The notes under the pieces were generated by a model. That model saw nothing but the letters and a program-made list of their open reading frames with translations, did no database searches and was not told the origin of the DNA. The position numbers were made by a program, and so were the translations under genes. Shown in pieces: positions 1-64,000 of a DNA stretch of 64,000 bases. The DNA comes from Gammaproteobacteria bacterium (GTDB taxonomy: Bacteria; Pseudomonadota; Gammaproteobacteria; CAJXQU01). The stretch is from assembly GCA_965238175.1 (NCBI GenBank), contig CBDEGZ010000003.1, positions 1,600,001-1,664,000 on the forward strand. The letters are read 5' to 3'. Each line of letters opens with the position of its first letter. The stretch's first letter is position 1.

Positions 1-300
1 GTAGGTTTCATGTTTATTTTATCCGCATGCAGTGGTGAAAACTCAGATACAAAAAAGAAAGTTGAAGAAGCGGCAATGAAAGCAAAAGAAGCCGTTACAG
101 AGACGGCGGGTGAGGCGATGGATAAAGCTGGCGAAGCCATGACGAAAGCAAAAGAAGTTGTTTCTGACGCTACAGATGCTGTTTCTGACAAAACTGGAGA
201 AATGGTTGAGAAGGTCAAAGAAACTACATCAATGGGCAATAATGAAACCAGTGAAGCACCATCATGGTCAGAGCTGGAAAACCAGGTAACAACTTTTTAA
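1..300 (+). CDS. Lipoprotein with Ala/Lys/Glu-rich LEA-like amphipathic repeats; 5' end probably upstream of the window
   Basis: Frame is open from base 1 (VGFMFILSAC). Lipobox LSAC is followed by repeats such as AMKAKEAV/AMTKAKEVV. Confidence 0.6.
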   Translation, partial: VGFMFILSACSGENSDTKKKVEEAAMKAKEAVTETAGEAMDKAGEAMTKAKEVVSDATDAVSDKTGEMVEKVKETTSMGNNETSEAPSWSELENQVTTF

Positions 301-316
301 TTTAGTATGCAGATAT

Positions 317-352
317 AAAACCTGATCAGTTTTTTCGAACTGGTCAGGTTTT
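317..352. terminator. Bidirectional intrinsic terminator
   Basis: AAAACCTGATCAGTT-TTTTCG-AACTGGTCAGGTTTT hairpin with A/T tails between convergent genes. Confidence 0.8.
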
Positions 353-354
353 TA

Positions 355-900
355 TTATTCTGGATATATTGCCGAGATACTGTCGAAATTTCTAAAATAA
401 CCTTTGTAATCCATCCCATAACCAACAAGAAATTCATTCGCTGCGACTAGTCCTGTGAAATCAGCCTTCTGCAGACCGCCACGTTGAGGTAAGTCTTTTT
501 CGACCAAGACGGCTGTTAAGATTTGATCAGCTCCTTCGGCCTGGCAAAAATCAATAATTGCTTCTAGCGTATGCCCTTGATCCAGAATATCATCAATAAT
601 CAAAACAGTACGATTTTTTAGATCGATTTCTGGTTGTTTCAGCCAATGAAGATGCCCGCCTTTTGTTTCGCCTTGGTAGCGAGTTGCATGGATATAATCC
701 AGCTCTAGTGGGAAATTTAGTTTTGGTAATAATAAACCTGTCGGCACAATGCCACCGATTACAGTACAGAGAAGGATCGGGTTGCTATCCATGAGTTGAG
801 TATTAATTTGACCGGCCATTTTATCAATGGCGTTTTCTACTTCCTCTCTGGAAAAAAGCTGTTTGGCGTTTTGTTCTATTTTTTGAATTTTTTTGTTCAT
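355..900 (-). CDS. hpt: Hypoxanthine-guanine phosphoribosyltransferase
   Basis: PRPP motif VLIIDDILDQGHTL; FLVGYGMDY and HATRY motifs. Confidence 0.92.
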   Translation of the reverse strand: MNKKIQKIEQNAKQLFSREEVENAIDKMAGQINTQLMDSNPILLCTVIGGIVPTGLLLPKLNFPLELDYIHATRYQGETKGGHLHWLKQPEIDLKNRTVLIIDDILDQGHTLEAIIDFCQAEGADQILTAVLVEKDLPQRGGLQKADFTGLVAANEFLVGYGMDYKGYFRNFDSISAIYPE

Positions 901-1772
901 GTTTCTAATTTATTTAGTTGTTGTTTTCCTACATAGTCACATGCAAATTGCCAGGCTGAGCGACCACTTCTTGAACCGTGTAACAATGCCCATTTTAACG
1001 CTTCTTTCTGCATTACTTTTTGATCAATTATATTAACGTTTAGTTTGCTTAACCAATAATCGACGATGGTCAGATAAGCATTCTGGTTGAAAGGGTGAAA
1101 TGCGAGCCACAAGCCAAACCGTTCTGAGAGAGAGATTTTTTCTTCTATCGCTTCACCATAATGGATTTCGGTTTCGATCAGTTCAGCATTTTGGTTATCT
1201 GTTGCGTATTCCGGTAGCAGATGCCGACGATTAGAGCTGGCATAAACAAGGATATTTTCGGGTGTACTGTTGATTGATCCATCAAGCACGACTTTTAGTG
1301 ATTTGTAACTAGTGTCTTCAGTTTCAAAGGATAAATCATCGCAAAAAATAATAAATTTTTCCTGGCGATCAAAAAGCTGCTCTGCAATATCAGGCAATTC
1401 TTCAAGGTGACGTTTTTCGACTTCGATCAAACGTAAGCCTTGATCAGAATATTGGTTGAGAATAGCTTTAATTAAAGAAGACTTGCCTGTTCCTCGTGGG
1501 CCCCAAAGTAGCGCATTGTTTGCTGGTAGGCCATTAATGAATTGCCGCGTATTTTGATCTAACTGCTGTTTCTGATTTTCGATACATTGCAGATCAGCAA
1601 GCTGAACAGTGGCAATTCGAGGTAACGGATGTAAATAACCTTTCTGTCCATTGTGCTTCCAACGAAAAGCAACATGCTTATCCCAGTTTGTTTCTGGTGT
1701 TGTCTGCGGGATTATTTGTTCTAATCGATCTAGTAATCGATCGACACGATCAAGAATTTCCTTTTCACTCAT
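897..1772 (-). CDS. DUF815-family AAA+ ATP-binding protein
   Basis: PANNALLWGPRGTGKSS Walker A, FIIFCDDLSF, YASSNRRHL and EEKISLSERFGLWL. Confidence 0.9.
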   Translation of the reverse strand: MSEKEILDRVDRLLDRLEQIIPQTTPETNWDKHVAFRWKHNGQKGYLHPLPRIATVQLADLQCIENQKQQLDQNTRQFINGLPANNALLWGPRGTGKSSLIKAILNQYSDQGLRLIEVEKRHLEELPDIAEQLFDRQEKFIIFCDDLSFETEDTSYKSLKVVLDGSINSTPENILVYASSNRRHLLPEYATDNQNAELIETEIHYGEAIEEKISLSERFGLWLAFHPFNQNAYLTIVDYWLSKLNVNIIDQKVMQKEALKWALLHGSRSGRSAWQFACDYVGKQQLNKLET

Positions 1773-1796
1773 TTTATTTTCTTGGTGAAACTAATC

Positions 1797-3146
1797 TTAA
1801 TGGAACTTCAATCTTCTACGTGGCTTACGTATTATTCGATTTGCTATTGCATGTAATAAGGTTCCGATGTAGCCATGCAAGGAGACCTGATGCATTTTAT
1901 AAAGTGACTTATAGATAATGCGGGCGAGGATCCCCTCAAGCATCACGCTACCAGACCATCTGCCAAGCAAGTTACCCATTAGGTTGCCGACCGTTGTATA
2001 TGAACTCATATTTACCAGTGATCCAAAATCTACATACTTGTATTCTGGTAGTTCGCCACCGTTCAAGCGACGTTTCATTGTTTTAACTAACATTGAGGCT
2101 TGTTGATGAGCAGACTGTGCTCTTGGAGGAACAATTTCATCCGAGCCAGGTTCTATAGGACATTGAGCGCAATCACCAAAGGCAAAAATATTCACGTCGC
2201 GGGTTGATTGTAGTTTTGAGCTCACCACCAATTGGTTAATACGGTTGGTTTCCAGGCCATCAATATCCTTCAGGAAATCCGGAGCTTTAATACCTGCCGC
2301 CCAGACTTTGATCTCTGATGGAATAAATTGTCCTCCTTCAGTGAGGAAACCATCGGCGGTGGCTTCAACAATTCTTTCCCCGGTTCGAACATCTACATTG
2401 ATCTTATACAGTGCTTCTACAGTCGCTTCTGATAAACGATCAGGCAATGCTGGGAGTATCTTAGCGGCGGCCTCGATAAGAGAAATTTTCAAATCACGAT
2501 CTGGATCTATGTTGTATAAACCGTATGCGACCAGTTCCCGTGTTGATTCGTGCAGCTCTGCAGAAAGCTCAACGCCTGTTGCACCCGCACCCGCAATGGC
2601 AACATGCAATTGTCCTTCACGTAATGGTTTAGTGGAGGTTTGTGCGCTATAGCATTTCTTGAGTAGTAAAGAGTGAAATTTTTCGGCTTGTTCACGTGTA
2701 TCCAATGAAAAACAATGTTCAGCAACACCTTTGATGTCAAAGTCATTGGTTGTACTACCGACCGCGATGATAAGCGTGTCATAGCTGAAATTACGTCTTG
2801 GAATGAATTCCATTCCATCATCATCATCAATTGTCGGCGCCAGAGAAACTTCTTTTTTCTCACGATCAAGGCTATCCATGCGACCCAAACGAAAACTAAA
2901 GTGATTCCAGTTTGCTTGCGCTAAATATTCAAGATCATCGGCATGCGAATCCAAAGTCCCGGAAGCAATTTCATGTAGCAGAGGTTTCCAGACATGGGTT
3001 AAGGTACTGTCTATCAACATTACTTCGGCCTTTTTCTTTTTGCCAAATTTTTTACCTAACCTTGTCGCTAGTTCAATGCCACCGGCGCCACCACCGACAA
3101 CAACGATTCTATGAGTTGATGAAGTGTCTGAAGGGGCTGATGACAT
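1797..3146 (-). CDS. ndh: Type II NADH:quinone oxidoreductase
   Basis: Two Rossmann motifs (VVVGGGAGG; AGAGATGVELSAEL), WAAG, PPRAQSAHQQ and a C-terminal RLKFH. Start moved to ATG 3146 because 3197 would overlap the divergent gene. Confidence 0.9.
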   Translation of the reverse strand: MSSAPSDTSSTHRIVVVGGGAGGIELATRLGKKFGKKKKAEVMLIDSTLTHVWKPLLHEIASGTLDSHADDLEYLAQANWNHFSFRLGRMDSLDREKKEVSLAPTIDDDDGMEFIPRRNFSYDTLIIAVGSTTNDFDIKGVAEHCFSLDTREQAEKFHSLLLKKCYSAQTSTKPLREGQLHVAIAGAGATGVELSAELHESTRELVAYGLYNIDPDRDLKISLIEAAAKILPALPDRLSEATVEALYKINVDVRTGERIVEATADGFLTEGGQFIPSEIKVWAAGIKAPDFLKDIDGLETNRINQLVVSSKLQSTRDVNIFAFGDCAQCPIEPGSDEIVPPRAQSAHQQASMLVKTMKRRLNGGELPEYKYVDFGSLVNMSSYTTVGNLMGNLLGRWSGSVMLEGILARIIYKSLYKMHQVSLHGYIGTLLHAIANRIIRKPRRRLKFH

Positions 3147-3218
3147 ATTAAGGTTCTCTGACTTGGAAGGCTCTGTATAATAGCAGAATTGATCCATAAA
3201 TCACGAAGGAAACAATCT

Positions 3219-3509
3219 ATGAATAAACAAGAAACGACTGAACTTGAAGCGGCTGCATTTCGACAGTTAGTCGCACATTTTGAAGAACGAACAGATGTAC
3301 AGAATATTGATCTGATGAACTTGGCTGGGTTTTGCCGAAACTGTCTTTCAAAATGGTATCGAGTTGCTGCTGAGGAACGCGGCCATGAGATGGATTATGA
3401 ACAGGCAAGAGAAATTGTTTATGGCATGCCATACAGTGAATGGAAAGAGAAATATCAATTAGAAGTTAGTCCTGAACAATTAAAAGCCTTCAATGAATCG
3501 AAGAAGTGA
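3219..3509 (+). CDS. DUF1244 domain protein
   Basis: ELEAAAFR...DVQNIDLMNLAGFCRNCLSKWY...YGMPYSEWK family signature. ATG 3219 follows an AAGGA RBS. Confidence 0.9.
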   Translation: MNKQETTELEAAAFRQLVAHFEERTDVQNIDLMNLAGFCRNCLSKWYRVAAEERGHEMDYEQAREIVYGMPYSEWKEKYQLEVSPEQLKAFNESKK

Positions 3510-3585
3510 TCTAATAAGGAAACCATAAAGAAAGCTAAGTTTATTAAAGAGTGTTGGCCGTCGTTGAGCGGTTTATCTAAAAATA

Positions 3586-4956
3586 ATGAATATCAAAGTT
3601 ATCTCAATTTGTTTAATTTCATGTTTAACATCTTGTGCAGAATATCAAACTTATACACCATCACCGGTTGATACTGAGTATACAACGCGTCAGTACCGCA
3701 GGTTAGGTATTAATGCGCCGGAAATAAAAAATTGGCTACTTGAGAACAATGAAGCTGTAACGACATGGCCTAGGCAGAGTTGGAACGTTGAAAGCCTTAT
3801 TTTGATCGGAAATTATTTTAGTACCGATCTAGCGATTGCTAAGGCCGAAGTTGAAGTTGCAAAAGCAGCTGAAGTCACGGCGGGACAGAAACCAAATCCT
3901 GAAATAGAATTTTCTTCAGAGCGACATAGTGATCATCCTGATTCTGTTTCCCCCTGGACAATAGGATCTATTTTCAGTTGGATTTATGAGAGACCTGAAA
4001 AACGTCAAGCCCGGGTTGAACATGCTAGAGCGCTATCGGAGGTGGCACATTTAAAACAGTTTGAAATTAAGTGGGAAATTCGCGATACGATTACAGATCA
4101 TTATCTGGATGTGATGGCGGCTAATCGAAAAATAACAATGCTGTTTGAAGAAAAAAAGATTCTGCAAGAAGGCACGGAAGTATTAGATCAACGGCTTTCA
4201 CATGGACAGGCAAGTGATTTTGAGATCAGCAGTTCGCGACTTGAACTTCAGCGTTTGAGATTATTGATCAGTGAAACGGAAGCTGAGCAAACACGATCAA
4301 AAAGTAGGTTGGCTCTAGCCGTAGGGCTACCAGCTGACGCATTGAATGATGTTGATTTAGATGAAAGTCTCTATGCTCAATTACCCGACATAAACATTTA
4401 TGATCTTAATCTTGAAGTATTGCAAGCGCGTGCGCTGATCGAACGACCGGATATTCTGATCACTTTGTCTGACTATGTGGTAGCAGAGGCAGATTTGCAT
4501 CGTGAAATTGAAAACCAATATTCGGACATTACTTTCTCGCCCGGTTTTATGTTTGATCAACATGATAATGTTTGGGTATTAGGCAGTTCCTGGATGTTAC
4601 CTCTGAATGCTAAAAATGAAGGGCCGATTGCAGAGGCTGAGGCTCGACGGAAGGTCAGAGAGCAACAGGTGCTTGCTCATCAAGGTGAAATTTTAGGGCA
4701 GGTGCATGACGCACGGATCCGCTATAAAACAGCATTGAATATACTCAAAGAAGCTGACTCAATAATTACCGAGTTGACTGATAGGGGTAGAAAACTGCAA
4801 CGGCAATATGATTTGGGCTACAGCGATCGATTGTCAATTATAAGAAATCAGTTGGAAATTTTGATCGCAAAACGAGCTCGTTATCTTCTTGAACTCGCTG
4901 CTTGGAGAGAGCTAAATGGCCTTGAAGATTCGTTAATGTCAAAATTGATAAAGTAA
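3586..4956 (+). CDS. TolC-family outer membrane efflux lipoprotein
   Basis: Lipobox LTSC, two OEP-like repeats (NEGPIAEAEARR), first gene of an RND operon. Confidence 0.85.
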   Translation: MNIKVISICLISCLTSCAEYQTYTPSPVDTEYTTRQYRRLGINAPEIKNWLLENNEAVTTWPRQSWNVESLILIGNYFSTDLAIAKAEVEVAKAAEVTAGQKPNPEIEFSSERHSDHPDSVSPWTIGSIFSWIYERPEKRQARVEHARALSEVAHLKQFEIKWEIRDTITDHYLDVMAANRKITMLFEEKKILQEGTEVLDQRLSHGQASDFEISSSRLELQRLRLLISETEAEQTRSKSRLALAVGLPADALNDVDLDESLYAQLPDINIYDLNLEVLQARALIERPDILITLSDYVVAEADLHREIENQYSDITFSPGFMFDQHDNVWVLGSSWMLPLNAKNEGPIAEAEARRKVREQQVLAHQGEILGQVHDARIRYKTALNILKEADSIITELTDRGRKLQRQYDLGYSDRLSIIRNQLEILIAKRARYLLELAAWRELNGLEDSLMSKLIK

Positions 4957-4965
4957 ATACAAAGC

Positions 4966-6105
4966 ATGAAAATAATAATAAAAATACTACTGCTACTAAT
5001 ATTGGGTGTGACGGTTTATTTGGGGGTTAGATTTTTTTCTGGCGAGCAAGGTTTTGTTGTCGCATTAGATGAATGGTTGGATCAATTTCAAGAACAGTCT
5101 TTAGAAGCAGGCGATGATAAGGGTGTTGACGAAACTGATGAAGAAAAGGGTGATGATGACGATATCCCTTCACGCGTCGAAATTTATGCAGGTCTACCTG
5201 CCGTTCGTCTCGCAGAAGAGGTGGTCACACGTAGTGGAATAAGAATAGATTCACTAAAAAGCGCAAATTATTCACATGAAAGGCAGGCTACTGGACGCGT
5301 TATTGATTTCCAATCTTTGTTACAAAAACAAGCAGAATTCAACCAGGCGAAATCTGAGCTTTCAATTGCACAAGAAAGTCTGAATGCAACAGTAAAAGTC
5401 TATGAGCGTCTACGATTATTAAATAAAGAACGCGCTAATGTGTCGCTTAGACAAGTCGAAGAAGCACGACTGCCATTATTAGAGGGTAAAGCAAAAGTAG
5501 CAGCTATCAAGCTGAGAATTCAAACGTTGCAAACAGAAACTGTCCACGAGTGGGGAGGAATATTAGCAAGTTGGGCGCTAGCACCTGATGACGAAAATGT
5601 AGGTTATTTTGATCGGCTACTACAAAATGAGGACAGATTAATCTTGGTGACCTTACCATCAGGAACAGTTTTATCTAATGGCAAACCCCTGATTTATGTC
5701 AATTCAACTTCCGAGCGTTCAACCGCTCTAATAGCACGTTTGATATCGACGGCAGCCTACACAGATCCACTTATTCAAGGCGAGACTTATTACTTTCGTA
5801 CTACTGCAAAAAACATGCGGATCAATATGCGGCTGAATGTTTGGATTGTTTCACCCGATGAGATCGAAACTGGCTTTACCATTCCTTTAGCTGCGATTGT
5901 TTGGTATGCAGGACAACCGTGGGTCTATGTAAAAGTGACGGGTGATTTGTATTCACGTAGACCAGTTTCACATTATCGTGAAACAGATCAAGGTTGGTTT
6001 ATTAGTGGCATATTTGATCTGAATGATAGAATTGTTGTTCAAGGTGGTCAACTTTTGCTATCTGAGGAATTACGCTGGCAAATCCCTGATGAGGATGATG
6101 ATTAA
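4966..6105 (+). CDS. RND efflux periplasmic adaptor (membrane fusion protein)
   Basis: N-terminal anchor, coiled-coil hairpin, C-terminal IPLAAIVWYAGQPWVY...VVQGGQLLLSEE, located between OMF and RND genes. Confidence 0.85.
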   Translation: MKIIIKILLLLILGVTVYLGVRFFSGEQGFVVALDEWLDQFQEQSLEAGDDKGVDETDEEKGDDDDIPSRVEIYAGLPAVRLAEEVVTRSGIRIDSLKSANYSHERQATGRVIDFQSLLQKQAEFNQAKSELSIAQESLNATVKVYERLRLLNKERANVSLRQVEEARLPLLEGKAKVAAIKLRIQTLQTETVHEWGGILASWALAPDDENVGYFDRLLQNEDRLILVTLPSGTVLSNGKPLIYVNSTSERSTALIARLISTAAYTDPLIQGETYYFRTTAKNMRINMRLNVWIVSPDEIETGFTIPLAAIVWYAGQPWVYVKVTGDLYSRRPVSHYRETDQGWFISGIFDLNDRIVVQGGQLLLSEELRWQIPDEDDD

Positions 6106-6110
6106 AAACC

Positions 6111-9100
6111 ATGCTATCAATTCTCGTTCGTTTTTCCGTTCGTTACTACGGTATTGTCATCGCTTTGACAATATTACTTTTGGTTTACGGAGTTTATCGT
6201 CTGTCTAATGCCGGCTTAGATATTTTCCCGGAATTTTCACCTAAACAAGTCATTATCCAAACTGAGTCGGCGGGCTATTCGACTGAACAAGTCGAAATTT
6301 TGGTTACGCAACCGATAGAGAACGTACTCAGCGGACTGATCGGTTTGAAATATCTTAGATCAGAATCGATACAAGGTTTGTCTATTGTTACTGCAACATT
6401 TGAAGAAGATACGGATATTTATTTAAACCGGCAAATGGTTAGCGAGCGGCTGTCCAGTGTTGGCGCATCTTTACCTGAAGGCATCGGTACGCCAGTCCCG
6501 GTTCCACTGGCCTCATCATCAGCGACTGTTCTCACAATCGGTGTGCGTTCTGATTCACTCAATATGATGGATTTACGCAGTATTGTTGATTGGACAATTG
6601 TGCCGCAAATTTTGAGTGTTAATGGGGTTGCGGACGTTAATGTGTTTGGGGGTGAAATCAAACAGTTACAAATTCAAATTTTGCCTGAGAAGTTGAAGCA
6701 ATATGGCCTAGGGATACAAGATGTTGTTGAAGCTGCAACTCAGTCAACGGCTATTAAAGGCGCAGGTTTTATTGAGAATGATAATCAACGATTTACTATT
6801 CAAACCAGTAGCGATTCTGCCAGAGTCGAAGATATCGCGAAAGTCGTTGTAAAACGTGAGAATGGTTTTTCGATCACATTATCTGATGTGGCAAATGTAC
6901 TTATAGCGCCGGAACCACGTATTGGTGCGGCGGCGATTATGGGTAAACCTGCTATCGTTATGATGATTATAGGTCAGTTCGGCGCAAACACCTTAAATGT
7001 TTCAAATGCAGTTGAAGCTGTTTTGGAAGATCTGAATCTGGTATTAGGTCAACAGGATGTAACGTTTTATTCACATTTGTTTCGACCTTCAGATTATATC
7101 GAACGCTCATTAGATAATATTGTCGAGCATCTTTTGATCGGTGGCGCTTTTGTTTTGATCGTCTTGTTTATCTTTCTATTCAATATTCGTACGGCGTTTA
7201 TTTCAGCCCTTGCTATCCCATTATCCTTAATCAGTGCAGCTTTAGTTCTGCTCGAAAGTGGTGTGAACCTCAACATTATGGTGCTTGGTGGGCTTGCAAT
7301 TGCATTAGGCGAGGTGGTCGATGATGCCATTATTGATACTGAGAATATCTTTCGTCGATTAAGAGAGAATAAATTTGCAACGGTTCCCAAACCAATAGCA
7401 GATATTGTTTACGAAGCCTCGATGGAAGTTCGTGGTTCTGTTGTTTACGCAAGCTTTATAGTCGCACTGGTTTTTGTACCATTGCTGACATTGGGTGGTG
7501 TAGCGGGGCGTTTGTTTTCGCCATTAGGCGTGTCTTATATTTTGGCCATTTTGACTTCATTGTTGGTTGCGCTGACGGTTACACCAGCGCTTTGCTATTT
7601 ACTACTAGGTAACAGCAAATTACCTGATCGAGATCCACCTTTGATCCGATTGATCCATCCAGTATACGATGGGTTTTTGAGATTGACGACCAGACTACCG
7701 ACATTGACTATTGGTATAGCTCTACTGGTATGTGTCGCCGGAATAGCGATCATTCCTAGTCTTGGATCGCGTTTCTTACCTGAGCTACGAGAAGGACATT
7801 ACATTGTTCATACGACTGCCATGCCCGGCACTTCGTTAGAACAGGCAATTAAAGCAGGTAACCGGCTTACTGAAGCTTTTCTGGAAATCCCAGGCGTTAG
7901 ATCTGTTTCTCAATGGGCTGGCAGGGCAGAGCGATCTGCAGACACATATGGAAGTCATTACAGTGAATTTGAAGTCGATCTAGAACCTCTTTCAGGAAAA
8001 GAACAACAAAGCGTAATTGATGGTTTGCGTGAAGTACTAAAAGAATTTCCTGGGCTGTTGTTTGAGGCCAATACGTTTTTGATCGAGCGAGTTGATGAAA
8101 CAATTTCTGGGTACACTTCACCGATTGTCATCAATCTCTATGGGACTGAATTAGGATTTCTTGATCAAAAAGCGCAAGCGGTTATGGAGATTATCCGTAC
8201 GATTGAGGGTGCCACTGATGTACAAATGCGTTCACCTCATGGCACACCGGTTTTACAAGTAAAACTGAAACATGATCGGTTGAGTGATCTTGGTATACGT
8301 CCGGTTGAGGTGATGGATGCGATACAAATTGCGTATGAGGGGAGAGTCGTTGGCAAGAGTTATCAAGGAAATCAAATTATAGATGTTAGTGTTTATATAG
8401 ACACCAGTTTGCGGCAAAAACCAGAAGATCTAAGAAAATTACCACTTAAGACAGCTGAAGGTGCGATTTTTCCTCTCTCTGAAGTTGCGACTATTTTACA
8501 GACTGATGGACGCTACAACATACTGCATCAAGGTGCTCAACGGATCCAGACGGTGACTTGTAATGTCCACGATCGAGATTTCGACAGTTTTATGGATGAG
8601 TTAAAATCACGAGTTCTAACAGAAATTGAATTTGAAGCTGGGGCTTATCCGGAGTTTACTGGGGCAGCCATAGAACAAGCCAAGGCAAGAGAAGATCTAA
8701 TTCTACATTCTCTAGTTGCTGGTATTGGTGTTCTCATTTTGATTTATATGGCTGTCGGACGATTTCGTGATGTTGTCATTATGCTGCTGAACCTACCCTT
8801 CTCACTGGTCGGAGGAGTTGTTGCAGTACTGTTAACTGGCGCAACATTATCAGTAGGTTCAGTTGTTGGTTTTGTCACCTTATTTGGAATAACTGTAAGA
8901 AACTCGATCATGTTGGTCTCTCATTACCGACATCTTGTCGAAGTTGAGGGCAGGGAATGGAATATCGAGACATTAATACAAGGTGCAAAAGAAAGGCTTC
9001 CCTCGATTTTGATGACAGCACTCGTCACGGCATTAGCGATGCTTCCCATCGCAATTGATAGTGACAATCCCGGTCGTGAAATAATGGGTCCGATGGCAGC

Positions 9101-9200
9101 TATTATTATCGGAGGAATGGCTTCCTCAACAATTCTTAATTTGCTGATACTGCCTAGTATAATATTCCATTTTGGGCGTTTTAAATCTCAATATCTGTGA
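6111..9200 (+). CDS. CusA/CzcA-family heavy-metal efflux RND permease
   Basis: 1029 aa with LDIFPEF, GEVVDDAIIDTENIFRRL, FLPELREG and ERLPSILMTAL. Confidence 0.9.
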   Translation: MLSILVRFSVRYYGIVIALTILLLVYGVYRLSNAGLDIFPEFSPKQVIIQTESAGYSTEQVEILVTQPIENVLSGLIGLKYLRSESIQGLSIVTATFEEDTDIYLNRQMVSERLSSVGASLPEGIGTPVPVPLASSSATVLTIGVRSDSLNMMDLRSIVDWTIVPQILSVNGVADVNVFGGEIKQLQIQILPEKLKQYGLGIQDVVEAATQSTAIKGAGFIENDNQRFTIQTSSDSARVEDIAKVVVKRENGFSITLSDVANVLIAPEPRIGAAAIMGKPAIVMMIIGQFGANTLNVSNAVEAVLEDLNLVLGQQDVTFYSHLFRPSDYIERSLDNIVEHLLIGGAFVLIVLFIFLFNIRTAFISALAIPLSLISAALVLLESGVNLNIMVLGGLAIALGEVVDDAIIDTENIFRRLRENKFATVPKPIADIVYEASMEVRGSVVYASFIVALVFVPLLTLGGVAGRLFSPLGVSYILAILTSLLVALTVTPALCYLLLGNSKLPDRDPPLIRLIHPVYDGFLRLTTRLPTLTIGIALLVCVAGIAIIPSLGSRFLPELREGHYIVHTTAMPGTSLEQAIKAGNRLTEAFLEIPGVRSVSQWAGRAERSADTYGSHYSEFEVDLEPLSGKEQQSVIDGLREVLKEFPGLLFEANTFLIERVDETISGYTSPIVINLYGTELGFLDQKAQAVMEIIRTIEGATDVQMRSPHGTPVLQVKLKHDRLSDLGIRPVEVMDAIQIAYEGRVVGKSYQGNQIIDVSVYIDTSLRQKPEDLRKLPLKTAEGAIFPLSEVATILQTDGRYNILHQGAQRIQTVTCNVHDRDFDSFMDELKSRVLTEIEFEAGAYPEFTGAAIEQAKAREDLILHSLVAGIGVLILIYMAVGRFRDVVIMLLNLPFSLVGGVVAVLLTGATLSVGSVVGFVTLFGITVRNSIMLVSHYRHLVEVEGREWNIETLIQGAKERLPSILMTALVTALAMLPIAIDSDNPGREIMGPMAAIIIGGMASSTILNLLILPSIIFHFGRFKSQYL

Positions 9201-9225
9201 TCTCTTTCAGATATAAAATTAGATA

Positions 9226-11496
9226 TTACGCGTTTTCAGATTCAGTAATGTCGATATCGATGACTAATTCATCGTCTTTTGCAGAGATGTGAACAGTTCC
9301 GCCATTTTCTAGCTTACCGAACAGTAATTCTTCAGCTAAAGGTTTTCTGATCTTGTCCTGGATCAGTCTTGCCATTGGGCGTGCACCCATGAGTTGATCA
9401 TGTCCATTGACTGCTAGCCATTGTCTAGCCTCATCATCTACATGTAGGTTGACGTTTTTATTATCAAGCTGTGTTTCAAGATCAACCAGAAATTTGTCCA
9501 CAACATGAATAATTGTCGATGGATCGAGTGGATCAAAATGCACGATTGAATCGAGACGATTTCTGAATTCGGGGGTAAAGATACGTTTGATATCTTCCAT
9601 AGAATCACTGGATTTGACCTGATTTGTGAAACCGATAGGAGAACGGTTTAGTTTGTCTGCGCCTGCATTGGTAGTCATTATAATAATCACATTACGAAAA
9701 TCAGATTTGCGACCATTGGTATCCGTTAAATTGCCATGATCCATGACTTGTAGCAATAAATTGAAAACGTCAGGATGTGCTTTTTCAATTTCATCCAGTA
9801 ACAATACGGCATGGGGTTGTTTGTTGATGGCCTCCGTTAGTAAACCACCTTGATCAAATCCTACATAGCCCGGAGGCGCACCGATTAGTCTTGAAACTGT
9901 GTGTCGTTCCATATATTCAGACATATCAAACCGGAGTAGATCAATTCCCATGATTTGGGAAAGTTGTTTACTGACTTCTGTCTTACCAACACCGGTTGGC
10001 CCGGCAAATAGGAAAGAACCAATTGGACGATCTTCGCGGCCGAGGCCTGAACGAGACATTTTGATCGCAGCTGATAATGTACCGATTGCTTTGTCTTGTC
10101 CAAAGACAACCATTTTCAGATCGCGTTCCAGATTCTTTAAAGTAGTTTTATCTGATGATGAAACTGTTTTTGAAGGAATTCGCGCAATCTTGGCGATCAT
10201 TTTTTCAATATCGACGACATCAATAACTTTTTTACGATCTTTTTCTGCCACCAAGCGTTGGCTTGCACCTGTTTCGTCAATAATATCGATAGCTTTGTCT
10301 GGCAAATGTCGATCATTAATATAGCGTACGGTAAGTTCTGCTGAAGCTTTTAGAGCTTTATTGGTATATTTAATCTCATGATGTTCTTCAAAACGTGATT
10401 TTAAACCTTTGAGTATCTCGTAAGTTTCATCTATAGAAGGTTCGTTTACATCAATTTTTTGGAAGCGGCGTGCAAGTGCGCGATCTTTCTCGAAGATTCC
10501 GCGATATTCCTGGTAAGTAGTCGAGCCAAGACATTTCATTTCACCTGAAGCAAGCATCGGTTTGATCAAGTTAGAGGCATCCATGACGCCGCCAGAGGCT
10601 GCTCCAGCACCAATAATAGTATGGATTTCATCAATAAATAAAACGGAGCCCGGTGTTTTCTTCAATTGAGAAAGAACGTTTTTCAAACGTTTCTCAAAAT
10701 CACCACGATATTTTGTTCCTGCGAGTAATGCACCTAGATCAAGTGAAAAGATAACGCATTCATTTAGTATTTCAGGAACTTCTTTATCAACAATCCGTTT
10801 AGCAAGTCCCTCAGCAATGGCGGTTTTACCTACGCCAGCTTCACCTACCAGTAAAGGGTTGTTTTTACGTCGGCGACAGAGAATTTGCACGGTTCTTTCG
10901 ACTTCGTGATTACGACCAATTAGTGGATCAATTTTGCCCTGACGAGCTTGTTCATTTAGATCTGTAGTGTAATTGCTTAGTGGATTATCATTTTGTTCAG
11001 GAGTCGTCTGATTTTCTTCAATTGAAGGAATTGGATCCTCAGTTTCAAGCGGCAATTCTTTAGGGTCCTTAGTGACGCCATGTGAGATAAAATTGACGAC
11101 ATCAAGACGAGTAATATTCTGCTTGTTGAGTAAATAGACAGCTCTGGACTCTCTTTCCCCAAAAATAGCGATCAAAACATTGGCGCCAGAGACTTCTTTT
11201 TTACCAGATGATTGGACGTGAAAAACAGCTCGTTGCAGTACTCGTTGGAAACCTAATGTTGGTTGAGTTTCTCGATCATCTCCTTCAGAAAGTAGAACGG
11301 CATTTTCTTTAACCAAACTATCAAGACTATCTCTAAGTTCATCTATTTTCGCACCACATGAACGTAACACATTTGATGCAGATGGGTTATCAATTAAAGT
11401 GAGTAGTAGGTGTTCAACGGTCATGAACTCATGTCGTTGCTCTCGAGCTTCTTTGAATGCGAGATTTAGTGTGGTTTCTAACTCTTTGTTTAACAC
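9226..11496 (-). CDS. clpA: ATP-dependent Clp protease ATP-binding subunit ClpA
   Basis: Two AAA+ modules (GEAGVGKT, GPTGVGKT), HEFMTVEHLLL N-domain, downstream of clpS. Confidence 0.97.
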   Translation of the reverse strand: MLNKELETTLNLAFKEAREQRHEFMTVEHLLLTLIDNPSASNVLRSCGAKIDELRDSLDSLVKENAVLLSEGDDRETQPTLGFQRVLQRAVFHVQSSGKKEVSGANVLIAIFGERESRAVYLLNKQNITRLDVVNFISHGVTKDPKELPLETEDPIPSIEENQTTPEQNDNPLSNYTTDLNEQARQGKIDPLIGRNHEVERTVQILCRRRKNNPLLVGEAGVGKTAIAEGLAKRIVDKEVPEILNECVIFSLDLGALLAGTKYRGDFEKRLKNVLSQLKKTPGSVLFIDEIHTIIGAGAASGGVMDASNLIKPMLASGEMKCLGSTTYQEYRGIFEKDRALARRFQKIDVNEPSIDETYEILKGLKSRFEEHHEIKYTNKALKASAELTVRYINDRHLPDKAIDIIDETGASQRLVAEKDRKKVIDVVDIEKMIAKIARIPSKTVSSSDKTTLKNLERDLKMVVFGQDKAIGTLSAAIKMSRSGLGREDRPIGSFLFAGPTGVGKTEVSKQLSQIMGIDLLRFDMSEYMERHTVSRLIGAPPGYVGFDQGGLLTEAINKQPHAVLLLDEIEKAHPDVFNLLLQVMDHGNLTDTNGRKSDFRNVIIIMTTNAGADKLNRSPIGFTNQVKSSDSMEDIKRIFTPEFRNRLDSIVHFDPLDPSTIIHVVDKFLVDLETQLDNKNVNLHVDDEARQWLAVNGHDQLMGARPMARLIQDKIRKPLAEELLFGKLENGGTVHISAKDDELVIDIDITESENA

Positions 11497-11605
11497 TTAT
11501 GTGTGACTCCATCATTGTGTACTGGCAAAACTTCCTTATACACAGAAGTAACGGCCGGTATGTGATTTTCCTTAAATCTTATAATCACCTTATATGCGAC
11601 AGGAT

Positions 11606-11926
11606 TCAAGCTTTTTCTGTAGTACATAGTAGTGGATGCTGATGTTCACGTGAATATTGGTTAACTTGATTGACTTTCGTCTCCGCAATTTCATAAGAAA
11701 ACGTGCCACATACCCCTTTTCCCTGAGTATGGATCTCTACCATGATCTGAGTCGCGGATTGTCTGTTCTTTGAGAAGAAACGTTCTAAAATTTGCACAAC
11801 AAAGTCCATAGGTGTGAAGTCATCGTTTATTAGTAATACCTTGTAATTAGGTGGCTCTTTGAGTTCCGGTTCAGCTTCTTGAATTTCAACATCACCATCT
11901 AAATCTTGTTCAAATTTATCAGACAT
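11606..11926 (-). CDS. clpS: ATP-dependent Clp protease adaptor ClpS
   Basis: [17 protein letters not shown]...AETKV...HPLLC. Confidence 0.97.
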
Positions 11927-12042
11927 AACTTTAGATTACATACCAAATGCTTATATAAATTAAGTGAAAATAATATTTGTATTAGGAGCAAATTACCACA
12001 GGGTCAAGATCATTATAAATTGAACTAATAGTTAAATCACTG

Positions 12043-12180
12043 ATCAGAACCATCTAGTGGCTTGTTGAGCATGCTCGTTCTATTGTTTTTGATAAGGCGA
12101 AAAAGAGGGCTTTTAATCTCCTTGCGGTGCCCATTTCATTTAGATAGTCATCTATGAGCCTTGAAGCTACAGGGTTTATA
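12043..12180 (-). pseudogene. Tyrosine recombinase/resolvase internal fragment
   Basis: Minus-strand translation with one frameshift gives NPVASRLIDDYLNEMG / EIKSPLFRLIKNNRTSMLNKPLDGS, resembling the mid-catalytic-domain segment (PLFR) of Xer-like resolvases. Confidence 0.55.
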
Positions 12181-12221
12181 ACCAACAGTGTGAAAAGTTA
12201 CTCTAAGCTTGCCATCCAACT

Positions 12222-12644
12222 TCAATGTTCTATGGATTTTGTCCAGTCATCCAGGCTTAAATGATGCTTCAAATTATAAAATGCCTTGTCATTGGTGATT
12301 AATAAAGCGCCCACAGCAACAGAATGGGCTGCAATCAACATATCCATTGTGCCGAGGGGCTTGCCTTCATTTTCACAGGTTGTTCTTAATTGTGCATAGG
12401 TTTTCGCTGTATCAGAATCCCAGGGCAGGATTTCCACCCTTAACAAGAACTCTTTAACAGCAATAGGAAGATGCTTAGCTTCAGGTTTTCTGGCGACGCC
12501 TCGAAGCAACTCGGCTTCTGTTATCACGGAGATGCAGACATGGGCCATAGATACCTTGAGCAGATGCTCTCTTATAATTACCGGTTCACCTTTGATGATG
12601 TAACTGGCAGTATTGGTGTCAAGCATATAACGTTGATTTTCCAT
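12222..12644 (-). CDS. vapC: Type II TA toxin VapC (PIN domain)
   Basis: YMLDTN, ITEAEL, DMLIAAH and LITND acidic PIN tetrad. Confidence 0.93.
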   Translation of the reverse strand: MENQRYMLDTNTASYIIKGEPVIIREHLLKVSMAHVCISVITEAELLRGVARKPEAKHLPIAVKEFLLRVEILPWDSDTAKTYAQLRTTCENEGKPLGTMDMLIAAHSVAVGALLITNDKAFYNLKHHLSLDDWTKSIEH

Positions 12645-12886
12645 TAGAACAGATCTTGATTCTTTGGAATTTCATTATCTCGCTCGGCCATGAAATCTTC
12701 TGGTATCTTGGTGGTTTCTGTCATGATGAAATAATCATCCCAGGAGCCTGGTTTCCTGGAGATGATTACATCACCCGTTTCTGGATCTTTACGAATATAA
12801 ACCTCGTCACAATCGAACCGATAGTTAACAGGTAGCCGAACAGCTTGGCTACGGCCATTCATAAATAACTTTGCTGTGCGTCTCAT
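12644..12886 (-). CDS. vapB: Type II TA antitoxin VapB (AbrB/SpoVT fold)
   Basis: AKLFMNGRSQAVRLP; 1-bp overlap with vapC. Confidence 0.93.
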   Translation of the reverse strand: MRRTAKLFMNGRSQAVRLPVNYRFDCDEVYIRKDPETGDVIISRKPGSWDDYFIMTETTKIPEDFMAERDNEIPKNQDLF

Positions 12887-12907
12887 TAGTATCTCGCCTC
12901 ACATATG

Positions 12908-12954
12908 ATATACCATAGTATATACTAAGATAAATAATATATCAAGATATATTA
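12908..12954 (-). promoter_or_regulatory. Two inverted-repeat operators for vapBC autorepression
   Basis: ATATAC-CATA-GTATAT (12908-12923) and TAATATATC-AA-GATATATTA (12935-12954) immediately upstream of vapB. Confidence 0.6.
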
Positions 12955-12971
12955 ACTATGTCATGTTGGAG

Positions 12972-13149
12972 TATCCCCGTAATACTTGGAAATGCGTGTT
13001 TTAGACAACTTCAGGGATGGCGTCGTGCTAACGGCCCTTTACATGTGTAGGCAACGCTGCCGTGGATGAAAAGGGTGTGTAACGTGTATGGAAGTACAAA
13101 TACCGTGAGCGCATGGATGCGCAAGAGCAGTCTAAATATCACGGATATA
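12972..13149. mobile_element. ERIC-like MITE, degenerate copy
   Basis: Imperfect terminal IRs (TATCCCCGTAATACTTGGA vs revcomp TATATCCGTGATATTTAGA, 14/19). The left end matches the revcomp of the right end of the 15819-16006 element. Confidence 0.6.
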
Positions 13150-13303
13150 TACCTTAAATAGTAGACGTCAGGCCATGTACCTGAATTATGTTAGAGTTAA
13201 GATTGTAATCTATAAGGTAAGAGCATTTTATATTCCCTTAATAATCTCAGTCAGTAATTTTTCATCCATCAATGATCTTGCCCTCGAAACTACCGCCTGC
13301 TAT

Positions 13304-13332
13304 TTGACATGTGTCGTGTCGACAAGTATGGT
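13304..13332 (+). promoter_or_regulatory. Sigma70 promoter of aceA
   Basis: TTGACA (13304-09), 17-bp spacer, TATGGT (13327-32). The spacer contains the palindrome TGTCGACA. Confidence 0.65.
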
Positions 13333-13506
13333 TTAGCGCCCGAATCTTGGGTGGTCAAAATAGAACAAAATATTTTTGGCCATAATAATATAAAGGAATC
13401 ATAATGTTGTAAGCGAATGGATCGTGCTTGCAATTTTCTGTCTTGAATTTGTTAATCATTAGGGCAGTCGCTATTTGTTAAATATAATTAAAATTGTGTA
13501 GAGGAA

Positions 13507-14835
13507 ATGAGAGTTATGGGATCAAGAGAAGACCAAATAAAGGCATTAGAAAAAGATTGGGCTGAAAACCCACGATGGGCTAATGTAAAACGTGACTACA
13601 GTGCTGAAGATGTAGTTCGTCTTCGTGGTAGTGTTCAACCTGAGCACACACTTGCGCGTAACGGTGCTGAAAAATTATGGAGCCTGGTTAATGGAGACTC
13701 AAAGAAAGGTTATGTAAATGCTTTTGGTGCGATTACTGCTGGTCAAGCTATGCAACAAGCTAAAGCGGGCCTGGAAGCGGTCTATCTGTCTGGTTGGCAG
13801 GTTGCAGCTGACGGTAACACTTCTGAAACAATGTACCCAGATCAATCATTGTATGCATATGATTCAGTTCCAACGATGGTTCGTAGAATCAACAATACAT
13901 TTCAACGTGCTGATGAAATCCAATGGAAAAACATTGCAGATGGCAAAGTGTCAGAAGAAGAAGCTATCGATTTTTTTCTGCCGATTGTTGCAGATGCAGA
14001 AGCTGGTTTCGGTGGTGTTCTAAATGCTTACGAATTAATGAAGAATATGATTTCAAGTGGTGCTGCTGCTGCTCACTTTGAAGATCAATTAGCTGCTGTG
14101 AAGAAATGTGGTCACATGGGTGGGAAAGTATTGGTTCCAACTCAAGAAGCTGTTCAAAAACTAGGTGCTGCACGTTTAGCTGCTGACGTTATGGGTGTTC
14201 CTTCGGTTATTTTGGCTCGTACAGATGCTGAAGCTGCAAACTTAATCACAAGTGATTTTGACGAAAATGATAAGCCTTTCATCACAGGTGAACGTACACC
14301 TGAAGGTTTTTACCGAGTTAAAAATGGTTTAGAGCAAGCCATTAGTCGTGGTGTAGCTTACGCACCTTATGCTGATTTAGTTTGGTGTGAAACAGGTGTG
14401 CCTGATATCGGGTTTGCACGTGAATTCGCAGAAGCTGTTCAAGCCGCTGTTCCTGGTCAGTTGATGTCTTACAATTGTTCTCCGTCTTTCAATTGGAAAA
14501 AGAATTTGAATGATTCACAAATTGCGAGTTTCCAAGAAGACTTGTCTGCTTTGGGTTACAAATTCCAATTCATTACTTTGGCTGGTATTCACTTGAACTG
14601 GTACCGTACTTTTGACTTCGCACATAACTATGCACAAGGCGAAGGCATGAAGCATTATACAGAAATGGTTCAAGAGCCAGAATTTGAATCACGTGAGCGT
14701 GGTTATACATTCGTATCACATCAACAAGAAGTAGGTGCGGGTTATTTCGATGATGTAACCACTGTTATTCAAGGTGGCGCATCTTCAGTAACAGCATTGA
14801 CTGGTTCTACAGAAGAAGCCCAGTTTGATAAATAA
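13507..14835 (+). CDS. aceA: Isocitrate lyase
   Basis: KKCGHMGGK catalytic motif, [20 protein letters not shown] and HQQEVG. Confidence 0.97.
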
Positions 14836-14880
14836 TATCGAGCAATAGTTATTTATTGACTTGTTTTTGATTAAAATAGG

Positions 14881-14916
14881 AAAACGGGACTCAATGAATG
14901 AGTCCCGTTTTTTTTT
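14881..14916. terminator. Bidirectional intrinsic terminator between aceA and the ComEA-like gene
   Basis: AAAACGGGACTCA-ATGAA-TGAGTCCCG followed by T9. Confidence 0.9.
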
Positions 14917-14925
14917 GCGTGTGAT

Positions 14926-15183
14926 TTACTTAACAATTACTAAATCACGATTTACTTCAATTGTTTTCTCACCAATACCTTTCACAAGCACCAAATCATC
15001 AACAGATTTGAATGCACCATGATCATTGCGATAAGCCACGATTGCAGCGGCTTTCGCCTCACCAACACCTTTCATTGTGACGGCGATAGTTGCCGCATCA
15101 GCAATGTTGATATCGATTTGATCTGCTGCAAAGGTAAGTGATGATAGAGTTAGTAATAGAACAGCAATAAACTGTTTAAGCAT
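14926..15183 (-). CDS. comEA: ComEA-family helix-hairpin-helix DNA-binding protein
   Basis: Signal peptide followed by IDINIADA...KGVGEAKAAAIVAYR...FKSVDDLVLVKGIGEKT. Confidence 0.85.
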   Translation of the reverse strand: MLKQFIAVLLLTLSSLTFAADQIDINIADAATIAVTMKGVGEAKAAAIVAYRNDHGAFKSVDDLVLVKGIGEKTIEVNRDLVIVK

Positions 15184-15416
15184 GTGAAACCTCCATGTAT
15201 ATATTTAAAGTTATTATTTATAGTCGATTATTGACACTTAGGCCAAAAATAGCGACGTATTCAGGCTACAGCAGCTGATAGTCTGAAATCAATTTTGATC
15301 AGAAAGATGTATCAATTCATTGCAGTTGGACTATACAAAGATATGTCACTACTTTACAAATGACGGCTATCAAACAAGTTGATTTGTGTTTAGTCTAGCC
15401 GCACTTAAAAACTATT

Positions 15417-15815
15417 TTGATAGAAATGATATTACGACCGATTAATCAAACAACTTACCAGATACTGACAATAGCTTGGTTAGCGGTGATTGCCATTTTT
15501 TCAAGTATTCCTAATCTAAAAACCAGTGCGGTAATTCCCCAGTCTGACAAATACCTGCATATTATCGTTTTTGCTGTTCTTGCTTATTTGTTGGCAGGAT
15601 CGGCCGGTAAGTTTATTAAGAAATATAATGTCGTGTTTCCAATCTTATTGATCACTACACTAGCAGTCTTATTTGGTTTTCTAGATGAATGGCATCAATC
15701 CACTGTTGTTGGCCGTGTATCAAGTGGCTGGGATATATTGGCTGATGGAGTAGGTGGCTTAATTGGAGTGATCGCCTATTTGTTTATTCATAAAACGGAA
15801 ACAGATTTTGGTTAA
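15417..15815 (+). CDS. VanZ-family membrane protein
   Basis: DKYLH and DEWHQSTVVGRVSSGWDILAD motifs; about 4 TM segments. Confidence 0.85.
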   Translation: MIEMILRPINQTTYQILTIAWLAVIAIFSSIPNLKTSAVIPQSDKYLHIIVFAVLAYLLAGSAGKFIKKYNVVFPILLITTLAVLFGFLDEWHQSTVVGRVSSGWDILADGVGGLIGVIAYLFIHKTETDFG

Positions 15816-15818
15816 TAT

Positions 15819-16006
15819 TATATACCCGGACGATTGCATGGCAGGAGGTAGAATGCTGTCTGGAACAAGCATCGAGGGCGAGTCCAAGCGTCTACGCAAT
15901 GGCGTTAGCGCATGAAAATGGAACCACCACTCTCGGCGTACGCTGCCTTGCTGTGTAGACGCTTGGACTCGCTGAAATCTGCAATTCCAAGTAGCACGGG
16001 TATATA
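15819..16006. mobile_element. ERIC-like MITE (188 bp) with long internal hairpin
   Basis: Perfect terminal IR TATATACCCG...CGGGTATATA. Perfect internal 18-bp IR GCGAGTCCAAGCGTCTAC (15878-95) / GTAGACGCTTGGACTCGC (15955-72). Confidence 0.8.
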
Positions 16007-16044
16007 GATTTGCGGATTAAATTGAGTTTCTTAGAGGAAAGAAA

Positions 16045-17353
16045 ATGAATGTAGTGATGATAGGATCTGGGTATGTTGGTCTGGTTTCGGGGACATGTTT
16101 TGCAGAGTTCGGTGTAAATGTCACCTGTGTCGATGTCGATGAAAATAAGATCGCTCGTCTAGAAGAAGGCGAAATTCCAATTTATGAGCCTGGTTTAAGT
16201 GACTTGGTGAAGAAAAATGTCGAAGATGGTCGCTTACATTTTTCAACGGAACTTAAAGATAATGTAGGTAATGCTGATCTAATATTTATTGCTGTTGGTA
16301 CACCGACACGCCGTGGAGATGGTCATGCAGATCTAAAATATGTCTACAGTGCGGCTGAAGATATCGCAAAGTATCTGCAGGGTTACACTGTCATAGTCGA
16401 TAAATCTACGGTTCCTGTGGGCACTGCAAGGAATGTTGAACGCGTTATTCGTGCAACAAATCCTGAAGCAGACTTTGACGTAGCATCGAATCCGGAATTT
16501 TTACGCGAAGGTGCGGCAATTTCAGATTTTATGCGACCTGACCGAGTGGTAATTGGTGTTGAAAGTGATCGTGCAGAAGCATTATTAAGAGAACTTTACC
16601 GCCCGATCAATTTGATTGAAGCTCCTATCATGAAGACTGATCTAGAAAGTGCAGAATTGATCAAATACGCATCAAACGCGTTTCTTGCCACCAAGATTAG
16701 TTTTATCAATGAAATGTCGATGCTCTGTGAAGCGATTGGGGCAGATGTTCATGCCGTCGCAAAAGGGATGGGGTTAGATGGGCGAATTGGTAGAAAAATT
16801 TTTACATGCAGGGCCTGGCTATGGCGGATCATGTTTTCCAAAGGATACCCAAGCTCTTGTAAGAATTGCTCAAGAACATGGCGTTTCTTCACGTATAGTT
16901 GAAACTGTTATCGAAGTTAATGCTGCTCAAAAAGCGAGAATGATCAAAAAAATAAGAACTGCATTAGGCGGTAATGAAGCAGGAAAAACAATTGCAGTGT
17001 TTGGTCTTACATTCAAACCTGAAACAGATGACATGCGTGATTCACCTGCGCTTTCTATTCTGCCAACATTAATCGAAAAGGGTGCCATGATAAAAGCTCA
17101 TGATCCAAAAGGGATCGAAGAAGCAAAGCATCTACTGCCCAAACAAGTCATATACTGTGAAGAACCGATGGATGCAATCAAAGGTGCTGATGCAATTGTC
17201 CTAATGACAGAATGGAATGTATATCGTGGATTGAATCTTGAGAAATTACGAGAACAAATGAAGGGCAATGTATTCGTTGATCTGAGAAATGTATACGAAG
17301 CAGAACAGATGAAAAAAGCAGGGTTTGATTACCATTGTGTTGGGCGAGCATAA
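16045..17353 (+). pseudogene. ugd: UDP-glucose/GDP-mannose dehydrogenase split by a +1 frameshift (real or sequencing error)
   Basis: ORF 16045-16902 has GSGYVG and SNPEFLREG; ORF 16778-17353 has GPGYGGSCFPKD and FKPETDDMRDSP. Removing one A from A5T5 (16794-16803) restores RIGRKFLHAGPGYGG. Confidence 0.9.
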
Positions 17354-17806
17354 GTCCAACTTTTTCATGAACCAATTCATATCGATGAGTTAATTATCAA
17401 TCCGTAACATCACAAGCCTATACACCAATATAACCAGCAAGTACTCTAGATAGAGTTAGGGGAGATGTGTTTTTAAGTATTGTAGATGCTATCAAAAATC
17501 CTCAGTTTTGTGAGTGGAATCATCTTGTTGAAGGAAAAGGAACAATCATTGAATAAACTGATTGATCTCTACTACTCGTCCAAACTTCATGAAAATTGCT
17601 TTCAATTATATGTGAATTAAAAAAACATACGGAGTCGTTTCGTTATAAGCTTGTTTATACAGGCTAACATTACGGTGTAATTAATGAGTGCTGTTTTTTT
17701 GAAGAATTAGAAATACCAAAACTTGATTTATGGGATGGATACCCTTTGTTATATAAAGTGTCATAGTATTTTTTGATGAAAGATATAGTTTATTTGAAGG
17801 AACTAA

Positions 17807-19390
17807 ATGATGAGTAAAAAGAAACTAATAGGTAACCTTATTACGTTAGCGATTATTTCAACATGCTTATTTTGCGAAAAGACAATGGCCCTGACATATT
17901 ATGTATCCTGTGATACTGGTGATAATGGTAATGGTGGGTTGTCTGAAATAGATGCATGGCGATCGCCAGAAGCATTAACAAAGAATTATTTTATTGATGG
18001 TGATGAGATATTATTCAAACGAGGATGTAAGTGGGAAAATGTTTCGATAAAAATCAAAAAATCTTTGATTTTTGATTCTTATGGAGACGAAAAATCGTTG
18101 CCTGAGTTGAGTGCTGGTCGTTATATAAAGACTTGGCAAAAAAATAATCAAACAAAAATTTATTATACAACGCTTCAGATGGAGCAGGATGTGCCGGCTA
18201 GTAAAGACATATATATTGTTTATGATGAAATCAATAATACTTTTTATACAAAGGCTGGTTCGATAAGTGAATTAAATAAACCTGGAACATTTTATTATGA
18301 TATAGATAATCTCCTGATATATGTTTACCCAAATGAGAACTTAAATGTAAAGAGCGATCTGATGGTATCTAGCAAGCATACGATTTTTGAAATACAACAA
18401 AATAGTATTGAACATTTATCAATAAAAAATCTACATCTATCATTTGCAAACCTATATGCTATTGGATTTTTTTATCAAAGTTCAGGTACGAAAAACGGTA
18501 GTTTGGATATTGAAAATAATTATTTCTTTGGAAACGCGTATCAAGCTCTACATGTTGCAGGAACGAATTCATTTATTGATATTGAATTTTCTAATAACAC
18601 AATTACTGCGAATGGAAATGAGGCGGTTTATATAGGTTTCATAAAAGGAAACATAGAGGGAGTTATTGTTCATAATCAATTAAGAATTGTGGGAAATACC
18701 ATTGGTGGTAATGATTATGGATGGCGATCATTGGGTAATCAATCAGCAGCTAACGGAGATGGTCTAGATATTAAACGAGGAGTTAATTCAGTTGTCATAG
18801 AAAATAATACTATCTCTGATATTCAGGGAAATCATGGAATACTTACGCAATCCTCAAATGCAATTATTCGAGCAAATAATATTACTAATGTAAGAATGGA
18901 GCGTGCAGATTTTGAGACTAGTATTAGTGGAATTATAGTCGATGCTTATGATAAATATGGAACTACTATTGTTACTAATAACTCCATTAATCTAGAACAG
19001 GCAAATGGTATAGTTATTAGAGGGCACGCGCAATTAAAACCGAAAACAATTATCTTTGGAAATGATATTACTGTGAGTGGTAGTTATTTTCCAATTGCAT
19101 TTACATCTCAAAATATTACCAATACAAATATTACTAACAATATTATAAAAGGAGGTAAAGCAAGTGTGCTAATTATGCGGGCTTGTTGTACACCCTCGGA
19201 AGTTACGATCCAGGATAATCAGATACGAAATGTCAAGCAAATAATCATTTCTAAACAGGAAAAATTATCAGGAATTAAGTTTGATACTAACGTTATCTGT
19301 ATCAAAAATGCTTATAAGCCTGAAGAAGTTCACAATCGAGCATTAGAAAAACAATTTGCACAGCGCAATGTTGTTACTGAGTGCTATTAA
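17807..19390 (+). CDS. Secreted right-handed parallel beta-helix protein (pectate-lyase-like fold)
   Basis: Signal peptide, TYYVS..GDNGNGG...GDEILFKRG start, Asn/Ile-rich repeats (IENN, ITNN). Confidence 0.75.
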   Translation: MMSKKKLIGNLITLAIISTCLFCEKTMALTYYVSCDTGDNGNGGLSEIDAWRSPEALTKNYFIDGDEILFKRGCKWENVSIKIKKSLIFDSYGDEKSLPELSAGRYIKTWQKNNQTKIYYTTLQMEQDVPASKDIYIVYDEINNTFYTKAGSISELNKPGTFYYDIDNLLIYVYPNENLNVKSDLMVSSKHTIFEIQQNSIEHLSIKNLHLSFANLYAIGFFYQSSGTKNGSLDIENNYFFGNAYQALHVAGTNSFIDIEFSNNTITANGNEAVYIGFIKGNIEGVIVHNQLRIVGNTIGGNDYGWRSLGNQSAANGDGLDIKRGVNSVVIENNTISDIQGNHGILTQSSNAIIRANNITNVRMERADFETSISGIIVDAYDKYGTTIVTNNSINLEQANGIVIRGHAQLKPKTIIFGNDITVSGSYFPIAFTSQNITNTNITNNIIKGGKASVLIMRACCTPSEVTIQDNQIRNVKQIIISKQEKLSGIKFDTNVICIKNAYKPEEVHNRALEKQFAQRNVVTECY

Positions 19391-19411
19391 ATATTTTGGA
19401 TTAATTGATTT

Positions 19412-21259
19412 ATGTGTGGCATTGCTGGAATTTATAATTATCATTATGCGTCTTGTGAAGTAGACAGAGAAGAGCTACTCAAAATACGTGATCATATGCA
19501 AGCTAGAGGGCCTGACGGTTTTGGGGAGTGGTTTTCAGAAGATAGGCATATCGCATTTGGACATCGAAGATTGTCTATTATTGATCTTCATAAACGTGCG
19601 GCCCAGCCGATGGTCAATGAAGATAGTAATTGTATCGTTACGTTTAACGGTGAAATTTATAATTATCAAGAATTAAGAAAGAAACTTGAAACAAAAGGTT
19701 ATAGGTTTAAGACAACCTCTGATACCGAAGTTTTGTTACACCTCTATACTGAGATGGGGGTGGATATGTTAAATGAATTGCGAGGCATGTTTGCCTTTGG
19801 CATCTGGGACAATAAAAAGAAACAATTATTTCTTGCAAGAGACCCTTATGGTATCAAACCGTTTTATTATGCTGATGATGGGTGGACTTTTCGGTTTGCT
19901 AGCCAGGTAAAAGCCATACTAGCAGGTGGAAAAGTATCGAGAACATCAGAACCTGCTGGGCAAGTCGGTTTTTATCTTTTTGGAAATATACCAGAACCCT
20001 ATACCTCGTGGCAGGAGATACGCGCGTTAGAATCTGGTACATATATGATCATCGATCAAGCGGGTATAAAAAAACAGCACAAGTATTTCAGCTTGTCGAG
20101 TGTTTACAAGGAAGCAGAAATTTTGGACGCACAGTTTGAAAAAATGGAGTGTGAACAAAACATCAGAAAATTATTTCTTGACTCTGTTCACCATCACATT
20201 GTATCAGATACCAAAGTTGGAGCCTTTTTATCTGCAGGCATTGATTCTGGAGCATTGGTAGCTTTGATGAAAGATGCAGGTTTGGATGAGGTTGAAACAT
20301 TAACCCTTGCTTTTTCAGAGCAACAAGGTACTCATGATGATGAGTCTTTACTAGCCGAACAAGTCGCGCAACGCTATAAAACAAAACATACAACACGTTT
20401 AATCACTCAAGGCGAGTTTGATGAAGACTTACCCAAAATTATAAACGCGATGGATCAACCTAGTATTGATGGAATTAACACCTGGTTTATAAGCAAAGCT
20501 GCTAAGGAGCAAGGTCTCAAGGTTGCTATTTCAGGAGTAGGTGGTGATGAGTTACTTGGCGGTTATTCAACTTTTAGCGATGTTCAGAAGATTATGAAAT
20601 ATAGTAGAGTGCCATCAAAGATACCATTTTCTGATCAGTTATTCCGACTTTTTTCCACAAAATTACTTTCACAAAAAACTTCATCTAATCCCAAACTCCC
20701 AGGTCTACTCAAATATGGTCGGAATCTTGCGAGTGCTTATTATTTAAAGAGAGGATTATTCTTACCATGGGAACTGGAAAATGTTCTTGATCGTGAAACT
20801 GTTTATGAAGGCTTGCGCCGATTACAACCAGAAAAAGTCGTTGCATCAGAGTTGCAATCAGGTGTTAAAGATTATCGCAGTAAAGTATCTATACTAGAAT
20901 CTACAATCTACATGAAGAATCAACTTTTGCGTGATACGGATTGGGCTAGTATGGCGCATTCTCTTGAAATTCGTACCCCTTTAGTTGATTCATATTTACT
21001 ACAGAAAATAGTACCTTATTTACTTAGTCAAGAGAAACATAATCACAAAATATCTTTGGCGAATAGCCCAACCTTACCGTTACCTGACACTGTTACAAAT
21101 AGAGAAAAAACAGGGTTTAGTATTCCAGTTGCAAACTGGTTGCAAACTAATGCTTCAACCCAACAATGGAAAGCAGTTTCAACATTAACTCAACCACGCT
21201 GTCCATGGGCTAGACGATGGGCATATTCAATAGCGATTCAGCATTTTTGTCCGCCATGA
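19412..21259 (+). CDS. asnB: Asparagine synthase (glutamine-hydrolysing)-family amidotransferase, polysaccharide-associated
   Basis: MCGIAG N-terminal nucleophile, RGPD, HRRLSIIDL, FNGEIYN, LSAGIDS and SGVGGDELLGGY. Confidence 0.93.
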   Translation: MCGIAGIYNYHYASCEVDREELLKIRDHMQARGPDGFGEWFSEDRHIAFGHRRLSIIDLHKRAAQPMVNEDSNCIVTFNGEIYNYQELRKKLETKGYRFKTTSDTEVLLHLYTEMGVDMLNELRGMFAFGIWDNKKKQLFLARDPYGIKPFYYADDGWTFRFASQVKAILAGGKVSRTSEPAGQVGFYLFGNIPEPYTSWQEIRALESGTYMIIDQAGIKKQHKYFSLSSVYKEAEILDAQFEKMECEQNIRKLFLDSVHHHIVSDTKVGAFLSAGIDSGALVALMKDAGLDEVETLTLAFSEQQGTHDDESLLAEQVAQRYKTKHTTRLITQGEFDEDLPKIINAMDQPSIDGINTWFISKAAKEQGLKVAISGVGGDELLGGYSTFSDVQKIMKYSRVPSKIPFSDQLFRLFSTKLLSQKTSSNPKLPGLLKYGRNLASAYYLKRGLFLPWELENVLDRETVYEGLRRLQPEKVVASELQSGVKDYRSKVSILESTIYMKNQLLRDTDWASMAHSLEIRTPLVDSYLLQKIVPYLLSQEKHNHKISLANSPTLPLPDTVTNREKTGFSIPVANWLQTNASTQQWKAVSTLTQPRCPWARRWAYSIAIQHFCPP

Positions 21260-22359
21260 AAAAGGAAATAAGAATTTTAGCACTTGTGACAGATGCATTT
21301 GGTGGAGATGGAGGGATTTCACAATACAATCGTGATTTATTAACGGCTGTGTCATCACTAGATGTAGTAAAGGAAGTGATTGTGTTGCCGAGGTTGGGTT
21401 TACCTGATCAACCAGTACCTACAAAGATTAAAAACCTACCCGCTACTTTCAATCGACTTTTTTATACGTTTAAATCACTCAAGCTGATACTCAGTGAAGG
21501 TCCATTTGATGTGATATTTTGTGGTCACTTAGCGCATGCGTCATTAGCAGCAGTCTTATCAAAATTGACAAAAACACCAATTTGGTTGCAATTGCATGGG
21601 ATAGAGGCATGGACTTGTCCCTCACGATTATATCGTTGGGGAGTTGAACAGTCTGATTTGGTGACAGTAGTTAGTCGATATACAAAATTTCGATTTTCTA
21701 ATTGGGTTAACTTGTCGCCGGAAAAGATTAGAGTGTTGTCTAATACAGTATCAGAAATTTATATGCCAGGTGAAAAATCTGAAACCTTGATCAAGAAATA
21801 TGATCTTCACGACAAAAAGGTTCTTTTAACTGTTTCAAGAATTTCAAAAGCAGATAGATACAAAGGACATGACCGCGTCATCTCAGCATTAGCAAAAATC
21901 AAAAATAACATTCCGAATATAATTTATCTAATAGCAGGTTTGGGAGATTCTATGGATGACCTTAAGGCACTGGCGAAGAGTAAAGGAGTTGAACAAATCG
22001 TTAAATTCGTAGGTAGAGTTGATAACGAGGAGTTACCTGACTTATATCGTACAGTTGATGTCTTTGTTATGCCAAGCACAAATGAAGGGTTTGGGATCGT
22101 TTTCTTGGAAGCGATGCGATCTGGAATCACAACCGTGAGTGGTAATGTAGATGGCAGTGTTGATCCATTACAAGATGGTGACGCAGGTTACACCGTTTCT
22201 GGCACTAATGAAGATGTCCTAGTAGAAACAATCAAAGCAGCATTGAACTCTCCTATAGATGGCACACCTTATGCTCAAAAGTTTAGTATAAGAGCATTTT
22301 CAGAACATGCTAACCGGTTATTAATACAATTGATCAATCAACCTTCTAGTAACCAATAG
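21256..22359 (+). CDS. GT4 glycosyltransferase
   Basis: GGISQY, YKGHD and EGFGIVFLEA; ATGA overlap with the asnB stop. Confidence 0.9.
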   Translation: MKKEIRILALVTDAFGGDGGISQYNRDLLTAVSSLDVVKEVIVLPRLGLPDQPVPTKIKNLPATFNRLFYTFKSLKLILSEGPFDVIFCGHLAHASLAAVLSKLTKTPIWLQLHGIEAWTCPSRLYRWGVEQSDLVTVVSRYTKFRFSNWVNLSPEKIRVLSNTVSEIYMPGEKSETLIKKYDLHDKKVLLTVSRISKADRYKGHDRVISALAKIKNNIPNIIYLIAGLGDSMDDLKALAKSKGVEQIVKFVGRVDNEELPDLYRTVDVFVMPSTNEGFGIVFLEAMRSGITTVSGNVDGSVDPLQDGDAGYTVSGTNEDVLVETIKAALNSPIDGTPYAQKFSIRAFSEHANRLLIQLINQPSSNQ

Positions 22360-22369
22360 AGCGAAAATT

Positions 22370-23917
22370 ATGTTATTTATTTATTTGTTTTCAATAATTG
22401 TCCCACTTAGTTTAGTCCTTATTGGTTTTCCTCAGGCGCGAGACTGGTTGCTTGATCATTGGCAACTCGAAGAATATAGCCATGTCATTTTATTACCCGC
22501 AGTAGGGGTTTATCTTCTATTACAAAATAGCGAAAAGTTTTCGATAGATAAAAAGATAAACCGTTCAATTGGTTTTTATATTATTATCGTTTCAATATTT
22601 ATCTTGCTCCTTTCACACTATGGGCAAATGATCAGCTTTTACGGTTATGCATTGTTATTATTGTGTTACGGCACTTATATCAGTGTGTTGGGTTGGGATT
22701 CTTTCAAGAAGAACTGGCCAGCAATGGTTATTTTGTTTTTTGCAGTGCCATTCCCATCAATTTTATTCAATAGTATCTCCACACAATTACAATTAATGTC
22801 CTCATCAATCGGCTCGTCTATTATTAGAGCATCTGGGATCAGTGTTTATCAGAATGGCAATATTATCGATTTGGGTACGATACAACTGGAAGTTGTCGAA
22901 GCCTGCGCGGGTTTACGATATCTATTTCCGTTAATGACGGTTGGCTTCATTGTCGCTGTATTTTACAAAGCATCACTGACCAGAAAGTGGATAATATTTT
23001 TATCTAGTATTCCGATCACGATCATCATTAACAGCCTTCGAATTGCCATGATCGCCATACTTCTGGAATATGCAAATATCGATACGACGACAGGTTTTAT
23101 TCACGATTTTGAAGGTTGGATCATGTTTATGCTGGCAATGGCCATATTGTTATTTCTTGCATCATTTATGACATGGTTTTCCGGTCAAAAACGAGGTTGG
23201 CGTGATGTTATTGAAATAGAACCGCTCGATTTATCGAAAAGTAGGTTAATCAAGTTATTTACACTGACGCCTAATGTTTCAATTCCTCTAATTGCATTAA
23301 CAGTACTATTTACTATGCTGTTAATCACATCACCTTTTTTACCAGAACGGAAAATAATACAACCAGACCGAGAGTTATTTTCAACCTTTCCTACAGCACT
23401 AGGAACTTGGGAAGGAAGGCATTTGGAAATGGAGGAAATTTATAAAAATGCCTTACCGTGGAATGACTATCTCTGGATGGACTTTACCAATCCTCAGGGA
23501 GCACATATCAGTCTTTTCATACCATATTTTGATTCACTATATAAAGATTCATATGCACATAACCCAAGTGTATGCCTACCGGGGAATGGTTGGACGATTG
23601 AGAATGATCAGGAACTCATTATTAAAAATTCGCAAAATGGTGCAGAGATGAAAGTTAACCGACTTGAAACAAAAGTAGGTGGGAAGAACAACCTAGTTTA
23701 TTACTGGTTTCAACATTATGGTTCTAGTCTAGCCGATCAGAAATTGGTCAAACCGGTTCTACTTTGGAATTCAATTACAAAAGGTAGAGCAGATGGCGCA
23801 CTGGTCAGACTAATTCTCGATCTTGATAAGCTACCAAGTAATGTGAGTCCAGAAGATTTGATCAAAGATATGATTGATCAAATCAATATTGTATTACCTA
23901 ACTATGTGCCGGACTAA
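22370..23917 (+). CDS. xrtD: Exosortase D (VPLPA-CTERM-specific) fused to an EpsI domain
   Basis: EEYSH; catalytic C/R/H in VVEACAGLRYL, NSLRI and FIHDFEGW; EpsI motifs HNPSVCLPGNGW, YYWFQ and DGALVRL; VPLPA-type substrates nearby. Confidence 0.85.
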   Translation: MLFIYLFSIIVPLSLVLIGFPQARDWLLDHWQLEEYSHVILLPAVGVYLLLQNSEKFSIDKKINRSIGFYIIIVSIFILLLSHYGQMISFYGYALLLLCYGTYISVLGWDSFKKNWPAMVILFFAVPFPSILFNSISTQLQLMSSSIGSSIIRASGISVYQNGNIIDLGTIQLEVVEACAGLRYLFPLMTVGFIVAVFYKASLTRKWIIFLSSIPITIIINSLRIAMIAILLEYANIDTTTGFIHDFEGWIMFMLAMAILLFLASFMTWFSGQKRGWRDVIEIEPLDLSKSRLIKLFTLTPNVSIPLIALTVLFTMLLITSPFLPERKIIQPDRELFSTFPTALGTWEGRHLEMEEIYKNALPWNDYLWMDFTNPQGAHISLFIPYFDSLYKDSYAHNPSVCLPGNGWTIENDQELIIKNSQNGAEMKVNRLETKVGGKNNLVYYWFQHYGSSLADQKLVKPVLLWNSITKGRADGALVRLILDLDKLPSNVSPEDLIKDMIDQINIVLPNYVPD

Positions 23918-23984
23918 AAATATCTCGTTGATCAATATTGTCAAACATTTTTCATAAATCGATGAAAGTCACTCACCATTATCT

Positions 23985-25274
23985 ATGAGTATTGTAAGCA
24001 TAAAGAAAGGAATTTATATTACAGGATTAACACAGCTCTTAACTGCGGTAGGACAACTAGTTGGAATAAGAATACTAACAGAAATATTACCACCAGGTAT
24101 TTTTGGAAAACTAGCATTATTATTAGGTGTTGTAGCACTAGGAATGTCATTACTAATGAATCCAACTATGCAGGCGTTACTCCGATATTTCCCTGCCTAT
24201 TATGAACAAAAGCCATATCTTTTAAAATGTGTAATATTTAATAGGATAAAAAAAACACTCTTAATTTCATTACCATTCATTTTGCCACTAGTATTTCTTG
24301 GTATTACAAAAGAATGGTTTGAATATAAGGAAGTTATTTTGTTGTTGGTTTTGATGCTTGTTGATGGAATGAAATCCTATCAAACGACAATGCTTAACGC
24401 AGAAATGAAGCATCGATTGTATGGATATTGGCAAGCTAGTGAAGCATGGGCAAGACCCATTGTTGCATATATCGCAGTAACGTTTTTTAGTGTAAATATT
24501 TCAACGGTATTGTTGGCTTATATTTTTATTTCATTATTGTTGTATTTTGTTTTTTATAAAAACTTAGCTAAGAATGTGCAAAAAAAAATCAGCCAAACAG
24601 AATATGTGGAACTCTTTGAAAAATTTCGAAGTTATAGTAAACCACTCATACCATTAGCAATAATAGGTTGGATTTCAGGTATGGCTGATCGTTATATGAT
24701 AGGTGGGTTTTTATCTTTAAAAGATGTCGGTATGTATGCTGCCATTTACGCATTGGCAAGTCGACCTATGTTGATGCTTTCTAGTATTCCAGAAATATCA
24801 ATTAGACCTTTGTATTATGCGGCAGTGAGTTCTCATGATACAAAACTTGCGAATAAATACTTGTTTGTATGGTTTTTAATTGTAGCTTTTTTTGCCATCG
24901 TTCTGATTCTATTTTTACTATATTTTCACGAGCTTATCGCGAAATTATTGTTGGCGAGCGAGTTTAGAGAAGCTTCTTATTTGATGCCTTGGATTGGATT
25001 AGGGTATGGCATGCTAGCACTATCACATATTACAACAAGAGTCTGTTATGCATATGATGCAACATGGTCCGTATTTCTAATCGAGTTATCGGGCGCTATG
25101 TTGGTTTTGTTGGTAGGCATGCCTTTGGTTTATAGTTTTGGTCTGCTTGGGGCAGCAATCTCTATACCTATTTATTTTGGATTGCAGTTATTAATTTCTA
25201 CATACATTGCGTTTAAATTAATACATAAAGCTAAGGCTGATTTCACAGATAATCAAGTTACGATAGGAAGGTAA
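23985..25274 (+). CDS. wzx: Wzx-type polysaccharide flippase
   Basis: About 12 hydrophobic segments, ADRYMIGGFL..VGMY, located in a polysaccharide locus. Confidence 0.8.
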   Translation: MSIVSIKKGIYITGLTQLLTAVGQLVGIRILTEILPPGIFGKLALLLGVVALGMSLLMNPTMQALLRYFPAYYEQKPYLLKCVIFNRIKKTLLISLPFILPLVFLGITKEWFEYKEVILLLVLMLVDGMKSYQTTMLNAEMKHRLYGYWQASEAWARPIVAYIAVTFFSVNISTVLLAYIFISLLLYFVFYKNLAKNVQKKISQTEYVELFEKFRSYSKPLIPLAIIGWISGMADRYMIGGFLSLKDVGMYAAIYALASRPMLMLSSIPEISIRPLYYAAVSSHDTKLANKYLFVWFLIVAFFAIVLILFLLYFHELIAKLLLASEFREASYLMPWIGLGYGMLALSHITTRVCYAYDATWSVFLIELSGAMLVLLVGMPLVYSFGLLGAAISIPIYFGLQLLISTYIAFKLIHKAKADFTDNQVTIGR

Positions 25275-25278
25275 GGTT

Positions 25279-25619
25279 ATGAATGAAATTAAGGCGGTGG
25301 TGAACTATTGTATTTATCTATAGGCTAATCATGGACATGACTTTCCGAAAGTGAATGATACTTTGGTTTATAAAGCTGACCCGTAGGGCGAGTTATCTTG
25401 CATGCGCCTAAACTGACACTATGGAATGCTAAGCACCAATATAATGATTTCAACTCTAACGATCTTTTTAGATTATTACGTGTTACCGGTTTTTATCAGC
25501 TTCAATCTAGAGTGTTAACCCATGTGCCATGCGGCATACTCTTATCATCTCTGTGCGCAATCTATTTGGCACGTCATAAGAGGCTGTTTGATGCTGCGGA
25601 ATTTTATAGAAACAGGTGA
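25279..25619 (+). pseudogene. Degraded class I SAM methyltransferase
   Basis: Frame-broken GRVILHAP...YNDF...LFRLLRVTGF...DAAE resembles the C-terminal half of polysaccharide-locus methyltransferases; internal stops present. Confidence 0.5.
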
Positions 25620-25667
25620 TAAAGGTAGTGGTACTTTTACAAGAGTATTTTTTATTATTGGAATTAA

Positions 25668-26714
25668 ATGCAATTGATGAAGATTTTTTATATTGGGCAA
25701 TTATCAGAAGGATCGACCAGTTTGGAAAGGATGAAAACCCTTCAGCAGCTAGGTCATAAAACTATACCTTTTGATATTTTACCTTTTGCCCGAAAAAAGT
25801 TTTGGCTAAATCAGTCTATTGCTTCAAGATTCAATTTTGGTTCCATTCTAACTGAGTTAAATTCTTCATTGATCAAAGAGGTGCAAGCTCTAGATGGTAT
25901 TACACATGTTTGGGTGGATAAGGGGACATGGATCTATCCAGAAACCTTGAGGTATCTAAAGGAAAAAACTAAGGCATTATTATTCCACTACACACCAGAT
26001 CCGCAGTTTTTTTTCCATCGTTCAAAACATTTTATAGATTCAGTACCTATTTATGATGTGCTTATCACCACCAAAGAATGGGAGCTTGATTCTTATAAAG
26101 CAAGCGGTGCAGAGGATGTTATTTTGACGTACCAAGGCTATGATAATAGGTTTTCCCCTATTATTCCGACTACGGAAATAATAGATAAATACGCTTCTGA
26201 TGTATGTTTTATTGGTCACCCAGAACGACATTATTCGGATAGATTTAGTAGCTTTGCTAATACAGAAATTAACCTCCGTGTTTGGGGGCGAAGGTGGAAT
26301 AGGTATACTTTCTTTAAAAAAGATATAAGACCATATATATCAGGCGAAGGACTTTGGGGTAATGCTTATTTAGATGCTATTTCGTGTGCAAAAATTGGAT
26401 TGGGCTTGTTAAGTAAATGGATCCCGGAAACATCTACCACACGCACTTTTGAAATACCTGCTATGGGAATATTCTTGCTTGCTGAACGAACATCTATACA
26501 TCAGCAGCTATTTGAAGAAAGCAAGGAGGCCGAATTCTTCAGTTCTGATGAAGAAATGTTGGAAAAAATTCAGTTTTACTTAGCAAATGAAAATGCACGC
26601 AAAAAAATTGCAAGAGCAGGCCGGGTACGATGTGAACAAAGTGGATACTCAAGCTCAGTATTATTAGGTAAAGTCATAGAAAAATTAATGCTTAATAAGG
26701 TTTCTAAAAAATGA
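25668..26714 (+). CDS. CgeB-like glycosyltransferase (GT-B)
   Basis: DVCFIGH, TTRTFEIPAMGIFLLAERT and IARAGR. Confidence 0.85.
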   Translation: MQLMKIFYIGQLSEGSTSLERMKTLQQLGHKTIPFDILPFARKKFWLNQSIASRFNFGSILTELNSSLIKEVQALDGITHVWVDKGTWIYPETLRYLKEKTKALLFHYTPDPQFFFHRSKHFIDSVPIYDVLITTKEWELDSYKASGAEDVILTYQGYDNRFSPIIPTTEIIDKYASDVCFIGHPERHYSDRFSSFANTEINLRVWGRRWNRYTFFKKDIRPYISGEGLWGNAYLDAISCAKIGLGLLSKWIPETSTTRTFEIPAMGIFLLAERTSIHQQLFEESKEAEFFSSDEEMLEKIQFYLANENARKKIARAGRVRCEQSGYSSSVLLGKVIEKLMLNKVSKK

Positions 26715-26739
26715 GTACTTATTACATAACAGATAAAAA

Positions 26740-28221
26740 ATGTCTATGAAACAAACAAAGAATATAAGTGTTACGTCACTTCCTCTTAATTATTTGGGAG
26801 GCTACATTTTATTTTGCACTTTGTTGGTTGCAATTCAGATCTTGTGGAGTATTTCTAACCTGGGTGATATAAGAACTCTGAATACTTTCATACCAATCTG
26901 CTTGGTAATCTCTAGTTTATTTGTTATCTGGAAAATTATTAGGTTTGATCCATTTGCTATATGGAACCCTTTGATTTGGTTCTTTTTGGCCTGCTGTGTG
27001 TACTACGGATTAGGTCAGCTTATTCATATTTTTGGTACCGTGGATAGTGTACGACGTGTCAACACCTTATACTTTGTTGATCAGTCTGGGTTAGCTAGAA
27101 CAAATTTACTAAATACAGTAGGTGTTTTGGTAACCACTTTCACTTATTTTCTAATAGTTTCGTTTTTAAAAAGTATTAAAAAACATTCGGCAAATTTAGA
27201 AAAAGATATGGAAGTAGAGCGCTATGGTATAAAGGAAGCTAGGTTTTCAATAATTTTATTTCTATCTATTGGCCTTCCGATTAAATATATATATCAGCTC
27301 CCTTATGACCTCGGCCTTATTAACTGGGTGTTACCAGGCGCTGTTAAATACCTCGGTACTTTTACCGGTTTATCTATCATTCCTTTATATTGGTTGAATA
27401 AGAAACGGGGAGGTATTTATAGACCAATGTTAATAGCTCTAATTTGTGCTGAGTTAATAATAGGCTTTATTGGTTTGGCAAAGCTTCATGTGATAATGAT
27501 ACTAATATTTTTTGTATTGGCGAAACAGTTATATAAACCAAGTTTTAAAAGTTTAGTATTTTCCGGATTGTTTATAGCACTCTTTTATGCTTTGGTATTA
27601 TCACCTTTTGTAAATTTTACAAGAGTACATCTTCAAAAGGTCACCGCAACTAGTATAGGGAGTGTGGTACAATCAAGCGAAGCCTTTAAAAAACGTGGAT
27701 GGTCAGTAAAAGATGGAGCCTTCCCTAAGGCGCAACTTTGGTGGACTAGATTGGCGTATTCCTCATCAACACTTTTTGCCATGCATCAGTATGACAAGGG
27801 GCACCCTGGTAGTACGTTTGCATTAGCACCATACGTCTTTATCCCAAGATTTATTTACCCAGAAAAGCCTATTATGACTTCAGGGCTTGATTTTACTTAT
27901 CTGATAATGCGTAGTAAGCAGACAAGATCACTCACAGGTCTTGGTATATATGGAGAAGGTTACTGGAATATGGGCTGGCTGGGTGTGTTTATAACTGGAG
28001 TAGTGGCTGGGGTGCTCTTTGCCATATATGCAATAGTGTGTGGGCTTGTTGTATCAAAGTACAACTTTCTTTATCTGCCCATTGCGATTGCCGGAATAAC
28101 AATGGGTTTTCGTATTGATGACTGGTTTATCCCTGCTTATCTGGGGACAAGCATACAACTCTTTGTCATCTATTCATTTATACGATTCATAATTAGGCCT
28201 ATGTTCAAACTGAGAATGTAG
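26740..28221 (+). CDS. Wzy-like polysaccharide polymerase (polytopic membrane protein)
   Basis: More than 10 TM segments, FIPRFIYPEKP loop, GEGYWNMGWLGV motif. Confidence 0.6.
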   Translation: MSMKQTKNISVTSLPLNYLGGYILFCTLLVAIQILWSISNLGDIRTLNTFIPICLVISSLFVIWKIIRFDPFAIWNPLIWFFLACCVYYGLGQLIHIFGTVDSVRRVNTLYFVDQSGLARTNLLNTVGVLVTTFTYFLIVSFLKSIKKHSANLEKDMEVERYGIKEARFSIILFLSIGLPIKYIYQLPYDLGLINWVLPGAVKYLGTFTGLSIIPLYWLNKKRGGIYRPMLIALICAELIIGFIGLAKLHVIMILIFFVLAKQLYKPSFKSLVFSGLFIALFYALVLSPFVNFTRVHLQKVTATSIGSVVQSSEAFKKRGWSVKDGAFPKAQLWWTRLAYSSSTLFAMHQYDKGHPGSTFALAPYVFIPRFIYPEKPIMTSGLDFTYLIMRSKQTRSLTGLGIYGEGYWNMGWLGVFITGVVAGVLFAIYAIVCGLVVSKYNFLYLPIAIAGITMGFRIDDWFIPAYLGTSIQLFVIYSFIRFIIRPMFKLRM

Positions 28222-28924
28222 GCCTGAATTGTCTTTTATCTAATTATCTATCACTGATAGGAATATTAATAAGAATGATTGCTCAACAATACATCGATAA
28301 ATTTTATCCGAATGAACAATTCAATGGGACATTGATTTTTTATAAATGGATCAGGGAATATACTCATAACAAAACCAGAATGCTAAATCTGGGAGCGGGC
28401 CCTGCCTCCAAAGAGAAAGTACGGTCGTTTAAAGGTGAGGTTGAGTGTGTTATCGGTGTGGACATTGATGATGAAGTGCTCGGTAATGAAGACTTGGATG
28501 AGTCATATCTAATTGAAAACGATCGCTTGCCATTTGAAGATAGTTCATTTGATGTTGTGATAAGTGATTACGTTCTTGAGCATGTTGAGAAACCAGAGCA
28601 ATTTTTATCGGAAGTTTATAGAGTTCTACGTCCAGAAGGCCATTTTTTATTCAGAACACCAAACAAATATCATTACGTTGCATTAATAGCAAAACTAACT
28701 CCACATTGGTTTCATTTGTTGGTTGCAAATCGTACTCGCGGCTTAGCAGAAGATTCACATGATCCATACCCAACTTTTTATCGAATAAATTCAAAAAAAG
28801 AAATAAATAAATTAAGTTATGAGTTTGGGTTTAGTCAATCTGAACTCAAAATGATTGAATGTGAACCTGCTACATTTTAACGGATACATTAAATAGGCGA
28901 CAATATGCCTTTAGGAGTATCCAA

Positions 28925-29236
28925 ATGACCAGCAACAGAAAACCATACAAAACCTATACCCGAGAATTCAAACTAGAAGCGTTACGCTTGATGGAGCAAT
29001 CAGATAAACCGTCATCTGAGATTGCCGCTGAACTTGGTATACGGCGTAATCAGCTCTATAAATGGAAAGAACAACTGACCGACAAAGGTGATACTGCATT
29101 CCCAGAACAACGTGGAAGGCCTAAGAAAGAAGCACAAAGTGAACTCACCACCTTACGCCAAGATAATGCACGGCTGAAGGAGGAAGTTGAGATATTAAAA
29201 AAGGCCGCGGTGTACTTTGCAGGCGAACTCAAGTGA
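28925..29236 (+). CDS. IS3 transposase OrfA
   Basis: HTH YTREFKLEA...IAAELGI...LYKWK, leucine zipper, ILKKAAVYFA; A6G frameshift motif at 29197-29203. Confidence 0.93.
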   Translation: MTSNRKPYKTYTREFKLEALRLMEQSDKPSSEIAAELGIRRNQLYKWKEQLTDKGDTAFPEQRGRPKKEAQSELTTLRQDNARLKEEVEILKKAAVYFAGELK

Positions 29237-30093
29237 AGTACGCCTTTATTAAAATACAACGTCGCCATCACTCTGTGTCGTTATTATGTCGCACCCTGAC
29301 TGTCTCAGTCAGTGGTTATTATGATTGGTTAGACAGGCCTCAAAGTAAGACACACTCAACGAATCAACGGTTACTGACGAAAATAAGATGTTTTCATCAA
29401 GCTAGTTTTAAGCGTTATGGTTCACCTCGGATACATCGAGACCTACTCGATTCAGGTGAAAAAGTAAGTCGACCGCGTGTTGCACGTTTGATGAAGACTG
29501 CTGGCATTCAATCGAAGATGGCCAAACGGTTTGTGATTACAACCAATTCAAAAAATACCACAGCACCTGCACCCGATAGGCTCAAACGTGAATTTCGTGT
29601 CAATGAAACAAATAAAGCCTGGGTAGCTGACACGACCTTTATTCGTACTCGGCAAGGTTGGTTATATTTGGCTACCATGATGGACTTGTATTCACGGCAA
29701 ATTATTGGCTGGGCGATGTCTGAGCGTAATGACACCAAGCTAGTCACTGATGCGTTAACGATGTCGCTGTCACGCAGAGACAAGGCAAAAGATGTGATTG
29801 TCCATTCCGACCAAGGCAGCACTTATGCCTCGGGTGATTATCGAAAGCTCATTAAAGATAATGGCTTCCTTTGTAGTATGAGCCGAAAAGGTGAATGCCA
29901 TGATAATGCGGTCGCTGAAAGTTTCTTCGGCAGCCTCAAAACAGAGTTGGTTGATGATGAGGATTATCGAACACGTAGCGATGCCAAACAAAGCCTATTT
30001 CACTATATTGAAGTGTTTTATAATCGAAGACGGAGGCATTCTTATTTAGGCTATGTTAGCCCTGTAGAATTTGAGCGGGCAAATGCCCCTTAG
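29233..30093 (+). CDS. IS3 transposase OrfB (DDE)
   Basis: YGSPRI, WVADTT, HSDQGSTY, DNAVAESFF and YNRRRRHS. Confidence 0.95.
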   Translation: MKYAFIKIQRRHHSVSLLCRTLTVSVSGYYDWLDRPQSKTHSTNQRLLTKIRCFHQASFKRYGSPRIHRDLLDSGEKVSRPRVARLMKTAGIQSKMAKRFVITTNSKNTTAPAPDRLKREFRVNETNKAWVADTTFIRTRQGWLYLATMMDLYSRQIIGWAMSERNDTKLVTDALTMSLSRRDKAKDVIVHSDQGSTYASGDYRKLIKDNGFLCSMSRKGECHDNAVAESFFGSLKTELVDDEDYRTRSDAKQSLFHYIEVFYNRRRRHSYLGYVSPVEFERANAP

Positions 30094-30294
30094 TTATTTG
30101 CTCCGTTAAAGTGTTGCAACCTCAATGTGACCCTTCATATTTAACATTCTCTAAATTGACTTTTCTTCTAGGAGTCCTGTACGAGAGAACTGTCAATAGG
30201 TTTTCATTATTATCAGGAGTAAGAGCAAATATATTTGGAAGATTAACTAAATAATTTATATGTTATTAAATAGCTATCCCAACTCTAGATATTG

Positions 30295-30515
30295 ATGACA
30301 AAAATAATAAGTACAATTCATACCAAACCGTCAATTTCCAATGAAGCGAGCCTACTTATTCAGTTGTTCAATTATGTGAAACAGCAATAAAAATTGGGGT
30401 GAAGGTCAATGACTCGTACTATTTGAGTGTCTATGGGATGGTTGTGTTTACAAATATGTTTTTGTCGTTATTCCAGAAAAAAACCAGACTCAACAAAATT
30501 TTCATGTGTCGACAT
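30295..30515 (+). pseudogene. N-terminal relic of a GT4 glycosyltransferase
   Basis: MTKIISTIHTKPSISNEAS then, after a frameshift, PTYSVVQLCETAIKIG; resembles GT4 N-termini of the type HxxPxIxxEASGPxYSVxxLCE. Confidence 0.55.
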
Positions 30516-30517
30516 AG

Positions 30518-30552
30518 TATGAGTATAGAAATATGAGTATAGAAATATGAGT
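30518..30552. repeat. 14-bp tandem repeat, 2.5 copies
   Basis: TATGAGTATAGAAA x2 followed by TATGAGT. Confidence 0.85.
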
Positions 30553-30583
30553 TATATAGATTTAAAGCAATTGGGGATGTAAT

Positions 30584-31750
30584 TTGAAAATTAGTTTGAT
30601 TATACCCTCTTTTTATCCTGCTACAGCTTATGGTGGTCCAATATTCTCCAGTTTGCATGCGTGTGAATCTTTAGCTGAGCTTGGTGATAATGAAGTGTGT
30701 GTTTCAACAACAAATGCCAATATGACGTCAAAGCTTGATGTTAAAAAAAACATATGGATTAGGTTTAAACATAATTTTTTTGTGAAGTACTATGACGAAA
30801 CTTTCGTAGATAAAGTCTCCTTATCATTATTTTTATACGTCTGGAAAGATATAAGGAATGCTGACGTAATACATATACAAGGTATCTTTAGTACACCGAC
30901 ACCAATTTCACTTATATATTCAAAAATTTTTCGTAAACCTGTTTTATTGTCACCAAGAGGCTCCTTTTGTATGTGGGGATTGGATCAGGGAAGTAAATTT
31001 AAATCATTATGGATGCGCTTTTTAATACAACCATTCAGTAAATATATTTTTTGGCATGCTACAAGTGAATATGAGAAAAGAGATATTCTTAATCAATTTC
31101 CTAAGGCTAAAGTGTTCGTTGTTACCAATGGTATAAATCTAAAATCATACTCAAAGATCAATTATCTTGAAAAATCCGTATACGTAAAAAAATATGCAGG
31201 TGAAAATATATTGCCTACTAAGATTATCGTATCAATGGGTAGAATTCATAAAGTAAAAGGCTTCGATATCCTGGTCGAATCTTTCGCGGGAATATTGTCC
31301 CTTCATGCAAATGCCTTATTGTTCATAGCGGGTAAAGATGTTGGTGAACAAATGAAAATTGAACAATTAATTACAGATAATGGGTTGGAAAATAAAGTAT
31401 TCTTTGTTGGCGAATTATCTGGGCAGGACAAAATAGATTTTTTAGCGAATGCGGACCTATTTGCACTACCATCACATACTGAAAACTTTGGGAATGTTTA
31501 CTTGGAAAGTTTAGCATCAGGTACACCTATAGTAGCGAGTACTGGTACACCGTGGTCAAATGTTGAAAACGCTGATTGTGGTAAATGGGTAGAAAATACT
31601 GTTGAAAAAACAAGTAAAGCAATTTTAGAAATGTTAGAACAGGATAGAAAGAAAATGAGAGTAACTTCTAAGAAATTTTCCGAACAATATGATTGGCAAA
31701 ATATTGCTGTTCAATTTAGGAATGTTTTTGGAAAGATGATAAAAAAATAA
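30584..31750 (+). CDS. GT4 glycosyltransferase
   Basis: PATAYGGP, LSPRG, GRIHKVKG and ENFGNVYLES; TTG start. Confidence 0.9.
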   Translation: MKISLIIPSFYPATAYGGPIFSSLHACESLAELGDNEVCVSTTNANMTSKLDVKKNIWIRFKHNFFVKYYDETFVDKVSLSLFLYVWKDIRNADVIHIQGIFSTPTPISLIYSKIFRKPVLLSPRGSFCMWGLDQGSKFKSLWMRFLIQPFSKYIFWHATSEYEKRDILNQFPKAKVFVVTNGINLKSYSKINYLEKSVYVKKYAGENILPTKIIVSMGRIHKVKGFDILVESFAGILSLHANALLFIAGKDVGEQMKIEQLITDNGLENKVFFVGELSGQDKIDFLANADLFALPSHTENFGNVYLESLASGTPIVASTGTPWSNVENADCGKWVENTVEKTSKAILEMLEQDRKKMRVTSKKFSEQYDWQNIAVQFRNVFGKMIKK

Positions 31751-31777
31751 CTTTAATATTGATTGATGGGAAGGGAA

Positions 31778-32707
31778 ATGTCAAACCATAATGAGTTCGT
31801 TAACCCTAAGCTGCCAATAACAGCCATTATCATGACCTATAATGAGGAAAGAAACCTAAGAGTATGTATAGAGTCAATTAAAGATTATGTGGATGATATC
31901 ATTATTGTAGATTCTGTCTCTAACGATGCGACAAGAGAGATTGCTGAGGAGTTCACAAAGAAATTTTATCAAAATAAATTTATTAATCAGGCTAAACAAT
32001 TCTTATGGTCTATTGATAATACAGACATTAAAAATGAATGGATATTACGCGTTGATGCTGATGAACGATGGACAAAAGAAGGCTTTGATGAGTTGAGGTT
32101 GATTATTAGAGATACCACTGTTAATGGTGTGTATGTCAAGATGAAAATATTCTTTATGAAAAGATGGATTAAGTTTGGGGGAAATTACCCAAATTATTTT
32201 TTGCGTGTCTATAAAAGATCTAAAGGTAGAATGGAAGATCGTTGGATGGATGAACATATAAAAGTAGAAGGAAAAGTAGTCCATAGTGACATTGACGTTA
32301 TAGAATCCAATTATGATCGTCAAGAAAATATTTCACTTTGGACTTCTAAACATAATAGTTACTCTACACGTGAGGCGATAGATTTTTTGATTGCAAAAGA
32401 AAATATTTATACCGTTGATACGGTAGCTAATTTGTTTGGTAATAAAACAGAACGAAAGCGTTGGTTAAAAGAAAATATCTATTTTAGAGTTCCTTTGTTT
32501 GTGAGACCTGTACTCTATTTTATATATCGATATATTTTTCAACTCGGTTTCTTGGATGGGAAAGAAGGCTATATATATCATACCCTCCATGCTTTCTGGT
32601 ATCGCTTTCTTGTTGATGTGAAAATATATCAAATTCAACAACTAGCTAAGAGAGATGGGGCTAACATTCAGAGTGTTGTTAAAAATCATTACGGTATAGA
32701 AATTTAA
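31778..32707 (+). CDS. GT2 glycosyltransferase
   Basis: TYNEERN, VDS.SND.T, LRVDADE DXD motif, LGFLDGKEG. Confidence 0.9.
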   Translation: MSNHNEFVNPKLPITAIIMTYNEERNLRVCIESIKDYVDDIIIVDSVSNDATREIAEEFTKKFYQNKFINQAKQFLWSIDNTDIKNEWILRVDADERWTKEGFDELRLIIRDTTVNGVYVKMKIFFMKRWIKFGGNYPNYFLRVYKRSKGRMEDRWMDEHIKVEGKVVHSDIDVIESNYDRQENISLWTSKHNSYSTREAIDFLIAKENIYTVDTVANLFGNKTERKRWLKENIYFRVPLFVRPVLYFIYRYIFQLGFLDGKEGYIYHTLHAFWYRFLVDVKIYQIQQLAKRDGANIQSVVKNHYGIEI

Positions 32708-32711
32708 TAGT

Positions 32712-33746
32712 ATGAAGAATATGTTTACAGATAAAATATTACTGATCACGGGTGGAACGGGTTCATTTGGTAACGCAGTGTTAAGACGTTTCTTAGATAC
32801 AGATATAAAAGAAATACGTATTTTCTCACGTGATGAGAAAAAACAAGATGACATGCGTAAGTTTTATAATAAAAATAAGCTGAAATTCTATCTTGGAGAT
32901 GTGCGCGATGTGAACTCTATTACTGATGCAATGCGAGGGGTGGATTATGTGTTTCACGCTGCAGCCTTGAAACAGGTGCCTTCCTGTGAGTTTTATCCTA
33001 TGCAGGCAGTTCAAACTAATGTTATAGGTACTGAAAATGTGCTTAACGCTGCTATCAATTCAAATGTTAAGAAAGTTATTGTTTTGAGTACCGATAAGGC
33101 AGTCTACCCGATTAATGCTATGGGTGTTTCAAAAGCAATGATGGAAAAAGTGGCTGTCGCTAAATCACGAAATCTAAGTGACGATAAGTTAATAATTTGT
33201 TGTACTCGCTATGGTAATGTCATGGCTTCTCGTGGTTCGGTTATCCCTCTGTTTATTGATCAAATAAGAACGGGGAAAGAGATTACGATTACTGATCCGA
33301 ATATGACTCGTTTTATGATGAGTCTTGATCAGGCTGTGGAGTTGGTGCTATTTGCATTTGATAATGGTAGTAATGGTGATATTTTTGTTCAGAAAGCACC
33401 TGCAGCCACAATTGAACTATTAACCACAACGTTGAAAAATATATTCAACAAACCAGATCATAAGGTCAATATTATTGGTACACGTCATGGTGAAAAGCTA
33501 TATGAGACTTTGCTAACAAGAGAAGAGACGGTAACGGCAGAGGATATGGGTGATTATTATCGTATTCCTGCTGATTCACGCGACCTTAATTACAGTCAGT
33601 TTGTAGAAGAAGGTGAAACTATAGTTGCCCAATCTGAGGAGTATCATTCTCATAATACACATAGGCTAAATCAAGCTGAGTTGGCTGATATGTTACTCGG
33701 GCTAAGAGAAATACAGGAAGATCTACAGGAATTTGGGGTTATTTAA
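32712..33746 (+). CDS. fnlA: UDP-GlcNAc 4,6-dehydratase/5-epimerase (FnlA/WbjB/CapE)
   Basis: TGGTGSFG, SRDEKKQDDMR, KQVPSCEF, TDKAVYPINAMG and RHGEK. Confidence 0.92.
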   Translation: MKNMFTDKILLITGGTGSFGNAVLRRFLDTDIKEIRIFSRDEKKQDDMRKFYNKNKLKFYLGDVRDVNSITDAMRGVDYVFHAAALKQVPSCEFYPMQAVQTNVIGTENVLNAAINSNVKKVIVLSTDKAVYPINAMGVSKAMMEKVAVAKSRNLSDDKLIICCTRYGNVMASRGSVIPLFIDQIRTGKEITITDPNMTRFMMSLDQAVELVLFAFDNGSNGDIFVQKAPAATIELLTTTLKNIFNKPDHKVNIIGTRHGEKLYETLLTREETVTAEDMGDYYRIPADSRDLNYSQFVEEGETIVAQSEEYHSHNTHRLNQAELADMLLGLREIQEDLQEFGVI

Positions 33747-34861
33747 TGAGAGTTCTGGTTACGGGCAGTGATGGATTTGTTGGTAAAAATCTTATCGAAA
33801 AATTAAGCCGGATTGATGATCTTGAAATCGTCACATTTAATAGATCAGATACAGTTGAAGACCTAACTTTAATTATTAATGAGATTGATTTTATTTTTCA
33901 TCTTGCAGGCGTTAATCGGCCGGAAAACACAGATGAATTTTATGTTGGCAATACAGAACTGATCAAAAAAATTATCGTTGTTCTAGAAAAAAATGATTGT
34001 AATATTCCGATATTACTTAGCTCATCAATTCAGGCAGAAAATGATAATAATTATGGGAAAAGTAAGAGTCAAGCTGAGGAAGTTCTTGTTATTTATGCCC
34101 ACAATAATAATGTGCCTGTATATATCTACCGTTTGCCCAATGTTTTTGGGAAGTGGTGTCGCCCAAACTATAACTCTGTTATTGCTACATGGTGTTATAA
34201 CCTGACTCATAATCTACCTATTAAAATCAATGATGAAAATGCGGATCTGAGTCTAGTCTATATTGATGATGTGGTTGATAACTTCACTAACCATCTTGAT
34301 TTTGAAGGGCAAGCTAAAGTTAATGATTATTATTACAGAATAGATACAGTATATGAAAAAAAATTGATAGAAATTCGAGATTTACTGATTGAATTTGGTA
34401 ATAGTAGAAAGGACTTGATGGTATCAGAAGTTGGCGTTGGGTTTGAAAGGGCTTTATATGCTACTTATCTTAGCTACTTTCCTGCCGATCAATTTTCCTA
34501 TGAATTAAGTGGACATAGTGATGCTAGAGGAACTTTTTATGAGATTCTTAAAACATTTGGAAGTGGGCAGTTTTCAATTTCTACAACAAAACCAGGAATT
34601 ACTCGAGGAAATCACTATCACAATACTAAAAACGAAAAATTTCTGGTTATTAAAGGTGAAGCTCTTATTAGATTGAGGCAGATCCATAGTGATGAAATTG
34701 TCGATTATAAAGTGAGTGATAAAAAGATGGAAGTCGTCGAAATGATACCTGGCTATACTCATAACATTACCAATGTAGGCAGTAGCGAAATGTTGTTTCT
34801 AATCTGGGCAAATGAGGTGTTTGATCCCGATAATCCTGATACATATTATTTAGAGGTGTAG
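33746..34861 (+). CDS. fnlB: UDP-sugar reductase/epimerase with C-terminal cupin (FnlB/WbjC/CapF)
   Basis: HLAGVNRP, PNVFGKWCRPNYNS, RGNHYHNTKNEKF and PGYTHNI. Confidence 0.92.
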   Translation: MRVLVTGSDGFVGKNLIEKLSRIDDLEIVTFNRSDTVEDLTLIINEIDFIFHLAGVNRPENTDEFYVGNTELIKKIIVVLEKNDCNIPILLSSSIQAENDNNYGKSKSQAEEVLVIYAHNNNVPVYIYRLPNVFGKWCRPNYNSVIATWCYNLTHNLPIKINDENADLSLVYIDDVVDNFTNHLDFEGQAKVNDYYYRIDTVYEKKLIEIRDLLIEFGNSRKDLMVSEVGVGFERALYATYLSYFPADQFSYELSGHSDARGTFYEILKTFGSGQFSISTTKPGITRGNHYHNTKNEKFLVIKGEALIRLRQIHSDEIVDYKVSDKKMEVVEMIPGYTHNITNVGSSEMLFLIWANEVFDPDNPDTYYLEV

Positions 34862-34866
34862 TTAGG

Positions 34867-36000
34867 ATGAAAAAATTGAAAGTGATTACGGTGGTTGGTA
34901 CACGCCCGGAGATTATCAGGCTTTCTTCTGTACTCAAGAAACTGGATGAAACAGAATGTTTTGATCATGTTCTCATACACACAGGACAAAATTATGATTA
35001 TGAGTTGAATGAAGTATTTTTTAAAGATTTAGGTATTAAAAAACCAGACTACTTTCTAAGTGCTGCAGGCAAAAATGCAACAGAGACTATTGGTCAAATT
35101 TTGATCAATGTCGATCCAATACTCGAAAAAGAAACCCCTGATGCTTTTTTAGTATTGGGTGACACAAATAGTTGCTTGTGTGCTATCCCCGCTAAGAAAC
35201 GACAGATCCCTATTTTTCATATGGAAGCAGGAAATCGTTGTTTTGATCAGAGAGTGCCTGAAGAAACAAATCGTAAGATTGTTGATCATATCAGCGATAT
35301 GAATTTAACCTATAGTGATATCGCTAGAGAGTATTTATTAAGGGAAGGATTATCTGCAGATCGTATTATAAAAACAGGTAGTCCGATGTTTGAAGTTATT
35401 CAATCACATCTAAACAAAATAAATAGATCCCTTGTTCTTGAGAATTTGGAACTTGATAAAGAGAAATATTTTGTTGTTTCTGCACACAGAGAAGAGAATA
35501 TTTCGTCAGACCAAAATTTTTTTGGACTGGTTGATACTCTAAATATAATTGCAGAGCAATATAAACTGCCTATCATTGTTTCTACTCATCCTCGAACACG
35601 AAACAGGATTCAAGAAACAGGGGTTAAGTTTAATTCTCTGATTAAGCTAATGAAACCACTTGGTTTTATTGATTATGTGAAACTTCAGATTGAAGCAAAA
35701 GCAGTTTTGTCTGATAGTGGAACGATTTCTGAAGAGTCGTCTATTTTGAATTTTCCTGCATTAAATATTAGAAATGCTCATGAACGCCCTGAAGCGATGG
35801 AAGAAGCATCTGTATTGATGGTTGGATTAAATAAAGAACGTGTCATGCAAGGCTTGTCTATGTTGGAGAAACAAGATAAGTCAGATAAAAGAATACTAAG
35901 GCAAGTAGGTGATTACTCAATGCCTAATGTTTCAGATAAGGTTGTTCGTATCATTCTTTCATATACAGACTATATTAATCGAGTTGTTTGGCAAAAATAG
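34867..36000 (+). CDS. fnlC: UDP-sugar 2-epimerase (FnlC/WbjD/CapG; WecB family)
   Basis: VGTRPEIIRLS, HMEAGNRCFDQRVPEE, SDSGT and ERPE. Confidence 0.92.
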   Translation: MKKLKVITVVGTRPEIIRLSSVLKKLDETECFDHVLIHTGQNYDYELNEVFFKDLGIKKPDYFLSAAGKNATETIGQILINVDPILEKETPDAFLVLGDTNSCLCAIPAKKRQIPIFHMEAGNRCFDQRVPEETNRKIVDHISDMNLTYSDIAREYLLREGLSADRIIKTGSPMFEVIQSHLNKINRSLVLENLELDKEKYFVVSAHREENISSDQNFFGLVDTLNIIAEQYKLPIIVSTHPRTRNRIQETGVKFNSLIKLMKPLGFIDYVKLQIEAKAVLSDSGTISEESSILNFPALNIRNAHERPEAMEEASVLMVGLNKERVMQGLSMLEKQDKSDKRILRQVGDYSMPNVSDKVVRIILSYTDYINRVVWQK

Positions 36001-36006
36001 TAGTGT

Positions 36007-37200
36007 ATGAAAATTTGTTTGATAATTGATGATTATTTGCCCCATAGTATAAAAGTTGGGGCGAAAATGATGCATGAATTAGGCCTTGAATTTGTTACTT
36101 TGGGACATGAGGTAACAGTTATTACACCTGTTCCTGATTTGGTTTCAAGCTCTGAGATAATTGAACTTGACAAAATTAAGGTATGCCGTTTTCGTTCGGG
36201 TGAAATAAAGAATGTTTCTAAAGTCAGAAGAGCAATAAACGAAACCCTACTTTCATATCACGCGTGGAAAACATATAAAAACTATTTTAGAAAGAATCCT
36301 CATGATTTTATTGTTTATTATTCACCGACTATTTTTTGGGGTCAGTTGGTTTCAAAACTTAAAGAATTATGGGGTGTTCAGAGCTACCTAATCTTACGTG
36401 ATTTTTTCCCACAGTGGGCAATAGATAACGGACTCTTGAATGATAATTCCCTTATTACGAATTATTTCAGGTTTTTTGAACGGATAAATTACCAAGCAGC
36501 TGATACTATTGCAATTCAGTCGCCTAAAAATCTAGCATGGTTTTCTAAAACCACGAATACGGAAAGGCAGCTAGACCTTCTTTATAACTGGGCAGCTGAT
36601 GAACCTATAGCAGATGGTGAGAGTTACTATCGCCAACAACTTTGTTTAGAAAATAAAGTTGTGTATTTCTACGGGGGTAATATTGGTCATGCACAGGATA
36701 TGATGAATATTATGCGGCTGGCTAAATCATTGAGTTCTGAAGAAAGGGCTCATTTTGTTTTGGTGGGTAATGGTGATGAGGTTGAACTTGTTCGTGCCGC
36801 GATAGAGAAAGATGGCTTGCAGAATATAACCTTGTTGCCACCGGTATCACAAGATGAATTTAAACAAATGCTCGCTGAATTTGATATAGGACTATTCAGT
36901 TTGCATCGCGATCATACAACGCATAATTTCCCGGGAAAGTTATTAGGCTATATGGTTCAAAAGAAGCCTATTTTAGGTAGTATTAATGCTGAAAATGATC
37001 TGAAACCAATCATCGAAGATGCTAGGGCTGGATTTATTACTGTCAACGGTAATGATGAGGGCTTTTCTACAAACGCATTGAAATTATTGCATGATAATTT
37101 ATTAAGAAAAGCTACGGGTAGAAATGCAAAAAAGTTGTTGTACAAGACATTTTCTGTTGAGGCTGCTGCAAAAAAGATTTTAGGATCAAGTCAACTCTAA
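36007..37200 (+). CDS. wbuB: GT4 glycosyltransferase, WbuB/WbjE-like (putative L-FucNAc transferase)
   Basis: ILRDFFPQWA, YGGNIGHAQD and NFPGKLLGYM; directly follows fnlABC. Confidence 0.75.
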   Translation: MKICLIIDDYLPHSIKVGAKMMHELGLEFVTLGHEVTVITPVPDLVSSSEIIELDKIKVCRFRSGEIKNVSKVRRAINETLLSYHAWKTYKNYFRKNPHDFIVYYSPTIFWGQLVSKLKELWGVQSYLILRDFFPQWAIDNGLLNDNSLITNYFRFFERINYQAADTIAIQSPKNLAWFSKTTNTERQLDLLYNWAADEPIADGESYYRQQLCLENKVVYFYGGNIGHAQDMMNIMRLAKSLSSEERAHFVLVGNGDEVELVRAAIEKDGLQNITLLPPVSQDEFKQMLAEFDIGLFSLHRDHTTHNFPGKLLGYMVQKKPILGSINAENDLKPIIEDARAGFITVNGNDEGFSTNALKLLHDNLLRKATGRNAKKLLYKTFSVEAAAKKILGSSQL

Positions 37201-37400
37201 ATTTATAAAGGATAGTCAATAACACTAAGTCGTTCTTGCTAGCCTGTACAAAGCCTTATAGCATTGTCCAAAATATAACTTTGATAATTTGTATGACAGC
37301 AAAATACTGAACTGCTTGAAGTCTCTCCGATCATTTGGGGTTTTCTCGTACTATCATTGATGTTAATGGGTGTGTACTATTTTGATGTAGTTGTCACCGT

Positions 37401-37695
37401 ATGTTGACGCGGTGTTTGTGTTCTGTAATTAAACGCGTGATAAACTCAAGATATTGTATTGGGAACATACGGGGGTGTTTATGGCATCAACGACTGGAAC
37501 AAAATCGTTTTAAATGGCCGCATGAATTGGATGAGTCGGTGGTTATGTTGACCCCACAGCAACTTGCTGGATTACTGCGTGGATTATCGATTATGGAGCA
37601 TTAAGACCGGCACTATTCGGTTTTATCCTGATGCGGTAATGGTATAATCCGTACCATGAGTACGGCTACTTTAGAATAGGAAATCACTACGTTAA
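37401..37695 (+). pseudogene. IS66 relic (tnpB C-terminal half, possibly the start of tnpC)
   Basis: GCLWHQRLEQNRFKWP...LTPQQLAGLLRG matches the IS66 TnpB C-terminus. Confidence 0.7.
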
Positions 37696-37696
37696 A

Positions 37697-37804
37697 AAAG
37701 AGCGACTTGATAACTGGGAGTTATTGGGAAATGGAGAAGGGATCCATTGACCAGAGATAGATGAAGATCTCAGTGTTACCGGATTATTGGTTGGTTCTCA
37801 TTAA
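37697..37804 (+). pseudogene. DUF2442-domain (TA-associated) C-terminal fragment
   Basis: ERLDNWELLGNGEGIH*PEIDEDLSVTGLLVG, with TGA in place of the conserved Trp. Confidence 0.7.
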
Positions 37805-37844
37805 ATACTTTGAGCATCTAAAGTTTTTCAGTATAGCTAATCAT

Positions 37845-37946
37845 CTGAATACAAAAGAATTAGTTGATCAGGCTGCTTCATTGCCACAGGAGATCGTGCG
37901 TTGATAGTTGATTCATTGCTACGAAGCCTCAGTCAGCCTGATAAAG
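37845..37946 (+). pseudogene. Putative addiction-module antitoxin fragment (TIGR02574-like)
   Basis: NTKELVDQAASLP, then after a frameshift DRALIVDSLLRSLSQP. Confidence 0.65.
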
Positions 37947-38464
37947 TGAAAACCTCTGTGCTCATTTGTATTAACAAGCTTATAAGGATGTATCATGGGG
38001 TGTGAGATTATAAGGTGGGTATTGTTAGCTAATACTATCTGAACTTGGGATAAGGAAAGACAATGACTCCTTATGGTTCAATAGTTTATCCGCAAAGCAT
38101 AAATCTCGGCAGGAGCAGAGGACCCATAATGTTCTCATTTAAAGCTCAACGGTGATGTACAACGAAAAAAGTCAGAACCAATTGATTATATTAAACGATC
38201 CACAAGTTATTCAGATAATGAATTCCGATTTTTAAATCAATCACGCGCAGTTCCTGATAAAGATTAGCTGGAATGGATGCTACACAAGTTAAGTTATGGC
38301 TAAATGTTACCTGGAAATAATTGAGGAAACAGTTAAGATAAATACTTAAGTTAATTGAGTTGTGGATTGAAATGTGAAGGATAGTTATTAAACCACTGAA
38401 CTTATAGCTCACCTTAGCAAAGTCTTATAGCATTACCCCTAATAAACTTGCACAAGAAGATTAT

Positions 38465-38703
38465 ATGACGTCAATAAGCACTAATTACTGGGTACTTTCA
38501 CTATTTAGTTCAATTGAACATTTGTTGAGGTTATTTTTATTGGTTTTATTCTCGGGTTCATTAACAAAGCAACGAAGCGATGTTTTTGGGTGCGTTTGAC
38601 AACACTTATAGGTCCGGGTCAAGATTGGGCTGCTGGTGATGAATTGATCAGAAAATTTGCTAAGGATTTAGGTACAACATTGGATCCGTATATTCCTGAA
38701 TAG
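38465..38703 (+). pseudogene. Collapsed relic of a second exosortase-EpsI gene (C-terminus)
   Basis: SLTKQRSD / VRLTTLIGPGQDWAAGDELIRKFAKDLGTTLDPYIPE* aligns with the intact XrtD end SITKGRADGALVRL...LPNYVPD*. Confidence 0.7.
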
Positions 38704-38749
38704 AGCTTCTAACTTACTTTAGTCCTAACACACCCTATTTTAATACTCT

Positions 38750-40423
38750 ATGAACGATACGCTCATTCAGATAACTGATGATACCTCACCTTTGGTGGCT
38801 ATGGTTATCGCAATGGCTATCAGTATGTTGGTTATACCTGTTGTCTGGCGATATGCTGTCAAACTTGGAATGATGGATGAGCCGGGTGAACGTAAGGTTC
38901 ATGACAGAGCCATACCCAGGGTTGGTGGTTTAGGTATCATCGCTGGTGCATTAATTACCGTATTTTCACTACTACATATTGATCCAACTATAATGTCTTT
39001 TTTATTGGGTGCTTTAGTGATTGTCATCTTTGGGGTTTGGGATGACACACGTCAGGTAGAACCCTATCTAAAATTTCTCGGCCAATTTATAGCTATTTCA
39101 ATTATTATTTTTTATGGAGATATCTGGATAAAACAATTACCGTTTACTGGGAGTGATGATATTTCCCCTTGGGTAGGGATCCCATTCACTTACTTTGCCA
39201 TTATTGGTATGACGAATGCTGTTAATACATCAGATGGTTTGGATGGTATGGCGGGTGGAGAATCCTTATTAAGTCTGATCGTAATCGCTTTCTTAGCTTA
39301 TATCGCAAATGCTGGGGTTGATGGAATGGTTGCTTGTGTAATTGCGACAAGTTGTATCGGTGGTACTTTGGGGTTTCTTCGGTATAACACACATCCAGCA
39401 GATATTTTTATGGGAGATACGGGTAGTCAGTTTTTAGGTTATTCCTTAGGTTTTCTTGCTGTTTTGGTGACGCAAAAAGTTCATCCTTCGTTAAGTCCTG
39501 CATTGACCTTATTATTTCTGGGCTTGCCGGTGATTGATCTACTTGGTGTTATGGCGATACGAATAAAAAATGGACATAACCCCTTGCATGCTGATAGGAC
39601 TCATATCCATCATCGATTACTTGATCTGGGTTTTGATCATTATGAAACGGTTATCATTATATATTCGTTACAAACAATACTTGTAATCAGTGCAATATTT
39701 TTACGTTATGAAAGTGATTTGTTAATTATTCTTCTGTATATATCAACGGCGATAATTATTCTAGGTCTATTAACTATAGCTGAGCGAAGTGGTTGGCGAA
39801 CGGGAGTAGACGTGCAAGAACGAACAAAATTGTTTTCAACAGTTCATTATTTTCGTAGCCATAAAATCGATATTATTCGAATCGCACATAATGTGATCAA
39901 AATCATTATTCCATTCTATTTTATCTTTGTATCATTGTTTGTTGAAGCTATCCCTCGAGATTTTGGGTTGATTGCTGCAGTCTTATTCATCGTGATGACT
40001 TTGGATATGATCTTTAACAAAGATAAAAATAGTTTTTCGCTTAGCGGCGGGATCTATATTGCGGCAATTTTCTCTGTTTATCTGGTTGGACATTCTGAAG
40101 CGATTAAAGACTTTTCCTATCTGGATATTATTCCCTTTATCTTGTTAGCCGGTGCTATCGGAATTGTTGTACGTTATGGAATGGATAAGAAATTCCAAAC
40201 ATCACCAATGGATTATTTGATTGTCTTTGGTGTATTTGCCGTTGCTGTATTCGGGGAACGTTACTTGCAAATTAAAGATATTGGTATTTTGATCATAAAA
40301 TGCATGGTTATTTTGTACGGTTGCGAAGTGCTGCTGATGCGTATGGAAAAACGTGTTAATTCTTTGAATCTTATTTCCCTACTTGCTTTGCTTATTTTGG
40401 CTTTTCGCGGTTTACTTACATAA
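38750..40423 (+). CDS. wecA: WecA/MraY-family undecaprenyl-phosphate HexNAc-1-P transferase with long C-terminal membrane extension
   Basis: RKVH..PRVGG, GVWDD, NAVNTSDGLDG, IFMGDTGS and ADRTHIHHRL. Confidence 0.85.
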   Translation: MNDTLIQITDDTSPLVAMVIAMAISMLVIPVVWRYAVKLGMMDEPGERKVHDRAIPRVGGLGIIAGALITVFSLLHIDPTIMSFLLGALVIVIFGVWDDTRQVEPYLKFLGQFIAISIIIFYGDIWIKQLPFTGSDDISPWVGIPFTYFAIIGMTNAVNTSDGLDGMAGGESLLSLIVIAFLAYIANAGVDGMVACVIATSCIGGTLGFLRYNTHPADIFMGDTGSQFLGYSLGFLAVLVTQKVHPSLSPALTLLFLGLPVIDLLGVMAIRIKNGHNPLHADRTHIHHRLLDLGFDHYETVIIIYSLQTILVISAIFLRYESDLLIILLYISTAIIILGLLTIAERSGWRTGVDVQERTKLFSTVHYFRSHKIDIIRIAHNVIKIIIPFYFIFVSLFVEAIPRDFGLIAAVLFIVMTLDMIFNKDKNSFSLSGGIYIAAIFSVYLVGHSEAIKDFSYLDIIPFILLAGAIGIVVRYGMDKKFQTSPMDYLIVFGVFAVAVFGERYLQIKDIGILIIKCMVILYGCEVLLMRMEKRVNSLNLISLLALLILAFRGLLT

Positions 40424-40548
40424 GTCTCGAACTATCAACTGTGTGAGCGATTGATTTTCTTTACAAATGTTTCCACTACTTTTATTGTTTAATTATCCTC
40501 TGGTAGTAGGATCCGCTTACATATGAATAAAATACTCAGGAATTGATT

Positions 40549-42960
40549 ATGAGAAATTTTAGTAAATTGGTTTGCAGTTCTACTTTTGTTATCCTTTTTA
40601 GTGTTTTTCTTACTTCATGCGGTGGTGCAGAAGATCGTAAAGCGGCCTACATGGAGCGAGGTCTGGTTCTGGTCGCGGAAGGTAATCATGAGAAAGCACA
40701 GCTTGAATTCAAAAATGCTTTGCAGATTGATCCCAAAGATGCAAATGCACATTATCAACTTGGGCTGACATTAGAAAAACTGGGTGAGTGGCGACCAGCA
40801 ATGAGTCAATTCTTGGCAACGCTTCAGTTAGATGAAACGCACAAGGGTGCAAATATCCATGCAGGACAAGTGTACTTGTTGGCGGGTCAGTTAGATAAAG
40901 CGTTAGAAAGTGCGGAATCTGTTATAGCAGCCGATCCTGGTAACCCTGATGCACTTGTGTTGCGCGGTGGTGTTAAAGTTAAAAGTGGTGACGTTCCAGG
41001 CGGCTTTGCCGATGGGCTTGCCGCATTGAAAATTGATCCATCACACATAAATGCTACTGCTCTGGTTTCTTCGCTGCATCTTACTCAAAATGAGCCCGTA
41101 ATGGCAATGCAACTACTTGAGAAAGGGATACAGAATAACCCCGGTAACACGAGTTTAATGACCTTGAAAGCAAAAGTGTTTATGGTACAAAAAAATGCTG
41201 AAGCAGCAGGACAAGTTCTTGAAGAAATTGTTAAAGCTGATCCCAAAAATATGTTGCAACGTTATCAGCTAGCCAGCTTTTATATTAGTCAGAAGCATCT
41301 GGATAAGGCGGAAAATACACTTCGAGCAGCCGTCACGTATGAAAAAGAGCAGGGAGAAAAAAGTAATAAATCAACATTATTGCTAATCGAGTTTTTAGCT
41401 CAATATCGTGGTTTTGAAGCCGCAGAGAAAGAGCTATTGGTTAATATTGAGAGTCACCCAGAAGAATCTGATTATCAGTTTGGTTTGGCTAATTTGTATA
41501 AATCGAAAGATTTACAAAAGAGCCTGGAAATATTACAGAACATTGTTGATCACAATCCGTATGGAGCGCCTGAAGGATTGGAAGCAAAATCTGAAATGGC
41601 TGTCATTCATATGCAACAAAAAAATCCTGATGAAGCTGGAAAGTTAGCTGAAGATGTCTTGCAGGAAAATTCACAAGATGTTAATTCGTTAACTGTTCGC
41701 GGCAGTATCGCACTATTAAGAAATAAGCCGACCAAAGCAATAGAAGATTTCCGATCAGTTTTAAGATCTGATCCTAGTTCTAGTAAGCATCTACGATTAT
41801 TAGCACACGCACACAATGCAAACGGTGAAATAGGTTTGGCGCGAGAAGCAATGGAAAAAGCCGTTGAAGCATCACCGCAAAATCCTGCTTTACGATCAGA
41901 GCTTGCTGAGATTTTATTGAAGCTAGGAAAGCCTGATCTTGCTATTGCACAGGTTGAAAAAGTGCTTGCAATAGCTCCGGATAACGCTGCGGCTTTAGAA
42001 ACACTTTTTAAACTACAGTCAGCAAAACAGGATTGGACCGCTGCGTTAACAACTGCTGAAAAGATGAAAGAAGCATTACCTGAAAGTGGTGAAGGTTATC
42101 ATTTGTCAGGTCTTGCGCAGCAGATGCAGAATGATTTTTCCGCAAGTATCAATGAATACACTGCTGCACTCGAAAAATCCCCAAATGCAATACAACCACT
42201 AGCCCAGCTTGTCCGTGGTTATATGGCTGAAGATAAAGCTGATGAAGCACTTGCACGCGTCGACAAGGTATTAGCACAAAATCCTGACAATCATGTGGCT
42301 TCGAACATGAAAGCTGAGATATTGCTTGCACAAAATAAAATCCCAGAAGCACGTGAAGTCCTACGTAAAGTAATCAAGTTGAAACCTGATTATCGTAGTT
42401 CTTATGTAAGTCTAGGAAGATCTTATGCGGTAGAGAATAATACGGATGAGGTAATTAAGGTTTATGAATCAGGTTTGAAGACAATACCGAAAGATCCGGT
42501 TTTGATCACAGGTCTTGCAAGTATTTATGAACGTACTGGCGAGCAACAAAAAGCAATTTCACTATATAAACAAGTTTTAGAAAGCGAACCCAGAAATATA
42601 TTAGTAGCAAATAATTTAGCAATGCTTTATGTAGATAAAGTGGGAACGCCTGAAGCGTTAGGTAAGGCTGAAAAACTGTTAAAGATACTTGAAGATACTA
42701 AAAATGTTGCTTATAAAGATACGATTGGTTGGGTATACTATAAACTGGGTAATTATGCTAAGGCAATAACTATCCTGGATGATGTTGTATCTCAAGCACC
42801 ACAGGAACCAGTTCTCCAATACCATCTTGGCATGGCTTACTTCAAAGATGGAAAGTCAAAAACATTAGCGATGAAACACTTACAACTTGCAATGAGTAAT
42901 GGTCGAGATTTTTCAGGGAAGGGTGAAACAGAAGAAGCTTTAAAAGAACTTGAGAAATAA
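40549..42960 (+). CDS. TPR-repeat lipoprotein (PrsT-like, exosortase-system associated)
   Basis: Lipobox LTSC, many TPRs, C-terminal NNLA...DTIGWVYYK...YHLGMAY typical of PrsT-like proteins. Confidence 0.8.
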   Translation: MRNFSKLVCSSTFVILFSVFLTSCGGAEDRKAAYMERGLVLVAEGNHEKAQLEFKNALQIDPKDANAHYQLGLTLEKLGEWRPAMSQFLATLQLDETHKGANIHAGQVYLLAGQLDKALESAESVIAADPGNPDALVLRGGVKVKSGDVPGGFADGLAALKIDPSHINATALVSSLHLTQNEPVMAMQLLEKGIQNNPGNTSLMTLKAKVFMVQKNAEAAGQVLEEIVKADPKNMLQRYQLASFYISQKHLDKAENTLRAAVTYEKEQGEKSNKSTLLLIEFLAQYRGFEAAEKELLVNIESHPEESDYQFGLANLYKSKDLQKSLEILQNIVDHNPYGAPEGLEAKSEMAVIHMQQKNPDEAGKLAEDVLQENSQDVNSLTVRGSIALLRNKPTKAIEDFRSVLRSDPSSSKHLRLLAHAHNANGEIGLAREAMEKAVEASPQNPALRSELAEILLKLGKPDLAIAQVEKVLAIAPDNAAALETLFKLQSAKQDWTAALTTAEKMKEALPESGEGYHLSGLAQQMQNDFSASINEYTAALEKSPNAIQPLAQLVRGYMAEDKADEALARVDKVLAQNPDNHVASNMKAEILLAQNKIPEAREVLRKVIKLKPDYRSSYVSLGRSYAVENNTDEVIKVYESGLKTIPKDPVLITGLASIYERTGEQQKAISLYKQVLESEPRNILVANNLAMLYVDKVGTPEALGKAEKLLKILEDTKNVAYKDTIGWVYYKLGNYAKAITILDDVVSQAPQEPVLQYHLGMAYFKDGKSKTLAMKHLQLAMSNGRDFSGKGETEEALKELEK

Positions 42961-42999
42961 AACCTAGCAGTAAAGTAGAGAACAGGTTAAATGATTATA

Positions 43000-43180
43000 G
43001 GGCTTGATCCAGATATTAGTTAATCTGATGTCTTAATTGAGCTTCTGGGTCGCTGCTGTTAAATCGCCATTCGCACGCCTTCAAAAAGAGATGAAAATAC
43101 GCTTTTGGAATGCCATTAAATTTGCATACAATGACGCTTGGCTTGATTGCAAAAATTCTCTATACATTCCAGATCAGCCT
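43000..43180 (-). mobile_element. Internally deleted IS1595-family (IS1016-like) element
   Basis: Minus strand reads IENFCNQAKRH / FNGIPKAYFHLFLKACEWRFNSSDP. The ends GGGCTTGATCC and revcomp AGGCTGATCT look like an IR pair. Confidence 0.75.
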
Positions 43181-43391
43181 TAGAATTTTTTTAGGATATC
43201 TGCAAGCAACACTGAGCAAAATTAATAAATCAAATTTAACTGTTTTTTTAAACCAGTTTCTTGATAGGTAAGTCTCAATAAACAATAGATACAAGTATTG
43301 TGTCTCAAGCAGACGACAGTTTAGGGGTTAAAATAAACATAAAGTACAGCATTAAATCATAAGGCATTGAATATATTGATATATTTATTGT

Positions 43392-43406
43392 TGGCACAAT
43401 TAATGC
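43392..43406 (+). promoter_or_regulatory. Sigma54 (-24/-12) promoter of the VPLPA-CTERM gene
   Basis: TGGCAC-AATTA-ATGC with exact GG-N10-GC spacing; candidate enhancer TGT-N12-ACA at 43301-43318. Confidence 0.65.
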
Positions 43407-43552
43407 TATAAAGGTTATGTTATAAGCGTGAATATTAGTTGCAGTGGTTGGAAACCTTCGTGATAAAGGACTAAAATTATTGTAAGGAGTTTAAAATCAC
43501 GTGAGTTTAGTATTACATCTTTTAATACTGCATTATAGAAGGGATAACTATT

Positions 43553-44023
43553 ATGGAAATGAAATTTAAGAAGAAAATTAAGATTACTATACTTGGGTTG
43601 TTGTTACTCTCACCTTTTTCGCAGGTTTGGGGAGCAACAAGGGACTTTAACCGTGTTACCGCAAGTACACTTGGAAGTTTTGGCGTTTTTAATAATGTTA
43701 CTAGAGTTAATTTTGGGTACTTATCAGGAGTATCTAACAGTAATATAGTTGATGCGATATCGGGAAATGGGTGTTCTTACCTCGGTAGTAGACTATTGAG
43801 CTGCCCAACAGCTACTACTACACCTCCAGCAGTTACTCCTCCTCCTCTAGCAGGTGTCGGTACTAGTAGTAACGCGGGAAATTTCACTAATACTGTACCA
43901 CCACCCGTTACTGTAAGACCACCTGTAAATACAACAGTAGTTCCCGTACCTGCTGCTGTTTGGTTGTTTGGTTCCGCCCTAATGGGGCTGATTGCTACGG
44001 GTAAGAGAAGGAAGGTTAGTTAA
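43553..44023 (+). CDS. Small VPLPA-CTERM sorting-domain protein
   Basis: Signal peptide, Thr/Pro-rich linker, C-terminal VPVPAAVWLFGSALMGLIATGKRRK. Confidence 0.85.
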   Translation: MEMKFKKKIKITILGLLLLSPFSQVWGATRDFNRVTASTLGSFGVFNNVTRVNFGYLSGVSNSNIVDAISGNGCSYLGSRLLSCPTATTTPPAVTPPPLAGVGTSSNAGNFTNTVPPPVTVRPPVNTTVVPVPAAVWLFGSALMGLIATGKRRKVS

Positions 44024-44052
44024 ATTCTTTTGTCCGTTAGGTGCTAAATAAA

Positions 44053-44894
44053 CAGGGCCGGCCTGTAGCCCGTTGTGTTTTGTTACAATGAACTCGCCAT
44101 AAGTCACCATAACACGGTGTTTTCACAACTTCTGAAACTGATGCCAAGGCATGAATTTGAGAGGCTTGCAAAACAATATCATTCAGAGCAATGTTTCAGG
44201 AAAGTATCTCGGTGGTCACAACTACTAGTCACGCTCTCACTGGTGTAATTGCTAGGTGAAGTAGATTGCGTGGTATTGTTGAAAACATTTCTGCACAAGC
44301 TCATCGGTTTTACCTTCTGTGAGTAGTGCAAAGCTGTCTCGTTTTAATCCCACTCGGATCAACGAAAACCAAACCTTACACCCTCTACGAAGCCTTCTTT
44401 AGAAAACGATTAACGTGTTGTCGAAACAAGGCATCCGGTCATCACTTTCGTTTCAATAATCCACTTTACTCGTTAGATGCCTCGACGATAGGTTTGTGTT
44501 TGTCTGTTTCCCATGGGTGAATTTTAGAACAGCCAAAGGGAGGAGTTTCATGTTGGATTAAACCACCGTGTGGTTATTTGTCTAAGTTTTTGACACGGTA
44601 ACAGAGGGTAGAACGCATAATGTGATCATCGGTCGGACGTTACACTTTCCGAAAGGGATAGATAAAGGGTATAACAACTATGTCTGGTATAACTGTTTGA
44701 CGGAGAACGGAATATTTTTTGTCATCTGTCTCAACCGATATGGTATTGAAAAACAAAGGAGTGCTTTGCGATCAAACGATTAAATTCACGGGAGCGTAAC
44801 ACGACAAAGAAGGGCTCAGTCCAGCTACGTCGCATTGGTTACAACGATGCGGTAACAGGCAAGCGCTATACTTTTTCTAACCAATAATTTCAAA
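44053..44894 (+). pseudogene. Degraded IS4-family (DUF4372) transposase
   Basis: Frame-broken SHHNTVFSQLLKLMPRHEFE...SRWSQ...FRFNNPLYSLDASTI...DKGYNNY...FLTNNFK. Confidence 0.85.
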
Positions 44895-45185
44895 TGGGTG
44901 ACCTTCTGTCTGTAAATCTTACTGGAATAACCGTTACGGTTATTTTTCGTATCGGATTGCTGATGCTTGGCAAAGGCAAGATGGTTATCCAGCTCTGCGT
45001 TGAGTGCCGCCTCGACAGTGATCTTGGTCAACATCTGTCGAAACGCGTTGTGATCTTCTTTTTGATTTTATATTTTTTACTGTCGCTTGAGTTACGCCTG
45101 TAGTTCGTTTTTGTTCACCGTGCCTAACCTCCCCTTTTAAACAAGTAATGATAGACAACAGTTACACAGTTTTAGTTACAGTTTC
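44895..45185 (-). pseudogene. IS256-family 5' fragment with its terminal IR
   Basis: RQMLTKITVEAALNAELDNHL...RNGYSSK; end sequence GAAACTGTAACTAAAACTGTGTAACTG (revcomp of 45159-45185). Confidence 0.85.
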
Positions 45186-45254
45186 CGCTTGTTTTTCTTA
45201 AGGTTTGTTTCTAAACAAGCTTGTGAGAATAAGTGAAAGGTTTGATTGTTTATT

Positions 45255-45287
45255 AAAAGCCCAGGGTTGGTAGTTACAACCCTGAGC
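45255..45287 (-). terminator. Intrinsic terminator of the 45306-46100 gene
   Basis: Minus strand GCTCAGGGTTG-TAACTAC-CAACCCTGGGC-TTTT. Confidence 0.7.
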
Positions 45288-45305
45288 ATGGTAAGCAGAG
45301 TTTGA

Positions 45306-46100
45306 TTATGCTGCTTTATTGAACGTTTTTTTATTTTTCAATAAGAAAACTAAACCGCCCGCAAAAAGCCAAAAAGCAGCAGGGATTGGAACAGCTGCCA
45401 CTGAGAAATTACTGTTTAAAGCTGTGGTAATTTGATCAGCCCTTAAACGGTCACCAGTTCCACCTGAAGTCAACAAGTTTTCGGGGAGGATCAAGTCCCC
45501 ATTCCCATCTACTTCATCTGTATGTGCAAGTCCCAGGTTATGCGCAATTTCGTGGGCTACAACACCTGCAGCCGTTCTCTGTCCAGCTGCAAAGGTTAGG
45601 AGACCAGCACCAACATACTGAGTGATGCCATTTCCTGGTAGAAAGGCTAATCCAGCAGCGGTGAACTCTGAGAGTGAACCAAAGCCTGCTGCGATATTGA
45701 CGAAAAATATATTGATAACGTTGACATCAGCATTTCTTACACTTGCTGGGACACTATTCACAATAGTACTTAGATCTGATCGTGGTCTAGGCTCATTAAC
45801 ACCTGAAGTACCTTGATTAGCGAAGGTATTATTCCAGGTATTAGCAGCTAAAAAATTTACATCAATCCCAGCCTGTGCCCAGATTTGATCAATAAGACCT
45901 TCTATCATTGATTTTTGACTTGTATTACCAAAAAATGTGGCGGTATTGCTACCATCATCATCCGAAACAATGATCGGTTGGACAGTTACAATATGACTGA
46001 TCGGCATCGGAGCATTAATTATTAATGCAGCATAGCTACTTGGAGCAATTATAAATAACAATGAAATAAGACAGGTTAGTTTCCGTTTTAAACATTTCAT
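45306..46100 (-). CDS. VPLPA-CTERM protein with zinc metalloprotease (metzincin) motif
   Basis: Signal peptide, HEIAHNLGLAH (HEXXHXXGXXH), C-terminal VPIPAAFWLFAGGLVFLLKNKK. Confidence 0.85.
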   Translation of the reverse strand: MKCLKRKLTCLISLLFIIAPSSYAALIINAPMPISHIVTVQPIIVSDDDGSNTATFFGNTSQKSMIEGLIDQIWAQAGIDVNFLAANTWNNTFANQGTSGVNEPRPRSDLSTIVNSVPASVRNADVNVINIFFVNIAAGFGSLSEFTAAGLAFLPGNGITQYVGAGLLTFAAGQRTAAGVVAHEIAHNLGLAHTDEVDGNGDLILPENLLTSGGTGDRLRADQITTALNSNFSVAAVPIPAAFWLFAGGLVFLLKNKKTFNKAA

Positions 46101-46177
46101 ACTTTTCCTTCCATAATTATGTACATGTTGGTGCGAGCTATTGTACCATAATTATGCACGTGCGGGTTGTTTACCTT

Positions 46178-46546
46178 TTACTTACATACCGTAGCGGTAT
46201 ATATCAGTTTAAGCGTAATTTCTTTTTGATCGTCATTCAGTGTTTCTTCACCTTCAAATATGTCCGAACATTCTGGATCATCCTTTATCTGAGAAGCACT
46301 GGCCGAAATTGTCACTGGAGACGCTATTTTTTCTCGAATATACCATTTAGAGCAATCATCTTGTTCACATTGTAAGTTATCTTTTGTGTCAATCTGATCA
46401 ATAAACCACCATCTAACGGTTTCTGCTTGAATTGGTTGATTATTTATATCTACCGTGTTTATTTGAATAAAAGCATCATTTGTATCAGAAATGTTGTTGC
46501 AAGCTGGTAAAGTCGTAAGAGTTGTAATGATGAATAATTTGTTCAA
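46178..46546 (-). CDS. Hypothetical lipoprotein
   Basis: Lipobox LPAC plus four further Cys; no family recognised. Confidence 0.65.
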   Translation of the reverse strand: MNKLFIITTLTTLPACNNISDTNDAFIQINTVDINNQPIQAETVRWWFIDQIDTKDNLQCEQDDCSKWYIREKIASPVTISASASQIKDDPECSDIFEGEETLNDDQKEITLKLIYTATVCK

Positions 46547-46764
46547 GTGGTCTCCGCTTTATGTTAATCCAATTACTGATTTGAATGTTGATTATTCTAT
46601 ATATTTAGCCTAAGTGATTATAGGTAGCAGCACAAGTTCTCACTAGAATAGTCTGAGTTCTATAAGTTGAAATAGGCTTCTCTAAATTCAGGGCTAGATG
46701 TTTGCTATGCAATAAAAGCATCCATATAATCTGAAGCACAATAATCATGCCTGCAAATCCTATT

Positions 46765-48075
46765 ATGACCAAGCAACACTTTAATCTTGAACTACTTGAT
46801 TTTCTTAACCAATCTCCCACACCATTTCATGCAGTATCTATAACTAAGAAGTATTTAAAGGAGGCTGGTTTTGTTCAATTATTTGAGCATGAATCGTGGG
46901 AATTGGAAAAGGAGATGAGTTGTTTTGTGGTTAGAAATGACTCTTCGATTATCGTTTTTCGTTCAGGCTCAAAATCGCCAATTGAAAACGGGTTTAGAAT
47001 GGTTGGTGCTCATACTGATAGTCCATGTTTGAAGGTGAAACCAGAACCTGAAATTGAAGCGCAAGGTTATAATCAACTAGGTGTTGAGGTTTATGGAGGT
47101 GTTTTATTAAACCCATGGTTTGATCGAGATCTATCTCTGGCGGGACGAGTCACGATAAAAAATTCAAAGGGCAACATTGAGAATAAGCTTGTTGATTTTG
47201 AAAATGCAATTGCAACACTTCCAAGTCTTGCTATTCATCTTGATCGAGAGGCGAATACTGAACGAAAAATTAATAAACAAACCTATCTTCCGCTGGTAGT
47301 AAGTTTGATTTCAGATCAGTCTTTTAATTTAAAAGATGAACTACAAAAACGGCTAAGTAAATCTGATAAAAGCTTGGGTAAGGCTGAGATTCTTGATTTT
47401 GAATTATCGTTTTATGATACACAAAAAGCAGCGTTGATAGGTTTGAATGAAGAATTCATTGCCAGCGCTCGTTTAGATAATCTTTTGAGTTGTTACACAG
47501 GTTTAAAGGCAATTATCGAAAGTACCAACAGTGATGTTAGTCAATTACTTGTTTGTAATGATCATGAAGAGGTTGGGAGTGGTTCAGCCGCTGGAGCACG
47601 TGGTAATTTCCTTTCCAGTATTTTGAAACGTATTGTAGATAATGAAGAAGATTATGCGCGAATGATGGCAAGCTCCATGTTGATTTCTACTGATAACGCA
47701 CATGGGGTTCATCCGAATTTCGCTGATAAACACGATTCAAATCACGGTTCTATTATGAATGCTGGGCCGGTGATCAAAATTAATAGTAATCAGGCATATG
47801 CATCGAACAGCGAGACGGTTGGTATTTTTCGCCATGTGGCGGATCTTGCTAAAGTACCAACACAGTCTTTTGTTTCAAGAGGCGACATGGGATGTGGTAG
47901 TACTATAGGACCACTTACAGCGACAGTTTTAGGCGTCAAGGCCGTTGATGTAGGTGTACCAACTTTTGCGATGCATTCTATTCGTGAACTTGCGGGCAGT
48001 GATGATGCTCATTCTCTTTATCAGATTTTACGATCATTTTTTGAAACTTCTGATCTAAAAGTGTTACCCGTATAA
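46765..48075 (+). CDS. apeB: M18-family aspartyl aminopeptidase
   Basis: SPTPFHAV, GAHTDSP, ARLDNL, DHEEVGS, CGSTIGP and MHSIRE. Confidence 0.92.
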   Translation: MTKQHFNLELLDFLNQSPTPFHAVSITKKYLKEAGFVQLFEHESWELEKEMSCFVVRNDSSIIVFRSGSKSPIENGFRMVGAHTDSPCLKVKPEPEIEAQGYNQLGVEVYGGVLLNPWFDRDLSLAGRVTIKNSKGNIENKLVDFENAIATLPSLAIHLDREANTERKINKQTYLPLVVSLISDQSFNLKDELQKRLSKSDKSLGKAEILDFELSFYDTQKAALIGLNEEFIASARLDNLLSCYTGLKAIIESTNSDVSQLLVCNDHEEVGSGSAAGARGNFLSSILKRIVDNEEDYARMMASSMLISTDNAHGVHPNFADKHDSNHGSIMNAGPVIKINSNQAYASNSETVGIFRHVADLAKVPTQSFVSRGDMGCGSTIGPLTATVLGVKAVDVGVPTFAMHSIRELAGSDDAHSLYQILRSFFETSDLKVLPV

Positions 48076-48089
48076 CCTTCAAAAATTAC

Positions 48090-48125
48090 TTAATAATGAA
48101 TATTTATTTGAATATTCATTATTAA
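48090..48125. promoter_or_regulatory. Perfect 15-bp inverted repeat upstream of the MMPL operon (candidate operator)
   Basis: TTAATAATGAATATT-TATTTG-AATATTCATTATTAA. Confidence 0.55.
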
Positions 48126-48161
48126 TTCTGAGCAATAAAAAAAATAAAACGAGGAAGGAAT

Positions 48162-50468
48162 ATGGGATCTATCGAAAACAATTTGGGAACCTGGGTTATT
48201 CGTTATCGCTGGATGATTATCCTTTTGTCGATAGTTTTTGTAGCGCTTGCTGCGAGTGGTGGGAAATTTTTGAAATTCACCAATGATTACAGGATCTTTT
48301 TTAGTGAAGATAATCCGGAGTTATTAGCCTTCGAAGCACTTGAAAAGAGGTATTCAAAAACGGATACCGTTGTTTTTGTTCTCGAACCAAAGGGTGGAAA
48401 TATTTTCACATCAGAAATTTTAGCTGTCGTTGAAAATTTAACCGAAGAAGCGTGGCAGATCCCATATTCATCAAGAGTCGACTCAATTTCAAATTACCAA
48501 CATACCGAGGCTGAAGAAGATGATCTGATTGTTCGCGACCTGTATGAAAATGCAACTGAACTATCAGCAACCGAAATCGAACATGTCAAAACCATTTCAA
48601 CTACGGAGCCATTATTAGTCAACCGTCTTGTTTCTGAATCAGGTCATGTTACTGGGGTAAGTGTTACTGTTTTGTTTCCTGGAATAGATGAGAATACCGA
48701 AACGCCAGAAGTGGTTAAATTTGTCCGAAATATGGCTGACAATATTGAGAAATCGCATCCCGATATAAAAGTATATCTAACAGGTGTTGTGATGTTGAAC
48801 AACGCCTTTGGTGAAGCATCTCGTGGTGATATTACTAAATTGGTGCCGATCAGTTTTGCGGTAATGGTTTTGATGTTAATGTTTTTAACCCGAAGTTTTG
48901 CGGGTACTTTCTTAACAATATTAGTTATCTTTTTTTCCATCTTGGCCGCGATGGGTTTGGGTGGGCGTATCGGTTATCCAATTACTCCGCCATCAGCTTC
49001 AGCACCAACAATGATATTGACGATGGCGATTGCAAACTCGGTTCATGTAATCGTTTCTTTTCTTCATGCAATGCACCAAGGAAATCCTAAAATTGAAGCG
49101 ATTAAGGAAAGTATTCGAGTCAATATTCAACCGGTTTTTCTTGCTAGTATTACAACTTGCATCGGTTTCTTGAGCATGAATTTTTCAGATGCTCCTCCTT
49201 TCAGACATCTCGGAAACTTTGTGGCGATGGGCGTTGCCACAGCATTTATATTATCAATGACATTTTTACCTGCGATGTTGTCACTATTACCTGTTAAAGC
49301 AAAAAAGCTTGAAAATAGTGAAGATGCTTTGATGACCCAATTAGGTCGGTTTGTGGTTGATAAAAGAAAACCTTTGCTGTGGATAATGTCAGCTTTGGTC
49401 ATTGGTTTAGTATCGATGATTTCTAGAAATGAATTGAATGATATTTTCGTCAACTATTTTGATAAGTCAGTTGAGTTTAGAGCTGATTCGGATTTTATGG
49501 TTGATAATTTAACCGGACTTTATTACATCGAATATTCGTTAAGTTCGGGTGAAGAAAGTGGAATTAATAATCCGGAATTTTTAAAAGATGTTGATGTTTT
49601 TGCAGAGTGGTTTCGACAACAACCTGAAGTAATTCATGTAAATACCTTGACTGATATTATGCAACGTCTTAATAAAAATATGCATAGTGACGATCAAAAA
49701 TATTACAAATTACCTGAACAGCGTGAGCTATCTGCACAGTATTTATTACTCTATGAAATGTCATTACCTTATGGTCTTGATTTGAATAATCAGATTGATA
49801 TTAGTAAGTCTTCGATCCGATTTATTCCATCGCTCCAAACCTTGTCTAGCAACGGTGTTATCGATCTGAATAATCGAGCTTACCAATGGCTGAAGGATAA
49901 CACTTCCAGTATTGAATTGAGCGTTAATCCAGGTTCGGGCACGGCATTAATGTTTGCTAATATTGGAAAACGGAATATTCAAAGTATGTTGGGTGGAACA
50001 ACCTTAGCACTAGTATTGATCTCGATGATACTAATGTTTGCTTTTCGATCATTTAAAATAGGACTTATTAGTTTATTACCTAATCTGGTACCCGCTGGGT
50101 TAGGGTTCGGATTATGGGGGATAATGGTTGGTCAAGTTGGCCTTGCTCTTTCTGTGGTGACAGGAATGACACTTGGAATTGTCGTTGATGATACGGTCCA
50201 TTTTTTAAGTAAATATTTAAGAGCGCGTCGTGAAAAAGGTTTAAGTTCACAAGATGCGGTCGTCTATGCGTTTTCAACGGTTGGAAGAGCGTTAGTCATC
50301 ACATCATTTGTTCTGGTTGCAGGCTTTTTGGTGTTATCACTTTCAAGTTTTGAATTGAATGCCGGCATGGGTTTATTAACGGCAATCGTTATTGTGTTTG
50401 CATTGATGGCAGACTTTTTATTGTTACCACCACTGTTAATGAAGTTTGAGGAGAAGAGTAATGTATAA
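48162..50468 (+). CDS. MMPL/RND-family lipid transporter
   Basis: Two MMPL repeats, GIVVDDTVHF, TTCIGFLSM. Confidence 0.88.
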   Translation: MGSIENNLGTWVIRYRWMIILLSIVFVALAASGGKFLKFTNDYRIFFSEDNPELLAFEALEKRYSKTDTVVFVLEPKGGNIFTSEILAVVENLTEEAWQIPYSSRVDSISNYQHTEAEEDDLIVRDLYENATELSATEIEHVKTISTTEPLLVNRLVSESGHVTGVSVTVLFPGIDENTETPEVVKFVRNMADNIEKSHPDIKVYLTGVVMLNNAFGEASRGDITKLVPISFAVMVLMLMFLTRSFAGTFLTILVIFFSILAAMGLGGRIGYPITPPSASAPTMILTMAIANSVHVIVSFLHAMHQGNPKIEAIKESIRVNIQPVFLASITTCIGFLSMNFSDAPPFRHLGNFVAMGVATAFILSMTFLPAMLSLLPVKAKKLENSEDALMTQLGRFVVDKRKPLLWIMSALVIGLVSMISRNELNDIFVNYFDKSVEFRADSDFMVDNLTGLYYIEYSLSSGEESGINNPEFLKDVDVFAEWFRQQPEVIHVNTLTDIMQRLNKNMHSDDQKYYKLPEQRELSAQYLLLYEMSLPYGLDLNNQIDISKSSIRFIPSLQTLSSNGVIDLNNRAYQWLKDNTSSIELSVNPGSGTALMFANIGKRNIQSMLGGTTLALVLISMILMFAFRSFKIGLISLLPNLVPAGLGFGLWGIMVGQVGLALSVVTGMTLGIVVDDTVHFLSKYLRARREKGLSSQDAVVYAFSTVGRALVITSFVLVAGFLVLSLSSFELNAGMGLLTAIVIVFALMADFLLLPPLLMKFEEKSNV

Positions 50469-51243
50469 AAAATATTCTGTAATATTGTTATTAACTCTAT
50501 TTATTTTTAATGTTTCAGCAGAAACGCCCGAAGAAAAAGGCTTGGCTATCGCGCAAGAAGTGGATAAACGAGATACAGGCTGGTCTGATATTACTAGTGA
50601 TCTTCATATGATTCTGAGAAATGCACAGGGTGAGGAGAGTGTACGAGAAATTAGGTTGAAAACATTGGAAGTAGTTGGCGATGGTGATAAAGGTTTGACT
50701 ATTTTTGATTCACCAAAAGATGTTAAAGGTACGGCTTTTTTAAGCTTTACCCATTCTGTTAAAGCAGATGATCAATGGTTATATTTGCCTGCACTGAAAC
50801 GTGTTAAACGAATTTCTTCATCAAATAAATCGGGGCCTTTTATGGGCAGTGAATTTTCCTTTGAGGATCTAAGTTCTTTTGAGGTGGATAAATATAAATA
50901 TAAATATTTGCGCGATGAACCTTTTAATGGAAGAGAAGCATTTGTTGTAGAAAATTATCCACAATACAAACATTCTGGATATAAGAAACTGATCGTTTGG
51001 ATAGACAAAGAAATCTATATGCCATTGAAGTTTGAATTTTATGATCGTAAAAATTCCTTATTGAAAACGCTTACATTTAGCGATTACAAACAATATCTTG
51101 ATCAATATTGGAGACCTAACAGTCAAAATATGATTAATCATCAAAGTAAAAAAAGTACTTTGTTGAGGTGGAGTAATTACAAATTCAAAGTAGGTCTTTC
51201 TAGTCGTGATTTTGATAAAAATTCGTTAAAACGCGCCAGGTGA
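50461..51243 (+). CDS. Outer membrane lipoprotein-sorting (LolA-like) protein
   Basis: PKDVKGTAFL, DDQWLYLPALKRVKRI and FMGSEFSFED. Confidence 0.88.
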   Translation: MYKKYSVILLLTLFIFNVSAETPEEKGLAIAQEVDKRDTGWSDITSDLHMILRNAQGEESVREIRLKTLEVVGDGDKGLTIFDSPKDVKGTAFLSFTHSVKADDQWLYLPALKRVKRISSSNKSGPFMGSEFSFEDLSSFEVDKYKYKYLRDEPFNGREAFVVENYPQYKHSGYKKLIVWIDKEIYMPLKFEFYDRKNSLLKTLTFSDYKQYLDQYWRPNSQNMINHQSKKSTLLRWSNYKFKVGLSSRDFDKNSLKRAR

Positions 51244-51283
51244 ATGATAAATATAAATCAGATCAAAATTATTTATAAAGATC

Positions 51284-52483
51284 ATGCACAAAAAATCACT
51301 AGCAATATTATTTGTATTATTACCATTGCTCTCATACGCCGGTGAATGGTCTGGTTATATAGGTACTGAAGCAAGATTGTTTCCACACTCGGCATTGAAT
51401 TCAGAGCAGGATCATTCTAATAATTGGTCTGTTGTTGCGGAACCAGAATACTACAGTGAGTGGGACGATGGATGGCAGAGTTTTACAGTTGTACCATTTT
51501 TAAGGATAGATCAACACGATAGTGAACGAACACATTTTGATATACGAGAGCTTACCTGGTTAAAGGCCGCTGATAATTGGGAACTACGTGTTGGGTTAAG
51601 ACAAGTGTTCTGGGGTGTCGCAGAATCTAATCACTTAGTCGACATAATTAATCAAACCGATCTGATCGAAAATATTGATACAGAAGATAAGCTTGGACAA
51701 ATGATGATCAATTTTGCCCTGATCAAAAATTGGGGAACAGTCGATTTTTTTATAATGCCGGGATTTCGTGAACGTACATTTCCCGGAATTGAAGGACGGC
51801 TAAGGACTCAACCTCGTGTTGATACTGATCATCCAGTTTACGAATCCTCTGCCGAAAATAAGCATATCGATTTTGCTATACGTTGGTCGCACGTCATTGG
51901 TGATTTTGACATTGGGCTGTCACATTTTTATGGGACTAGCCGAGATCCACGATTTGTATCTGGAACTAATAGGGCAGAACCAGTTCTAATTCCACACTAT
52001 GATGTTATTAATCAAACCAGTCTTGATTTACAAGCGACTAGAGAAGATTGGTTGTGGAAGCTGGAAATAATTTATCGTTCTGGTCAAGAGGATGCAACAG
52101 GCGACGATGATTATTTTGCACTAGTAGGTGGATATGAATATACCTTCATAGGTGTTTTTGAATCTATTATAGATGTCGGTATTGTTTCTGAGTATTTATT
52201 TGATGACCGAAATGACGATGCTCTAACCCCCTTTGAAGACGATATCATGATTGGTGTTCGTCTGGCATTAAACGATGTGCAGAGTAGTGATCTGTTATTC
52301 GGCATCATTTTTGATCGAGATAGCAGTGCGAAGTTTTTTAGTTTGGAAGCGGGTCGTCGTCTAGGTGATAGTTGGAAATTAGAAGTCGAAACACGGTTCT
52401 TCAGTGATATACCTAAAGACGATTTACAGTATATCTTTCGTAATGACGATTATTTTCAATTTTCACTCTCACGTTATTTCTGA
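51284..52483 (+). CDS. Outer membrane beta-barrel protein
   Basis: Signal peptide, alternating aromatic strands, WGVAES..LVDIINQ, C-terminal Phe (SRYF). Confidence 0.75.
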   Translation: MHKKSLAILFVLLPLLSYAGEWSGYIGTEARLFPHSALNSEQDHSNNWSVVAEPEYYSEWDDGWQSFTVVPFLRIDQHDSERTHFDIRELTWLKAADNWELRVGLRQVFWGVAESNHLVDIINQTDLIENIDTEDKLGQMMINFALIKNWGTVDFFIMPGFRERTFPGIEGRLRTQPRVDTDHPVYESSAENKHIDFAIRWSHVIGDFDIGLSHFYGTSRDPRFVSGTNRAEPVLIPHYDVINQTSLDLQATREDWLWKLEIIYRSGQEDATGDDDYFALVGGYEYTFIGVFESIIDVGIVSEYLFDDRNDDALTPFEDDIMIGVRLALNDVQSSDLLFGIIFDRDSSAKFFSLEAGRRLGDSWKLEVETRFFSDIPKDDLQYIFRNDDYFQFSLSRYF

Positions 52484-52569
52484 GATTTAAAAGTATTTCA
52501 ATTACTTAATATTTCCTTAAGGATAGATCTTCAAAATGTCTAGCGTACAGAACATCGGAGTTCGTAGGC

Positions 52570-53016
52570 GTGCTAGAAAAACAATTAGTAGAAGCGTTAA
52601 AAGTAGTTCATAAATCGCTATTTAAAAATAAGCAATCTGATCTATTTGATCTACAACTGTTAGATCAATATACAGGTGAAAGACAGGCTGCAGAAAAGTT
52701 CATCAGAGATATTTTTCTTAATACCTATTCTGCAAATATACAACATTTTTATCCTTTTTTATTATCTATTAAACGTAAAAATGACCAGTTTGCTGCTATC
52801 GCAGGTATTCGTCCAGCTTGTTTAGAAAACTTATTTTCAGAAAATTATCTCGACAAGTCTATTGAAGAGGTTTTACAAATACCACGAGAAAAAATAATCG
52901 AGATAGGTAACTTGGCACCGGCAGATGCAGGGCAAGCACGTTGGTTAATCACTACTTTAAGTGCATTTATGAATGCTGCTGGTTTTACTCATGTGGTAGA
53001 ACTAAATAGAAGCTAA
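52570..53016 (+). pseudogene. Thermostable-hemolysin-family protein, C-terminally truncated
   Basis: FIRDIF..YSANI..FYP, LFSENYLD and REKIIEIGNLA. Ends at GFTHVV and runs into the convergent arsC. Confidence 0.7.
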
Positions 53017-53478
53017 TGCTTTTGTGAATTCTTGATCAGATAACGTTGAAAGAGGTAGATCTAGCATCTTTTTAATTTTTTTCTCCAGTTGAAAATAGGT
53101 ATATTCAAAAGCATTTTCAACTTCTTGTTGTGATCCGGAAATATTTGCGGGATCAGGAAGTCCCCAATGTAGTTTTATCGCAGATTTTAAATAGACAGGG
53201 CAAACCTCGCTAGCAGCATTATCACAAACGGTTATAACAACATCTATTTTTTGGTCAACAAAATCATCCCATGAGTTACTTGTATAACCATTGGTGTTAA
53301 TACCGTGGTTTTTCAGGGTCAATAGTGCATTTTTATTAACAGTGCCTGTTGGATGGCTACCTGCTGAGAATGCCCTGACTTTTTCTGGGTTTATATCAGT
53401 ATTTAAATGGTTGAATAATGCTTCTCCAATAATACTCCGACAGGAATTTCCTGTGCATAGAACCAATACGTTAATCAT
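53002..53478 (-). CDS. arsC: Arsenate reductase, LMW-PTP family
   Basis: LCTGNSCRS, SAGSHP, ITVCDNAASEVCP and HWGLPDPA. Confidence 0.9.
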   Translation of the reverse strand: MINVLVLCTGNSCRSIIGEALFNHLNTDINPEKVRAFSAGSHPTGTVNKNALLTLKNHGINTNGYTSNSWDDFVDQKIDVVITVCDNAASEVCPVYLKSAIKLHWGLPDPANISGSQQEVENAFEYTYFQLEKKIKKMLDLPLSTLSDQEFTKALASI

Positions 53479-54220
53479 TATTTTGGTTTGTTATCTGATC
53501 TTTCGGCTCACCTTCAATCGTTTTTATTCCAGTTATCATTGCAGAGATTAATCCACTTTTTTCTTTTAGCTCCGAGAAAATAATTCCAATGACGTGGATT
53601 AGGACTAAAGCGACTAGAACAAAAAATAGGTAGTAATGTATTGTTATGATCGGTTTGCGAAAATCGCGCATTTCCTTATAGGCGGTTTCAACCACATGGG
53701 TTTTATCTCCCGGCTTTAAAGCGTCTAGATGTTTGCTATTTCCTTCAGTCACCCACTCAGCAAAATAGTCACCAAAGGGTGGGAGATAAAGATCTGTTCC
53801 CGCAATAATTAATCCGGTGCTTGCTTGAATGCTTAGCAACAGAAAAAATAGTCCGATGATCAATTTTGCAACTGGGTTATGTCCCATATATTGCTGGGGT
53901 TTTTCAGAATATATAGACGTCGAATATTCTTTAAAATCAGTTAGGTAGTTTTTCCCAAATGGCAGAATTTGTCTCCAGCGAGAGAAATGACTTCCAATAA
54001 ATGCCCAAATTAACCGCCAGATCAAATTAATCACAAAAATATAGCCAATATAGGCATGAATAGTTTTGAGTAGCACTTTTGCATCGCCGGTTATTCCTAA
54101 TGTCTTTGCATTAAGAATAACGGTGCCAATCAGCATTAGTAGAATAACAGTTATTGCATTTATCCAATGAAATATCCGTGTGGTTTTATCCCAAATCTTG
54201 TAACGTTTTAGTTCTGACAT
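53471..54220 (-). CDS. Cytochrome b/b6-domain protein (Ni-hydrogenase cytochrome b family)
   Basis: WDKTTRIFHW, H..IGY, GHNP, H...HVIG and SAMITG. Confidence 0.85.
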   Translation of the reverse strand: MSELKRYKIWDKTTRIFHWINAITVILLMLIGTVILNAKTLGITGDAKVLLKTIHAYIGYIFVINLIWRLIWAFIGSHFSRWRQILPFGKNYLTDFKEYSTSIYSEKPQQYMGHNPVAKLIIGLFFLLLSIQASTGLIIAGTDLYLPPFGDYFAEWVTEGNSKHLDALKPGDKTHVVETAYKEMRDFRKPIITIHYYLFFVLVALVLIHVIGIIFSELKEKSGLISAMITGIKTIEGEPKDQITNQNND

Positions 54221-54364
54221 TTCGGAATACCCATAATGAAGATGAAATACTTATTGATTATAACGAAAATATTTTAAATCTTTATTAAATATTTATTGGA
54301 TTTTTGCCGATACTGAAGATATCAGCTTACAGAAGTGGTATGGGTTTACAGGCCCGAATGTAAT

Positions 54365-55066
54365 ATGGAAATTAATCACGCGTCACATGGAGTATCATCT
54401 CTACACTCAGCAAGTCACTTGCAAAGCTCTGGGACGAATAATGGATCCAGTAGCTCGGCCGCTAACAATGAAAATTCTTTGGATGAAAAAGAGAAACAAC
54501 AGGTTCAGAAATTAAAGGAGCGTGATCGAGAGGTTCGTGCTCACGAACAGGCGCATAAAACAGCTGCCGGTGGACTTGCTGGGGCGATCACCTACCAATA
54601 CCAAACAGGCCCTGACGGTAAGCAATATGTTACTGATGGTGAGGTTGAAATTGATACGGCTCCAGTCAAGGGTGATCCGGAAGCGACAATAAGAAAAGCA
54701 AAACAGATCCAAAAGGCAGCTACAGCTCCTGTTGAACCTTCTGCGCAAGATAGGCAAGTTGCTGCTCAGGCATTTGCTCTGGAACAGCAGGCACAAGCGG
54801 AAAAACGCGAGAAGAAAGTTGAAGAAGATGATAAAGGTGGTGGCATATTATCTGTTGAAAAGGGAAATAGTGATAAACCCACAGATTCTTTAAAGGATCC
54901 ACAGAGCAATAATGAATCCGAAGATGGAAAAATCATCTGTGCAATTTGTGGCGGTACTCATACTGGAGAAACACATACAGAGGTAAACAAAGAAAGACTT
55001 AATAAAGTCTTTGAAATAGCAAAAGTAGAAACTGCTTTGGTATTCACCATAAGTCAACTAGCCTAG
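54365..55066 (+). CDS. SprA-related family protein
   Basis: LKERDREVRAHEQAH, YQTGPDGKQY..GEV.ID and APVEPSAQDRQVA. Confidence 0.85.
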   Translation: MEINHASHGVSSLHSASHLQSSGTNNGSSSSAANNENSLDEKEKQQVQKLKERDREVRAHEQAHKTAAGGLAGAITYQYQTGPDGKQYVTDGEVEIDTAPVKGDPEATIRKAKQIQKAATAPVEPSAQDRQVAAQAFALEQQAQAEKREKKVEEDDKGGGILSVEKGNSDKPTDSLKDPQSNNESEDGKIICAICGGTHTGETHTEVNKERLNKVFEIAKVETALVFTISQLA

Positions 55067-55135
55067 CACGAACCCCGAAGATTGAATATTTATACTTATT
55101 TTAATATCACATTATTACTCTTGATTCGTTAACTG

Positions 55136-56440
55136 TTAAAATTTAAATTGCAGATAAGCCCAGAACTTGCTGACATCAGCGGCGGTATTAGCTGAATTAA
55201 AGTTATTCTGATCGGTATTGTAATCTGAATATTTTAGTCCGACTGTGTAATGTTTCTTGAATGTTTTCGTCACAAGAAGATCCAATTCTGTTCCATAGTC
55301 ATAATTATCCCTATCCGAACTTAAAGCATGATATGAAGCAATAAATTTAGTACCGAACATCTTCATCGCTGCCGTAAAATATATGTCCTCAATACCGTCG
55401 CCCGGTGTGATCAAAAAGCGATCTGCCCAGCCTTGGAACGCATGATTAGTCCCAAGGATAGTAACAAAGCGGTCTGCGCCACCGTTACCGTCCAATAATT
55501 CATAACTAAATTTTAGCGTTAAAGACTTAACGAAACTATCCAATTGAAAGTTGACGCCTAATTCGCCAAGAAAATAGCCTGCGCTGATCTGATTAGTATT
55601 ATCAGCTGTGTCCGATTGGTGTGCATATTCGGCGGCATAGATCATCTTTGTATTGTTATTTAGAGGGAGATCGCCATTGGCCCGTAAGCCATATGTGTTG
55701 GTAGAAAATTGTGCGGCATTATCAAAATCTAGTAAGTAGGCGTATGCCTCGATTTCTGCAGCTTTTAAGCCTTCATATTTTATATTGACTATGTGTGAAT
55801 TGCTTTCGAAATCATCAAATGGATCAGGTGCATCTTCTCCGAAAATACGATTGATATTCCAGACATAGGCATAACTAAATGTTATGTCTGCCAGTGATTG
55901 ATTAACAATGCTGACAGCATCAAACGTTTGCCAATTTTGGCGCCATAAAATCGTTCCAATGAATCGATGGAAGGGTGCCTCTCGGTAGGTGATTTGTTGT
56001 CGTCCGATTTTGATTGAGGTGTTGCTTAGGAAATTGTCTTTCCCTGCATAAGACAAATAAGCCTGATTGATTTCTGTTCCCTCTGGATCAGCAACGACTG
56101 GAAAGCCTGGTTGTATCCTTCCTGGATATGAAAAATCATCACCAAAAAATTCCTGAACATGTTCTAGCTGCCCATAAAAACCAAAACCATGAAAACTACC
56201 TGTTTTGTAACCTAGTGCTATTCGAGCGGTGTGTGCATTAGCTTCACGCTGTTGAGTGTCATCATCAACATTTTCATAACGAAACCTGATATTGAGATCA
56301 ACTTTACCACTTTTCATATGATCCCAGAAAACATTCTTGGCATGTGCAGAAGGAAGACTTAGAGCAAAGATATTAATCAATAAATAAAAAGATAATTTAT
56401 TGCATGAAAAATGTGTTCGTTTTTTTAAAACTGGTTCCAC
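55136..56440 (-). CDS. Alginate-export-family outer membrane porin
   Basis: Signal peptide, RFRYENVD, VADPEGTEINQAY, WRQNWQTFDA, GTNHAFQGWAD, C-terminal Phe. Confidence 0.85.
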   Translation of the reverse strand: MEPVLKKRTHFSCNKLSFYLLINIFALSLPSAHAKNVFWDHMKSGKVDLNIRFRYENVDDDTQQREANAHTARIALGYKTGSFHGFGFYGQLEHVQEFFGDDFSYPGRIQPGFPVVADPEGTEINQAYLSYAGKDNFLSNTSIKIGRQQITYREAPFHRFIGTILWRQNWQTFDAVSIVNQSLADITFSYAYVWNINRIFGEDAPDPFDDFESNSHIVNIKYEGLKAAEIEAYAYLLDFDNAAQFSTNTYGLRANGDLPLNNNTKMIYAAEYAHQSDTADNTNQISAGYFLGELGVNFQLDSFVKSLTLKFSYELLDGNGGADRFVTILGTNHAFQGWADRFLITPGDGIEDIYFTAAMKMFGTKFIASYHALSSDRDNYDYGTELDLLVTKTFKKHYTVGLKYSDYNTDQNNFNSANTAADVSKFWAYLQFKF

Positions 56441-56500
56441 AATAATTGCTCCAGATTATTCTTCCGCAAGGGAAGATTATGTTAATTTTTAATACTGAAA

Positions 56501-56514
56501 TTGATCTATGTCAA
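56501..56514. promoter_or_regulatory. FNR/DNR-type box in the divergent promoter
   Basis: TTGAT-CTAT-GTCAA (9/10 match to TTGAT-N4-ATCAA). Its centre is 29.5 bp before a TAGTTT -10 (56537-42), i.e. class II spacing. Confidence 0.75.
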
Positions 56515-56588
56515 ATTGTTGTACCACGGTCAGTGTTAGTTTGTAGCTGTCAGGTTCGTCCAGAAGTATTTTTGAAGAGGGATAAATA

Positions 56589-57563
56589 ATGCTCGATGAA
56601 AAATTAGTATTTCATGCTTCATTTGTAACACTGTCACTTACTATGTTTTTGATCTTTTTTCCTTTTCAAGTAATTGCCGAAGGTGATGCAATAGAAGGAA
56701 AAAAACAAGCCACGATTTGTGTTACTTGTCATGGCGCAAACGGGATTAGTAGCCAGGAAATCTGGCCAAATTTGGCCGGACAGAAATATAATTATCTGGT
56801 AAAGCAGCTTAAGGCCTTTCGTGATGGGAACCGTAAAGAACCCAGTATGGAAATGATGGTGGGATCGCTGTCTGATAGAGAAATTGAAAATATCGCCAGC
56901 TTCTTCAGTAGTATTCAACTAACAGCGAATGTAGATGAGGGGCTTCTGGCCAGCAAGACTGCTCAGCCAATCGTAGCTCAAGATGTTAGCCCGGATGTAA
57001 ACACAGGATCGGAACTCTATACTCAAAATTGTGTATTTTGCCACCAGGCTGATGCCATTGGGAAACCAGGAACAGCTCCCTCCCTAACCAATAAAGAATT
57101 ACTGAGCAGTGCCTCTGACGCTTTCTTTTTCGACACTATCCGTGATGGCAGACCGGGCACGGGTATGCCACCTTTTGCACATCTTGGTGAAGATAAGATA
57201 AAAGCGATTATAGCTTTTTTGCGTGATCACACTGATCAAGCAAACTTGGCAGCAGAGATTGATGCCCAGCCTGCAGCGAAAGGTGATCCTGCTCATGGAG
57301 AACAATTATTTGAACTGATCTGCTCCACCTGCCATGGCGAAAGGGGTGACGGCTATGCTTCAGGAGGAACTGGCACCGCTATCGGCAAGCTGGGATTTCT
57401 GAGTAAAGTTTCAGATGGCTTTATTCGCACTACCGTGAAACAAGGCCGTTCCAATACCCGAATGCTTGGTTTTCAGGGTCCTGAAGGTTTGGCCAACCTG
57501 AATGATCAGGATATAGACGATCTTATCGTTTATTTACGTAATTTACCCAATGATCTCAAGTGA
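56589..57563 (+). CDS. Trihaem c-type cytochrome (c4/c553-like domain plus two class I domains)
   Basis: CVTCH, CVFCH and CSTCH; WPNLAGQ; distal Met candidates in SMEMM, GMPPF and RMLGF. Confidence 0.9.
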   Translation: MLDEKLVFHASFVTLSLTMFLIFFPFQVIAEGDAIEGKKQATICVTCHGANGISSQEIWPNLAGQKYNYLVKQLKAFRDGNRKEPSMEMMVGSLSDREIENIASFFSSIQLTANVDEGLLASKTAQPIVAQDVSPDVNTGSELYTQNCVFCHQADAIGKPGTAPSLTNKELLSSASDAFFFDTIRDGRPGTGMPPFAHLGEDKIKAIIAFLRDHTDQANLAAEIDAQPAAKGDPAHGEQLFELICSTCHGERGDGYASGGTGTAIGKLGFLSKVSDGFIRTTVKQGRSNTRMLGFQGPEGLANLNDQDIDDLIVYLRNLPNDLK

Positions 57564-57583
57564 CGCTTTAGAGGAATAATAAA

Positions 57584-60256
57584 ATGAAACGATTCAAACA
57601 AAACCGACGCGATTTCATCAAAAACAGTACATTTATTACTGGATCAGCGGCGGGGGCGAGCCTGTTGGTGGGTAAAAATCCGGAGCTTGAAGCAGCCGTT
57701 CCAGAGGTGGCATCTGCAACACGCACCACAGCGTTGGCTCAATGTCCTTATTGCGGAGTGGGTTGTGGAACGATTATTCAGGCGGAAAATGGCAAAATTG
57801 TTTCCATGCGACCGGATAAAGATCATCCGACTAATTATGGTTTGCAATGTATTAAAGGATTGACTGCGGCCGAGCCTATGTATGTTGATCGGATGGAAGG
57901 TGATTCCTACGTGCGTAAAGATGTTTGGGAAGAATGGAATAAACCCAATCATGGTGATATGGAATATATTTCCAAAACCAAAGGTGCGTTTGATGAGGAT
58001 CTGTTCGTCCGTGTTCCCTATGAGCAAGCCTCGGAAATGACCGCGCACAAAGTTGCTCATTTGGCTAAAAAATATAGCGGTAATTCCATTGCGCTTTATG
58101 GATCAGGTCAGCTCACCATGGAAGGTCAATACCTTGAAAACTTATTTATGAAGGGCGTACTAGGGTCAAATACTATTGAGGCTAATGCACGCATGTGTAT
58201 GACCTCGGCCGTAACGGGATATTTCGCCACGTTGGGATCAGACACTCCACCATTGGCTTATGAAGATATCGAGCTGTGCGACATGCTAATGCACTTTGGC
58301 CATAACGCTCGCGAGTCTCACCCGATTATTTTTTGGCGAGCAGCTGATCACAAGAAGAAAAAAGATATTCCCACAGTCGTTGTTGATCCTCGTCGTACCG
58401 GTACCACCAGTGGTTATGAAGATATAAATCCAGACAATCATGTTCATGCCCCTGTCCTGAATGGCGATATCAGCTTTCTTAACTCTTTGGCTCATGTTTT
58501 ATTAAAAGATCACGATGATGTGATCGATTGGGAATTCGTCAAAGAACATGCGACTGGTTGGGAAGAATATGTCGAGGCGGTTCGTAACGATTATAGTCCT
58601 GAGCAGGTACAGGATCGTATGGGTTCTGATGAAGTGACTCCAGAAATGATCCGCCGAGTTGCCGGCATGTTTGCCGATGCAACGCGCAAACGACTGGCTC
58701 GAGGTAAGGATGGGCAAGGTGGTGTAATCATCATGTGGGGCATAGGTTATAACCAACATATTCACGGTCAGCACAATATAATTTCGATTATTAATTTACT
58801 CGCCTTAACTGGGAATTTAGCGAAGCCGGGTTGTGGGCCATTCTCAATGACCGGCCAGCCCAATGCCATGGGAGAGCGTTTTACAGGCGGCCTAACTGGA
58901 CGCTTACCTTTTAACGAACCTTTATCTAATCCCAAGCACTTAATCCATATGGCGAATGCCTGGAGAGTACCTGAAGATAATCTTAAAAAGGCGCTTAATT
59001 CTGAAAATCCGGGTTATGCCGTTGGCATGATGGAACGAGCTTTAAAAGGTGAAGTAAAAGCGATGTTCCTGGTTTATGCCACGCATATTGATCTGCCTGA
59101 TCAGCATAATCTGGTTCGTCCGGCACTGGGTAAGACCTTTAATGTTGTGCAAGAAATTTACCGCCACGCACCGAATAATCTTTATGCCGATGTGATTTTC
59201 CCAGCAGCGACCTGGGGTGAAGTCAATGGTGTCTATATCAGCTCAGAGCGGCGGATCAATATTTGCGAAAAAGCGGCAGAGCCACCTCCCGGATGTCGGC
59301 CAGATATGGATATGGTGATCGACAAGGGTAAGGAGATTGCTCATCTACTTGGGTTAGATGCAGAGAAAATATTCCCCTACCAGCGTCTTGAAGATGGCAC
59401 CTATGATGCTGAAGAAGTATTACGTGATGTCATGCGTGCTTCCATCGGAACTGACACTGATCTTGCCGGAATTTTGGAGGTGGAAAGACTTGACGGGATC
59501 AGCCCTTACGAACAACTGAAAAAATTACGAGGTATTCAATGGCCAGCACCTACCTACGAGAACGCTAAAACGGGAGGTACCAAACGACGCTATATGTTGC
59601 AGGAAGGGTGGGAAAATCGTCCCTACGGTTATTTCCGTACCAAGGATGGCAAAGTGCATTTTAAATTATGCAAACAAGATTATACGAATCGTCGCGAGAT
59701 TACAGATAAGTTGATGGAGTTCGGTACTAAAGAAGGTCATTACACCATCGATCATATTAATTTGCTAACCGAAGCTCGCGATAAAGGATTAACGCCAGAT
59801 ATGACCGATGATGATCATCGTGAAACTAAATGGGATGCAGTCCCCGAAGGGAAATATCCATACTGGTTGGGGTTGGGTGTTGTGTATGAACATTTTCATA
59901 CCGCCAAATCTAACCGCAGTCCGACAACGCAGCGACTGGTGCCGGAACAATATGTGGAAATGCATCCCGAAGATGCTAAGGCTTTAGGCATAGAAGATGG
60001 TGATAAGGTACGTTTGGTCACGCGTCGTGGGCATTACGAGGCCAAGGCACAGGTAGGCACTAACAGTCTGGTTAAACCTGCGCGTAATTCTGTGCCGCGT
60101 GGATATATGTTTAGCCCGTGGAATCTGTCTGTAGCTGATAGTGCCGATCCGAAAAAGAATAAGTGGTTGGTGAATGGCACATCCAGCCGCGTTTGGGATC
60201 TGGTTTCTGGTCAGGTGGATTTTAAGAAACTTGCCTGTCGAGTTGAAAAAGTTTAG
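57584..60256 (+). CDS. Tat-exported Mo-bis-PGD oxidoreductase, divergent nitrate-reductase (NapA/NasA) family
   Basis: NRRDFIK Tat motif, CPYCGVGC...CIKG 4Fe-4S site, GSGQ, NARMCMTSAV (Cys Mo ligand), FSMTGQPNAMG, SERR, C-terminal EMHPEDA...SGQVDFK. Confidence 0.85.
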   Translation: MKRFKQNRRDFIKNSTFITGSAAGASLLVGKNPELEAAVPEVASATRTTALAQCPYCGVGCGTIIQAENGKIVSMRPDKDHPTNYGLQCIKGLTAAEPMYVDRMEGDSYVRKDVWEEWNKPNHGDMEYISKTKGAFDEDLFVRVPYEQASEMTAHKVAHLAKKYSGNSIALYGSGQLTMEGQYLENLFMKGVLGSNTIEANARMCMTSAVTGYFATLGSDTPPLAYEDIELCDMLMHFGHNARESHPIIFWRAADHKKKKDIPTVVVDPRRTGTTSGYEDINPDNHVHAPVLNGDISFLNSLAHVLLKDHDDVIDWEFVKEHATGWEEYVEAVRNDYSPEQVQDRMGSDEVTPEMIRRVAGMFADATRKRLARGKDGQGGVIIMWGIGYNQHIHGQHNIISIINLLALTGNLAKPGCGPFSMTGQPNAMGERFTGGLTGRLPFNEPLSNPKHLIHMANAWRVPEDNLKKALNSENPGYAVGMMERALKGEVKAMFLVYATHIDLPDQHNLVRPALGKTFNVVQEIYRHAPNNLYADVIFPAATWGEVNGVYISSERRINICEKAAEPPPGCRPDMDMVIDKGKEIAHLLGLDAEKIFPYQRLEDGTYDAEEVLRDVMRASIGTDTDLAGILEVERLDGISPYEQLKKLRGIQWPAPTYENAKTGGTKRRYMLQEGWENRPYGYFRTKDGKVHFKLCKQDYTNRREITDKLMEFGTKEGHYTIDHINLLTEARDKGLTPDMTDDDHRETKWDAVPEGKYPYWLGLGVVYEHFHTAKSNRSPTTQRLVPEQYVEMHPEDAKALGIEDGDKVRLVTRRGHYEAKAQVGTNSLVKPARNSVPRGYMFSPWNLSVADSADPKKNKWLVNGTSSRVWDLVSGQVDFKKLACRVEKV

Positions 60257-60295
60257 CAATATTTCTGATTCTATAGTTGATGGTGCGGGAGACAA

Positions 60296-60868
60296 ATGAA
60301 ACGTAGAAAGTTTCTAATTAATCTGGCCACAACAGCGGCAACTGCGGCACTGCCTGTCTTATCAGAAGGTAAAGTCACTCGGCATAAACCGGGTATGCGT
60401 TATCTTCGACCACCGGGTTCGTTGGATGAAGATGATTTTCTTTCTCGTTGCATTCGCTGTGGTCAGTGCAGTGAGGCTTGTCCGAATAACTGTATCAAGT
60501 TTTTTGATACAGAAAACGGTTTATCGTCTTTCGGAACCCCATACATCACGCCAAGAGAGCAAGCATGTATTCTTTGTATGAAATGTGGTGACGCCTGTCC
60601 AACTGGTGCAATTAAACCGATCGAACGTAATGCTGAAGAGATTCTTTCCGAAGTAAAAATGGGTAGCGCCCGGGTTGATGAAAATTTGTGTCTTTCCTAT
60701 CAGGGTAAGTCATGCGGTGTTTGTTATCGCGCCTGTCCATTGCCTGATGTTGCAATAAAGGTAGGTTGGATGGAGCAACCTGAAGTGACGGACAAATGTG
60801 TCGGTTGTGGTTTGTGTGAACGCTCATGCATTCAGATCCCACAAGCAATTAAGGTGATCCCAACGTGA
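60296..60868 (+). CDS. napG: NapG/MauM-family ferredoxin-type protein
   Basis: RRKF leader, LRPPG, four Cys clusters (CIRCGQC, CILCMKC, CGVCYRAC, CVGCGLC), GTPYI. Confidence 0.8.
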   Translation: MKRRKFLINLATTAATAALPVLSEGKVTRHKPGMRYLRPPGSLDEDDFLSRCIRCGQCSEACPNNCIKFFDTENGLSSFGTPYITPREQACILCMKCGDACPTGAIKPIERNAEEILSEVKMGSARVDENLCLSYQGKSCGVCYRACPLPDVAIKVGWMEQPEVTDKCVGCGLCERSCIQIPQAIKVIPT

Positions 60869-61884
60869 TAAGAAAAACTCATTATTGGGCAAGACACTTG
60901 AATAAGTTGCGTTGGATAAGCTTAAGTGTCGTTTTTATTATATTGATCATCATTCCTTGTTTAAGTGTTTATCAAACTTATATTGCAGCACATGCCTATG
61001 ATCTATTAATGCCCGGCGAGAAAAGTTTTTATAATGTCATGGAATTTCTCACCAAACCCTTCACCAATAATCCCGAGAAAGATTTAGATGTTATTAAAGG
61101 AAGCACCTGGTCAGGAAATTTTTTCGGCTACAAAATAAGTGATCCTTTAGCCATAGCAGGGCAAGTTGCTGCAGGAACAAGTATCTATTGGCCTTTCATC
61201 TGGACAGCAATAATCCCCATTTTTTTATCAGTGATATTAGGTCGGTTTTTTTGTGGCTGGATCTGCCCAGCCACTTTTCTCTATGAACTCAATAGTAATC
61301 TGCGTGCTTGGTTGGATCATGTTGGGCTCCCAGTCGGCAAGCAACATTTTGATCGGCGTCTGAAATATCTGGTGCTGATTATCGGGTTGGTTTTATCAAT
61401 TTTGACAGGATCAGTTTTGATCGCAGCAGTTTATCCGCCGGCGATTATTGGCCGAGAAATTTACTATGCGATCGCTCTGGGAGGTTTTGGTGTCGGTGCA
61501 GTATTTTTTGCCTTTACATTATTGTTCGATCTGCTGGTAGCAAGACGTGGTTTCTGCCGTTATCTGTGTCCGGGCGGTGCGCTTTATTCGTTGTTAGGAC
61601 GCTATCGTCTATTACGTATTCAACGCGATGTTAAAACGTGCAACGACTGCATTAAATGTACCGCGATCTGCGAGTTTGAACTCGACCCAATGCGCGATGA
61701 CTTTGGCCAAGAATGTAATAACTGCACAGCTTGCATTGCTATTTGTCCTACCGACGCTTTGAAACTTTCTATTCGTACGAAAGATAAATCTTATCAAGGG
61801 GCAGGTCATATGGGGAAAAAATATAAGGGGTTTGATCAGAAAACATCAGAACAGCTTACCCTTAAAAAAGAGAAAGCAGCCTGA
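60865..61884 (+). CDS. napH: NapH/MauN-family quinol dehydrogenase membrane subunit
   Basis: DPLA, GRFFCGWICP, FCRYLCPGG and two CxxCxxC ferredoxin motifs. Confidence 0.85.
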   Translation: MIRKTHYWARHLNKLRWISLSVVFIILIIIPCLSVYQTYIAAHAYDLLMPGEKSFYNVMEFLTKPFTNNPEKDLDVIKGSTWSGNFFGYKISDPLAIAGQVAAGTSIYWPFIWTAIIPIFLSVILGRFFCGWICPATFLYELNSNLRAWLDHVGLPVGKQHFDRRLKYLVLIIGLVLSILTGSVLIAAVYPPAIIGREIYYAIALGGFGVGAVFFAFTLLFDLLVARRGFCRYLCPGGALYSLLGRYRLLRIQRDVKTCNDCIKCTAICEFELDPMRDDFGQECNNCTACIAICPTDALKLSIRTKDKSYQGAGHMGKKYKGFDQKTSEQLTLKKEKAA

Positions 61885-62495
61885 TGCATCGTAGAAAATT
61901 TATTAAACAGGCGACTGTTGGAACCAGCATTGCAGCAACAGGATGCATACCCTTTGTCCTTGCACGTTTGCTTGCGCCTGAAAATGACACATACAAACTG
62001 AATAATTATTTGCGACCACCAGGTGCGCTCAAAAATGACTTGGCATTTAGTGAAGTTTGTATCGGTTGTGAACTTTGTGCAGAGGTTTGTCCTCCTTGTT
62101 GCATTCAATTCCACAAGCGAGAAGGTGGTGCGCAGGTTAACACACCGTATATTGATCCTGAAAAAAAAGCCTGCACTCTTTGTTCAAAGTGCATGGACGT
62201 TTGTCCGACAGAAGCCTTAACACCTACACCTCGTGAAGAGGTTGATATGGGCATTGCACAAATTGATCGTACTGCGTGTTATCCCTGGGTGGATAAAGGA
62301 ATTTGTGGTGCCTGTGCCGTTGCATGTCCACTCGGAGAAGATGCTATAGGTTTTGATTTCGCAAACATTTATCGCCCGGTCGTTAAAAAAGGTTGTGTCG
62401 GTTGTGGGCTATGTGTTGAGGTTTGCCCGCATCCTAGTTTGCCGATCAGAATTGTAGAACGCTCCAAGGGTTCGGTGACAGAACATCGTGTTTGA
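61884..62495 (+). CDS. Second NapG/MauM-family ferredoxin-type protein
   Basis: RRKF leader, LRPPGA, CIGCELC, CTLCSKC, CGACAVACP and CVGCGLC. Confidence 0.85.
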   Translation: MHRRKFIKQATVGTSIAATGCIPFVLARLLAPENDTYKLNNYLRPPGALKNDLAFSEVCIGCELCAEVCPPCCIQFHKREGGAQVNTPYIDPEKKACTLCSKCMDVCPTEALTPTPREEVDMGIAQIDRTACYPWVDKGICGACAVACPLGEDAIGFDFANIYRPVVKKGCVGCGLCVEVCPHPSLPIRIVERSKGSVTEHRV

Positions 62496-62507
62496 GTTTA
62501 ATTAATC

Positions 62508-63086
62508 ATGCTGTCATTTATCAAATCGTTATTTTTTTTTATTACACTTTTAACTAGCATTACAAGTACGGCTCATCATGTGCTTGGCAGGCCTGCTTAC
62601 AGTCTGAGTGAAGATTCAACGACACCACCGAGCATGCAGGTTGAAACTCAGATAGGTAATTATTATGTAACCTATATGGTCTTTCCTGCTTTCCCAAGTC
62701 CGGAACAACCTGGCCGGGTAAATCTCTATGCTTCAAGGATTGATGATGGTCAGCCTTTTCAGGGCGAGGTCACTTTCAAAGTTCGCGGTGACAGTTGGTT
62801 TAGTGATGAAGAAGAGATGCTGGGCAAACAACCCGCAGACGATAATGTTTTCCGTCAGGGTTTCGAATTTAAGCAATCAGGAAAGTACATCATCCGTGCA
62901 GAGTTCAGCGTTGATGATGAGCCATATCAGATCGATTTTCCTTTGCAAATTGGTGAACCTTCACCTTTTGGTCCCATTGGGCTGGCAGTAGGCATGATAA
63001 TTTTTGTCTTGCTGGCAGTGAATCTGTTACAACGTAAGAGGCTGGTTGGCGCGAAAATACGCAGCAATGTTCGCCCTGATGAGTAA
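62508..63086 (+). CDS. Hypothetical exported protein with C-terminal TM anchor; predicted mature N-terminus His-His
   Basis: Signal peptide ending TSTA/HHVLGRP, beta-rich domain, TM PIGLAVGMIIFVLLAV followed by RKR. Confidence 0.75.
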   Translation: MLSFIKSLFFFITLLTSITSTAHHVLGRPAYSLSEDSTTPPSMQVETQIGNYYVTYMVFPAFPSPEQPGRVNLYASRIDDGQPFQGEVTFKVRGDSWFSDEEEMLGKQPADDNVFRQGFEFKQSGKYIIRAEFSVDDEPYQIDFPLQIGEPSPFGPIGLAVGMIIFVLLAVNLLQRKRLVGAKIRSNVRPDE

Positions 63087-63104
63087 GACGAACGAGAGCA
63101 GATT

Positions 63105-64000
63105 ATGGTTATGACTCATCCAGGTTTGCCAGGAGTATGGGTGCTTGTCGCTATATTCGTCATGCTTTTTTTAATGCTCAGAGTATTTCGTACATCAGCA
63201 GCGCCAGTAATGACTGGCGCCCATATTAGTCTGATAGAGCTGCCCGTCATTAGTTTTATTATACGACGGTTAACCGCAAACCCCTGGCCATTAATTGGCT
63301 TGAAGATAATTATGGTATTTATTTTTTTGCTGGTGATCGCCGCAGGCCTGTTTGGGTCACCTATTCCTGAGCGTAATATCGCGACAGTATTGACCTGGAA
63401 CATCTGGTGGGCAGGGTTACTGGTCTCGGTTTTTTTTCTTGGTTCTGCCTGGTGTGCGATCTGTCCCTGGGACACCTTGTCCACCTGGATAGTGCGTCGG
63501 CGACTTTGGCAGCGTGCTCCAGCAAATGCCAGCTTGAACTTAAAAGTACCTCGCTGGTTGAGAAGTGTGTGGCCCGCACTGATCATGTTTATTGGTTTGA
63601 CCTGGCTTGAACTGGGCTTGGGAATTACAACTAATCCCTATTTGACGGCGGTTTTGGCTTTGATCATGGTGGTTATGGCGACGACATCATTAGCGATTTA
63701 TGAAGGCAAAGCTTTTTGCCGATATTTTTGTCCGGTTGGGAGAACGATAGGTTTTTATTCGCAGCTGGCGCCTGTTGAGTTAAGACCTATAGATACAGAT
63801 CTGTGTGTGAATTGCACCAGTCTTGCCTGCTATCACGGCACAAAAACGATTGAGCCATGCCCAACACATTTAGTCATGGGTAGACTGCAGCAAAATACCT
63901 ACTGTATTTCTTGTGGCAATTGCAGTCAAAGTTGTCCTGATCATAATATTGCCTGGCGATTACGTGCGCCGAGTAAAGAAGCAATACATAGCGCCAGACC
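63105..64000 (+). CDS. Polyferredoxin-like 4Fe-4S-binding membrane protein (partial; absent from the ORF track)
   Basis: Own translation: MVMTHPGLP...NIATVLTWNIWW...WCAICPW...FCRYFCPVG...CVNC..LAC...CP...CISCGNCSQSCP; open to the window end. Confidence 0.85.
   Translation, partial: MVMTHPGLPGVWVLVAIFVMLFLMLRVFRTSAAPVMTGAHISLIELPVISFIIRRLTANPWPLIGLKIIMVFIFLLVIAAGLFGSPIPERNIATVLTWNIWWAGLLVSVFFLGSAWCAICPWDTLSTWIVRRRLWQRAPANASLNLKVPRWLRSVWPALIMFIGLTWLELGLGITTNPYLTAVLALIMVVMATTSLAIYEGKAFCRYFCPVGRTIGFYSQLAPVELRPIDTDLCVNCTSLACYHGTKTIEPCPTHLVMGRLQQNTYCISCGNCSQSCPDHNIAWRLRAPSKEAIHSAR

Follow-up and report, generated by a model that had tools for sequence, protein, structure and literature searches.

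The window is a stretch of 64,000 nucleotides from a gammaproteobacterial genome, and its right end carries a porin gene and, divergent from it, a tightly packed operon for a Mo-bis-PGD enzyme (Table 1). All open reading frames of the first-pass annotation are found in the window sequence, which confirms that the operon is real, including the GTGA overlap at 60865, the TGATG overlap at 61884, a Tat-exported Mo enzyme, a cytochrome with three CxxCH motifs, and two NapG-like proteins flanking a NapH-like protein. Inspection downstream of position 64000 revealed the end of the polyferredoxin gene and a further ferredoxin gene, and neither napB nor napD. The same annotation had seen no napD, napB, napC or napF in the window; for napB, napC and napD this stands, as tblastn queries gave no match in the 97.7%-complete genome, but the NapG/NapF-type ferredoxin past the window means that a napF-like gene is present. 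This ferredoxin has an RR motif without a hydrophobic stretch and is probably cytoplasmic, like NapF. The GC content of the operon (43–46%) is only slightly higher than that of the genome (40%), and thus gives no clear sign of recent transfer.

Table 1. Features of the porin–operon locus (window numbering).
Feature	Position	Strand	Basis or remark
Porin	55136..56440	-	Opr-porin profile 31.9 bits (cut-off 150); Pfam without match
FNR-type box TTGATCTATGTCAA	56501..56514		One mismatch
Class I cytochrome c, three CxxCH	56589..57563	+	Three Cytochrom_C domains; CcoP-like best profile, below cut-off
Mo-bis-PGD catalytic subunit, 890 aa	57584..60256	+	RRDFIK Tat motif; one [4Fe-4S]
NapG/MauM-type ferredoxin, Tat leader	60296..60868	+	PRK09476 148.6 bits (cut-off 269)
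NapH/MauN-type membrane ferredoxin, CxxxCP motifs	60865..61884	+	PRK09477 150.5 bits (cut-off 234)
Second NapG-type ferredoxin, Tat leader	61884..62495	+	Profile search
His-His protein, membrane-anchored periplasmic Ig-fold	62508..63086	+	Model and invariant residues
Membrane polyferredoxin, 506 aa	63105..64625 (window ends 64000)	+	Cys-Pro motifs
NapG/NapF-type ferredoxin, 214 aa, last operon gene	64622..65266 (L001:10623-11267)		Past window

FNR boxes with at most one mismatch occur upstream of the operon in 23 of 71 loci, compared with 1.14 expected from shuffles; in the other 48 loci, the 330 bases scanned contain no good FNR box. The FNR-type box first noticed in the window is confirmed. 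The centre of the window's box is 41.5 bp upstream of a putative start site after a TG-n-TAGTTT −10 element (56534–56542) placed by eye, and on the porin strand there is a TTGACA −35 match that the box overlaps. A sigma-70 promoter scan gave matches at chance level (24 vs. 25.9). An FNR-type gene is present in the host genome, where ccoN (cbb3 oxidase) is preceded by a perfect FNR box.

The catalytic subunit belongs to the DMSO-reductase (Mo/W-bis-PGD) superfamily by PF00384 (133 bits; cut-off 24), PF04879, PF01568 and Foldseek. Its [4Fe-4S] ligands are C54, C57, C61 and C89, its Mo ligand is C205, and the Nap/Nas catalytic residues C205, M206, K91, R203, D220, Q425, R432 and R440 are retained in the alignment; the enzyme has the Nap traits of Tat export, one [4Fe-4S], Cys-Met, and the conserved Lys, Gln and Arg. 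Among the curated nitrate-reductase profiles tested, none is matched above its cut-off (NapA: TIGR01706, 296.8 bits vs. 930.55, and PRK13532, 315.5 vs. 904; NasC/NasA: 232–270 bits vs. 1000–1100). Both the closest sequence match (E 3.7e-75) and the closest fold (Foldseek; TM 0.90 by target length, 27% identity) are NapA of D. desulfuricans, in which the charged funnel residues are Arg354, Asp155, Glu156 and Asp355 (PMC13223375). Two of these four residues are retained; Glu156, the equivalent of which is missing from NasA too, is replaced by T221, and Asp355 by F433. The Asp355 position is acidic in 10/10 NapA and 9/9 NasA and hydrophobic in 7/7 family rows, Met308 is replaced by I387, and E431 is gained. 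The changes at Asp355, Met308 and the pre-Arg positions are family-wide and nearly invariant in 81 loci.

Several other enzyme types were rejected. Formate dehydrogenase does not fit, as the residue after the Cys ligand is Met (M206) in 7/7 family rows and His in 5/5 Fdh rows. AioA/IdrA enzymes lack an amino-acid Mo ligand and have a Rieske small subunit, whereas here C205 is retained, no Rieske gene is among the conserved neighbours, and TIGR02693 scores 109 against a cut-off of 359. (Per)chlorate reductases are Asp-ligated, unlike this Cys-ligated enzyme, and chlorite dismutase (Cld) is found in just one of 51 carrier genomes, as a weak match, a scarcity on which chlorate respiration was rejected. 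Assimilatory Nas/NarB enzymes are cytoplasmic, have no Tat leader and are linked to nirBD or nirA; the Tat leader, a genome without nirB, and NasC/NasA scores far below cut-off speak against this type.

Phylogenetically, the catalytic subunit forms its own clade within the Nap/Nas group, with a long stem (support 100/100). Placing it together with canonical NapA (E. coli, Sulfuricurvum, L057) is rejected (AU p = 4.55e-8), and a single clade with NasA is weakly rejected (AU p = 0.036, LG+G4); a position as sister of all NapA, with the short forms counted in, is not rejected (AU p = 0.286), and the free tree puts the family outside (81/94). The trees left out proteins under 640 aa, P0174, P0202, P0250, P0255, P0188 and P0253; among the rows omitted from the 39-row tree were also L064's second Mo enzyme and the long-branch rows P0125, P0239 and P0224. 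The tree contained no IdrA sequence. The searches yielded neither a nested NapA with napB/napD downstream nor a match to a characterized system, in keeping with the suggestion of the first-pass annotation that the enzyme lies outside canonical Nap.

The trihaem character noted for the cytochrome holds in the window, but as a local fusion: the extra N-terminal mono-haem domain is fused here and in one congener, and 74 of the 77 labelled cytochromes carry two CxxCH. The fused domain is c553-like. The two-haem His/Met core is invariant in the alignment (C148/C151/H152/M193 and C245/C248/H249/M292), and the two-haem cytochrome is proposed to act as electron donor in NapB's place, with the NapH-like protein as the proposed quinol dehydrogenase. 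In the His-His protein, H23, H24, G27 and P29 are invariant in 37/37 rows, and the His-His pair directly follows the inferred signal cleavage site. The best fold matches of its model (pLDDT 89.7) are CrdA (Z 12.8), HftA (11.0), Tp34 (10.3) and FtrA-P19 (10.0), although generic Ig folds score nearly as high (9–10.9), and the protein falls with YtkA-like atlas clusters; it may be a metal-binding assembly factor. A P19-like His2-Met2 site is not supported, as M43 is retained in only 22 of the 37 rows and the hairpin register of the predicted model leaves the two Met apart. The polyferredoxin may resemble FtrD/CcoG-type membrane polyferredoxins; four His are invariant in the C-terminal half of the protein. 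The idea that it forms an obligate pair with the His-His protein was rejected, since 16 loci lose the polyferredoxin yet retain the His-His gene.

The survey of homologue neighbourhoods that had been suggested found the gene order conserved in 80 related loci. The cytochrome is present in all 51 fully flanked loci, as well as in a sister-clade locus, and the NapG/MauM-type and NapH-like proteins are each present in 60 of 61 loci, the last ferredoxin in 59, the His-His protein in 56 (with divergent forms in further loci), the polyferredoxin in 45, and the second NapG-type ferredoxin, which is dispensable, in 36. A napC-type gene accompanies 26 of the 51 fully flanked loci, and lies upstream in 15 of the 16 loci from which the polyferredoxin is deleted; napB/napD occur in 2/51, both times as part of an adjacent canonical nap operon. 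Two sister-clade contigs (L154 and L155) showed no coupling to a bc complex, although their short length means that such genes may lie beyond them. Within the host's class, 23 of 400 sampled genomes (about 6%) carry the operon, 13 of them without a NapA or NarG match, and further hosts are alpha- and betaproteobacteria, Magnetococcales and Bdellovibrionota. Cultured carriers include Shewanella gelidimarina, S. eurypsychrophilus, S. abyssi and Photobacterium profundum, so that the role of the operon is directly testable. No family member was found among 1394 plasmid records (best match <60%, top rows ~30%). Literature searches found no description of the operon, and the protein was not found in a P. 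profundum proteomics paper and two supplements under the terms tried; the operon is widespread and apparently unstudied.

The porin had been regarded as the operon's own uptake route, a view that is not upheld: homologues occur in 76/401 class genomes, including congeners without the operon, but in just 11 of the 51 fully flanked operon loci, and the porin tree groups by host lineage, with porins adjoining the operon in at least three separate groups. Judged from these sequence comparisons, the porin is an accessory recruited from the host lineage. Nitrate, nitrite or N-oxide genes are found no further than 1.5 kb from the porin in 24 of 33 loci (the usual neighbours of the family being nap, nas, nar, narK or nitrite-transport genes), and the porins of the window and of G056 group with nap-linked copies (86/94, unstarred).

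Seven congeners provide the evidence on the substrate. Two have this enzyme and no NapA, three have NapA and not this enzyme, and two have neither, but NasA; the operon and canonical nap are never found together among the seven. In G053 and G054, the dapB-adjacent porin has an FNR box and napF-D(-A) beside it; in G056, it is the Mo-enzyme operon that lies beside the porin at this dapB site. The window's layout of porin, FNR box and operon repeats that of G051, G053 and G054. The operon thus occupies the site of the congeners' ordinary nitrate-reductase genes, and so probably reduces nitrate at low oxygen. This exclusion of nap, the common porin/dapB site and the nitrate-gene neighbours of the porin are the new substrate evidence here.

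The wider nitrogen-gene context points in both directions. In G056, nirBD and a formate/nitrite channel occur without NasA, and the single-contig genomes G074 (nirS, norB, nosZ) and G195 (nirS, norB) have no NapA or NarG; these two also carry Nas-type genes of the cytoplasmic kind, one of them next to a DmsBC-like anchor, and the Mo enzyme is therefore not the sole nitrate-reductase candidate there. A nirS cluster is found in 9/23 carriers and in 58/377 other genomes (p = 0.007, with kin not independent), leaving 14 carriers without one; nirK exceeds the cut-off in 3/73. NapA and NarG are both missing in 4/9 nirS carriers and 18/58 nirS non-carriers, so that a test of gap filling is not significant (p = 0.46). 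Either nirS or nirK is present in each of the three nap congeners, whereas the window's genome gave no match to nirS, nirK, nosZ, nirB or norB. Canonical NapA is also found in 21 of 50 carriers, some with two or three copies, and in L057 and L067 the two operons lie side by side.

Taken together, these features are best explained if the operon encodes a third lineage of soluble, FNR-induced periplasmic nitrate reductase, to which we assign a probability of about 0.65. The earlier idea of an uncharacterized, FNR-linked periplasmic oxyanion-reductase module is retained, and its choice between nitrate and another oxyanion is tilted towards nitrate, because the porin family usually lies beside nitrate genes. 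FNR would switch on the operon at low oxygen, and nitrate would enter via the host-lineage porin. Quinol would be oxidized by NapH with NapG, aided by NapC or the 506-aa polyferredoxin, and electrons would pass via the two-haem His/Met cytochrome, replacing NapB, to the [4Fe-4S] and the Cys-ligated Mo centre, yielding nitrite. In other hosts nitrite could supply NirS or NirBD; in this genome it would be a dead end, such that the enzyme would act as an electron sink.

A less probable reading is that the operon, with the same porin for anions and under the same control by FNR, encodes a reductase for iodate, bromate, chlorate or selenate. The family-wide funnel changes, the retention of the operon beside one to three NapA copies, and the missing nitrite reductase in this genome are consistent with it, as is slow reduction of chlorate and perchlorate by NapA itself (PMC12769810). 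Against it stand the near absence of chlorite dismutase, and the nap exclusion and common porin site among congeners. The conserved operon also has no peroxidase or Rieske gene, unlike IdrABP1P2. About as tentative is a variant in which a periplasmic reductase of nitrate (or a marine oxyanion of the iodate/bromate type) is fed by the high-potential cytochrome c pool after bc1, its His/Met two-haem partner thereby allowing Q-cycle energy conservation, and in which the His-His protein and polyferredoxin are an assembly module for metal handling that was taken over from cbb3/Ftr-type systems; to our knowledge, canonical Nap does not conserve energy via a Q cycle. It is improbable that the enzyme is merely a divergent NapA with a substitute cytochrome (cf. 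Desulfovibrio napCMADGH): it shares the Tat leader and NapG/H partners with Nap, and a sister position to all NapA is not rejected (AU p = 0.286), but NapA profiles score 297–316 bits against cut-offs of 904–931, the long-stemmed clade lies outside NapA, napD and napB are missing, and two extra conserved genes are present. Least probable is the oxidizing direction (e.g., oxidation of nitrite or another reduced anion, whose electrons the His/Met cytochrome would hand to cbb3 oxidase or the quinone pool), for although the partner is CcoP-like, His/Met haems are usually high-potential and the host's cbb3 oxidase is FNR-boxed, NapG/NapH and NapC are established quinol-oxidizing modules in Nap, the operon stands in nap's place among congeners, and the Mo enzyme is Cys-Met, unlike the nitrite oxidoreductases known to us, which are Asp-ligated NarG relatives.

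If the operon does encode a nitrate reductase, nitrogen-cycle inventories overlook a respiratory enzyme of 23/400 genomes of the host's class, and some denitrifier genomes that seem to lack the first step would be explained; should the enzyme act on another oxyanion instead, a common form of respiration has so far gone undescribed. The family also offers a natural test of which funnel residues determine specificity for nitrate, and of whether high-potential cytochromes can supply a periplasmic nitrate reductase.

Among known systems, the periplasmic Cu/Fe-binding P19/FtrA and CrdA proteins are among the best fold matches of the His-His protein, the gene of which is followed here by that of a membrane polyferredoxin, but identity is 7–17%, no permease gene is present, and generic Ig folds match nearly as well. 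NasA/NasC/NarB share the GQPNAM motif and the missing Glu156 equivalent, and differ from this system, which has a Tat leader and respiratory partners, is under FNR instead of NasST control, and is not linked to nirBD. Heterodimeric NapAB (E. coli napFDAGHBC; Campylobacterota napAGHBFLD) has the same A-G-H order, a NapF-like gene (last here), optional NapC, the FNR box and, in congeners, the same porin neighbour; identity by structure is ~24%, napB and napD are absent here, and grouping is rejected. The monomeric Nap of D. desulfuricans (napCMADGH; PDB 2NAP/2JIO) likewise has Tat export, one [4Fe-4S], Cys-Met, Gln, Arg and Lys, and NapG/NapH without NapB, whereas the present enzyme forms a separate clade, is altered at the funnel positions Glu156, Asp355 and Met308, lacks NapD, and has a CcoP-like His/Met two-haem partner instead of NapM, with the His-His protein and the 506-aa polyferredoxin added.

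The operon is real, conserved and lies outside canonical Nap and Nas, and it most probably works like a Nap. The eight ORFs, two gene overlaps and FNR-type box lie where the first-pass annotation had placed them. Beyond the window, the polyferredoxin is completed at 506 aa and is followed by one further NapG/NapF-type ferredoxin and then by unrelated genes, with neither napB nor napD in this downstream sequence. The earlier remark that no nap accessory genes are visible holds for napB, napC and napD, which gave zero tblastn matches across the source genome (G000; 3.35 Mb, 97.7% complete) with queries from E. coli, one congener and the operon's own family, but not for napF, given the NapG/NapF-type ferredoxin that ends the operon. 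The genome search found no NapA, NarG or NasA; the six PF00384 genes, read from sequences and neighbours, encode a cytoplasmic Fdh, NuoG, three unrelated proteins of 690–710 aa and the operon's Mo enzyme.

Features of the window (G000:C3:1600001-1664000), the source genome and two other carrier genomes (G074, G195)
Feature	Location	Remarks
UDP-glucose dehydrogenase	window 16045-17353	apparently split into ORFs of 285 and 191 aa that overlap, likely by a frameshift; in exosortase/polysaccharide cluster
Integrase-core ORF (insertion-sequence type)	window 29233-30090	same cluster
MMPL transporter, LolA-like protein, 399-aa outer-membrane-like protein, short 148-aa PF12261 ('thermostable hemolysin') ORF	window 48162-53016	148-aa ORF overlaps convergent arsenate-reductase-like gene; appears truncated
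Methanethiol-oxidase-like gene, MauG-type partner	G000:C3:1406886-1410294	likely sulfur electron donor for operon (by eye)
Sox cluster	G000:C3:1430209-1437790	likely sulfur electron donor for operon (by eye)
DUF255/thioredoxin protein	G000:C3:1958871-1961273	300 kb from operon
5-, 4- and 10-haem cytochromes, cyclic-nucleotide-binding protein, ferredoxin reductase-like gene	G000:C3:2088517-2099610	by eye
Mu-like prophage genes	G000:C3:2101134-2113520	by eye
narK-nirBD cluster of G074	L171:2169-9999	726-aa Nas/NarB-like enzyme, then Fe-S/membrane-anchor fusion (DmsBC-like by eye), TusE; enzyme and anchor possibly a quinol-linked cytoplasmic nitrate reductase
Gene similar to the 726-aa enzyme	G195:C1:870617-872692	

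A search of 185,579 species genomes yields 351 matching stretches, the best 80 of which (58–87% identity) were retrieved and have hosts in gamma-, alpha- and betaproteobacteria, Magnetococcales, Mariprofundaceae and Bdellovibrionota. Of 400 genomes sampled evenly from the host class, 23, G000 counted, encode the enzyme; its annotation in cultured carriers goes no further than "molybdopterin-dependent oxidoreductase" or "hypothetical protein". Gene order is conserved among homologues. Of the 61 loci that extend 5.5 kb or more downstream, 60 carry NapG1 and NapH, 59 the last ferredoxin, 56 the His-His gene, 45 polyferredoxin and 36 NapG2. Where both flanks are available (51 loci), the cytochrome is always present, 26 loci have napC, 24 a DUF255 protein and 11 the porin; napD/napB occur in two, both times inside an adjacent canonical nap operon. 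In loci L057 and L067, a complete canonical napFDAGHBC directly continues this operon. The adjoining DUF255/thioredoxin protein (within L003-L082) has a DsbD N-terminal-like domain. A two-component pair, NarX/NarL-like by eye, adjoins the operon in several loci (L019, L021, L022, L039); this identity, if confirmed, would favour nitrate as substrate. Remoter family members exist at 41–52% identity, and one such locus (L154) keeps a two-haem cytochrome, Mo subunit, NapH and NapG, which thus constitute the old core of the operon. Upstream of the operon, 23 of 71 loci (1.14 expected) have an FNR box that departs from TTGAT-N4-ATCAA at no more than one position. G000 encodes an FNR-type gene with the Cys motif, a perfect FNR box precedes its ccoN, and on the porin strand the window's FNR-type box coincides in part with a −35 match.

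The operon enzyme is a putative periplasmic nitrate reductase (probability about 0.65). Counted for nitrate is its distribution among seven congeners, few and related: G000 and G056 have the enzyme, G051, G053 and G054 have canonical NapA, G052 and G055 have NasA, and in none do the enzyme and NapA occur together. Also counted is a shared porin site: G053 and G054 have the order dnaJ-dapB, convergent porin, FNR box and napF-D(-A), and in G056 the operon runs into a porin that likewise occupies this dapB site. G051 and the window share a divergent porin–FNR box–operon layout with other neighbours, the G051 operon being canonical nap. In a 30-row tree, the porin copies of the genus form a single group (100/99), with those of the window and G056 closer to nap-linked copies (86/94); operon-adjoining porins of other hosts fall into separate groups, so the porin–operon link probably arose more than once. 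Among 33 porin loci (best matches of the porin searches, excluding our own and unpublished loci), 24 have nitrate, nitrite or N-oxide genes as neighbours (nap, nasST/nrtA, nasA, narK, narI, ntrCD, nosR or a formate/nitrite channel; nasS/nasT labelled by similarity to one congener's cluster), one has this operon and eight have neither. In addition, G056 has nirBD and the channel and lacks NasA, and two single-contig carriers with nirS and norB (G074, G195) lack NapA and NarG. A nitrate-to-nitrite-only lifestyle is proposed for a different organism in PMC10993476.

Several observations count against nitrate. G000 has no match to nirS, nirK, nirB, norB or nosZ, in contrast to the nap congeners, all three of which carry nirS or nirK. 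NapA accompanies the enzyme in 21 of 50 carriers in a first set and 7 of 23 in a second, overlapping set counted separately; among nirS genomes, the share lacking both NapA and NarG does not differ significantly between carriers and non-carriers of the operon (p=0.46), so a gap-filling role is not borne out; and G074 and G195 additionally hold cytoplasmic Nas-type genes. Reduction of another oxyanion instead is unlikely, and chlorate is disfavoured by the near absence of chlorite dismutase (1/51 carriers).

That the enzyme is merely a divergent NapA is improbable. The predicted structure of the Mo subunit (pLDDT 90.8) is closest to D. desulfuricans NapA, but the subunit scores far under the cut-off of every curated profile tried and, in line with the earlier proposal of an uncharacterised module, does not nest in canonical NapA. 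The family forms its own branch in a 144-row FastTree tree and a 39-row IQ-TREE tree (100/100 in the latter), in which we labelled unnamed rows NapA or NasA from profile scores, motifs and the first tree. In both trees it lies inside the Cys-Met group, which separates from Fdh (100/100), and outside both NapA (100/99) and NasA (100/99). A clade with canonical NapA is rejected (AU p=4.6e-8) and one with NasA weakly rejected (AU p=0.036), whereas sister placement to the whole NapA group is not (AU p=0.29). The cluster cysteines, K91, R203, C205, M206, D220, Q425, R432 and R440 are retained; the acids equivalent to Glu156 and Asp355 (D. desulfuricans NapA numbering) are absent, Met308 is replaced by I387, and a Glu is gained before Arg, the changed funnel motifs being nearly invariant across 81 loci. 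With catalytic residues kept and funnel residues changed, the chemistry looks like that of Nap/Nas with a retuned funnel. Operation in the oxidising direction is the least probable reading.

Met193 and Met292 of the cytochrome are invariant in the alignment and are likely distal haem ligands, whereas NapB is bis-His. Its additional N-terminal haem domain is common to the window and G056; loci L010 and L011 have a separate mono-haem gene in place of this fused domain. Where polyferredoxin is deleted, napC lies upstream in 15 of 16 loci, which suggests that NapC and polyferredoxin overlap in a quinol-oxidation role. The predicted structure of the His-His protein comprises an Ig-fold domain and a C-terminal membrane helix; its top fold matches are the Cu/Fe-binding CrdA and P19 proteins, with generic Ig folds close behind, and metal binding is therefore no more than a lead.

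No description of the system was found in the literature searched, which took in few subscription papers. According to PMC10100899, adding MAGs merges NasC/NasA and NapA into one family, and its supplements may contain sequences of the present family named NasC/NasA or NapA. Four nap operon types are listed in PMC13223375, and this operon resembles none of the four.
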